64,000 nt of DNA from Eledone cirrhosa. Its lineage: Eukaryota. The translations under genes were made by a program, and so were the position numbers. The stretch is taken from assembly GCA_964016885.1 (NCBI GenBank), contig OZ024742.1, positions 67,518,001 through 67,582,000 on the forward strand, in the 5' to 3' direction. The notes beneath the pieces were generated by a model. It was not told where the DNA came from, made no database searches, and saw only the letters and a program-made list of their open reading frames with translations. Shown piece by piece: positions 1 to 64,000 of this stretch; the first letter of the stretch is position 1, and each line of letters opens with the position of its first letter.

Positions 1-1058
1 CCTATTCCCTTGTATTCCTGGTAGATATGATTTTCTTATGTCAAATTTACGCTGTTGTATTCCAGAATTTTGCAAGCGTCCAGTTTGAAATATATATACA
101 TCTTATTAGGAGTTAGAATATTAATGCATATTAGCACTTTTGCATTTGACTCTGTTTTAAGTATTAATCTAATAAATGCATATTATCTGCCCAGCACCCA
201 AGTTTGTTTCATTTGTGTATATTGTAATCTATCTATTCGTTGTCAATATATGTTTACGTTTATACTTGTTCTGATCCCCTTCCCCTAAGAGATATTAATG
301 TTTTTTAATAATGTTTTATTCTCGATTTTAATCACATCTCCAGTCAAACGATATCTTAAATACGTGATTCTATTGGTTTATCATCTGCAACATTTCAAAA
401 TCTTACATGTGAAATAAGGATTCAGGTTCATCCCATAACATGTATATGCAAATTTGGTCTGGTTTATCAATCTTGTAATTTGATAATGGCGCTACTAACA
501 GACGGAGTGTGTTGCAGTTGATTGAGATGAGGAGATTTTTTGCAGTACTATTTTGGCTCTGTATCGAAAGAAAAGTTTGCAACTTACACCTGAAGCATAT
601 AATATCTCTGCTTGTTATTGGTGTTTCCTTACGCAAGGTTAATATTTCCAGGATGCTTATGAGGTGTACACTCAAAGGCATTTCAATGCGTTATCCATTA
701 CATGTTCACTCTCAATTAATTTTTCCAGTCTTTCGCTGACGCGTCCTTGCCTGATATATCATTTTCCGGACTATATAGGACTTGCTACATCATATTTGCT
801 CTTCTGAAAATCAGTTTTATTTATTTGCAGAAATGTATGCATCCTGCGAGAAAGAAGGTTATGGACCTAGAGCTTTAATTTGTTGTTTCGTAATTTCTGT
901 GAATTGTCGCGTTTCCCATAAGGAAAACAATCTGGTCCGTCTATATCCTATTAAGCGAAACTTCTAAAATATTATGTCGTTGTGGGGTTATTTTCTAGGT
1001 GCATGACAAATATTCTCTATTGCAGCGTCTGCCATGATGACCATCTTTTTACAAAGAC

Positions 1059-1145
1059 CTTCTTCTTCTTCTTCTTCTTCTTCTTCTTCTTCTTCTTCTT
1101 CTTCTTCTTCTTCTTCTTCTTCTTCTTCTTCTTCTTCTTCTTCTA
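1059..1145. repeat. (TTC)n microsatellite
   Basis: Pure TTC run; explains the poly-F and poly-E pseudo-ORFs at 982 and 988. Confidence 0.98.
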
Positions 1146-1611
1146 CTGCAGAGAATTTAAGATAATGAGAATGTATAGTCAACGATTTTCACACAAGCGT
1201 TCCCAGAGATCATACTTCAAAGTATCTGCTGCTTTGATTAAACACAGAATGTGTCGGGTTTTCTTTTAAAATATAACATTTTGGTATATAGTCTGAATTT
1301 TCTATACATTAAAATATTGTATTATTGGAACGCAACATGTGCTTTTTCTCTTTTACTCGGTTTTTCATCTATGGAATGAGATATGATCCCGATTCTAAGA
1401 TAACATTATAGTGTTGATGAACCCTGATATCTCTCCAAAATCGATCTAGTGTTCAGTTAATCATGTTGATATAAGCATGGTGACCTTGACTGTTGAATAT
1501 CCATAACTTTTAACAAGAGTCTTGCGCCGATTACACAACAAATATCACAAACATGTAAACAAAACTTCCTCGTTTTTTTCTAATATATACACATTGATAC
1601 GTATATATAGC

Positions 1612-1783
1612 AATAATTGTTTCTACTTTAGGCACAAGGCCAGCAATTTACCCAGTGCATTACTGGTACTTTATTTTATCGACCCCGTAAGGATGAAAGG
1701 CATAGTCAACCTCGGCGGGATTTGAACTCAGATCGTAAAGGGACGTAACTATGCTGGAAAGCATGGCGTCCGACCCTCTACCG
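1612..1783 (-). mobile_element. tRNA-derived SINE (family S1), 5'-truncated, with target-site duplication
   Basis: Minus strand has a B-box-like GAGTTCAAATCCC, the central GCCTTTCATCCTTACGGGGTCGATAAAATAAAGTACCAG (Meta/MESC-like domain) and the tail GGCCTTGTGCCTAAAGTAGAAACAATTATT. TSD cgtatatatagcaataat at 1600-1617 and 1782-1799. Confidence 0.92.
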
Positions 1784-2738
1784 TATATATAGCAATAATA
1801 CGTATCAAAGAGGTGTCAAATTATATTTAAGTTTATTCAGGGGTGACGCGCAGTTCAAAATTGATTAGCTCAAGGTTCGATCTCTATTGATCGGGGCCGA
1901 TCTGGAATCAAAAGTTCACCAAACAATCACAGACAAATCATTCGAGGAATCAATGCTCCAGCACCTATGTACATAGAAGTAAATCGCAAAACGTAGATTC
2001 CTAATTATATAAATCCTTGCTGGATTAACGATTAATTTTTAAATTTCTGACCTCGCATGTTCAGTTTGAATAAAGATGTGTTGCCAAGTAATGCGAATTA
2101 AAGTGCTATTGATTAACAATTTATACTAATTGCTAGGCACTGATTACATTTTGTAGGTTGACATATGGTTGGTTTATGTTCAGAAAGATATTAACTGGCC
2201 TTCACTAAATGCTATGTTGTTTACATACACTTCATATCTGTGTGTTTGTGTGTGGGGGAGAAATGGCAGAGGGTTGATGCGAGCAATTGTGGTGTGTGCC
2301 TGAGTGTTTGTGGGCGTTTATGTGTGCATAAAATAGCGGAGCTTAGTAGCTTAGTAGCTCGCAAGAAAACACACAATGGCTAAACACAAATACGAAAACA
2401 TATTTAAAGGATAGAACACACATTTGATCACAACAGGGAAATATGAGCTGAATGCATAAACACATAGAAATATACCCTTGCACATTAAACAGGAAAATAT
2501 TTATAAATATAGATCTGTCGCTTCATATATATGAACTAAATAATAATATACAATGAGCAACCTTTCGTACCAAAATAGAAATACCCATTCATATACAGAT
2601 GCATATACATTAGTATTGATTTACGTATGTTTATACATACATACATAGATGCATACATATATACATGCATACATACATACATACATGTATACATATATAC
2701 ATGCATACACACAAGTACACATAAACACCCGGCTCCTC

Positions 2739-2812
<74 letters not shown>

Positions 2813-2823
2813 TTATATATATA

Positions 2824-3912
2824 CTAGCTGAATTACCCGGCATTGCCATGGTTACTGCTCAAAATTATTTCAAAATAACTAAATTTAAAAAAAAATATCG
2901 AAATTGTAATGATTTAGAAATAAAAATCTGTCAATCTTGAAACATCGTAGGGTGAACGATATTCATTGTGTCATTTTTTGTTGGTGTCCAAATGAATAAA
3001 TTGTCTGACATACACTCACATGCATATATACTAAGACAGACACACACATACATACATTCACGCAGACACATACATAGCTTTTTACCTCATTTTTTTGTCA
3101 GCCACATATGTATATATATATATGTGTAGATGTGTGAGTATTTAATAACGACCCTAATGAACGCGAATACACACACACACACTCACAGACACGTACATAT
3201 TCATATACAAAATGTGACATCGTTGTGTTGTTTTCTATTGTTTTAATCCAAATGAAAATAGCAATATTCACATATACACTCACACACACCCTCACATACA
3301 CTCACATACATATACTAAGACGGACACATACACATACATACATTCACGCACACCTATTACTTGTCTGTCAACACATATGTATCTATATGTGTAGATGTGT
3401 GTGTGTTTAATTCTGAGGCCTTACGTTTAAACAAAAATTATCACACATAAACTCACACACACATACACTCTCACATACACTCACACACACATACACTCTT
3501 ACTAAGACGGACACACACAAACATACATTCACGCACACCTATTACTTGTCTGTCAACACATGTATATAAAGAGTAGATGTGTGTGTATTTAATTCTCTGT
3601 GTGTGAAGATAATGTGTATGCAACTTAGTAGGCTATATGTATGCGTAGATGTGTGTGTTTGTTTAATTCTCTGAGGCTGAACGTATGTAATGAACTCACA
3701 AGTACAAACACACTCATATACAAAATGTGACGTCTTCATCGTGGTGATTGTGGTGGTTTACTATAATTGATTATAATAACATTATTTTAGATAGAATTTT
3801 ATATTGTTTTAATCCAAATGAAAATAAAAGTCACATGTTTATACTCCCCGGGTCTAACACTATTAACTTGTAAAATGTGACAGACAGACAAAGCATTTTA
3901 TATAGAGAGAGA
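2824..3912 (-). mobile_element. Non-autonomous Helitron-like element
   Basis: On the minus strand it starts TC(TCTCTCTATATAAAA) and ends with an imperfect GC hairpin (plus: cccggcattgccatgg) followed by CTAG|T. ACAG repeat near the 5' end; internal degenerate repeats (catacattcacgca at ~3050, ~3337, ~3522). Confidence 0.7.
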
Positions 3913-4155
3913 TAGCATCTATCGCCGTATTTTTTTATTAAGAAATTTTAACCAGTCTGTGGGGTTTAGACCCCTCTAAGAAACTTGTGTCGCTGGTATT
4001 TCATATGCAGGTATTTTTATATATTGTGTAAATAATTGTTAAGCAATTATATTTGCTTATTTCATTGTCGTATATACATCCATGCTTATCAACTGATTAG
4101 AAACCATTGTAGATATTATGGAAGGACTTGATTTAAAACCATCGGTTTCTACACA

Positions 4156-4186
<31 letters not shown>

Positions 4187-4289
4187 AGTGTGTGTGTATT
4201 ATGTAGATTCCAGAATTCTGTCAGGGCGAACCACAGTTGAAAAAGTTTCTGAACACATTGGTAGAGTATATGCATCTTTATTATATATA

Positions 4290-4476
4290 GGGCGGTTGAT
4301 TGGCAGTATCGGAGGAGGGTCTGACGCTATGCTTTACAGCAAAGAGTTATGACACTTAATGGTCTGAGTTCAAATCCCGCCTAGGTTAACTTTGCCTTTC
4401 TTCCTAACGGAGTCGATAAAATAAAATACCAGTAATACACTGGGATAATTGCTGGCCTTGTGCCAAAAGTAGAAAC
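4290..4476 (+). mobile_element. SINE S1, near full length
   Basis: GGGCGGTTGATTGGCAGTATCGG head, GAGTTCAAATCCC B box, same core and tail as the other copies. Confidence 0.92.
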
Positions 4477-4576
4477 TCTTATATATAGAAATTACTTCTA
4501 TCGGACTAGAAGGTCAGTTCTCTACCCCTTATAATTGTAAACATACACTTTTGTGTTTTCTTCTCTATATACTGTA

Positions 4577-5213
4577 CTAGCAGTGGTACCTGGCGTTGCA
4601 CGGGATAAGGTATTTTGGAACGCGGGCCGCCAACAGACTTAATCCTCGAAAAACTGCATGCCTGGACAATATCTAAAGAAAATAAACCGAATAATCTGAT
4701 GGCTGGATAATCTTTAAGATTATCCTCGATGAAGCTGAAAAAATGGAGGTTTTCACCTAATGCGGACCCTAGGTAATCAAGAAAATGAATTTTTTTATGT
4801 GCATAATATGCCTTTAAATTTCAGGAAAATCGGCTAGACGTAACGCCTCAAAAAAGGCCTAAAAAGCTGAAAAATTGAAGTTGTTCACCTAATGCGTGCC
4901 CTCGGTCATAAAAAAGTTGGATTTTCTTTGCTCATGGTATGAAGAAGAGACTGACTAATAGATAGTTACAATTTCAAGGAAATCGGTCGGACGTAGCGCC
5001 TCAAAAAGACCCTAAAAAGCTGAAAGAATGCAGTTTTTCACCTAATGCGGGCCCTAATGGCTCAAAAAGTTGGGTTTATGTGCATAACACTCCCTGAAAC
5101 GTAAGTAATACACATGTAAAATTTGAAAAAGATCGGTTGGGTACTTCTCGAGTTTTCGGGATTTAAACTCACAGACACACAGACAGTCACCGTCAGTTTT
5201 ATATATATATATA
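4577..5213 (-). mobile_element. Non-autonomous Helitron-like element with internal tandem repeats
   Basis: Plus strand begins a|CTAGcagtggtacctggcgttgcacggg (3' CTAG plus hairpin on minus) and ends acagacag...ttttatatatatat. Three ~130-150 bp units starting aagctgaaa...cacctaatgcg at ~4732, ~4864 and ~5017. Confidence 0.7.
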
Positions 5214-5376
5214 TTATGAAGAGCCCGGTACCTAAGCCTTGAGCTCATTAAATTGCAGGGGATTAACGCGACATTTTAACTCCGTTTTTCTTTGCTCATA
5301 TCTATGATTTATATATATATAGAACATTTTTTAGTCATCTCTATCTATTGATCCAGCCCTCATTTGATTTATTTTT

Positions 5377-5455
<79 letters not shown>

Positions 5456-5460
5456 TATAC

Positions 5461-5491
<31 letters not shown>

Positions 5492-5492
5492 A

Positions 5493-5571
<79 letters not shown>

Positions 5572-6235
5572 CATACATATATATATATATATGAGTGCGT
5601 GTGTGTGTTTGTGAGTATGTGGGCGTGTATGGGTGTGTGGGCGTGTGTGAATGCTGCTGAATGCTATACACGTATGATATTTGCTCTTACGTCGTATATG
5701 CCATTGCATGTATGTGTGTGTGCGTTTTCGTCTACATACATTCATGTGCAGCTACAAATATCTTAAAACAACCACAATCTCCTTCCATATACATGCATTG
5801 TTTCAGACATTGAATAAAAGTACATAATGTCAAAATGAATTACTTCTAAAAATGAAATATTTGTCCATATATGGTTATAAACTGGAATAATGCTGTGGTC
5901 ATAAATGAGTAGATAAGCATGTTTGAATCAGTTTTAACATGACATTTTGATATCATACTCACATTAAATTGTACAATAAAATATGTATATCTATATATGT
6001 GTGCATATATGTGGGTGCGTGTGCATATTTTCACCTAAATATATCCAACATTAAATTTACATCGTTCACTCAACGCGACATGCATCTCTTACACTCTATG
6101 TTGTCACTATAAAATTATTCATCTGTAGAGATATGTATGTGTGGTACACGGTGACACACACACACACACACGCACAATCAAATGTGTGTGTATATATATG
6201 TGTGCGTGTGAGTATATATTTATATATATATATAG

Positions 6236-6640
6236 TTTTAATATAGATGAGATTCTACAGGACTAGAACTGTTTCATTCTTTATAAATTTATCAGGAATT
6301 TGGGTATCCTAAAATAAAAGTTGTATATATAGGTATTTTCAGGTGGTAGGAAAAGCTATAATTTATATATAAATTATAGGTTTAAAGAATTAGCTTTTAA
6401 TGAATTCCCTTTTCTATCAACCAATGACCTCTACCCATCCCACTCCCCAAACTCTCCTACAACCTGAAAAGACCTATATATACCACGTTTATTTTTGGAT
6501 ACCCAGATTCCTTATGATTTCTAAAGAATGAAACAGTTCTAGTCCTGTACAATCTCATCTATGTTAAAACCTTTATACTCTGCTATGTATTGAGTACCTT
6601 ACTTACTGTGGTTACCTCCGATTTAAACCGGAATAACGTA
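6236..6640 (+). mobile_element. Solo PLE pseudo-LTR (family C) with partial inverted copy
   Basis: 6236-6351 is an imperfect inverted copy of 6455-6570. The same sequence recurs at ~32260-32520 (-) and ~38040-38300 (+). Flanked by (TA)n and contains a hammerhead fold. Confidence 0.7.
6505..6555 (+). ncRNA. Decayed compact type I hammerhead ribozyme (family C); further copies at 6250-6301(-), 32350-32400(-), 38159-38209(+)
   Basis: Consensus of four copies: AGATTC CTGAT(G/A)A TTTCTAAAGAAT GAAA CAG TTCTAGTC CTG TA GAATCT. Helix I is AGATTC/GAATCT, helix III is ACAG/CTGT, cleavage triplet GUA. Every copy deviates from canonical CTGANGA. Confidence 0.65.
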
Positions 6641-6704
<64 letters not shown>

Positions 6705-6961
6705 TAGTTATAAAAACACATTATATCTCTGGCAAAGTAACAGCACGAATTTAGATCCAGATGTGAACTACATCAAACAGTAACCTGATGATTCTGCCTT
6801 GTATGTGTTCGCTCTCCTGTGATGAATGCCAGTAATCAAATGCTGTTGAAAATTCTTTCTACGTATTGTGTATTGTGCTTCCGGGGTTTTCGGCATTTCA
6901 TTGACTGATCTTGTAGAATATTTTGTATACATACACGCGCTCATGTATATAAACACACGCT

Positions 6962-7021
<60 letters not shown>

Positions 7022-7062
7022 CACACACACACACACATACACACACACACATACACACACAT

Positions 7063-7143
<81 letters not shown>

Positions 7144-7519
7144 AATGGCACGGCTGTTACTTAAATATAACTATATAACTCACTCGATATGCAAATTAGG
7201 CTGCTCAGCCGTTAATAAGGAAAGTATATAATTTCAGACGTTCAATCATCTGGCAGGAAGGTATACAGTACTGACGATAGCTTGAAACTAGTACATCGTT
7301 CCTTTGTCAGTGTTGAACAAAAGGGCAACGATGGTTGCTAAACACTGTACGGCTTAATTCGGGATGTTTGTTTACAAACAAACCGAGCATTATAATAAAT
7401 GCTCGGTAAATCCATACGTACATATATATATATATATGTGCATGTAGGTGCATGTATATACATGTATATGCATGTATATACATACTACTGTACGTCTGTA
7501 TACATATATGAAAGTACGT

Positions 7520-7560
<41 letters not shown>

Positions 7561-7570
7561 AAATTTCAGT

Positions 7571-7687
<117 letters not shown>

Positions 7688-7877
7688 GAAATTTCGTATT
7701 TTACCAGAAATACGGTATCTTTAAAATAAACATTTAGAGAGCCGTAGCTATGCCAAAACACCAGCGACTAGTGTCGTCTGGCGAGGTCCAGCAGAAGCAA
7801 GGTGGATAATCGTGGATGCGCATTTCGAACTGAACTGGTCCTCACCAGCAACTCCTGGACTTTGAAACAGGTGAAAT

Positions 7878-8081
7878 ATATGTTTTTCTCCTCTGTGTAA
7901 AGAGGGGATTAATCTCATCTGCATATCAAGCTGTATAAGTTGCCTCAACTTATACAACTGTATTAAACTATGCAATGAAGCTAAATTGTAATTATATTCT
8001 ATTATAGGTTGAGCCAACTTATACAGCATCATATACAAATGAGATTAATCACATCATTTACACAGACGAGAAAACCATATA
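7878..8081. repeat. Imperfect inverted repeat (~80 bp arms), MITE- or pLTR-like
   Basis: atatgtttttctc...gattaatctcat...gctgtataagttgcctcaac is mirrored by gttgagccaacttatacagc...atgagattaatc...gagaaaaccatat. Confidence 0.75.
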
Positions 8082-8542
8082 TTCTCGGATTATCTTTAAT
8101 TGTTTTGGAAAATTTCTTCAAAATCTGTACATATCCTCTTGATATTTAGTAATCACATAACAAAACGTTGTTCATTGTGTTAATGCTCTTGTGTTAGCTA
8201 TATATATTGGTTATTTTCTCTATATACTATAAATGAACTACAATCGTTTGTTTAACCTTTGAACGTTGAACTTTGTACCGTTCAACTCTCATTCTTTTAC
8301 TCACAACATCCCCCTTAAACTTCCGACCTTTCTTTTACTTTCTAGCAGATTTCCCCTCTCTGTTTCACTACATCCTTCTCCTGTTTATAAAACCTACCGT
8401 AATAAATATATGTTCGTTCTCACTCATTCTCATCCTCAGTCATGTCTCTGGTGGTTTCTCATCACATCTCTGATACTTATGGCCTACCCTCCTTTCCTTA
8501 ATTTAACGTTTCCCGCACGTGAATATATATATATATATATAT

Positions 8543-8682
<140 letters not shown>

Positions 8683-8704
8683 GTATATATACATATATAT
8701 ATAA

Positions 8705-9760
8705 AGTTTGTAGTTAGAAGGCCAAAATAATGCAGGTATGGATATAGAATATAAATACGAATGCAAAAGATATTGTTGACAATTAGTCTTTTACCTTAAA
8801 TGTATTTGAATATCCTTAATTTTCGAGGTAATATCTCTTCTTTGGAAGGAAGTAAAGGGGTTAATCCAGTGTTCTAATTAGCTTGCCAAGTCATGTTGAC
8901 AGGAAATGGTATAGAAATTCCATTCTATTTCTAATATCAAAGAGTGAAGGTTAGGTGGATAAAGAGTTGTCTCCCTTTAAAAAGGGGTTTGGACATGTAT
9001 GTTTAAGTGTGTGTGGGAGAATACGTGAAGATGTAAGCATGCATGTGTGTGTGTGCGTGTGTGGGTGTGTGTGTATGTGAGTGTGAGAGGATATGTTTAT
9101 ATGTAAATGTGGGGACTAGATGCTCTATCATGTTAAAACTGGTCTTTGTGTGTGTATGTGTGTGAGAGAGAATAAGTGGAGGTGTAAGCGTGTGCGTGTG
9201 TGCGTGTGGGTGTGGGTGGGTGTGAGAGGGTACGTGGAGGTGTAAGTGTGGGGCAAGGTGCTCTATCATGTTAAAAATTGGGTGTTGAGTTCTAGTCTGT
9301 TATTCATTGGTGGTTGCGTTTTGTCTATAATCAGTGGTTCTTTAATTCTAAGATTGCCGAGTTTTCTTTCCTTACCTTCTATCCTAACTATTATGTTTTT
9401 GTCGGTGCTTTTCCATTTGACTAGGTGTTTCTTAAATGAGGAAGCGTTAGTATTGAGTCTTCTTTTATTCTTATGTAAAGTGGTCTGCTGGTGCTACCTA
9501 TATAGAAATGGCTGCATTTGTCGCACTGTAATCTGTATACGACGTAAGCCTGGTGGCATAGGTCTGTGTCGTTGATGAGGCAGTTGGCTAGCCTACAGCG
9601 GCTGTCATGTCTGGTGGAGTGTCTTTTGGTTAGCCGTTCGCGTAGAGAAGGTCCTGAGTGGGCCAGTTGGATATCTAGTCCCTCTCGTCTGATAGCTCTG
9701 CGGATGGCAGCTGTTGTTTCGTCACTGAAGTGTGGGAGCTTCAGGAAGCAGGTGTTAGTT
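8705..9760 (-). mobile_element. PLE 3' fragment (RT thumb/linker + GIY-YIG), 5'-truncated at (TA)n
   Basis: Minus-strand translation LKLPHFSD...[46 protein letters not shown] matches a GIY-YIG (VY..YIG..R..E) with Cys linker. Confidence 0.85.
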
Positions 9761-9761
9761 A

Positions 9762-9796
<35 letters not shown>

Positions 9797-9825
9797 TATA
9801 TGTATATGTACATATATATATGTAT

Positions 9826-9947
<122 letters not shown>

Positions 9948-9970
9948 GTATATATGTATATATGTATCTA

Positions 9971-10029
<59 letters not shown>

Positions 10030-10032
<3 letters not shown>

Positions 10033-10392
10033 CTTGATCACCTTGATCAACCAGTCTGTCGGGCGCCATTCGGCGCCGCTGGTCACAGCACGTGCTGTTT
10101 TAACTATACGATGACGCTATCCCACTGTCTTAAGCCAGAAGGCTAATTTGGCCGGTGCTTATCCCGGCGAAGCGACTGAGAGCACAAGACTCCCCCCCCC
10201 CCCCCTGGACAGGACGCCAGTCCATCGCAGGGTTAAACCTCCAGCTATTGCTGGTACTCATTTTCAGCTGAGTAAACTGGAGCAACGTGAAATAAAGAGT
10301 CTTGCTCAAGGAAACAACACATCACCCGGTCGGAGAATTGAACTCACAACCTTTCGATTGCAAGCCTATTGCTCTAACCACTAAGCCAATGG

Positions 10393-10394
<2 letters not shown>
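10030..10394 (-). mobile_element. tRNA-derived SINE (family S2) with CORE-like and V-like segments
   Basis: Minus strand: GGCTTAGTGGTTAGAGC A box, GAGTTCAATTCTCC B box, CCTTGAGCAAGAC CORE-like segment, CCTGCGATGGACTGGCGTCCTGTCCAGGGG V-domain-like segment. A related fragment lies at ~62414-62461. Confidence 0.8.
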
Positions 10395-10443
<49 letters not shown>

Positions 10444-10451
10444 TCTCTCTT

Positions 10452-10534
<83 letters not shown>

Positions 10535-10621
10535 GGTGTGTGTGCGTATAGTTTTCTATGTAAAACGCACACAAAGCCATCGGATTTACCTCTCTCTTAC
10601 TAATCGTATGTTGGAAATTGC

Positions 10622-10795
10622 AAATAATTGTTTCTACTTTAGGCACAAGGCCAGCAATTACCCAGTACATTACTGGTACTTTATTTTATCGACCCCGTAA
10701 GGATGAAAGGCAAAGTTAACCTCGACGGGATTTGAACTCAGACTGTAAAGGGACGCAACTATGCTAGAAAGCATGGCGTCCAACCCTCTACCGAT
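10622..10795 (-). mobile_element. SINE S1 with target-site duplication
   Basis: Same core and tail; TSD aattgcaaataat at 10616-10628 and 10796-10808. Confidence 0.92.
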
Positions 10796-11050
10796 AATTG
10801 CAAATAATGATGGATCATTGCAGTAGGAAACAAATATCAAAGGGAACGTGTTGGCCATTTACCAGTATTATCTAACACCAGAGGATATGAATTGGGATAT
10901 TGTTATGGACAATATCCCGATTTATCTCTCGCCTTTTTATTGTATATGCCATTACAGTAAGATATTATTGGTTCATGTATAATATGATGAAAGAATATTT
11001 TTTATAGATACACACGCCCACAATACCATATATATAGTTGTGTGTGTGTA

Positions 11051-11106
<56 letters not shown>

Positions 11107-11163
11107 TGTGAAATTCTATAATGACAATTTATACGCGAAGCACCTCTTGGTTATGCAATTTCG

Positions 11164-11215
<52 letters not shown>

Positions 11216-11400
11216 TAGAATACTGGTGGGTTATATCCTTAGTATTAGTAGCACAACAGTTAATTCACCATTTCTGAGAACATCAGCTCTGTTGTTTAAA
11301 TGAGATTATACGGAAAAGGAAAACAAGTATACGAATACGCTCCGGTAGAAGAAAACGTGAGTTACATCCCGTTTAGGAAGATCTTCTTCTGCACATGCGC

Positions 11401-11433
<33 letters not shown>

Positions 11434-12329
11434 AAGAGAGAGTGATAGAGAGAGACAGAGAAAGGGAGACAGAGAGAAAGAGAGAGAGAGTGAGAGAGAA
11501 AGAGATTTAATCACCCACCTCAAAATTCTCCTCGCCAGAGCTGTTCTGCTTGAGAATGTGTCACAGGTATAGCGATGCAGCCAGCAGATATGCTGGTTAG
11601 TTGCGATGTAAGTGGGCAACAGCCGGACGTATAAGCAATCCCGGACCAAAATTGGTAATCTACTATGGAACGATGGGTGAAACCTCTAGCTCCCTAGAAA
11701 ATTCTCACAATCCGGTGACGAGCTACGACGAGGCAAGTAAATGCCGCCCCTATAAAAAGCCTCGTCTTTGCGGGTTTCACAGATTACCATATTTGTTACT
11801 GGCGCAAATAAGACCTCTGAAACTGAATGTGAAAATGCAATATTACGACTGAAAAACAAAACAGTGCCGCCTCGTCCTTCGCGCAGGTTAACATGTGACG
11901 CGTTCAGGTTTTAGATAGAGGGACCTCGTCGAAAAATATATTGCAGTCTCAAAATAATGGCACAAAAACTAGCGATGGGCCTGCGACCTGTCCTGTGAGG
12001 CATGGGATGGACTCAAAAACATTGCGTATCCTGAGACCCCTAGAATGTGTTATGGACTGTATCCCATTAGACGAGGGATTTGCCTCTTGAAGCTTAGGCT
12101 GAAAGATAGGTCTCTGTGGGCGGTGTAAAAATGAAAAAATGAATCCGCATACATGTCCTTCCTTGATGAAATCATTGCAGTGTTAGATGTAGTTATCACT
12201 GATGATATATCCTGTTCGGAGGCTTCAATGTACATGTTGGCACTGATCACTTGACATAGAAATGAGTGATTAGAAAGAATCTAAATACGAATGTAGAGGC
12301 CTTACTAGTCTTATTTTCTATCAATCGAC

Positions 12330-13420
12330 TCTCTTGTATGATCACCTTCTTCCAGCACAGAGATATCCATAAATATACATGGGATCACGACTGGGATGAC
12401 CATGGTCACGAAAATGGGCCTAGCTACGCCAACTTCGTCGTCTATGTTGCGATTCAAATTTATTACCAATAATCAGGTCCATTTCCAGAGCTATAGAGGC
12501 GTCACGTCACTTACTCGTGTACAGCCCAACTTCTTATTCTTCTGCTCCTTCCGCCTCGTCATCACCACTATCTATAACATTTCATTTTACCCCCTGTATA
12601 GCTCTGTTCTATTAGACACTCAAATCCCTCTTTCATCACGTCAGCATTATTTAAACCCACCGACTCAAACATCTAACTCGACTTTAGTTTTTACCATCTG
12701 CCACACACTAAACCATCCCACCAAACTCCCAATGTTTTTGTCTTCGTCATCTGAGTAGTCTAACCCATGATTGTGAGTTTCAGGCTCATTATATGGGTAG
12801 ATTATACAAGTAGTCCTTCACCGTGCCCTTACCGCGCGCCACTGACCCTCATACGTCGGCTGCAATTTCCTTTTCCTCACCACCCTTCAATCTTGCTCCC
12901 CCAGAAGATAATCATTTGCCTCTTCCTCCACCTTCGGTTGGATCCCTCCTCCTCTCTCATTTTTCTCATGCCACCCTACTCTATTTTAAACATACTCACA
13001 TTAGCAATTTTCTCGTCCGATGTCCCCTCCTTCATTCCAACACTTCTCCCGGATCCCGTCCCTGCCCCCCTCACCGCTGCCACACTTGCAGCTTCGTCAC
13101 CCACACCCCCACCCTCGACGGACATGACAGCCGTATGTTTCATGTTAGAGGGTCTTTCAGTTGCCCGGCCACAAGCCTCGGCTATAGACTCCCGTGGTGC
13201 CATGCAAGGCCATATACAATGTTCCGACTAGTTAACAGATTCAGTGTGGGACATTCGGGTCGGCATTGCGTCCTAGGTAACACGTCTTTTCGCACTACCT
13301 TTCACTTAGCACGGGCTCGTTTCCTACACAGGACACCAGACACGCACCACCAAAAGGACTAGACTTCTTTTTTTCTTTTCTAAATACATCTTCCCCTATG
13401 GCTTTATCACAACACCCCTC
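12330..13420 (+). pseudogene. Heavily decayed PLE (RT + GIY-YIG remnants)
   Basis: Fragments TMVTKMG/PSYANFV (cf. PLE RT GxxMGxxMxPSYAN), CHTCSF, FSC and LVNRFS; many frameshifts. Confidence 0.55.
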
Positions 13421-16400
13421 TTTCTCTAATCTACTCTTCACTCTACACCCAATATATTCCCTCATCTACGTGCCCACCCGAAAATATTCAGACATGCTTA
13501 GCTCCCTTACACATACAACAAAATTACTTTAACACGCTTATTAATAAACAAAAACGTAGTAATGCACACACAGACACACATACACTCATGCTCATACGCA
13601 CGCCCACACACAGACACACACATACACACACCCACACACACACACAATATATATATATAAACACACATTTCTCAGTTGCTGTTTTATAGTGTGTTAGTAT
13701 GACAAAGAACAGCTTTTTTGTTTATTTCAGCTTCAGCTGACCAACTTGATGGTGAGTTTCGATTTTTTAATGAACGGATTAAGATGAACAGATACATATT
13801 TGTCACTAATAATATTTGTTATATTTGATACATACACTGACAAACCAGACTCATATACTATATTAATAGAGCCAGACATACATAGAAACAATGACGAACA
13901 ATGTATAGACCATTCCACCAACATACAGTGGTAAAAACACAAAATTAATAACAACTCACAAACACACTCACATGTCCTCCGTTTTCTATATTTCATTTTC
14001 TAATCTATCTACATTTTCTAATTCATCTCTTGATGCAAGACTAACCTCTGATACGTTGAATTTCTTTTCTCTCTTTCAATCACAGTGTGAACCTAATACA
14101 CTAATTATTTCTGTGGCTCAGTGTTTGTTATTTTTTTATCACATATATATATAAGTGTGTGTGTGTGTGGGGGGGGGGGGGGGAATTGTTATGTGTGTAT
14201 GTGTGTGTGTGTATGTGTGTGTATGTGTGTGTGTGTGTGTGAGTGAGTGAGTGAGTGTGTGTGTCTCTTTGTGTATGTATATCTATATATAATATTCAAT
14301 TGAACAAAGTTGGTTGATTAAAATCTGCCGATTTATTCTTTAGCAGACGTGAAGCACTCCACGAAGGATGTACGAATAAAACCGCCTCTCTTATTTATTA
14401 TATATATATGTGTGTGTGTGTATGTGTGTGTATGTGTGTGTGTATGTGTATGTGTGTGTGTATGTGTGTATGTCTATAACATGTTATCAACTCGTATAAG
14501 CGCCTAAAAACAGGTCACAATTTTGATGACACTTGTATTCTGGATTTGTGGACAATATTGGTTCTTGAAAAGTTGTGTAGCGCGGTTGTTCCGTGTAGCA
14601 AAATAAATAGATAATATAATACATATGTATATATATGTACAAAAATACCCATACATATATGCACATATACAGACATAAGCATACATATATACGCACATAG
14701 AAGCATGCTTATGTACATGCCCAAATAGCAATGCAAGTTAGTAAATCATGTTATATTTGATGTCACAGCGCCATTATTCACATTATATGTAATGGGAGGA
14801 TATTGATCACAGCTGCAAAGCTATAAAAGAGTTATATAGAAGATATATCCTGCTACACGCACGCACACACTCACAAACATACACACAAACACACATATAT
14901 ATATATATATATGGTGGGGTACATGTATATACTTATATATATATAGAGAGAGAGAGGGAGAGACAGTTGTTTTTTCGATAGCGACGGTATTTATTTTCTA
15001 GCCATATTTTACATCAAAGACGATATTTTGTTTCTCCCTTGCATATCTCCAGTGTCTATAAAATACGCGCACGTAATTTTCTGTATGCCACCTGTATTAA
15101 ATATTCTTTACGTTTACATGTTTATACATGTCCACTGATCATGTATAGTGTTGTTATACATATGAGGACATTAATTGATTTATTCAATCGTTTGTTATTT
15201 TTGTATATCTTTAGCTAATGGTGCAAAATATGAAATGTGTTTTTATGGTTCTCCTCATCAGATTATTTTTATTAAATATTTGTGGATAAACGGATACATG
15301 ATTGAATGTTTCTTGGACATAGGATAGTCTAGTATGGGCTTAAGTTGATTTCTGTGTCTAGCAGATTGTGTACCAATCAGTGGCTAAGATAGTATTTGTA
15401 TGTGTTTGTGTGTCTGTGAGTGAGAGAAAAGGATGGACGAATTTTGTTAAAATACCATGTTTAAAAAAATATAATTATTATTCTCAATATTAGCCCCACA
15501 CAACTTGTTATATAGCAAATACGTTCCCGACCCTCTACGTTGATAAACTCAAAACGTGAAGTTCGCGATTTTGAATCAATGCCTTGTACACACCGTATTC
15601 TCATAAAAACTGCTAAAAACGCATCTTTTCTCAATAATTTACTAAATCTAAGTTGTTTTCTTTCTTCCAATACTTTTTTGTTGAGTTTGGCAAACATTTT
15701 GAATATTACCATTTATCTTATATCTAAGCAAACATGAAGGACAATAACACATCTATTTTCTAAAATCATCCATATTTTCTTTTTCAAAACATTATTCTTT
15801 TACATGGCAGTTTAGTATGGCAGGGCGGGACATTAACCAGGCCTAAACATTTCAAGTATGTTTTATGATAGTTCGTAGGGGATTTTTTTCTTTGTTTCAT
15901 GGAGAGTTTAATGGCTGTCCATTTGAGAGTGTTTGATGTTTCTTGATGTGCCTTGTTGTTTACTTTAATGTTGATATGCTTCACTAGATCGACAAAATGT
16001 GCTTCTAAATTAAATTTTGGTAATTCTGGCCGGTAGTGTATAGTGTTTGGTACTGCGAAATTACGTCAATGGAATGAAACAGTGAACAAGAAGGTAGTGA
16101 GAGATTAATGTAGAATGAAATTGAAAAAGAGATAGAGAAGAAAAAAGAAGATATGGTGAAAATGAGAGGAATGCACCGGTAGAGGGAGATAGAAATCGAG
16201 ACTGGGTTAAAGACAATAGTGAGAACGACAAACACGTGAAATAAGGAGTGCAAAGGTGGAGAATAAAGAATTTTAATGTTTTAGAGGAGTAAGATATGGA
16301 CAAAGATGAGGGTGTGGTTTAAGGATATCCTGAAATGCCAAGCAACAAACTTTGGATCTAATAGCTGGAACAATAACCAAAAAGAAATAGGTATGTTGTG

Positions 16401-16695
16401 TCAAATTCCCCACCATCCAGGTCTACAACATGTTTGGTTGCAGATATTCTCAAGAAGCACCTCACCATTTTGCACTCTATAATCCCAAATGCGCCTAGAG
16501 CGCCAAAGACACACAAATCAGAGCAAGGTCGTCAGCTTTACCTCTGCATGAATGGTCAAAGAAAAGATGCCCCACTCATGAATGAATAAAAAATAAAATA
16601 AAAAACAATATATATATATATTTGAAAAAAAGAAAAGAATGACTTCACTTGTAGTTCTAAACATATTGATTTAATTTTATAATATTATTATATAC

Positions 16696-16882
16696 TGGAT
16701 TGGCAGTATCGGTAGAAGGTCGGACGCCATACTTTGACGCATATAGTTACGGCCCTTGCCATTCTGAGTTCGAATCCCGCCGAGGTTAACTTTGCCTTTC
16801 ATCCTTACGGGGTCGATAAAATAAAATACCAGTAATGCACTGGTAATTGCTGGCCTTGTGCCAAAAGGTAGAAACAATTATT
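16696..16882 (+). mobile_element. SINE S1
   Basis: Head, GAGTTCGAATCCC B box, core and tail all present. Confidence 0.92.
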
Positions 16883-16984
16883 CTATTATAAATACTATTA
16901 TAATATTACAATACAAGTGAAGTCATTCTTTTCCTTTTTTTCAAATATATCTAACTGTACCAAGGATCTCACACGTTTTCCAAT

Positions 16985-17062
<78 letters not shown>

Positions 17063-17200
17063 GACCATGGGATTTGCACCTAGAAAGTTCACCTCCGAGG
17101 CACAGTCTGGACAAGGTTGTTTGGTGAAAGACCAGCAGTCAACAATACATACCTATATTCACTCTCTACGCCACCGAAGTTATCCAAAGGAAAGGCAATG
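17063..17200 (-). mobile_element. Probable 3' part of another SINE family
   Basis: gaccatgggatttgcacctagaaagtt...gttatccaaaggaaaggc resembles, from memory, a common octopus interspersed repeat. No second copy in this window. Confidence 0.4.
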
Positions 17201-17995
17201 CCCAATACAAAGAACTGATCGACACGAAGCGGTAAAACCACATAATTGTCGAAGGTCTGAAGGTGCCACGTAGTAGGAGAGAGAACTATGCAAAATACAC
17301 ACGATAACCACACAGCCAGAAAAAAATTAAAAGATGCCTTACATATAAATTGAACGTAACTGTATACTATGTATCTAACCATATATCACAATAAAAACAC
17401 ATTATATCACATCAACCAAGGAAACTCGAAATATACGCAGCCAGGATAATGGTATCATTTACATCTCACAGATATTATAAATTATTGCTAGACAGAATGT
17501 ATATATATATTTTTTTATTGATATTGTGAGGTGTATTGTACGTATTATTCTATTAATGGAGAATTGTATATACATTTATTCAGTGACAGACAATCAAGTA
17601 TGATCCTGCATACAATGAATAGAGAGACATTTTGTACATATGAAGGTTTGTTTGTTTAAATATATAGTATTGTGCACGTAGGAATAAAGAAACACGTAAA
17701 TATATCACACATACAAAACCCAAACTCACACATATAAACATGCACGCATACACACGCACATATATATATGTATGTACATATGTATGTATGTCTATATGTG
17801 TGTGTATGTGTTTGTGTGTTTGTGTGTGCGTGTATATATGTGTGTGTTGTGTTTTGTTGTGCGTGAAAGAGTCGAGATGGCTGAGCTTTTGCCGTTTGAA
17901 CAGCTTGTTCCAGACTGAATCGCAGGTGTTTTGGCAATGGAAAAAAAGTATTTCATCAGATTCCGGTGAGCAAATAAGGGCATACATTATTTACT

Positions 17996-18181
17996 GGATT
18001 GGCAGTATCGGTAGAGGGTCTGACGCTATGCTTTGCAGCAAAGAGTTACGCCCCTTTATGGTTTGAGTTCAAATCCCGCCGAGGTTAACTTTGCCTTTCA
18101 TCCTTACGGGGTCGATAAAATAAAGTACCAGTAATGTACTGGTTATTGCTGGCCTTGTGCCTAAAGTAGAAACAATTATTT
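17996..18181 (+). mobile_element. SINE S1
   Basis: Head, B box, core and tail present. Confidence 0.92.
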
Positions 18182-18364
18182 GCTAATTGTAAATAATATC
18201 AATAATGAATGCAATTGTTTGGTCATTGGAATCCCCTGATTAAATAGAACTTTAAAAGGATATCCTCAATCCGGCTTCCTGTTGTTTTTTTTATCAAATT
18301 AATATATATGTGCGTGTGTGTGTATGTGTGTGTGTATGTGTATGTGTGTGTGTGTGTGTGTGTT

Positions 18365-18492
18365 GCAAGGTATTTGAAATCGTGATTTGAAACAAATATT
18401 GTTATACTTGGGGAGGGTCATATTGTTATAATATTGCCAGAAATAATAATAAAACACACGCCCTGTTTGCTTTGGATTGGTTTTCGCTTCTG
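18365..18492. mobile_element. Fragment of the pLTR of the PLE at 38.3-40.3 kb
   Basis: attgttatacttggggagggtcatatt...ttggttttcgcttct matches 38355-38441; a more diverged piece starts at ~19250. Confidence 0.75.
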
Positions 18493-18588
18493 TATATGTG
18501 ATATGCCTATAGTTAGTTTAGCTGGCAATCAATGGGGATATTGAATGACCGACGGCTAAATATATATATATATATATATATACTGCCA

Positions 18589-18638
<50 letters not shown>

Positions 18639-18683
18639 TGCCAAACCACCGCCCCTTTGCCAGAAATAATAATAATAATAATA

Positions 18684-18873
18684 ATAATTGTTTCTACATT
18701 AGTCACAAGGCCAGCAATTACCAGTGCATTACTGGTACTTTATTTTATCGACCCCGTAAGGATGAAAGGCAAAGTCAACCTCGGCGGGATTTGAACTCAG
18801 ATCGTAAAGGGACGTAACTATGCTGGAAAGCATGGCGTCCGACCCTCTACCGATACTGCCAATCCACCGCCCT

Positions 18874-18874
<1 letters not shown>
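18684..18874 (-). mobile_element. SINE S1, full length, within (AAT)n
   Basis: Complete from GGGCGGTGGATTGGCAG to the tail; AAT repeats on both sides. Confidence 0.93.
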
Positions 18875-18933
<59 letters not shown>

Positions 18934-18979
18934 TATATATATATATATATATATAATAGATTATATATATATATATATA

Positions 18980-19012
<33 letters not shown>

Positions 19013-19035
19013 CATTATTATTATTTCTGGCAAAG

Positions 19036-19220
19036 GGGCGGTGGATTGGCAGTATCGGCCCTTTATTATCTAAGTTCAAATTCCGCCAAGGTTAGTTTTG
19101 CCTTTCATCCTTACGGGCTCGGTAAAATAAAGTACCAGTCGCGTACTTTGGTAGATTTAATTGACTTTCCCATCCCCCAAAATAGTTGACATTGTACCTA
19201 TATAGAGAACATTATTATTT
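19036..19220 (+). mobile_element. SINE S1-related copy, internally deleted, with a longer variant 3' region
   Basis: Head GGGCGGTGGATTGGCAGTATCGG is joined directly to the B-box region; core present; divergent segment before the ATT tail. Confidence 0.8.
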
Positions 19221-20098
19221 CCCAATGTATAACAATATATATTCTATTTTGTTATACTTTGGGAAGGTCATGCTGCCAATAAAAACACGCACCTGCAGTT
19301 TTCACTTCAATTTATTATACATTTCCACTTGGTTGTTTCGTTGGTTCGATAGCCGGATGGTTGCTTATATATTTTCAACGCTCTTTCGTCACACATTCTG
19401 TGACCTCCTCGGTGACTGGACACCCGAAATAAAATACCTAATCACTGAGACACAAAATAAAAGTACATTAACTGAGCATGTCACAGAGTGTGTGACGAAA
19501 GAGATTGAAAATACGCGCGCGTTATATGAGTATTTATGTGTGTATTTGTATATAAGTTTATTTAATTATGTATACACACACACACACACACACACACATA
19601 CACATATATATATATATATATATATTTTATATATATTTTGATGTGTAATTGGTGTATACGTTCGTATGTGTGGGGGTACAGACGTTGCATATGTTTTGTA
19701 TGTGCGTGCGTGTTTTTTTTGTGTAAGTGCTTGTATTTTGCATACCCATGGCGAGTGTTTTCGCGTATGCTTTTGTATGTACGTATATGGATGCGTGTAT
19801 GTATATATGTAATTTCAATTACCTCTGTATTTTATTCATTTTATTCTTAACTCCGTAGCTGAGAATCTTTCGGTTTCCTAAATAGAATTTTAGTCTACGA
19901 CTTCAGTTATACCATTTAGGTGGTTTTGTGTTTGCGTGTAATTGTTGTCTCGCTAAACATAATGACGTATTATTTTCGTTTTTTCCGTTCATTGCCAGAG
20001 AACGTCTCCATCAATCACCTAATAGAATATTAGTCTACGACTTCATTTATACCATAAACGTGGTTTTGTCTTTGGGTGTAATTGTTTTCACCGCACCA

Positions 20099-20362
20099 AA
20101 TAATTGTTTCTACATTAGGCAGAAGGCCAGCAATTACCCAGTGCATTACTGGTACTTTATTTTATCGACCCCGTAAGGATGAAAGGCAAAGTCAACCTCG
20201 GCAGGATTTGAACTCAGATCGTAAAGGGACGTACCTATGCTGGAAATCATGGCGTCCGACCCTCTACCGACAATGCCAATCCACCAAATAATAATAATTG
20301 TTTCTACGTTAGGCACAAGGCCAGCAATTACCAGTGTATTACTGGTACTTTATTTTATCGAT
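20099..20362 (-). mobile_element. Tandem SINE S1 pair (near-full copy 20099-20286 + 3' fragment 20292-20362) within one TSD
   Basis: 16-bp TSD caccgcaccaaataat at 20089-20104 and 20367-20382. The insertion sits in the second unit of a ~140 bp tandem duplication (first unit ~19878-20012). Confidence 0.88.
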
Positions 20363-20517
20363 ATAACACCGCACCAAATAATGACATATTATCTTCGTTT
20401 TTTTTTTCGTTCTTTGCCAGGGAACGTTTCCACGAAGCAAAGTGTCGTCTTCCTGTCTTTCTTCAGCTGCAACATTTTTTGAAATATTTACTTCTGCATT
20501 CACAGATTGACTTCTTT

Positions 20518-20568
20518 AGTTTCAGAAGATCCCGTTAAGGGTGAAAGCAGCGATCCTTTGCTTAAACT
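20518..20568 (+). ncRNA. Compact type I hammerhead fold, one core mutation (U4>A)
   Basis: AGTTT CAGAAGA T CCC GTTAA GGG T GAAA GCA GCGATCCTT TGC TT AAACT; helices I, II and III all pair. Confidence 0.6.
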
Positions 20569-20671
20569 TTAATCTGTTATTTTAATAAATATTTGCTCTA
20601 TGGTTCTTATATATCTGATATATATTTATCCTTATCGAGACCTCTTTGGATTTTAGTCTTCAAATGTATTA

Positions 20672-20755
<84 letters not shown>

Positions 20756-21283
20756 CGGATTGCACACTTCTTTGAGGACATTTGTATGAATTTAGTAAAA
20801 GACACATATGTCATGAAAGAAGATAATTCTTTCCTCCAGTAGCAACGATGATGGATTCAATAAAACGTTGACCTGCCGAAATCAGATGATCTTTATATAT
20901 TTTAGATAATGTGCTAGAAATGTTATACTGTAATAGTGCATTTATTTATTTCCATTTTGACTAGGCTCCATACGTAGCAATCCAGCAGATTCAGGTCTTT
21001 GGAGCTAGGCCATATGATTAGGGTGATGTGATATTGGAGATTGTGAATCATCTATTCTTGAGTCATCATTCCTTTTACGAAACGTTGCAGAGATTTGTTG
21101 GTAAGTTTACGATCTTTCGAGGCGGATAAAAAGGTACCAGTCCAGTACTGGTGTCGATTCTTCCTCTATAGAAAAAGTCGGCTGTGTTCAGACCTGGAGG
21201 GGTTTTAAAGTGCCCTAGACACGCCGTTTGACGGTGTCTCTACGACTCCATAATGTGTAATGGGATTTCTATCTTTTATCCCG

Positions 21284-21315
<32 letters not shown>

Positions 21316-21380
21316 CAATTTTCAACTGTATATATATATATACAGTTGAACATTGCAAACTTGACTGTCACTACAGACTA

Positions 21381-21419
21381 TGAAACTGAAGATTGCGAAA
21401 GCATGAAAGTACTTGTTCA
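21381..21419 (+). ncRNA. Minimal type I hammerhead fold
   Basis: TGAAA CTGAAGA T TGC GAAA GCA T GAAA GTAC TT GTTCA. Intact core, GNRA-capped helix II, palindromic helix III (AGTACT), helix I with one mismatch next to the core. Confidence 0.6.
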
Positions 21420-21605
21420 ATTAATACTTAAAATTTAATATTCTACCATACTATTTCATTCTAATACCATTATACATTTTAGAGGATTGTAAATAAAACG
21501 AGTAAATCAAACAAAGTTGGAATCCCTTTTATTAATATAATCTTCTATACACAATCATACACACCCGTGTATATTTATCTCTCTCTCTCTCCCTCTCTAT
21601 GAGAC

Positions 21606-21683
<78 letters not shown>

Positions 21684-21785
21684 ATAATAATAAATTTGAA
21701 GACTAAAATCCAAAGAGGGCACGATAAGGATAAATATATATCAAATAAATAAGATCTTCAGAAACTGTTACAAACATTTTTTGTA

Positions 21786-21897
21786 ACAGTTTCTGAAGAT
21801 CTGATCGAGCTAACATTGTATTTGAAATTGACTGGCACAGCTTCTAGTATTCAGCAATTTTTAGACAACCTTAACAGAGAAACAATTGTTAGACTGT
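21786..21897 (+). ncRNA. Type I hammerhead with 79-nt helix II region (left arm of palindrome)
   Basis: ACAGTTT CTGAAGA [TCTG...CAGA] GAAA CAATTG TT AGACTGT. Confidence 0.7.
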
Positions 21898-22022
21898 AAA
21901 TAAATCCCCTTTTTTGTACTGTTGACCATGTTATTCTCCACTTTTTCAATTATATATATATATATATATATAATTGAAAAAGTGGAGAACATGGTCAACA
22001 GTAGAAAAAAGGGGATTTATTT

Positions 22023-22134
22023 ACAGTCTAACAATTGTTTCTCTGATAAAGTTGTCTAGAAATTGCTGAATACTAGAAGCAGTGCCAATCAATTTCAAAT
22101 ACCATGTTAGCTCGATCAGATCTTCAGAAACTGT
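22023..22134 (-). ncRNA. Type I hammerhead with 79-nt helix II region (right arm; sense to the PLE ORF)
   Basis: ACAGTTT CTGAAGA [TCTGAT...ATCAGA] GAAA CAATTG TT AGACTGT; 7-bp helix I including one G-U, 6-bp helix II base. Confidence 0.75.
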
Positions 22135-23461
22135 TACAAAAAATATATACGCCTATAACCTATACAAGCAAATATACGTACGAGAAAGTATACGTACCTT
22201 CATAAAACATACAGGTAATATATACTTACCTATACAAATAAGTAATGGTATAAACATAACATATACTTAGCTACCACATGAAGACGTATAATCTCCGCGT
22301 ATAGTTCGTACTATCCGTTAGGGTATAATGTGGGGCAGTAATACAGGAAAGTTTTGTGCAATTTATGTTTACAAGCCGAAATTGCCTCAGATTGTTTGTT
22401 TGGCGTAGAGTATTTCCAGGGCTTCAGCGGCGCAGATGTCACATGGTCTTTTACGATCTAGCCCTAGCTAGGATCTACCAGTGTAACTTATATGTCGTGT
22501 GGTTGTCTTTTATACTCCAGATATAAGCTGAAAGTGACGTCATATTCCCTCTTAAAGGGTTAAGAAAAGAATGGGTATGCATGTAAAGACGCTGCTTGAA
22601 TCTATTGGCGGTTAACCCTGTGTAGGCCCTACGGGACGTGGGTGTTTCAACCTTACATTTGTAGACAATGTTACTAGAGAGTCATTTTCCAGATAGGGGG
22701 CAGCCAACCCGATTACTACAATTACAGTTAGTACTAGCTACAGGGTTTCACGTGTTCCTACGGCTATGTAATTTAGCTAAATTTGAAGCTGTGATATTAT
22801 GTGCAAGGTTAGGAGTCGTAGAGTAAGAAATGTTAATGGCATTTCTATTAAAAGATCTTAGCTAATGGTGTGGTCACCTCCATATTATATGGTGGGTTAT
22901 ACCATATAATGCGTCGGGATCTATTTTTCCTAGGTCTATAATCATACTCTGTATATGCTACCTTATCGACAAATCCACTCCGAGCAAGAGCTTCATTGTA
23001 ATATGTGGAATGGTCGGTGAAAATATGCTCGTTTGTAGATAGACGGAAAAGCCTCGAAGAAATGTTTCTTACCAGGTTTGCGTTGGCGTGCCTTTTATTT
23101 CGATAATCAGGGAAAAGCGGACTACAAACAGGATAAATTTGGGTTTAAAACCTACAATAACCCTCCGAGTAACCCGGCATTGCTACCCTTCGAAAATGAT
23201 GTCTCGGAACTCACACGGAGTATCAAATTTCGGAATAGGAGCAATTCCATCCAGCAGGACCTGAAGAATAGAATTCGTTCTATTAACGATTCTAATGCCG
23301 TAGATAGCTATCCTTATCGAGCCCTCTTTGGATTTTAGTCTTCAAATTTATTATTATTACTCTATATATATATATATATATATATATACATAAAGCGGTT
23401 GAAATAATAATCATTAGCAAAAATTTAAAGACATAATTTGTGCGACTCAACTAATATGATG

Positions 23462-23543
23462 ATAATTGTTTCTACTTTTGGCAGTGTATTACTGGTACTT
23501 TATTTTATCGACCCCGTAAGGATGAAAGGCAAAGTTAACCTTG
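23462..23543 (-). mobile_element. SINE S1 3' fragment with internal deletion
   Basis: Core and tail only. Confidence 0.85.
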
Positions 23544-23907
23544 GTATGATAATGAGAGTTCATCATCTAAAGAACTCATGAAATTGAAAATGTGTATAGA
23601 GAAGCTTAAAAGAAATTGATCATCATATTTATCCGATCTACTGTCTCTAGCAAGATGTGTAAACAAAATGATTAAATCAAAAAATATTAAGAATCTTTGA
23701 AATATATGCATCACAAGACAAATGTCCGTAATTATAGATAATCCATACAAATAAATGTTGATAAAATGGTTGGCATACTCACTGAGCAAGCATGGAATAT
23801 GAGGTTCGATTCAACTCAGGTGTTCCTGTCCATAATGCTTCGTTTCTAGGAGTGCTTTATCAGATTTTCCTAAATATCATTCATATTGATCGACTATTAT
23901 TATGGTA

Positions 23908-24100
23908 TGGCAGTATCGGTAGAGGGTCGGACGCCATGCTATGCAACATAAAGTTACGCCCCTTTACGGTCTGAGTTCAAAGTCCCACCGAGGTTAACTT
24001 TCATCCTTACGGGTTTCATCCTTACGGGTTCGATAAAATAAAGTACCAGTAATGCACTGGGATAATTGCTGGCCTTGTGCCAAAAGTAGAAACAATTATT
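23908..24100 (+). mobile_element. SINE S1 with duplicated core motif
   Basis: tttcatccttacggg occurs twice in tandem at ~23999-24028. Confidence 0.9.
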
Positions 24101-24176
24101 ATGGTATTTTGCGTCGTGACGCACTCTTTTCATATATACATACATCTACACACACATACACACACATGCACACACG

Positions 24177-24315
<139 letters not shown>

Positions 24316-25339
24316 TTATATTTATGCGTGTGTCGGTTTAAATCACATATATTTGCTCTCAACTGAACAATATGAATGAAAAGCAAGAGAGACGTGATTG
24401 TGGTTAATATTCATGTGAAATATTCTAATGTTTTTTATTGTAATCTACAACATGAAGAGAATGTTTTCTCATGGTTCTACATACGTGGGTATTTGAATAG
24501 AAACGCCAAGAACAATTTCTCTTTGGTTATAATGACAAAGGTTTGTGTTTATGTCTACTTATATGCGTTCATATATGATGTATCTATAGTGAGAGGATTT
24601 CGTGTTATGTGATGGGTTGGCATTGGAAGGAAACTCAGAGTGGTTAATGGTGAAGGGGCGTAGGAATGGTAATAGCCGTGATACAATAATCGAGAGTTAC
24701 AAAAATAAAAACATAGATTGTGGGGGAAAGAATGAGGAGAAAGTATGTAGAGAGAGAATAGGGGGCAGAATAAGAGACGGAATTGTTTTAAATGTCAGAA
24801 CTTTAGTCTTGATATATAACATGCATTAGTGCGGTGGCGTTGAATAAATGAAGATATAAAGGTGCAGAATCATGTAGGTATTGTGTTGTCTAGTTGTTGT
24901 TGCATGTTAATACAAAGAGTAAGTGAGAGGAAGAAAGAAAAATTATGAAATAAAACTCAGAGAAAATAGTGTTAGCGATGATGTGGTAGTGTATGTATTG
25001 AAGAGAGACCATTAGAGGAAATGGAATTGAGAGATGTTTGAGAAAGATGTACCAAGAGAATAACGGATGTATATCACTCAGCCGGAATTTGAGAGTTTAA
25101 TTCTCCGGAGCGACGGCTTCCGCCATCGACGTATTTTATCTGATTTTCTAAACTATTTTTATAGAATCAACTGTGGTTATAGGTTACAGTTATATTCTGC
25201 ACTAATGTTCACCTGTCTCTAAATAAATATTATATATATCATATACATGTGTGTTTATGTGTGTGTGTGTGAGAGAGAGAGAGAGGGGGGGAGATAGATA
25301 GACAGAGAGAGAGAGAAAGAAAGAGTGAGAGAGAGAGAG

Positions 25340-25395
<56 letters not shown>

Positions 25396-27024
25396 CAAAT
25401 CGACAATAATGCGTCTATTAGTGTTTCTTAAATAAATGATACGGTCATGTAGTAGTCTATGATTATATGAATGGAATTTATATAACCGAGAGCGTATATG
25501 AAATCATATAATGTGAGGTTTGAGAATTTGTGTTTCCAAAATGTAAGTAGTTGCAGATTAGTTGTGAAGTTCTTTCATTCTATAGTTGAAACACGTACTG
25601 AATGATCTTAATCATTGGACAACTATCGTCTTTTCATTTGTGCACAAATTGCACCTACTATATTCGAGGATGTATAATTTGTGTTTATCAGTTGTGAAGT
25701 AGTTTAACTCTGGTTTTCGTACAAATAAAGGTTTTCTATAGTGTTTTCTAATTGTAAAACCAAAATACATGAAGTTCAACCATGTTTTAGTACACACAGT
25801 GTATGCAAGCCTACCGTCGATTTGGAAAACCACTTGACACCGCTGAAGTAATATATCTTTCAGCATAAAATGTTCAAGGTTTATAATGCTGACTGCATCA
25901 ACACAGAAATTTGGAGAAATATTTTATTTGAAGCAAATGAATATATATAATAGCATAATATACACAAGAGAAGGTTGTTGTAGTTGTTCACGTTGATGCG
26001 GAGGATGTAGCTGTTGTTATTATTGTTGTAGTTTTTGTTGTTTAGCTCCAGCTATCTTCTGATCGAGAAGTCCCGAGATCAAAGGCTTTCCAGCTACATC
26101 TGTCACTGTTTCTCACTCATCCTGCCTATGTTCGTATTACCTTTATCTATTATATCCTTAAATGAAAAGAAAAAATACAGCGTATGGTTGATATTAGCAA
26201 TGAAATGACACACTTAGGGTACTGAAATGGGATCAATATGCCGCATTGCCGATAAAATGTGCTGTATTTCGAAATTCAACACGACACAACTGAATAATTT
26301 TTTTGTGGTTAACTCATTTAACTGACCCTTGTGACGAGAAATAATTTCTTTTTGAGGTGTTTTAGATTTTTATTGAAAATGAAACAATGGAAATACACGG
26401 TCATTTGATCAAAGCTTACTGAATCAGAAACAACTCAAGCATAGATGTGAGAATCACTTTAAAAATCGTTCTTAAGTGCAATACTGTGACACGATATTCT
26501 AATAGGAATGAAATATTCTGTAAAGGACACAATCATTATTTGCATTGTTGCCAATTTCTTTAACGGGGCTATCCGGTTTGTTCTTAGATAGTAGCATACA
26601 TTAAAAAGTTATAGTCAGGTTTTAACTCATTAATATAATTATGTTTTAGAGATAAGTTACACATTAAAGTAGTTGTAATTCTCACTGAATGCAAATTCCA
26701 TTCAAATAATAATAATAATAACGTGTATTCAATGTATGTGTTGGGATAGAGGCCAGCAAAGAACAAAAGTTATAATGAAGTTTGAACTCACTCATGTAAT
26801 TACAAGTTAATTGAAATTGCAAGTGATGCATTTCTAGCAAAGGAAAATAAATGAAACCCAATCAGTAAATTCGTATATTTACCCAATAATAACAGTAATG
26901 TAGTAACAATATTGGCGTCTAATTTAGCCACAAGGCTAGTGCTTTCTATGGATAATAAACATTATTAAACCTACCACATCGACGAAGGAAGTGTGAAAGA
27001 CAAGATGCCATCGATAATATTAAT

Positions 27025-27240
27025 AACAATGGTCGACCATATCGAAAGATTTCCATTGATCTAAATTGCCAGGTTTACAACTTACTCTCTCTATCATGTA
27101 TCGCATGAAGTGGAGGTTTTCTTCTATGCACTTGACAGGGATTGAGCAAGGTTCGTTACCTAACAGACCCTCGAACATAAGCGCCAACCCCTTCGCTAAC
27201 ACCTTGACCAAAGTCTTAAAACCTGTGCTTAACAGACTTG
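27025..27240 (-). pseudogene. Decayed Tx1-like RT fragment
   Basis: VKVLAKGLAL...CSIP...IEENLHFMRYMIERV...NLDQWKSFDMVDH parallels AKVLAKRLAL...NLDQSKAFDRVDH of the 47-49 kb ORF. Confidence 0.85.
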
Positions 27241-28043
27241 TGGATCAGAAAGTATCTAAAGAAACCCTCTTGTTCTGGTTTTACCTAATCAGAGGAAGAT
27301 AATAAGGTATTAGAAGAGAATGAATCAATGGGACACTTACAGACGCCAATTTTCTTCCATAATATTGCGTTTGAACAATTTATTACCAATTTTCTCGGCT
27401 AAATTTCCAGATATGTTGTGAAATTAGAGTTGGAGTGCCACAATATAAAATGTTGTGAGATTTAGCTAGTTCTATTCCTAATTGAATTGAAAATGAAAGG
27501 AGGACATTATGAACAGACAGAACATATAAGAGAAAAAACCGAATCTCTACGTAGCAACAATTTGATAGATTTCTACAAAGACGAAGAAAAATAGGGAAAG
27601 TAAAAAAAGAAAAGCATCAGAATCAACAATAGCAATCTTCAAATAGGAACAACGTAGGGACTTAAATTCGCTTCGTTCTCTTCTTCATATACTTATTCTT
27701 GATAGGGTCGTGAGGGCAGAGACCTCAAACTCACCTTACAGCAAATCCTGTCAGAAGCAACCGTCTCCAACTGATCCGGCAGGACTCAAGGAAACTAAAT
27801 GTTTTTTTGTAAAATTTTAGTATATGCTTTAAAGTCATCGTCGTCTTCTTGTGCCCGGAAACATACAAGCTCACGAACAAACGCACGCATGCATACACAG
27901 AGATAGATATACGCACATACAGACGCACACATACACATATATATATTTTTATATACACAACAAAATTTCAAAACAAGTTTGTACTTTATGGACTGTTGCA
28001 GTAGTGATTAAAAGAAAGAATTTCATTGAAATATTATTGTTCT

Positions 28044-28081
28044 AGTAGTAGTAGTAATAGTAGTAGCAGCAGCAGCCGCAA

Positions 28082-28138
<57 letters not shown>

Positions 28139-28182
28139 AGCAGCAGCAGAAGCAGCTGCAGCAGTATTATTATTATTATTAT

Positions 28183-28237
<55 letters not shown>
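28044..28237. repeat. Compound (AGT)n/(AGC)n/(ATT)n microsatellite
   Basis: Directly visible. Confidence 0.97.
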
Positions 28238-28238
<1 letters not shown>

Positions 28239-28655
28239 ACAGCAGTGAATACTTGAAGCGGTAGTATTCTCTTTATTCTACTCGCTCTATTGCTTCTATT
28301 AATTAAACGCTACAAAGTCTTAGCGCAAATATATATGATATAGAAAAAAGGGAAAAATGGAGACAGATAGAGAGATATAGCTACAGGCTAAAAGATACAC
28401 AAGAATAAGCTGCAAAACACCAAAAAAACGAGATAGACCAAACATGAACTGAAAGAGAAAGGAAGATCGTAATGAAGGAGTGAAAATATATGAAGCAGGA
28501 CGTTGTTATTTTCTTTTGTCTGCTAGAAGTAAATGTGTACCGTCTGCTGAACACTTGTTGGGCTGTATAATATAGTTTAAATGTGTGTGTGTGCGCGCGC
28601 GCGCGTGTATGTGTGTCTGTGTGTGTGTGTGTGTGTGTATAATATATACATATCC

Positions 28656-28687
<32 letters not shown>

Positions 28688-28701
28688 GGATATGTATATA
28701 T

Positions 28702-28758
<57 letters not shown>

Positions 28759-29271
28759 ACACACACACACACACAAATATTTCCTTTTTCGCTAACTTTT
28801 TGAATAACCGGCTGGGACCGGGTTTATTTCCCTTGCCGGAATTAGCACGTGATAATTATAGATTCGATTAGCAGCTTATTGCAGCAACATATAATTTATC
28901 ACTTCCATCCCAGGAAGAACGATAAACCTGTTGAAAAATTGAATCCAACGTTCGGTCATCAATTGCCAGGAGCTTGCCTTTCAAGTAAGTCGGATATTTG
29001 ATTTTGGATTCAGAGAAACACTTTAAACGTCTATTCGTCTAATTTGTCTTAAACGTCTATTCGTCTAATTTGTCCAGGTGTACTTTTTCTCAACCTGATT
29101 AGTGCTATCGTCGCTCTGGTATACATATTGTGTGTTAGTTTAGCCTACCACAATGTTCGATTTGTCAAGATTCTAGGACCTATCTTATCGAGTGCTTTGC
29201 TAACTCATCATTTCATATAAGTAGGCCGAATTCACTTGCAAACCACCAGAGATTCGATTATACTGATTTCC

Positions 29272-29341
<70 letters not shown>

Positions 29342-29559
29342 ATATGTATGCATATGCATATATATATTTTTATGTACGTCGAATCCTCCTCCAGTTCCAC
29401 CAAGCGTGACCTAATATAACTGTGTACAATTGGCTCCTGTGTTTTGTTTATTTATTTTCAACAGCAAACTCCACAACTGCTTCATCCGCAGCTCATTAAT
29501 ACCCCCCCCCACCCCCAACGCCCGTTCCTTCCCGGATCCCGCCAGCTCCTGACCCACAT

Positions 29560-29850
29560 ATGACCCCCACATATGACCCCCACATCACCAGCACCACCAA
29601 TTTCCAGGGACCCAACGGCTACCTTTCTCTGTCCGGCATTCCTTTCGCTGCACCTCCTCCAGCCTTGCCTACAGATTCGGCTGCACGGAGTGCGGCGCGA
29701 CCTATGTCAGGCAGACCGGACGCCGTCTGTCCAACTGGTCCGCCAAGCTCTTCCGCGACATCCGCCTCGGCACGTGCGCCCCATCGCCCGACACTTCTAC
29801 GCAGCCGAACACTCCGCTAGCAACTTGACCGTCTGCAGCCTGATTGCGTG
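29560..29850 (+). pseudogene. PLE GIY-YIG fragment (CCHH/Neptune-like type)
   Basis: Manual translation: HSFRCTSSSLAYRFGCTECGATYVRQTGRRLSNW...RDIR...PIARHF...HSASNLTV. Confidence 0.75.
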
Positions 29851-29910
29851 CCTTTGAACCCCCGATACCCGACATAGGGCTGAACAACCTACCATCTTTT
29901 AATTACAGGT

Positions 29911-30095
29911 GTGGCTCAATGACGAATTAATTAATTAAACAATCAACAATCAGAGCAATATATAAGAAAGTAAGTATATAGAATCATTTGATAAAATATA
30001 TACAATATTTCTTCTCCCAAACAGCATAATTAACATAATCTTATATATTGCTCTGATTGTTGATTATTTAATTAATTAATTCGTCATTGAGCCAC
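29911..30095. repeat. Inverted repeat (~57 bp arms); the spacer is also inverted at ~30665-30740
   Basis: gtggctcaatgacgaattaatt...gagcaatatataaga versus tcttatatattgctc...aattcgtcattgagccac. Confidence 0.85.
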
Positions 30096-30289
30096 GCTGT
30101 GAATGGTTGCCAAAAACATATATATATGGCTTTGTCTAGTTTATGTGTATGCAAACTTCTATATTTTATATACTCCCGTAAGGCTGAGTAAAACTTTAGG
30201 CCGTATTCGGCTGCGCTTTCTAGCAACCAGCCTACTCGCCCTCAACCATCAATCACAAGCTTTCTGACTTGACCACTGGCCATGCGACA

Positions 30290-30450
30290 ATTCTTTGCCA
30301 TTTTCAACTCGTTTCTGGCGGGGATCATTTAAGAAAAATCTTTGTCGAATTGAGTTTGTCTTCTGATGATTTCAAAACTCGTTCATTTATCCATGATCGG
30401 ATATTTCCAAAAAGCGAATGAAATCTCCGGGGGTAGAGATATGATTTTGG
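30290..30450 (-). pseudogene. Possible mariner transposase C-terminal remnant
   Basis: PRRFHSLFGNIRSWINERVLKSSED...KWQRIV loosely matches the mariner PSDFHLF...F.S.E...RW..V pattern. Confidence 0.35.
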
Positions 30451-30731
30451 TATGTTTATGTACATTTTTTCTTCTAACTTTGATTTTGTACCTAATTGTG
30501 TATGGTTAACTATATGTCTAGTCAATTTCTACAGGCTATCAGGAATACTACGTAAATCTTCTGTGGCTGTGGATCGCGGATAAAAAGCTATCATTTATTT
30601 ATCTATTATTTCTTCATAGGTACATTTTAAACTTATAGCCTCGTTTAAATGATTTTTTATGTGGTTGATTATGCTGATTGGGAGACGAAATACTGTATAT
30701 ATTTTATCAAATGATTCTATGGACTTACTTT

Positions 30732-30821
<90 letters not shown>

Positions 30822-30863
30822 TTAAAGCAATGAAATAAAAAATCAAGTCATTAGAGATATACA

Positions 30864-31003
30864 TCACTGTTTTACGATCGTTTCTAGATGGTAATAATAC
30901 ATTGTATCTATACTCAGTTATTGATCTATGTAAATTTACAAACTATCAGATAGAGAGAATATTTAATTACATGCATATCACCAGCTGTTTTCAAAAGCAA
31001 TAA
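30864..31003 (-). ncRNA. Type I hammerhead, U3-A8 core, 103-nt helix II region
   Basis: TTATTGCTT TTGAAAA [cagctggtgata...tattaccatcta] GAAA CGATCG TA AAACAGTGA. A related copy at ~31627 has AAGCAGTGA, which would pair helix I throughout (G-U pairs included). Confidence 0.6.
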
Positions 31004-31292
31004 TAATTTTATTCAATAATAATTTTACTCAGAATTAGTAGCATGTTAGTATCATGTCCTTATTTGGAGTTGTTGAAGAACTAACAAATCAAATTGTTTT
31101 TTTTCATGTGGTGTTAAGATGAAAAGTTAAACACTTTAGTTGAGGTCATGACCCTTTGAAAGGAATGGTTGAAGGGTGTTAGTAGAGTTGGCATAAACAT
31201 CTATTAGGAAGGAGGGGATTGTCAAACTGATAGTTGAATGTATCTCGTATAGTGAATTTAAAAGGAATGTCAAAATAAATAGTGATTAGTGT

Positions 31293-31845
31293 TGTATTGA
31301 ATTTTAAGGTGAATATAAATTATTGTTATGGCTAGGAAAGCTAGTATATTAAAAGATGAAAATTATAATAAGATAATGAGATATAGTAATGCGATAATAT
31401 ACAACTTAACCAACACAATATAGTACGGTATGGTAAATTGTACTTAGTATAATAGAGCATATTATACGCTCTAAAATATTACTAAGCATGTTTATGCATA
31501 GACAATCAAACTCAGCTAAATACATGTTGGCATAGTTAAAACACATAAATTTCATAGTCTACATTATATAGAGTAAGAGGTACAGTTACATTGATAGCTA
31601 ACCAAAAAATATACATACGTACAAATGAAACGATCGTAAAGCAGTGAAATATATCTCTAATGGCTTTTTCATTTCATTGTTTTAACTTATATCAAGACTC
31701 AGTTTTCCTTTTAAAGTTTTATTGTTTTCTGAGATTTATCTTAACCTACAACATTTTCAACATATGTATTACATCGAGTTCTTCATACAGAAAAGACCCA
31801 ACAACTTACAGTCGATACATCTGTGTATATATATATATGTATATA

Positions 31846-31932
<87 letters not shown>

Positions 31933-32205
31933 GGAATAGAATGAAACGAAATTTCATTTCTCACTCTTAGTACGGCACTTACTTAAATGTAAGTATGTAT
32001 GTATGTATAAGTACATAAATATATGTATACAGACATACAGTAGTATGTATATATATACATACATGCACACATACATATATGCACGTATCGGTATACCGAA
32101 CATTTATTATAATGCTCGGTTTGATTGTTTGTAAACCGATACGGTAAACCGATACGTGCATATATGTGTGTGTGCATGTATGTATATATATACATACTAC
32201 TGTAC

Positions 32206-32263
<58 letters not shown>

Positions 32264-33037
32264 GTACGTTATTCCGGGTTGAATCGGAGGTAACCACAGT
32301 AAGTAAGGTACTCAATACATTGCAGAGTATAAAAGTTTTAGTATAGATGAGATTCTACAGGACTAGAACTGTTTCATTCTTTAGAAATGATCTGGAATCT
32401 GGGTATCAAAAAATAAGTATGGTATTTATACAAGTGGTAGGAGAGGGTGGGGAGTGGAATGGGTGTAGGTCATTGGTTGATAGAAAAGAGAATTGATTAA
32501 AAGCTTGTTCTACAAAGCTATAGTTTATTTTTATTTTTATCTTTATTTATTTTTGTTTTTTAGAGTAACAAAGGCAGACAGAATTCTATAAACAGGTTCA
32601 GGATGGCATGCCATTCCTTATTATTAAGTTTCTCTTAAGCTAACAGGTGTCTATAAGATCAGTGGGGGGTCAGTCATGGTAGATATATTTAAAGGAAAGG
32701 GAGATTCGTTAAAAGCTAAATTCATTAAGGTTCTACTAAGTGACAAAGTTTTAGAGAATTCTGTAGACAAATTCAGAATATTAAGTGCATATCTTACAAT
32801 TATCCTCAAGTTACTCTTAAACTATTCAACTATATGCCAAAAAACAACAGACACATTCACAAGACACACTCACTCACACACTCGCGCGCACCCATAAACA
32901 CACATACACAGACACACATATACACAGACACACATATAAATATATTTATATATATAAATATAAATATACACATACATACATACACATACATACACACACA
33001 TACATACACACATATGTACACACATATATATACACAC

Positions 33038-33069
<32 letters not shown>

Positions 33070-33193
33070 ACATGCACGTACATATATATATATATACACA
33101 TACACATATATATATATATACATATACATATATAAAAATATATATATATATATACATACACACACACACACACACCCATACACATACATATAT

Positions 33194-33234
<41 letters not shown>

Positions 33235-33348
33235 TACATATACACATATATAAGGAAAAATTGAACGGGAACAAAGTAGAGGGGCAGAACAAACAAATGT
33301 TTATTGATTTCACGCTCTTGAGAGTGGGGTCACACATACACACACACG

Positions 33349-33394
<46 letters not shown>

Positions 33395-33420
33395 TACAGC
33401 ATACATACATATATTCATAC
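31293..33420 (+). repeat. Left arm of a ~2.1 kb inverted segmental duplication
   Basis: Blocks 31293-31830, 31925-32210 and 32260-33420 are reverse complements, with scattered substitutions, of 43775-44311, 40283-40580 and 37160-38300. Confidence 0.92.
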
Positions 33421-33506
33421 ATATATATATATATATATATGAATATATGTATATATATATATATATATATATACACATACATACACATACACATATATAT
33501 ACATAC

Positions 33507-33537
<31 letters not shown>

Positions 33538-33927
33538 GTTATTATTGCACCGACGTGAGGTATATGATTTTAATGCAATGAAATATCGATGATCGTCGGC
33601 AAATCACTGATGAGGGACTTATTTTATTACATGTTATCCATGTGGAACCTGCAGTATTCTTCTCCCGATTTTTTCATATATATATATATATATACATACA
33701 TATACACACCCATATATATATACATATACATATACACACACAAAAATACATACATATATACATATATATACACACATATATATACACATACATACACATA
33801 CACATACACAAACATACACACATATAAATATATATATATATATATAGATATACACATATATATATATACATATATATACATATATATATATATTTATATA
33901 TATAGATATACACATATATATATATAC

Positions 33928-33996
<69 letters not shown>

Positions 33997-34000
33997 TGTG

Positions 34001-34038
<38 letters not shown>

Positions 34039-34285
34039 TACACACATACACACATATACACACACATATACACACATATATATATATATATATACACACA
34101 TACACACACATACAAATATAAATACATACATACACATACATATACACATATACACATATACATACACATACATACACACATACATACATATACACAAACA
34201 TATACATATATATATATATATATACATATATACATATATATACACACATATACATATATACATATATATACACACATATATACAC

Positions 34286-34332
<47 letters not shown>

Positions 34333-34367
34333 TATATACACACATACACACATATATATATATACAC

Positions 34368-34436
<69 letters not shown>

Positions 34437-34445
34437 CATCCACAC

Positions 34446-34476
<31 letters not shown>

Positions 34477-34525
34477 CACATACATACACACACATACATA
34501 TATACATACATATGTACACACACAC

Positions 34526-34556
<31 letters not shown>

Positions 34557-34560
34557 CATG
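33250..34560. repeat. Long compound (TA)/(CA) low-complexity tract
   Basis: Directly visible; source of the 200-360 aa Y/I/H/T pseudo-ORFs. Confidence 0.95.
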
Positions 34561-34689
34561 GTGGCTGCCAACTCGTTTTCGAGTACGGCCACTACTTTAT
34601 ATCCATGTAGGAGAACCCCTACCGATGCGCTGAACGAATGTGACTTTTTAGTCCAGCCAGCGACTTGAAAACTCTGGTACAAAGACTAC

Positions 34690-35170
34690 ACTGTGACCAT
34701 TATTGACACATAGTGCAGGGCCCATGGTACCATGTGATGACAAGTGCAGAGAGATCTCCAGATATAAAGCAATGCCTGTGCTGTGAAGCTTTTATAGTGA
34801 GCAAAGGCACTGCACAAAGCCAGTCCCACTCTCTTAACCAAGATGATATTTACCAAAAAGAAGAACAAGTCAACATCATTGGATACCATCAGGGTTGCAG
34901 GTGTTATATCAGAGTTTTCCTTCTCCTAGAATTCTGCCTTGACAAAGGCTAAGGGGTCATCTCTCCCGGTGATTTTGGATGGCTATTGAGTCTTAAGAGC
35001 TCCCTTGCCCTTTGACAGGTTTTGTTTTTAGTCCTGCAGGATGTCCAAAGTCACCCTCCTCACCAAGAAACCTTGGTGGGGTTGCCAGTTTAGTCGCCAA
35101 CGACCCGACCATGAGACAGGTTGTACTGGGATACATGTTACCAGTAGCACCAACTGGTGACCTGACAACA
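34690..35170 (-). mobile_element. Probable 5' UTR fragment of an RTE-type LINE
   Basis: GC-richer island with ggtcgggtcgttggcgactaaactggcaacccc and ggagaaggaaaactctga motifs reminiscent of RTE 5' regions. Recognised from memory only. Confidence 0.35.
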
Positions 35171-35317
35171 AATATATATACACACACATATACATACATA
35201 CATATACACATATATATACACACACATATACATACATATTCACACATACACACATACACATACACACATATATACATATATATATATATAAAAAAATACA
35301 CATATATACACACACAT

Positions 35318-35370
<53 letters not shown>

Positions 35371-35379
35371 TATATATAC

Positions 35380-35445
<66 letters not shown>

Positions 35446-35515
35446 TATGAAGAGAGAAGAAACATTTAGATATAATTAGTAATAAAATGTATCATACCCA
35501 AACTGTTCCTAAATA

Positions 35516-35603
35516 CCTCGACTACGTAGTTTCGTGGCATAAACAAAAACAATATATCAAAGATATAGAGTCCTTGCGAGGTCTGCCGACTTATCAAGAG
35601 GAT
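35516..35603 (-). ncRNA. Type I hammerhead, U3-A8 core, 57-nt helix II region (left arm)
   Basis: Reverse complement of 35828-35915; helix I CCTC/GAGG. Confidence 0.75.
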
Positions 35604-35827
35604 ACCTCATTTTACTAGTCTCAAGAACGCGTCTACACGACGTGAGAAAGAATCCCAAAAGGCGGAGGGGGAGATACCCCCTCCGCCTCCGTGGTATTTT
35701 CTTCGTGGTTATAAGAGGCTTAGCTCTGTTTCTCGACCGTTATATCGCGTGACTATCTCCCCCTCCGCCTTTTGGGATTCTTTCTCACGTCGTGTAGACG
35801 CGTTCTTGAGACTAGTAAAATGAGGTA

Positions 35828-35915
35828 TCCTCTTGATAAGTCGGCAGACCTCGCAAGGACTCTATATCTTTGATATATTGTTTTTGTTTATGCCACGAAA
35901 CTACGTAGTCGAGGA
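35828..35915 (+). ncRNA. Type I hammerhead, U3-A8 core, 57-nt helix II region
   Basis: TCCTC TTGATAA [GTCGGCA...TGCCAC] GAAA CTACGTAG TC GAGGA; predicted cleavage after 35910 (GUC). Confidence 0.8.
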
Positions 35916-36146
35916 ATTTAGGAACAGTTTGGGTATGATACATTTTATTACTAATTATATCTAAATGTTTCTTCTCTCTTCATAATGTATTTTTAACTCT
36001 GATACTGGTTCAGTCTAGTTCAAACTGAATTGGTCTGTCCCAGTCATTCATTGAGCAACATCGGTGAAGTTGGCACCCTTAACTCACAGTTGGGTGCGGA
36101 TGCATTCATGTATATATGTGTGTGTCCGCATGTATCTGTGTGTTTC

Positions 36147-36230
<84 letters not shown>

Positions 36231-36364
36231 TACATATACATATATATACACACATATACACACATACCCATATACACATGTGCACACACATACATACACA
36301 TACACATACATACACATACATATACACACATACACACACACACAAATATATACACATACAAATA

Positions 36365-37098
36365 AATAAGTACTCAATAAATATACGCATATACGCAGGC
36401 ACATAAAAACACCTCTACAGGCAGAAAATGTAGATAGGTAAGAGGTACTCACATAACCATAGTGGCCGTATTTCAGGTTGAGGAGGGGTGGGGGTAGGGT
36501 GGGAAGGAGGTATAGAGGCCAATAGGAGGAGGTCGTTTTTAGCCATCGTGCTTTAACACTGGCTTAAACTGTTTGAAAGTTGCAAAGTTCTTGTGCATGC
36601 AGTTCGGGCAGTGTTCAGAGAGTTTGTTCAGTAGCGGGCCCTTGGCGAATAAAATTTCGTAGCTCTCTGAAATACAAAGATCTCAGCCCTTGTTCCTCCG
36701 TTGTAAGAGCGCGCTTGCTGGAGTATTTTTCATTTAAGCGTGAAGGGGGTGGAGTTCCTTTTGAGGTCCTAAACATAGGAGGCGAGTGTTGTCTGGTTTG
36801 ATTTGTCCGGTCTTCTGAAGGAGTGGGTATGGGCATACCAACGGGTCTTAAAGTTGTTGGATGTCATGCCGATGTAAGTTTTTTTGCAATCATCGGTGCC
36901 TGAGATGACATCGCATTTGTATACGATATCATTTGTGAGGCATTTGTTTTCAAGTGGGCATGCTTCCTTATTTAGGCAATTACACAGAGCCCCTGTCCGC
37001 GGATTGGGTTCGTAGGTGGTTGGCTTATTTAATTTTTTAGAATTGTGGTTGGCTATATTCCTAGCTAGGTTAGGTGTGGTGGAGTAGGAGAGTCTTAT

Positions 37099-37100
<2 letters not shown>
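36365..37100 (-). mobile_element. Naiad-type PLE 3' fragment (GIY-YIG)
   Basis: [11 protein letters not shown]...[24 protein letters not shown]...[20 protein letters not shown]...TTLASYV*. Continues with stops and a frameshift to LLNK..E....CMH. Confidence 0.9.
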
Positions 37101-37166
<66 letters not shown>

Positions 37167-37185
37167 TATATGTATGTATGGTGTA

Positions 37186-37234
<49 letters not shown>

Positions 37235-37333
37235 ATGTGTGAACCCACTCTCAAGAGCGTGAAATCAATAAACATTTGTTTGTTCTGCCCCTCTACTTTG
37301 TTCCCGTTCAATTTTTCCTTATATATGTGTATA

Positions 37334-37364
<31 letters not shown>

Positions 37365-37409
37365 GTGTGTATATATGTATGTGTATGTGTGTGTGTATGT
37401 GTGTATGTG

Positions 37410-37440
<31 letters not shown>

Positions 37441-38295
37441 GTATATGTATATATATATATATGTATGTGTATATATATATATGTATGTGCATGTGTATAT
37501 ATATATATATATATATGTATATGTGTGTATATATATGTGTGTACATATGTGTGTATGTATGTGTGTGTATGTATGTGTATATATGTATGTGTATATTTAT
37601 ATTTATATATATAAATATATTTATATGTGTGTCTGTGTATATGTGTGTCTGTGTATGTGTGTTTATGGGTGCGCGCGAGTGTGTGAGTGAGTGTGTCTTG
37701 TGAATGTGTCTGTTGTTTTTTGGCATATAGTTGAATAGTTTAAGAGTAATTTGAGGATAATTGTAAGATATGCACTTAATATTCTGAATTTGTCTACAGA
37801 ATTCTCTAAACCTTTGTCACTTAGTAGAACCTTAATGAATTTAGCTTTTAAAGAATCTCCCTTTCCTTTAAATCTATCTACCATGACTGACCCCCCACTG
37901 ATCTTATAGACACCTGTTAGCTTAAGAGAAACTTAATAATAAGGAATGGCATGCCATCCTGAACCTGTTTATAGAATTCTGTCTGCCTTTGTTACTCTAA
38001 AAACAAAAATAAATAAAAATAAAAATAAAAATAAACTATAGCTTTGTAGAACTAGCTTTTAATGAATTCCCTTTTCTATCAACCAATGACCTACACCCAT
38101 CCCACTCCCCACCCTCTCCTACCACTTGTATAAATACCATACTTATTTTTTGATACCCAGATTCCTGATAATTTCTAAAGAATGAAACAGTTCTAGTCCT
38201 GTAGTATCTCATCTATATTAAAACTTTTATACTCTGCAATGTATTGAGTACCTTACTTACTGTGGTTACCTCCGATTCAACCCGGAATAACGTAC

Positions 38296-38347
<52 letters not shown>

Positions 38348-38354
38348 ATATATA

Positions 38355-40272
38355 TTGTTATACTTGGGGAGGGTCATATTTGTGTAATATTGCCAGAATT
38401 AATAACAGAACACACTCACTGTTTGGTTGGTTTTCGCTTCTCGCTGTCTTTTATATCTGCGATCTAACTTAATTGGTCCTCAATGTTGCCATTGACTGAC
38501 CGACGGTCAAAAATAATACAGATACAATATAGACACAGACACATATATATAGTTTACATAATTTACATAAATCTTTCGTTGCACATCTGCAACATCGTCA
38601 GTGGTGTTATATTTTTTCCTCCTGTTGTGTTGTATGTCTACGCCATTTTTTATTCAGTCTGTCTATATATTTATTTATTTATTTGCTTGTTTGTTTATTT
38701 TATTTTGTCTTCTTTGCGCATGCGTTTGCGTGTGTGTATAGTGTTGCGTTTGCTGTGTGACTAGTGTGACACTATACTAAACTTGTGTGACACTATGCTA
38801 AACCCATGGCCTCCAAATACCTGATACTCAAAAACTCAGCAATGTCCAGTAGTGCTAAGTTTAATATTCTGATCGCAGATTTGGTACGAGTGATGAAGAA
38901 TGTGTCCAGCATGTGCGACCCAACAGAAATGGAAAGACACATCCAACACTTCAACCGCATGCAGTTCTCTGGCTATAACCAAAGAGACAGAGTCAGAGTA
39001 TACGAAGGAGCCATGGAAAAGTATAAGACCCTCATAGAACTGGACATGAAAGGAATTTTCCCTTATACAGGAGCAAATCATGGAATAGCTTAGATAGGGC
39101 TAGATATAAGATAGGGAAGGCCACATCATGGTACGACAACCAGAGATATCAGAGTGTCATGTTTGTGGACGCCACTCCTGGAGGGAAATTAGCTAACCAG
39201 TGTAGAAAGGCCCTGAGAAAGACCCACTTAAAAATAAAGGTGGTAGAAAAGCCAGGAACCACCATAAAATCCCTGATCAGCAAAACCTACCCCTTTAAGA
39301 AAACCCACTGTACCAATAGGAAATGTATCATATGTAAGGTGAACACCCGGATAAACTGTAAAACTAGAAACGTAGTCTATATCATAATATGTACAGAGGG
39401 TACTTGCAGAAACATGACAACAACATACATAGGCGAAACAGCTCGTAGCATAGGTGAGAGGATAGACCAACACTGGGGGGAACTAAAAGGACGAAAAAAC
39501 GGGTCAGTTCTATACGAACATGCTAGACAACAACATTACGGTAACATAGACAACATAGAAATTAGAATAATATCTAAACATAGGAATGACCCAGCAGAGA
39601 GGCAAATCAGAGAGGCCAGTGAAATAGAAATTAGAAGACCAAAGCTAAACAGAAAGAATGAGTGGAACAACAACAACACCCAAACAAACAACACTGACCT
39701 AAGAGAAGTATAAATAAGTAACTAAAATAAAATAAAATAAGATAAATAAATACATACACAAGCAAATAACAACAAGCACATAAACACACACTAGTCACCC
39801 AGCAGACACAACACTATACACACTCGTCACACAGCAAACGCAACACTATACACACACGCAAACGCATGCGCAAAGAAGACAAAATAAAATAAACAAACAA
39901 GCAAATAAATAAATAAATATATAGACAGACTGAATAAAAAATGGCGTAGACATACAACACAACAGGAGGAAAAAATATAACACCACTGACGATGTTGCAG
40001 ATGTGCAATGAAAGATTTATGTAAATTATGTAAACTATATATATGTGTTTGTGTCTATATTGTATCTGTATTATTTTTGACCGTCGGTCAGTCAATGGCA
40101 ACATTGAGGACCGATTAAGTTAGATCGCAGATATAAAAGACAGCGAGAAGCGAAAACCAACCAAACAGTGAGTGTGTTCTGTTATTAATTCTGGCAATAT
40201 TACACAAATATGACCCTCCCCAAGTATAACAATATTTGTTTCGACACACGATTTCATATAAAAAACCTCGCT
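38355..40272 (+). mobile_element. 5'-truncated PLE with ~410 bp inverted pLTRs, inserted in (TA)n
   Basis: 38355-38762 is inverted at ~39826-40232. Internal frameshifted ORFs 38806-39093 (RT thumb, ..RMQFSGY..) and 39159-39713 (FVDATPGGKL, C/C/C linker, NVVY..C...YIGETARS..ER..QH GIY-YIG). Confidence 0.92.
39159..39713 (+). pseudogene. PLE linker + GIY-YIG endonuclease domain (fragment)
   Basis: VVY / YIGET / R / E / N motif order of GIY-YIG. Confidence 0.88.
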
Positions 40273-40572
40273 AAACTAATATATATATATATATAGACGT
40301 ACAGTAGTATGTATATATATACATACATGCACACATACATATATGCACGTATCGGTTTACCGAACATTTATTACAAACAATCAAACCGAGCATTAGAATA
40401 AATGTTCGGTATACCGATACGTGCATATATGTATGTGTGCATGTATGTATATATATACATACTACTGTATGTCTGTATACATATATGTATGTACGTATAC
40501 ATACATACATACTTACATTTAAGTAAGTGCCGTACTAAGAGTGAGAAATGAAATTTCGTTTCATTCTATTCC

Positions 40573-40642
<70 letters not shown>

Positions 40643-40789
40643 TATTTTCCGTTGTGTTGTAATATAAATATTACACACAGTAGATTATCAGCTCACGTAG
40701 AGTTTGCTCGACGGTTCCAGTTATAGTTCCAAAAGTAATCCGGAGAAAAATAGAAAGGTTTGAATGGATACAGTTTAGTTGAAAGGAAT

Positions 40790-40909
40790 TTATTGACACG
40801 TGTTTCTATAACAGTTACATAACCTAAAACAGCTGCTATCTACAAACTTTTAGTTATGCAGACATTCAATATTTCAATGTTATTATTTACTGTTATTTCA
40901 TCAGAATAA
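40790..40909 (-). ncRNA. Type I hammerhead with 91-nt helix II region (inverted pLTR)
   Basis: Reverse complement of 43448-43567. Confidence 0.75.
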
Positions 40910-41097
40910 TATTACTGAGGACCTATTTAGTTTTTATAGAGAATATTAGGAGGGAGGGGTGAAGTTGTTAGAAGAATAGTTGAAGGAGTGGTTTTTCGAT
41001 AGCAGTGAGAATTCTTGGTGGCAGTGAGTAATTAGATTCCCATCTGTTGTTTTGACATTTTTTATAGAATATATTATTGGTTATTTTTCTAAATCTA

Positions 41098-42554
41098 TTC
41101 TAATTATATTAGAAGCTAGGAAAACTATAGTCAAATTTGAGAACAGTTATTGGGTACGTAAAGATAGACCCTCTAACTTTGACATAACAATGGGCACTAA
41201 CGATTCGGCGGAAATAACTGATATTGTGGGGTTATTTATCGCCTTTAGACTCCAGGAAAAATTCAGCAATCTCCACGGCGGAATATACCGCGACGATGTT
41301 CTCCTCCTAGCTAAAAACCTTAATAACCAAAAACTAGAAAAACTACGCAAAGATATAAGAAAACTACTACTCGAAATAGGACTAACTATAACATATGAAT
41401 ACAACCTTAAAGTAGTTAACTTCCTGGATGTCACACTCAATTTAAACTCTGGTTTGATTAAACCGTTTCATAAATTGAATGAAAATCTCAAATACGTAAA
41501 TGTTGGGTCTAACCACCCCATCTCTATAATTAAATCTATCCCTAAAAATATTTCCCTTAGAATCTCGGGTCTATCTTCTAACATACAAGTATTTAAGGAA
41601 CACGCCGAGTACTACGATAACGCCCTTAGTAAAGCAGGCTACCTCAACAAAATAGAGTACATAGATGGGAACAATCAAAACACCCAAAATAAATCCCACA
41701 TAGGTAGATATAATAACACAACACCAAACCACACTTACTACCATAGTATGCACACCAGTAAACCAACAAACAAAACTAATAGAAAGCGATGCAAAGAGTA
41801 CTTATGGTATAACCCCGAATACAATAGTTCCATTAGTACAAATTTACCAGTACTCTTCTTTAAAATAATTAAAAGACATTTTCCTACATCACACAAATAC
41901 CACAAAATCCTAAACCCTACCACTATAAGACTGTCATACTCTACAGCGTTAAACCTTGAACAAAACATAAAAAAGATCAATACTAGAAGGTTAAACGAAA
42001 ACACTAAAAACTTAAGTACAAAGAACACAAAAAAAACAGTAGACAATACACTACAGAACATAAATAAACCACACCTAAGTTCGTCCGCAATACTACTCCA
42101 GAGAAAACCCAACGTACACAACTGTAACTGCACCTATCCTGACAACTGCCCCCTCGGCAATAACTGCCTGGAAAAAAATATTATTTATAAGTGTACCATT
42201 AAATCCGGAGGCAACGAGTGGTATTACGTGGGATCAACGGCAACATCGTTTAAATCTCGATTGTATAGGCATTCTTACTCAATAAAACACCATAGCCAAA
42301 GAAATGTAACAACTTTAGCAGAAAAAGCTTGGACGCTCAGGGATAGCGATCAAAAGTTTACCCTAAAATGGGAGAAATTAGCTAAAACCCAAAGCTTTTC
42401 CAGGAGCCAAAATTTCTGCAAATTGTGTAATCTTGAGATTTATTACATAATCACACACAAGAAGAAACTGCTGAATAACAGAATTGAACGAACATTATTC
42501 TGCCGTCACAGAACTAAAACCCTTTTTTCCCACTACAAGCCGAATATTACATAA
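41098..42554 (+). CDS. PLE polyprotein, C-terminal part (RT domains 4-7, thumb, GIY-YIG); uninterrupted but 5'-truncated
   Basis: FDITMGTNDSAEITDIVG, IYRDD, VNFLDVTL, SNHP, CNC....CPL...CL..NIIYKC, YVGST..FK.R...H..S, CKLC..E, CRH. The ORF-track start (41052) lies inside the inverted pLTR and is not a real start. Confidence 0.93.
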
Positions 42555-42821
42555 AAGAGGGACATCCCCCAACTATATAAACCTTAATCTAGTTAGAAAA
42601 ATATAAAAACAATCTCTTCTCAACATATATTAATAACCTTAAATTACCACACTAATAATGGAAAGATATGCTGATGAGAATAGGTGCAAATATGCGATAA
42701 TGAATATGTCTAAAAACGTCCATAAGTATGTATATATATGTGAAAATGTATATAAATAAGTAAATATATATATATGTTTGATGTGTATAGTTAGATGTAA
42801 GTGTATTCATGTATTAAAGTG

Positions 42822-42883
<62 letters not shown>

Positions 42884-43447
42884 GTATGTATATATGTGTA
42901 TATAGATGTGTATGTATGTGTATGTGTGTACACATGGACTAGAGTATGTATGTATATATGTGTGTGTCTATACGTGTGTATATAAAGATAAGTTGAGTAT
43001 GAAAATGTATACACATGAGCGCGTATGTATGTACATGAATACATGTGTGTATATATATGTGTATGCATGTGTATATATATGTTAGTATGAATATGTGAAT
43101 TGTGAGTATATGTATTTTGTAGAGGTGTGCAAATATATTTGTGTGTGAATGCGTGGGTGAAAGGATACGTACACTTGAAAGAAAAATTTAAGCCTGAATG
43201 TTAATTAAGTGCAAACACAAAACCAACCACGCATATCTTTACTATCGCTAATCCTTCTATAGATTTAGAAAAATAACCAATAATATATTCTATAAAAAAT
43301 GTCAAAACAACAGATAGGAATCTAATTACTCACTGCCACCAAGAATTCTCACTGCTATCGAAAAACCACTCCTTCAACTATTCTTCTAACAACTTCACCC
43401 CTCCCTCCTAATATTCACTATAAAAACTAAATAGGTCCTCAGTAATA

Positions 43448-43567
43448 TTATTCTGATGAAATAACAGTAAATAATAACATTGAAATATTGAATGTCTGCA
43501 TAACTAAAAGTTTGTAGATAGCAGCTGTTTTAGGTTATGTAACTGTTATAGAAACACGTGTCAATAA
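43448..43567 (+). ncRNA. Type I hammerhead with 91-nt helix II region (3' pLTR, sense to ORF)
   Basis: TTATT CTGATGA [A ATAACAGT...ACTGTTAT A] GAAA CACGTG TC AATAA; predicted cleavage after 43562 (GUC). Confidence 0.8.
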
Positions 43568-43601
43568 ATTCCTTTCAACTAAACTGTATCCATTCAAACC
43601 T

Positions 43602-43726
<125 letters not shown>

Positions 43727-44360
43727 CATATATATATATATTTATATATATACATATATATATACATATATATATATACACAGATGTATCGACTGTAAGT
43801 TGTTGGGTCTTTTCTGCATGAAGAACTCGATGTAATACATATGTTGAAAATGTTGTAGGTTAAGATAAATCTCAGAAAACAACAAAACATTAAAAGGAAA
43901 ACAGAGTCTTGATATAAGTTAAAACAATGAAATAAAAAAGTCATTAGAGATATATTTCACTGCTTTACGATCGTTTTATTTGTACGTATGTATATTTTTT
44001 GGTTAGATATCAATATAACTGTACCTCTCACTCTATATAGTGTAGACTATGAAATGTATGTGTTTTAACTATGCCAACATGTATTTATCTGAGTTTGATT
44101 GTCTATGCATAAACATGCTTAGTAATATTTTAGAGCGTATAATATGCTCTATTATACTAAGTACAATCTACCACACCGTACTATATTGTGTTGGTTAAGT
44201 TGTATATTATCGCATTACTATATCTCATTATCTTATTATAATTTTCATCTTTTAATATACTAGCTTTCCTAGCCATAACAATAACTTATATTCACCTTAA
44301 AACTCAATACAGGATGAAAGGCATATATATATACATGTATGTATGTAAACTATATTATTA

Positions 44361-44543
44361 TTGGCAGTATCGGTAGAGGGCCGGACGCCATGCTTTGACG
44401 CATAGAGTTACGGCCCTTGCCATTCTGAGTTCAAATCCTGCCACGGTTAACTTTGCCTTTCATCCTTACGAGGTCGATAAAATAAAGTACCAGTAATGCA
44501 ATGTTTAATTGGTGGCCTTGTGTCAAAATTAGAAACAATTATT
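44361..44543 (+). mobile_element. SINE S1
   Basis: Head, B box, core and tail present. Confidence 0.92.
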
Positions 44544-44604
44544 TTAACAGAGTAATTATATCTTTATATGAATAGTTTTATATGTATGTAAGGTTTATAA
44601 ATAA

Positions 44605-44640
<36 letters not shown>

Positions 44641-46078
44641 ATACATATATGAATTGATGCGCTTGTGTATATCTAAGTATGTCTGCATAACTAACTATGT
44701 GTATGTTGGTCTCTTCATACAAATGCCAATTGGAATATCGGCTGTGAATCACGAAAATATGTATACTCTGTAAGTATATAGGTAGATATGTGTGCACATG
44801 TATGTACCTAATTATATATATGTGTGTGTTTATGTATCTAAGTATGTATGTATATGTACATGTTCATCTGGAAGTATAGATTTGATTATATGCACATCTA
44901 TTTACTGTGTATATATACAAATATAAATTAGCGACAATCGTATTTCGGCTATTGGAAATTAGCGAAACCAACTTCCGAGATGTGTGGCAAGCGCTCAATA
45001 GATTCTAACGAACCAGAGCTACAACATACGTTAAAAGGCCAAACACACTGAGACGATGGTTAAACCATTATCCGCACAGACATAGAAACGACCAAGTAAT
45101 TCGGGTCAAACAAATAAAAAAAAACGTGATTATACATATGATATATATGTGTGTGTGTGTGTGAATGTATGTTTATTTACATATGAGTGTATATCTGAAT
45201 ATGTCTTGTTTAATATATGCTCATAATTTTGTCCCATAAACAATACTTTTCCACCCTTAATAATGCTGTTTTTATAAATATTCCTACTGATTGGTACATT
45301 ATTACTAAATTAAGCTTCTATAATTTTTATATTGATTTTCTTAACATACTATATGGTTAGTATTAAAGTTGGTCGTAACTTTAATTAATAATTATTATTA
45401 AATTTTATTCTATTTTTATTCCTATTACATTTATTTTAGCCTATGTACGTATATTAAATTTAAGAGTCGTCAAACTAAACACTACGTAGTATATTTATCA
45501 CTAATAAATTTACATTTGTGCATTTCATTTTCCATAACTTTTAACGCGTTCCCGAATATATACATATACATTATTTATTGCGCTTATCGATCAACTAATG
45601 ACAATTATTGTTTTAATTATATTTAATAAGTATAATTGTTTGAATGACCACCATCACTTATCATCTTCTACTCTTTTCAGATTTACATGCACGAACGCAC
45701 GTACACACACTATCTTACAACACAAACACATGTAAGCCCATCACCTCAAACCTCACTTCAATAAATGCTCACCGTTGCACATATAAATAGAAAATTACCA
45801 TCAACCTAAATCTACCTTAATATCTTCTTTATGCTTAGGTACATAGACTCAAAAATCTTTAACAAAAGAATTAGAGCGAAATGCCAACATTTGAGAATAA
45901 AACATTATAAGGTTAAACTAATGTGTTCTCTTAGAAGTGATGCCAAATATTGTATAATAACCATGAGAAAACTAATATTATGATGATACAGATCATTTGT
46001 TTCTAATGTTTATACTCATAGGTTTCGATATGACGGATGAGAACATGTATGCAAACAAACATACATACATACACACAC

Positions 46079-46198
<120 letters not shown>

Positions 46199-46584
46199 TC
46201 GAATTATATTTAATTGGCATATTCCCAATCATTGAAAATGTACATTTAAATATAACATTCTACTTTTTACACATATATGCACGCAACGAAATATATATAC
46301 AATTAAACCCATACATATATACTCACAAATACCAAATCAAACATGAACCTTGATATCTGCTCCCCAAATCACAAAAGTACTACCATTTTACTAAATCTAC
46401 ATTCACATCTGCTTTATAATTTGATATACATAGACAAATGTCTGAAATAAATGAATTAGAATGATAGTCCGGCTCATGAGAATAGGGAATTATAAGGTTA
46501 AGCTAATGTACATATTACGAGGTGATGCCAAATAAAATAGATACGGGAGCATAAATGCCGTGATATGATATATATATATATATA

Positions 46585-46588
<4 letters not shown>

Positions 46589-46624
<36 letters not shown>

Positions 46625-49600
46625 TTTCTTTATTAACCACAAGGGTTTACATAAAGTACACATTAAGGACAGTGCAGGACAATACAGGACGGTACAAATG
46701 GGCATTTCTGCGTGTAAAAAACAAAAACAAAAACAGAGGGTGTAACAAAAAATAACCCTGACCACCAAGGCAAGTGCCCTCTCCAAGTTTTCCACCTTTA
46801 ATTTAGAGATATATACTCAGAGTAGGCCCATTTACTCGGGCCATTCTTGCTTCTCTCACCCATCTTTCAACAAAATGCTGGGAAGAGAGAACTTCCCTCT
46901 CTACTCTGATTTTCCTTTTCAAATGAAATTTGAAAAAGTCAATCAGAGCATCACCGAAGAGGTAAGTGCTCGTCTTCAGCCCTTTCAAACGTGTCCACCA
47001 TACTATCTCTTTCGCCATGGCCACCAGACAGATAAAAACTGCCTGCCCTTCCCGGCTAAAGGAGGAGGGCGGGGCAATCCTCACGATGGACTCAGCTGAT
47101 AGCTGGATCCGTCCTAAACGCGACAGCAGGTGTTCGACATAAACCCACAAGTCAGCAATTTTCGGACACTGAACGAGTGCGTGCAGGACGGTTTCGTCGC
47201 CCTGCGCGCATCTCGGACATGCCCGGCTGACGGCACCTCCATGCCTGTAGAGTTTATCCCGAACTGGCAAGGCTCCTCGGTAGCACTGCCAGGCCAGAGA
47301 TTTCTGGAAGTTGTCCATAGGCCCTGGCCCGAAAGTTCATCCGAAGAGATTGGCTAGATGATTTTCGTCAACGCCTAGAGTTTCCCCAAGTACGTCGTCG
47401 CTCTTCCCCTCCACTAATCCTCTATAGAACGCCGAGGTGGAGTTTCCACCGATCACATTGCCCGATTGGTCGAGGCCTGAGAGCGCCTGAAGACATTCCA
47501 GTCTCCAGGCGCTCCCTCTCGGTCTTCGCTTGACCCAGGACTGCAGCTCCGTCAAGGAAACGAGCTGGGGAAATACGTGTCTAGCAAACGGCGACCACAC
47601 CTGATCACCGTCGAGGAAGAGGTGGAGATGTCGTAGCCTGAGCGCGTGCCTGCGCATCATCAGCCACGGCATGCCCAGCCCTCCACGTAGCGGGTGTTGA
47701 CAACAGATGGACCGCCTGACCATAGGAGCGCGTCCCTTCCACAAAAAGCGAAAGAGCAAACGCTCCAGCGCAGTCAGGCGACGCTTAGGACAAGCTACGA
47801 CGGTCAGGCGGTAGCAGTTGACAGACGCGATGTACGCGTTAGCCACCTCCGCTCGACCTTTCAGGGATAGCTTCCTCTCCGCCCATTTCTGGGTGAGAGA
47901 AGCCACCCTGCTCGTCACCTCGTCCCAGTTTTTGTCCGTCTGGGGGTCCGGACCGAACCAGACCCCTAGCAATTTAACCGGTCCGTCCGTCCAGCGTCCG
48001 ACGACGCTGTTGGACGGCATGGACCTGCCTCTCCAGGTGCCGAGCTGCAGGCCCACTGACTTTTCCTGGTTGATCATTGCTCCTGTCACCGCTTCGTATT
48101 CTCTTAGTGTAGTGCCGATCGCCTCGATGTGTTTGGCGTTCGACACCACTACGGTGACATCGTTCGCATATGCTGACACGGATCTTCCGCATCCTAGTTC
48201 GCGCGGGACGCCCCTCAACGTCTCCAGTTTGTGCAGTAATGGCTCGAGAGTCAATACGTACAAGAGGGACGAGAGGGGACATCCTTGGTGGACCGAGCGC
48301 ATGATGTTGAACGGTTCCGACAGGTGACCGTTCACTCTCGCCACAGAGCAGATGTCGCTGTGCATGGCAGCGATCCAGCCTCTGAAGACGGGCCCAAAGC
48401 GAGCCGCCCTCAGGACTGCCGCCAGGTAACGATGGTCGACCCTATCGAAAGCTTTTGACTGATCTAAATTGATCAAGGACCCACCCGTGCCAGGTTCCTT
48501 AGCTACCCTCTCTACGATGTATCGCATGAGCTGGAGCTTGTCGTGGATGGATCTGTCGGGAATGGCGCATGTCTGCGCCTCTCCCACCAGTCCACCAACG
48601 ACAAGCGCCAACCTCTTTGCTAGCACCTTGGCCAAAATCTTGAACTCTGTGTTTAGCAGAGTTATGGGCCGGAAATTATCTATGTTATCGCCCTTGTTCG
48701 GATCCTTTCTCAGCAGTGCCACCGCTCCTCGGCTCACAGAACTGGGAATTCTCCCGTTCTGTTGCCAGTTGCAGTAGACGTCCGCCAAGAGGCCTCCGAA
48801 CAAGTCTGGCATCTGTACGTAAAGTTCATAGGGCAGACCATCCAAACCAGGCGATTTACCCCTTGTGCAGCCAGTCATTGTCTCCCTTACTTTAGCGGCT
48901 GTTATCGGCTTTTCGCAACACTTCGCCTCAGTCGCCGAGAGCCGCGGCAGTCCGTCGAGGTAGACACTAAAGTCCATCCCTCGACCCGGCCTACCGCTGC
49001 CCCCGAACAGCTGAGCGAAGTGTCGCTGAAAAGCTTCACACATTTTCCCGGGATCGAGTAGCATGCGCCCGTCGTGATCCACCAAAGACCGGATCGTGGC
49101 TTTGTTGCCACGACGCGCCTCCGCAACTCGGGCTCATTGAACGGCTTTCGTCCCCTCGTGTCTGAGAGCACGCACCCTTGCTCTGACAACGCAGCCTTCG
49201 TGCTTTGCATTGAAGAATTGGTCAAGGGCCAATTTTGCCGCAAGCACGTCGGTCGCAATGCCTTTGCTATGCGCCTCGTCTAATTTTCTAACTAGTTCTT
49301 CCTCTGCTCTATTTTTCTCTATTGCTAAAGCCTTACTAAACCTAATGGATTCTATTCTAATCGCTCTTTTCAGAGCAAACCACCATTTGTTGTTGACGAT
49401 GGCCCCCGTCAACGCCCGCTTAACTAGTTCGCTAATCCGGTCTCTGTAGGCCTTGCGCGCTGGTAAGGACGCGTTTAGCTTCCAGTAGCCGGGTCCTCGT
49501 CTATGAAGCCTATCTAAGTCAAGCACACAGATCACGAATTTGTGGTCCGTGTAGCTGACTATATTGAATTGTGGACAGCCTATGCTAGACCTATCTATTT

Positions 49601-52580
49601 CCCTACAAAATACTCTATCTAGATATGATCTGGATGACCCTATGCGATTTGTCCAAGTCCACATTGGTACATTCGGGAAATCCAATCGGTACCTGTCAGA
49701 CAGTTCAAAACGCCTGAGCAGGTTGGTGAGGCTCTTGCACCCTCCACCCCTATCCGCTAATCCCACACAGTCCCAGCGTGCATCTAAGATCCCGTTCCAG
49801 TCGCCCACTAACACTAAAGAGCGGGACGTTCCAAGAAAGGTCTCCAGACGCCGGAAGAATCAGGCCGCCCTGCTCCTGTCGGGGCATAGACGGCCACTAG
49901 CCTGAAAGCTTGCCCGTGTCCGCTGGTCACGTCCAGCACCACCAGCTTACCCTCTGGGTCCAGGAAGATGGCCCGTATGGCGAGATCCAAACCTCTCCGA
50001 AAAAGCACAGCAACTCCTCCCCCCGATCCAGGACGGCTGGGAGATGGGTACACATCGTAGCTGCCGAAGATCGGTGCGAAGGCTCGTGCTTCGGAGATTC
50101 TGATCTCGCTGATGGCCACTACATCTATGTTTAGTGGCCTGAGGTCGTTGAGCAGCTGACCCTGCTTCCATGACGACCCCAAGCCACGCGCATTTATGCT
50201 GCCTATTCTGAGTGAGGTCATGTTTAAAATAGAGTGGAAAAGATGGGAAAGACCTCTTACCGTACTTTTCGTAGAGGAGGGATGGTTTTTACATCCCTTT
50301 TCACTTGATCGTCTGGTGAAGGGACCGTTGAATCGTCCCTTCGGCTGGTTCTTGGCTCTTCTATGAGTATGTCTGAATATACTCTTCGATTGATAGTTCC
50401 TCCTAGGTCCCTGAAATCACCAACTGCGTTGGGGAATTTCGTTTTAATGTTTGTGTATTGTTTCTGTGCTATTTTTAGCAGTCTTATGTTAGTTGGCGTT
50501 TTGATTGGTGCTGGTATTATGTAGTCGTGTTGTGAAATGTCTGTGTGTTCAATTATGTAAGTCATTAGTTTCTTGTTGTGTGTATTTATTGCCGTGCATT
50601 TGTTTTTCTGGGGGTGGGGTGTGGTTCTGCTATTTTCTTGTCGTTGTTGCTGGGTGTGTGTGTTTTGTTATTGTGTTTGCGATGTTGGTGCTTGTGGTGG
50701 TGGTGTTGAAGGTGTTGTTGGCGCTGGGGTTTTCGCCGGTGGTGATGGTGGTGCTAGTGTGGGTGGTGATGGTGTTGGGGGTGTTGCTGCTGTGAGTCAC
50801 TTTGCAGTAAACTTTACCCTTTTCTCATTTCTTTCCTCCCTTTTCAAAGGCGACGATGCGCTGATTCTGCGTTTGTGCCTTCTTACGACCTTTTGCCATC
50901 CCTCTCCCACCTCACACTCCATGTCTGATTCTGTGAGGTCGGGGAGGGGTACCAGCTCCACTCTTTCACTTGTTGTTGTTGGTGATGTTTGCACTGGAGT
51001 CTCTGTTGCAGCTGCATTTGGTATTGCTGTTGTTGTTGTTAATATTTCCACTGCTGCTGCTGTTTTTGATTTCCGTGGCGTGGGTATGGGTGCCACGGAC
51101 CTATCATTCCTGGTTGCCGCTTGTCCTGTTGCTGGTAGCTGTGGAACCGGTTTCGGAAGGAGGGGGGGGTTTCTCCTTTCTCAGGGTCTTCTCGTTGCAG
51201 AAGGCCCTGAGGTGAGTCTTCTATCCACAGCGAAAGCATTTCGGGCGTTTGCCCTCAACACTTATGGGCAGTTGAGTGCCGTTATCGAAGTCTATCACAT
51301 CCGGGATAGCTTCGATGCACTCCTGGTTGGTTTGGATTAGCATCTCAATGGAGGTGCCGACTCAATCTTCTCTTACTTTTTCTGTACTTGCAGTACAGTT
51401 GTTTTGTCCTCGATTCCGACGAGGACAGACGCGGCCAGCCCAGAAGGGGCCATCCCGGGGGAGGACGTGGGTTAGTTTGACCCTCACAATTTTTTGCCCG
51501 CAGTAGGAGGGCGCCAACACCATTTCCTCGCTCCTTAGGGTCACTACGGATTGAGCCTTTGCCTCCTGGGGTGTGGCAAAAAAGTACGTCTACGGTGGCA
51601 TAGTTTTTGCCTCAGGTGATGTGCGTTTTCCGCTGCCACACAGACCCCAAGGCTTTTTGTATCTGAGCCTCTGTGGCTCTTTCAACCCTACGGGATTTTG
51701 TACTTACTGTACGGTACGTGACCGTACAGTGCTGTTGGGTTTCGAAAAAAATTTCCGCTGCCTTGCAGATTGCTCGGTGTCCAGTCTTTGTCACCATCTT
51801 TTTCGCTTCCTCTAATTCCTCATTTGTTATGAGGATTGTTTCCAGGTTCTTCGCAATACCCGCAGTTTAGATTGGTTTTTCTTTGCTGCTGTTGTTGTTG
51901 TTGCCGTCAGAGCTGCTGTTACTTTTGTTGTTGCTGCAGGTACTACGACTACTGCCTCCGCCGCTGTTGCTGTGGTTGTTGTTGGTGTTGCTGCTGCTAA
52001 TGCTGTTGTTGTTTATGCTGCTGGTGATGCTGTTGCGGCTGCTACTGTTGTTTTCATTGTCACTGTTGCTGTTGTTATTACGGCTGCTACTGCTATTATT
52101 CCTGACGTCAGACGAATGAAATGGGTTTTCGTATTTCCCGCACACCTGTTTCGTCGTTGTCGTCGTCGTCGTGGAGAAATCTTGCACGCTTTGCACGAGA
52201 CTTTTCTTTTCTGTCGTCGCTTGCGAAAGAGAAGGGAGGGAGAGAGACACATTTAAAGAAGGGAGGGAGAGAGACAATCTTCTCTCTGCTGTAGTGATGA
52301 TTGAGGAAGAAGAAGACGGAATGAGTGGGAGTGACCTATGAAAATTCTTTTTCGTAGCCATGTTGTTTTTTTTTTTGTTTAAAATAAATATTGGGCACAA
52401 AACCCCAATAAGCAGTCATTTAACCCCGAAGGGCCAAATAACGGGCAGAAAGACCCCTCTCACGAGGAGGAGGGTGTTTTTGTCTACAAGTTCGTTAATG
52501 TTTTAAACAATTTACAATTGTTATAGCGCTCAAAATTTACAATACTTTACAGAGCCGAGCCTCCGTCAAACATAGCATTC
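46589..52580 (-). mobile_element. Near full-length Tx1-like (L1-group) LINE, inactivated
   Basis: ORF1 (~52361-50257, broken) has a Ser/Asn-rich region and a zinc knuckle CFRCG*KTHLRAFC at ~51195-51240. ORF2 50221-46803 is in four frameshifted pieces. 3' tail (TTA)n; the 5' boundary is approximate. Confidence 0.92.
46803..50221 (-). pseudogene. Tx1-like ORF2: APE endonuclease + RT + C-terminal CCHC finger
   Basis: SINARGL, VYAP, GDWN, SYLDRVF, TDH (APE); KSPGLDG, FRPITLLN, DQSKAFDRVDH, QGCPLS, AYAND (RT, YADD mutated); CPRC...ETVLHALVQC. Frameshifts near 49860, 49100 and 47330. Confidence 0.95.
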
Positions 52581-52614
<34 letters not shown>

Positions 52615-54499
52615 TTAACAATGAAGATATAAAAATATAAAATAAACTATGCATAAATATAACAAAATAAATTCCCCGATAGGGGTTGGACGACCCTGGC
52701 GTGACTCGGGTACCCCACCAATCCTGAACCACCCCCGATGGACCGATCGGGAGAGCCGAAATGGTTCCGAGAGGTGGCCATTAAACTTGACCACCGAGCG
52801 TGTGCCTCTATGCATTACAGCGATCTAGCTTCTGAAGACAGGGCCGAAGCCAGCTGCTTTGAGGACAAACTCCAGATTCCGATGGTAGACCCTGTCTATG
52901 ATGTATCACATGAGGTGGATACTGTCGTGTATGGACCTGGCTGGGATTGCGCAAGTTTGCGCCTCCCCAACCAAATCCTCGACGACAAGCGCCAATCTCT
53001 TTGCTAACACCTTGGCCAAAATCTTAAACTCTGTGCTGAGCAGAGTTATGGGCCTGATGTTGTCTAATTTATCCCTCTTGTTCTCGTCTTTCCTTATCAG
53101 CGTCACCAATCCCCTGCTTACAGAACTGGGAATACTCCCATTCTGCTGCCAGTTGCAGTAGAGTGCTTCGAGGAGATCGAAGAACAGGTCTGGCATATTT
53201 ACGTAAAGCTCGTAGGGCAGGCCACCCAAACCGGGTGACTTGCCCCTCATGAAGCCGACAAGGGCGTCCTGAATTTCGGCTGAAGTAATCGGCTTTTCGC
53301 AGCGCTCAGCGTCGACCGTAGAGATGCGCGGTAAGCCGTCAAGGTACGGACTGAAATCCGCTACTCTCTCTGACTCGCCACTCTTCCCGGACAACCGAGC
53401 AAAGTGCTGGCGAAAGGCCTACCACATACGCTTGGAATCGCTTATCTCGTGTCCGTCTCGGTTCGCCAAAGACCGAATTGTGGTTTTATTACCACGCTGC
53501 GCCTCCGCCACGCGGGCCATCGAACAGCTTTGGTTCCCTCGTTTCTCTGACAATGCAACCTTCGTGTTTCGCATTGAAGAAATGGTCCAATGCCATTCTC
53601 GTCGCTAGCACGCCAGTTGCAATGCCACTACAAATAGCCTCGTCTAACTTATCTACCAGCTCCCCCTCCTTTCTATTTTTCTCTAACGCTTGTTCTTTGC
53701 TGAACTCTATCGAAGTTACTCTAATCTCTCCTTTGAGAGCCCCCGACCATCTGTTGTTGATGATCCCCCCTGTCAACTTTTGCTTAACTAAATTGTTGAC
53801 TCGGTCCCTGTAAGCCTTACGTGTCGGAAATGACATGTTCAGCTTCCAGTAACCCGGTTCTAACCTACGCGTTTTATCGAGGTAGACCGTACAGATCACA
53901 AATTTGTGTTCTGAATAGGCGACCGTTTTAAGACGTGGGGAGCCCACACTATTTCTATCTATTTTCCTAATGAAGATCCTGTCTATATACGATCTAGATG
54001 ACCCCATTCGGTTGGTCCATGTCCATACTGGCACATTGGGGAAATCTAGTCGATACCTGTCAGACAGTTGGAACAGGCTGAGTAAGTGCTTGAGGCTTTT
54101 GCACCCTCCGCTCCTATCGGCTACTCCCACACAATCCCAGCGTGCGTCTAAAATGCCATTCCAGTCCCCCGCTAACAGTAAAGGGCGAGACGTAACCAGA
54201 AAGGTCTCCAGGCGCCTAAAGAAGTCCGGTCGTCCGGCCCCAGTAGGGGCGTAGACGGCCAGCAGTCTAAAAGCACCACCTTCGCTACTGCTCACATCCA
54301 AGACTACCAACTTACCGTCTGATAGTCGTCGAAAATGGGGGCTAGTGCGCGCGTGTCGGAAATGCTGGTCTCACTGACGGCAATCACATCAATTTCCAGC
54401 AACCTGAGATCGTTGAGCAGGCGACCCTACTTCCAGGGTGACCCCAGGCCGCGAACATTTAAACTTCCTACTCTTAATATGGCCATGTTGGTAAGCTAA

Positions 54500-54500
<1 letters not shown>
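52581..54500 (-). mobile_element. Second, diverged Tx1-like copy; starts just before the ORF2 ATG, with large internal deletions
   Basis: MAILRVGSLNVRGL from 54486; APE and RT N-terminal fragments (53489-54310, 52906-53394, NGHLSEPFRLSRSVHRG) jump to a 3' UTR and (TTA)n tail at 52581-52612. Confidence 0.9.
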
Positions 54501-54556
<56 letters not shown>

Positions 54557-54719
54557 GGGATTGTGTGGGAGTAGCCGATAGGAGCGGAGGGTGCAAAAGC
54601 CTCAAGCACTTACTCAGCCAGTTCCAACTGTCTGACAGGTATCGACTAGATTTCCCCAATGTGCCAGTATGGACATGGACCAACCGAATGGGGTCATCTA
54701 GATCGTATATAGACAGGAA

Positions 54720-57700
54720 TACTCCTACTGTTGGCCCTCCATGCTCACCACCAAGAAATCCAAAGAAAAAGAGAGAAAAATGGTCAAGGGAAGATAATAA
54801 AGGAGTCCTTGAGGCTTTCTACACTGCCATGTACAAATACATCGAATACAGAACAGACATATATCAACTGGAAAAAGAAACATCCCGAAAACAGAGGCTA
54901 TATTGACAGTAACAAACTAGCCAATATACGAAGAAATATTGTAAGAAAAAAGTTACTAACTGATATAGAAATTGATCAGATCAAGCTATTAGCACAAAGT
55001 CAGCGAAGGGAAAATGAAACATGTGTCAGTGAAAACGAGGTAAACTGTAACACTTCGAATCCCAGGGTTGGGGCGGAATCACTGGCAACAGAACAAATTA
55101 AAGAAAGGATCGAAAAAGTGGAGGGAGTGCATGCTCAGGATGAAACTCCAAATGAAAATAATGAGATCGTAAATGATAAAGAAATGAATGATAATGAACT
55201 TGCCAACTTGAAGGATGAAATTATGATCGAATGGATGAAAATGAAAGAATCTGACATGGGGCAACGAGACACCCTCCCTAAGATCCAGAACTCCAAACAG
55301 AACCAAAAGATAATACACAAGACTAACATAATTCTCAAAAACATTATCATCACAAACAAACTAAACATTACTGATTTAAATGATCTCTATTATGCATCGG
55401 CTAAAGTCACCACTCACTTATGTGGAGTGAAGATGAAAAAACAAAGGAATGCCCACAAGAAATCTACTTGGCAAGAGAACATCAATCGCCAAATAAACCT
55501 TCTCCGATCTGACATAGAAATTTTAACAAACTATAAAGTAGGTGAACATGTTAAACAAACTAAACTTAGAAAATTGAAAAAAAAGTACAGTATAAAATCA
55601 ACATGTGACATAGACATGCTGATAGAAATAATCAAGCAAAAAGTGTCGGCCAAAGCTGCTCGTATAAGGCGCTTTGAAAAACGATCTAGATTCTATAAGG
55701 ACAATAATATGTTCAAAAACAACCAAAGAAACTTCTACAGAAAAATTGGTAAGTCAACAATAACTGCTAAATCAATACCACCCAAGGAGGAAGTGCAAGA
55801 ATTCTGGGAAAAGATCTGGGCCGAAGAAAAAGTTCATAACATACATGCGCCATGGATAGACAGACAAATGAAAGATACAGCTCACCTTGAGGAACAAATA
55901 TGGGAAAATATAACAGTTGAACAGTTGCGCTTGGCTCTAAGAAAAACCAGCAAATGGAAATCCCCAGGAAAAGACAAAATACAGAACTTTTGGATAAATG
56001 CCTTCACAGAGTCTCATGAGCTGTTAGCCCAACTTTACAATGAAATAGTTAAGGAGCCAGAAAAGATACCATCATGGCTAGTTAACGGCATTACATTCCT
56101 GCTTCCGAAGAATGATGAGACAAACAATCCCAAAATTTACAGACCGATAACTTGCTTGACCACAATGTATAAAATGTTAACATCAGTCCTAACTGAATAC
56201 ACATATGACCACCTGATAACAAATGACCTATTTCCCATTGAGCAGAAAGGGTGTAAACGAGGCTCATATGGCTGTAAGGATCAGCTTCTGGTTAACAAAA
56301 TGATACTGGAAGATTGTCATAATAGACACAAAAATCTATCGATTGCTTGGATAGATTATAAAAAAGCATTCGATAGTTTGCCACACAGTTGGATTGAAAA
56401 ATGTTTAGAGATTTTCAAAATATCCCCCGTTGTCAGGAGTTTCTTGTCATTCAGTATGAAGACATGGAAAACGACACTCCTTTTGAATAGTGAAACAAAA
56501 TCACTGGAAGCTGGAGAAGTTAATATTAATTGTGGAATTTTTCAGGGTGACTCTTTATCACCGCTTTTATTCTGCATCGCACTTATACCATTAAGTAAAA
56601 TGCTCAATGAAACAAAACATGGATATAAAGTCTATGACAAAACCATTAATCACCTGTTCTACATGGATGACATGAAACTATTTGCAAAAAATGATGAACA
56701 ATTGCAAGGGCTATTATCCACTGTGAAGCAGTTCAGTGATGACATTAAAATGGAGTTTGGACTAGATAAATGCGCCAAAGCAACGTTCACCAGAGGAAAG
56801 CTGCTGAAGAGTTCAGACATTAATCTTGACCGGGGGAACGTGATAAGAGAACTTGATCAAGAAAAAACTTGCAAATATCTAGGTGTTTATGAAGGAGACG
56901 GAATCAAACACTTGACAATGAGGGAAAGGATAAGGAAGAAATGTTACCGCAGAGTAAGAGCAATCTTAAGAACGGAATTGAATGCAAGGAATAGGATCGA
57001 TGCCATAAACACGCTTGCCATACCAGTAGTAACCTACAGTTACAATGTCATCAACTGGTCAAGCACAGAGATCCGTAGGCTCGATACAAAAATTCGAAAT
57101 TTCTTAAACATGCACAGAATGCATCACCCTAAGGCAGATATAGATAGAATATATCTCCCTAGGAAAGAAGGAGGACGTGGGTTAATCCAGTTAGACATTG
57201 CGTTGAAAACTGCAACAATTGGATTATCTACATATCTAAGGGAATCACATGATTGGATGATCAAACTCGTTTTGAAACACGAAAGCATCAAAAGATCATA
57301 TTCCATTACAAAAGATGCACAAAGATACAGTAATGGACTACAAATTTCAGAAGTCCCATTTACTGCTGAAATGGAAAATACAGAAAAAGCAAAGCAGGTA
57401 AAAGTAACTGCAAAGAAAGAACTGTACAGAAACTGGCTAAGAAATGGCAAGAAAAGCCTCTGTATGGAAAATACCCAGAGCGAGCTAACAATCCTGATGT
57501 TGACAAAACTTTAACCCATCAGTGGTTGGCATCCTCTGAACTGAAATCGGAGACTGAAGGACTGATTATATCGGCACAAGATCAGTGTCTGCCAACAAAA
57601 AATTACCAAGCCAACATAATAAAAAATGGGTGCAGCCCATTATGCCGTGTATACAAAAAACAACCAGAGACCATTGACCATATAATTTCAATGTGCAGTC

Positions 57701-58352
57701 CTATAGCTCCAACCGAATACCTAAACAGGCATGACAGAGCTGCACAATACATACATTGGATACTGTGTAAGCATTTTGACCTGCCCCATCAAAAGAATTG
57801 GTGGGAGCATCAACCACCTCCCATACTTGAAAAAGATCACATCTCAATCTTGTGGAACATTAGCATCCAAACAGACCGAAAAATAGATGCAAATAGACCT
57901 GATATAATATTGAAGGACTTTCAAAAGAGGGTATGCCTGCTAATTGATATGTCTGTTCCAATAGACAAGAATGTATCTATAAAAACATTTGAAAAATTGA
58001 GCAAGTATAAGGACCTGGAGATAGAAATTGGAAAAATGTGGAAATTGAGAACTAAAACAATACCAGTGGTTGTAGGCGCTCTGGGAATGATACCTAAGGG
58101 GTCTAATGATTACTTATCGCAAATCCCAGGAAACCCGCGTATAGGAGAAATAAAAAAGATAGTACTAATGGGAACTGCCCATATACTAAGGAAGATTCTG
58201 TCAATATGAATACATCACAAGTCTAAACACTGAAGATGCATGTGTGAATATGTATGTTCTTTCTTGAACATGGCGGACCTTGTTGTCTCTTGAGGTCACT
58301 GGTTGTGACTTGGTGATAACTCGTATGAACATAAAGCAAGATAAATGCAACT

Positions 58353-58355
<3 letters not shown>
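54720..58355 (+). mobile_element. R4/Dong-like non-LTR retrotransposon (RT + RLE), in (AAT)n
   Basis: KWKSPGKD, YRPITCL, EQKG, WIDYKKAFDSLPH, GIFQGDSLSP, HLFYMDD, KYLG, EGGRGL; then a mutated CCHC (CRVY..ETIDHIISMC) and RLE (RPDI...IDMSVP...K..KY). Frameshifts near 54840 and 57430. Confidence 0.95.
54731..58209 (+). pseudogene. R4/Dong-like polyprotein, frameshifted
   Basis: ORFs 54731-57514 and 57526-58209 form one RT-ZnF-RLE protein; N-terminal KWSREDN...EAFY in another frame at ~54778. Confidence 0.92.
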
Positions 58356-58398
<43 letters not shown>

Positions 58399-58422
58399 TT
58401 ATAATAATATTAATAATAATAA

Positions 58423-58665
58423 TGGAACTACCATGAAGTCAAAGTGGTCGCGATTGTCATAGGCGCACTAGGTACTATCTCAAAAAGTTTCTAGGGATGG
58501 CTAAAGAGAATTGGCCCCGCCCCGCTTTTTGGAACACTTCAAAAGGCATGCTTGATACGTCCTGAATATCTGAGGCTGCAGGTAGTGGCTTGATATTCAT
58601 TTCAACAAACTTTCCAGTTAACTAACATCAATGCCTGAGACTCAAAGAACAATAATAATAATAAT
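58423..58665 (+). mobile_element. Short 3' fragment of a second Dong-like family
   Basis: Closely similar to 59533-59780 (IVIGALGTISK...LFGTLQKACL, 3' UTR); AAT tail. Confidence 0.88.
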
Positions 58666-59795
58666 GATTCTGAAATGGAATGTTGATGAAGAAAAAGAAA
58701 TGGATAGGAAGATTAGGAAGCTATTGACTACATGTTCCACAAGAGGAATGATGTCGATAGACTCTACCTAAAGAGATCTGAAGGTGGAAGAGGTCATATC
58801 AGCATAGAGGACTGTGTTCAGATAGAGAAAAACAACCTGCACAAATACGTGACTGACAGTAGGGACCCAATGCTCAGAATTGTACTGAAGGAGAGGACAA
58901 TAGACCAGGGGACGTCCAAGGAGGAAATAACAACAAGGAGGTAGAGCAACCTTCATGAAAAATCCCTTCATAGTACCGTCTTTGAGAAAACTGAATTTAG
59001 AGATCCACAGGCATGGAACTGGTTAAAAAGAGGAGTCCTTGAAAAGGCTACAGAAGGAATGCTAATGGCTGCGCAAGAACAGGCCCTCAGAACGAAGTGG
59101 GGAAACACCATATTTACAAGGAGGAGGCTAGCCCACTGTGTAGGATCTGTGGAGAGAGGAGAGTGTGGCTCACATTGTATCCGAGGGTAAACACCTAGCC
59201 CAGGCTCATTATAAAGGCTGGAGACATGATGTGATGGGCAGGGTGATTCACTAGTACCTATGCAAAGCAAACAATTTACCACATTCTGAGAAGTGGTATG
59301 ATCATAAGCCAGAGTCGGTGATAGAAAACGATCAGGTGAAGGTGTTATGGGATTTTAGGATACAGACAGAGAAGAAACTGGAACACAATAGGCCTGATCT
59401 GGTGGTTTTGGACAAGGAAAAAAGATCGTGTCTGATTGTGGATGTGGCCTGCCCATTTGACACGAGAGTGCAAGAAAAGGAGAGTTAGAAATTAACCGAT
59501 ACCAGGACTTAAAGTGGGAGGTAAAAAGGATTTGGAACTGCCATGAAGTCAGAGTCGTCCCGATTGTCATAGGCGCACTAGGTACTATCTCAAAAAGTTT
59601 CCACGGATGGTTTAAGAAAATTAGTCCAGCCGCGCTTTTTGGAACACTTCAAAAGGCGTGCTTGCTGGGAACAGCAATAACCCTCCGATACGTCCTGAAT
59701 ATCTGAGGCTGCAGGTAGCGGCTTGATATTGATTTCAAAAAACTTTCCAGTTAAATAACATCAATGACTGACACTCAAATAATAATAATAATATA
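58666..59795 (+). mobile_element. 5'-truncated, decayed Dong-like copy (second family)
   Basis: DVDRLYLKRSEGGRG, TEGMLMAAQEQALRT, RPDLVV...IVDVACPFD, VPIVIGALG; several frameshifts; AAT tail. Confidence 0.9.
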
Positions 59796-60006
59796 ATACA
59801 AGGACGATTTGTTAAGCCTTCATTACGTCTATTGATCGGTGACAGGCGTTTCGCTATTGATTGTTTAAAGGTTCAAACTCTATCGATCAGGTCCAACTCT
59901 GGAATCAAAAGCTCGTCGGACCTCTGCTGCTGTAATGACAGAATGAACCTGGGTGGACCTACAGAAACTTCACGTTACACTCCCTTTGTATATATATATG
60001 TGTGTA

Positions 60007-60084
<78 letters not shown>

Positions 60085-60248
60085 GGATATCAGTGAGAAA
60101 ATATGCTCCTAACCATTAGACGTGTCCGTCGAACCTGCGGGTCCAGAATCAAACAGATCCACTCAATGATCGCGTCTCGAACTGTCCGCCAGCGAAACAA
60201 TTGTAACACACAATAAATTGAGTTCAGATGCATCACTGATTTTTCGTT

Positions 60249-60342
<94 letters not shown>

Positions 60343-60410
60343 TATACAAATGGCACAGTATAGTGACGGAATATATTAATAGTTTTACGCTGGATCTAGT
60401 AGGAAATGTG

Positions 60411-60446
60411 TCTCAACGTTTTGGATGCTAGCCCGTCATCAGAAAA
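60411..60446 (-). ncRNA. Decayed minimal hammerhead-like motif
   Basis: TTTT CTGATGA C GG GCTAGCAT CC AAAA CG TT GAGA; G12>A is consistent with CpG decay; weak helix I. Confidence 0.35.
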
Positions 60447-61209
60447 TAGAATGTGAAAAATTAAAGAAGAATTAGAAATATAGAGATGACTGGGCAGTGG
60501 CGCAAATGAGAAAGATGTTTAAGAGTAAATACAGATCTGTTCACGAAGCTGTCTCTTGCAAAACTGTTGATGCTGGCGTTGTTATGTAAGATGATCTTGT
60601 TTTAACTGAAAAGGAAGACAATTTTGTATATAGGGCGTGTACATGTGCGAGTGCATATGTGTATGTGTTTGTTATTCGCCCGTACAAATTTAAGGGGATA
60701 TGTATGTGTATTTGTTAATTTAAGAGTGTTTGTTTGAGAGTTTGTAAGTACCAAGCTGCGTGCATATATGTGTGTATATAGGTTTGTGTGTATGTGTGTG
60801 CATGTGTGTGTATGTATGTTTTTGTGTTAGTTCTTGGTCCGAACTGAACGGTGGATGTAGTTGTACAGCTATGTGTTTGTTTTGTTGGTCTGTATAAGCT
60901 GTAAGAATGTGTATTTTTGAACATAAAACCATAGGTACATAAGGAATGAAAGTATGCGCACGTGTTTGACAGTGGACAATGTAGGAGTGACAGTGGTTTG
61001 GGCAGAGAATAAGCACGATCATATGCATATAAGATTAAAGGAATTGTGAAGGGGAATTGAATCCATTAGGGAAACAGTACCCACGGCGAAAAATTAGACT
61101 CTGCTCAGTCCTGATACGCGTGGCCTGTGATGTGTGATGTAAAAGAACACAATTGACTGAGACATATACGGAGCATTGTCCTGGAGAAGGGAAATGACGA
61201 GCGAGGCAT

Positions 61210-61267
<58 letters not shown>

Positions 61268-61285
61268 ACACACACACACAATCAC

Positions 61286-61319
<34 letters not shown>

Positions 61320-61634
61320 GAAGCCTACATCGTCAATCTGATGGCCTTGTGTTGTGACTCCAGATCCATTGATATGTACCAGTCTATATGCTATAGTCGC
61401 CACTCGCTTGGTACTGTGGGTACTGTGGCATGACGAGGATGAATGCACATATATACAAACGTATATGAATATTTGATTACCTTTAGGCGCACTACAGGAT
61501 GTCCGTTGACACATCTGGGTACATCTGTCTTTGTCCTAGGAAACCCCACCGAAGTCTGCTTACCGAGGAAGGTGGTTTTGGGATACTCCGCGAAAGGAAA
61601 AACAATACCCTCCAAAGGACATATTCAAACTTGC

Positions 61635-61683
<49 letters not shown>

Positions 61684-61719
61684 TGTATCCTCACCGAAGA
61701 CACGATGATGTGACTGGTT

Positions 61720-62200
61720 TAAAAGATGCGGTTTAAGGATTTCATAAAAGACAATCTTAAAGTTCTGAAGAAAAATTGTTGAGACTGGTTGAAGACTGTA
61801 CATCATGGAGATAGATCATCAAACATGGATGTGTTATCTTCCAATCTTCCAGAAAAGGCGAGCGGAGCTTGCTGATTTGAAGTACTCACTTCGTATGTGA
61901 GGCACAAGTACAGTGCCTGCGTACAGTGCCTGCGAAAATCCAGCAGAAATTGAGGTGCAATGTTTTGGGCAGATTTCTTCTAACAAGTGGTGGGTTTGTT
62001 AACTATCTGAAATCATATGAACCAGGGCGAAATCGAGCCAGCTGTGAGATTGTTTTACCACCACACACACCACGGTACATTCGCAGTGAGTGTGCCTTAA
62101 TTTGCAAGTCATCGAGTGAAGTAACTGACTAAATGCATAAAGACACACCCCAACTGGTTTTGCCATGAGGCGGACAGTTTAGGTGTCACATCTGTTGACG
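61720..62200 (+). pseudogene. Decayed RTE-like 3' remnant
   Basis: KMRFKDFIKDNLK, EDCTSWR and two degenerate C2H2-like stretches (CNVLGR...GFVNYLKS; ECALICKS). Confidence 0.45.
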
Positions 62201-62900
62201 TATCTGTAAAACAAAAGCGGTTCTGAAAATCACGTGGGTGCACATGATCGTGCAGTTTTCAATGAAAAAATAGCATATATATTTATTTATTTATATATAT
62301 ATAAGATGCCAGACCTCATCCACTTGCTGAGAGGGGTGGACCGCGTCAAATAGGACCGAGAAAACAATGTTTCCATTGGTCTTTCCATTGCTGATACTAT
62401 CTACTGGCAGAAGGTGCAACGTGAAATAAAGTATCTTGCTCAAGGACACAACACATCATCCAGACCGAAGGCAGCTCCACACACACACACACACACATAT
62501 ATATATACATGTGTAAAACTTAAAACTAAAACTGAATACTAACCAATACTTATTACTAATTTATACTTATTCCTAATTAAACTATTTTTTACTGGGAAAA
62601 ATTTGTCACCATTTTCTTTTCCTTTAACTAATATATTTATATATATACACATATACTTATATACTTGTATACGTATTAAGAACTCTATCTTTTTCAAATA
62701 TGTATTGAAAATATAAATGTGCAAGGTTCATATTTTTAAAATTTCTATTATATTTCCTTATGAGTTCTTACTGTGTGGAGGAAGTAACGCAATGCTAAAC
62801 CCCTGACATTATTCCGAGTGCTTTATGGTACCATCTTCTATATAAGAATGGAAATGTTATTGGCGACTACTTCTCTTGCTTTCTAGTGGTAATAAAATAA

Positions 62901-63092
62901 AATTGTTTCTACTTTTGGCACAAGGCCAGCAATTATCCCAGTGCATTACTGGTACTTTATTTTATCGACCCCGTAAGGATGAAAGGCAAAGTTAACCTCG
63001 GCGGGATTTGAACTCATAATGGCAAGGGCCGTAACTCTATGCGTCAAAGCATGGCGTCCGACCCTCTACCGATACTGCCAATCCACCGCCCC
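62901..63092 (-). mobile_element. SINE S1, full length, with 17-bp TSD
   Basis: TSD ctagtggtaataaaata at 62883-62899 and 63092-63108. Confidence 0.95.
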
Positions 63093-63737
63093 TAGTGGTA
63101 ATAAAATATAATGAGTGTATTTGAACTATGATGGACGTCTAATTTATAACTATTCCATGGTTCAAGCATGATGGATCTTACAATTAATTCCACGTGTCTT
63201 GTTACTGCGTGTTTTATATTTCTCTATCTGTAAAGATACCAAAATTACTCCCCTTGTTTCATGATGGAATCTACATAGCATTATAATCATGTTATTGTCA
63301 ATTCTTTTTCACTTTACGTATAATATATTGCGATGGATCATCGTTGCGAAGCATGAACAACCAATGAGAAAAGGCAGACTTGTTTATTCAATGTAATATT
63401 GATTCATGAAATTTACATGTGCATGTTTACAATATATGCCTACATTACATTGGTCATCTGATTTACCTCCAGTGGCTAACTAGTTTATGATTTCCTATCG
63501 ATGAGGATTTTTCGTTTTAACTTTTAGAATGTTTTAAATACATTCTCATTACGAGTTTCTGTTTAGAAACAACATATGTTGAGTTCCATTTTATGAATTT
63601 TTTAATGATTATTCGTCCATTCTATAACTGAAGAGCGTTTTTAGTCTGTATACTCCAGTCATCATATCAGCTTGTCTAAATTATTTCTTGTATTTTTCGT
63701 TGGTATTGTCAACTGCTGATTTGGATTATCCACAATT

Positions 63738-64000
63738 AATGCTTTCTTTATTAACCACAAGTGTTTACACAAAGTAGACATTAAGGACAGTACAGGACAA
63801 TACAAGACGGTACAAATGGGCATTTCTGCGTGTGAAGAAACAAAAAACAGAGGTTGTAACAAAAAAGGAACAATGAATAATTCCCCAATGGGGGGGGGGG
63901 GTTCCGAGGGCCATCATGGAGAAAGCCCATTAAGAAAAGCCACGGTGACCCTGACCACCAGGGTAAGTGCCCTCTCCCAGTTTTCCACCTTTAATTTACA
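63738..64000 (-). mobile_element. 3' end of another Tx1-like copy (runs off the window)
   Basis: Matches 46620-46803 with an extra ~85 bp segment (aattccccaatggggg...) absent from the 46.7 kb copy. Confidence 0.9.

Follow-up and report, generated by a model that had tools for sequence, protein, structure and literature searches.

A hammerhead motif with a long, probably unbranched helix II in a young family of Penelope-like elements assigned by protein motifs to the Hydra clade

The role of hammerheads in endonuclease-bearing Penelope-like elements (PLEs) is an open question according to Craig et al. (2021, PMC8557442). In that account, the Hydra clade is marked by an RT followed by a GIY-YIG endonuclease, RWK and DKT motifs, CxCx5C, CxxC/CxH, the lack of CCHH, and (TA)n targets, and Naiads by an N-terminal endonuclease and no canonical hammerhead. 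Metazoan PLE hammerheads are described in Cervera and de la Pena (2014, PMC4209133) and PMC6765202 as cleaving poorly and as dimers. The ribozyme of PAc, a Poseidon element of the green anole, is reported by Frangione et al. (2024, PMC11167929) to cleave only with protein, uncut RNA being the main template. Hammerheads in Hydra pLTRs, helices III of the dimer type, and tails are already known.

The window, i.e., the whole stretch of DNA analysed, comprises 64,000 nucleotides from Eledone cirrhosa, an animal with a genome of 3.0 Gb. The open frame of its PLE copy (Table 1), which is fused to an inverted arm, corresponded to residues 289-773 of P0001, the 773-aa protein of the full unit L046, with 98.8% identity; full units carry 785-codon stop-to-stop frames. 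Because only these residues are covered and the frame is joined to the inverted arm, the element copy at 41097-43607 is 5'-truncated, and the uninterrupted RT-GIY-YIG frame claimed in the earlier note exists for the 3' part and not for the whole protein. The two 349-nt arms differed at 2 sites, and the 120-nt hammerhead was, as had been read before, the exact reverse complement of that in the inverted arm. Both ends of the insertion lay in (TA)n, as did most 3' flanks among the family loci listed. A protein search for longer forms gave no scoring match; in Pfam, P0001 matched no family and the window frame had only a weak unrelated match. Elsewhere in the window we observed a third Hydra endonuclease remnant (36560-37095, -), three more hammerhead-like cores (21386, 7271, and 30363, all +), one with a 50-nt insert, and RVT_1 plus AP-endonuclease matches of LINE-type elements at 47337-49859 (-) and 53489-57514. 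The neighbouring Penelope-like copy at 38352-40275 may, by its motifs, be of the Neptune or Nematis type.

Table 1. Features of the window (A4, alignment of sister-family hammerheads; R1, model built from the sister families)
Feature	Position	Strand	Details or evidence
Type I hammerhead motif with 91-nt helix II domain	43448-43567	+	sequence; R1 score 30.3 bits
Helix I, 5' strand, 5 A-U pairs	43448-43452	+	partner 43563-43567; TTATT/AATAA
Catalytic core CUGAUGA (CTGATGA)	43453-43459	+	sequence
Helix II domain with A·A (10.1-11.1), a basal helix of 8 bp, and a predicted unbranched irregular G·U-rich rod	43460-43550	+	folding; sister-family covariation
Conserved internal loop 1, 5' side (A·G + bulge, U-A)	43478-43481	+	partner 43532-43534; A4 columns 35-39/80-83; register from R1 alignment
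Conserved internal loop 2, 5' side (G-C, A·G + bulge, U-A, G·U)	43490-43494	+	partner 43519-43522; A4 columns 47-51/69-72; MFE of the window motif
GAAA (43551-43554), 8-nt palindromic helix III (43554-43561), C17	43551-43562	+	GTC 43560-43562; predicted cut after 43562
pLTR segment duplicated in inverted arm	43259-43607	+	45 nt beyond cut site, ends in (TA)n
5'-truncated Hydra-clade ORF, by motifs	41097-42554	+	RT motifs with YRDD, CxCx5C linker, GIY-YIG without CCHH, CxxC, CxH
3' untranslated part with microsatellite stretches	42555-43258	+	sequence
Inverted 5'-truncated copy	40641-41098	-	pLTR 40750-41098 + ~110-nt tail; end ~160 nt beyond its cut site, in (TA)n
Identical hammerhead of inverted arm	40790-40909	-	sequence
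Neighbouring Penelope-like copy, another clade	38352-40275		inverted 417-nt arms; C-terminal GIY-YIG with cysteines inside core (39027-39713)
Short hammerhead-like cores of neighbouring copy	39986; 38601	+; -	
Sister Hydra family hammerhead, 79-nt rod	22024-22133	-	R1 matches of 101.6 and 95.1 bits for it and its inverted copy
Inverted copy of the 79-nt-rod hammerhead	21787-21896	+	separate insertion from the window element

Judged by its protein motifs, the window element is a Hydra-clade PLE. In P0001 the RT precedes a C-terminal GIY-YIG (residues 652-667), accompanied by RWK (37), DKT (121), YRDD, CxCx5C (631), CxxC (729), and CxH (757); no Cys lies between YKCT (652) and YVG (665), and there is no CCHH. 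RWK and DKT have been lost from the truncated window copy, and CxCx5C, CxxC, and CxH are kept in its frame. Since P0001 has every published Hydra diagnostic, the element is assigned to Hydra rather than Naiad. The label "Naiad-type" of the earlier note had to be withdrawn: with Naiads, as described in PMC8557442, the family shares being Penelope-like, (TA)n targets, and tandem plus inverted layouts, but their N-terminal endonuclease, DKA, CCHH, and hammerhead absence are replaced here by a C-terminal GIY-YIG, DKT, no CCHH, and a canonical hammerhead core.

The motif has the type I hammerhead layout, with CUGANGA, GAAA, and UH in order around helices I-III and the open end at helix I. The canonical core, helix I, the 8-bp basal helix II (43461-43468/43542-43549), and the A·A at 10.1-11.1 (A43460 opposite A43550) were all confirmed. 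This supports the earlier reading of the motif as type I and as part of the pLTR of a Penelope-like element that is young. Its A·A takes the place of the R10.1-Y11.1 pair (usually G-C), which PMC3088659 treats as a usual, not an obligatory, hammerhead feature. The hammerhead descriptor score of 21 was equalled in 1 of 200 block-shuffled windows. Rfam gave no hammerhead match at the motif, searched in 12 kb and in 181 nt, and a natural family copy (L116) whose internal deletion removed most of the insert matched Hammerhead_1 (RF00163) at 21.9 bits (E 0.0023), under the gathering score of 34. Because Rfam also missed one canonical relative, its silence is not evidence against the window hammerhead. 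A second hammerhead-like core at 42671-42724 was rejected, as it showed no fold (z 0.24) and its motif was altered in older subfamilies.

Segment 43460-43551 folded as one irregular hairpin of -26.7 kcal/mol (z -4.84), and none of 200 shuffles was equally stable. All 2000 sampled folds of the insert were unbranched, at 37, 20, and 15°C, and for every one of 28 distinct family variants, 466 or more of 500 folds were unbranched. At the level of secondary-structure modelling, the window hammerhead has no short loop 2. The antisense strand folded at only -11.9 kcal/mol, versus -26.7 for the sense strand. Within 43463-43533, the predicted fold of the rod has no A·C but six G·U pairs, one more in the family form, and the antisense strand folds much worse; this G·U richness may reflect either selection acting on the sense RNA or A-to-G editing that became fixed. 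At 43454-43549, contigs from run X1 carried 12 T>C sites, 11 of them absent from the list for run X2, which is from the same organism. X1 is a different sample, and if it were RNA the sites would fit A-to-I editing of antisense RNA, which we regard as a weak hint.

Long-insert hammerheads were sought genome-wide by a pattern with 55-105-nt inserts, which gave 5,325 matches, versus 5 for the control. Sister families were sampled from the first 30 matches and from 20 picked by eye for resemblance among the first 100. Alignment A4 holds 29 of the 35 sequences sharing a TAGAC word, five near-duplicate inverted partners and one unrelated row having been dropped; Hydra ORF pieces occurred in the fetched flank of 11 of the 29. 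In these 29 sequences, 88.6% of rod cells were paired and 8 of 17 rod pairs had two-sided changes. None of 500 shuffles reached the covariation score, although this significance is overstated because the sequences are related. Core columns were fixed by the search pattern, whereas helix I columns were not, and helix I covaried as well (4 of 5 pairs two-sided). The helix III palindrome is perfect in the sister families too. No standard pair was found at 10.1-11.1 in 25 of the 29, with A·A in 11.

The sister rods hold two nearly fixed internal loops, both made of an A·G with a single bulged base and a U-A after it. The window rod carries both, as did 1 of 5000 shuffles under a descriptor written post hoc, after the window rod had been seen; the same descriptor misses the related L302/L305 family and 4 of the 29 training rows. 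Model R1, built from sister families alone, without the window family, scored the window motif with an E value of 5e-4, part of the score coming from the core. It gave 28-36 bits for the window family, 45 for L302/L305, and 15-26 for other hammerheads, and CYK alignment to it placed window loop 2 in a shifted register. By sequence comparison, the window rod is likely homologous to the sister rod, and helix II of the window family is predicted to be one unbranched rod common to the sister families. A second Hydra-type element in the window also showed a palindromic helix III, with a GUU site, ORF remnants at 22454-23332, and an inverted arrangement.

With published Hydra hammerheads, as given in PMC8557442, the family shares the type I fold near the 3' end, a short self-complementary helix III, the inverted 5'-truncated copy, the protein motifs, and the (TA)n targets; U·U at 10.1-11.1 is frequent in that set (File S2). 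It differs in helix II, which in the published cases has a stem of 3-7 bp and loops of 3-10 nt and here is a 91-nt domain with two conserved internal loops, and in unit length (3.6 kb versus under ~3 kb). The window family is not the Hydra-1_Obim listed there, whose hammerhead and N-terminus differ on comparison by eye. Among 77 Hydra-type loci from metagenomes, 48 had a hammerhead, and all 48 inserts were 10-25 nt, in a scan that allowed ~155 nt; their 10.1-11.1 position was U·U in 23 and A·A in none. The Hydra rows seen in File S2 agree with short inserts, and that file lists two non-Hydra PLE motifs with 29-35-nt loops II. The minimal or dimeric PLE hammerheads of PMC4209133 and PMC6765202 likewise are type I, with a short helix I, a larger helix II, a palindromic helix III, and a pLTR location, and dimer cleavage and a circular template were proposed there too. 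Their helix II is 6-8 bp and conserves G10.1-C11.1, whereas the window family is without this pair and its rod is several times longer. In the literature consulted, we found no description of a helix II this long with conserved internal loops; Lunse et al. 2016 and supplements, including that of PMC4209133, may hold long-stem cases.

The window family is young and present in high copy number. Genome-wide, the young subfamily (purine before GAAA) gave 2,365 matches and the older one (pyrimidine before GAAA) 388, each against 0 for the reversed control, a few matches belonging to other families. Among loci L003-L058, the best matches, 77 alignments averaged 98.8% identity to the window pLTR. In the older copies examined, helix II is 10 bp long and A-U stands at 10.1-11.1; the changes they share in this helix swap Watson-Crick and G·U pairs. 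A43463 is private to the window locus (2 of 84 copies examined, both from that locus), the family having G. In the window copy, the two hammerheads are antisense to each other, no second same-strand hammerhead exists at the locus, and the 349-nt arms of a read-through transcript are predicted to pair with each other. This copy had been proposed as the best candidate for an active ribozyme on the strength of its sense orientation to an uninterrupted frame and of its identical arms. That identity marks one young insertion among thousands, and helix III is of the palindromic dimer type with no same-strand partner. Because the copy is 5'-truncated, one of 2,365 young ones, and bears antisense hammerheads on arms predicted to pair, it is a poor candidate for activity and likely a passive product of the element family.

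Other Hydra families were scanned for hammerheads at 60 loci with a strict descriptor over ~1.5 kb. Two of the 60 loci passed, more were seen by inspection, and most loci had none within ~1.5 kb. We observed 60-61-nt inserts downstream of a Hydra endonuclease at L226-L228 and L234, and 47-nt inserts at L090 and L108, in both cases without a match to the double-loop descriptor. In the 3' part of a further Hydra family (L196-L225), a CUGAGGA core stands ~550-650 nt beyond the endonuclease; none of the family's 30 loci held a hammerhead passing the descriptor, and this core could be a decayed or rearranged motif.

Taken together, we put at about two in three the probability that the window motif is a type I hammerhead, sited in the pLTR of a young Hydra-clade PLE of high copy number, that its helix II is an unbranched ~90-nt rod conserved in sister families, and that it cleaves weakly and needs a dimer partner or the element's protein to do so. 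With nearest-neighbour terms only, the monomer hammerhead folded at -22.2, the rod alone at -26.7, and the two-molecule hammerhead at -59.5 kcal/mol, which favours the dimer; the helix III palindrome forms a self-duplex of -10.3 kcal/mol. The family has the palindromic 8-nt helix III and the tandem copies of the dimer type, the window locus itself being without a tandem. Among loci chosen for long frames, full units stood head to tail, for example in L044-L047, L049, L052, L056, and L057; the unit in L046 is 3,587 nt, and its cut site lies 209 nt before the start codon. Since full 3.6-kb units lie head to tail, a read-through RNA would carry two hammerheads. If their palindromes joined as a helix III of 8 bp, the RNA could be cut after GUC, and a unit-length RNA would be released.

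Genomic copy ends were examined for traces of such cutting. Past the cut site, 3' ends fell near +45 in 26 of 52 copies and near +160 in 13, the other 13 running on, and no young copy diverged within 12 nt after 43558. Junction or indel matches numbered 99 around the cut site and 146 at an upstream control, so there was no enrichment at the cut site; indels are part of each count, and older copies are picked up by the anchor of the control as well. On visual inspection, four of the 99 matches began exactly at 43563, larger clusters lying at TA-like microhomologies, and in a script-scored subset of 30 of the 99 none did. Copies made from cut RNA were thus not found, and genomic ends and junctions give no sign of cutting. 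Reverse transcription would start 45 or 160 nt past the cut site and run through it. Given that copies do not end at the cut site and that 5' junctions show no excess at it, the copied template was likely uncut or re-ligated, both of which fit the data. Some inverted insertions, at L290/L291 and in similar junction matches, fold back exactly at the helix III palindrome, which suggests template switching at this self-complementary word.

PAc (PMC11167929) likewise has a tail delimited by two start sites of reverse transcription, copies that run through the hammerhead site, and AT-rich targets. It belongs to a different clade, its tail is 30-40 nt versus ~115 nt, its hammerhead overlaps the start codon whereas that of the window family lies upstream of it, and it was assayed in vitro, the window family being known here from sequence alone.

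A rather unlikely alternative to weak, conditional cleavage is that the hammerhead no longer cleaves at all, that the family spreads from uncut RNA, and that motif and rod are a structural or protein-binding element or a relic. The lack of genomic ends at the cut site is consistent with it, as is a helix I of only 5 A-U pairs whose pair probability in the monomer is ~0.04; PAc catalytic mutants, too, still insert in vitro (PMC11167929). Furthermore, in the youngest subfamily, which is also the largest, A·A replaces the A-U of the older ones, and yet it outnumbers them sixfold, which fits relaxed function. However, the core, the palindromic helix III, and a helix I with two-sided changes have been kept across divergent families. 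Moreover, as the standard 10.1-11.1 pair is lacking in most sister sequences and U·U is common in the metagenome relatives, the A·A mismatch is not a sign of recent decay.

We consider it improbable that the monomer cleaves efficiently, with the long rod supplying the tertiary contact with helix I that loop 2 makes in canonical type I hammerheads. The intact core, the conserved internal loops, and a helix III of 2 bp closed by a tetraloop, a form described for invertebrate retrozymes as the more stable type, would suit such cleavage. Nevertheless, the monomer hammerhead fold lies 4.5 kcal/mol above the rod alone, the palindrome of helix III is perfect in the window and sister families alike, and efficient cutting should leave copies starting or ending at the site, which are not enriched.

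The multibranch, cloverleaf-like helix II of the earlier note, in which the insert opens into three hairpins, has hardly any probability left, although its short complementary words exist and variation inside the young family does not contradict them: the junction folds at -13.7 kcal/mol, 13 less stable than the rod, acatt/aatgt and atag/ctgt have a pair probability of 0.00, and the equivalents of hairpins 1 and 3 are paired in only 67% and 26% of the sister alignment. Of the proposed words, ctgca/tgtag and the aact/agtt tip do form, inside the single rod, and acatt/aatgt and atag/ctgt do not; atagc/gctgt as written would leave a 1-nt loop. The C-G pair of the aact/agtt tip is present in only 7 of 28 family variants, and a 3-nt deletion in 22 of 84 copies falls within the proposed third hairpin. 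Within-family covariation (rod 96.5%, cloverleaf 94.5% of cells paired) exceeded shuffles for neither structure, and the window family by itself therefore cannot separate the two.

Branching is predicted in a different abundant family of the genome (L295, L296, L303, L310-L312, L322, L324; around 1495-1620), whose 93-97-nt insert was modelled as a three-way junction, with 0 of 300 folds unbranched for L295 and L310. In L311/L312, two of its copies share a strand at a distance of ~990 nt, and a search of 1.5 kb around the family revealed no Hydra ORF. By modelling, a multibranch helix II is more plausible in this family than in the window hammerhead.

As to the preferred reading, that of an unbranched rod and weak, conditional cleavage, the single window copy is ordinary, and the long conserved rod is a family-level feature. 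The two conserved A·G/bulge loops are most likely, judging from conservation alone, a protein-binding or tertiary docking surface standing in for the loop 1-loop 2 contact, and the covarying rod, with both internal loops fixed, marks out a specific surface for mutagenesis. The young family keeps its 773-aa frames intact, numbers thousands of copies that are nearly identical, and includes natural variants with rod deletions or with A-U in place of A·A; it thus offers a ready construct series for dimer or protein dependence. Long inserts also hide hammerheads from Rfam. We further propose, tentatively and with the odds against it, that Hydra-clade elements of this host have added the conserved rod to helix II as an accessory domain, whose two repeated A·G/bulge loops lie one helix segment apart and which binds the element's RT-endonuclease, so that the protein gates cleavage and perhaps template choice. 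If true, the genome would hold, in thousands of copies missed by Rfam, a hammerhead that is naturally gated by a protein through a defined binding arm.
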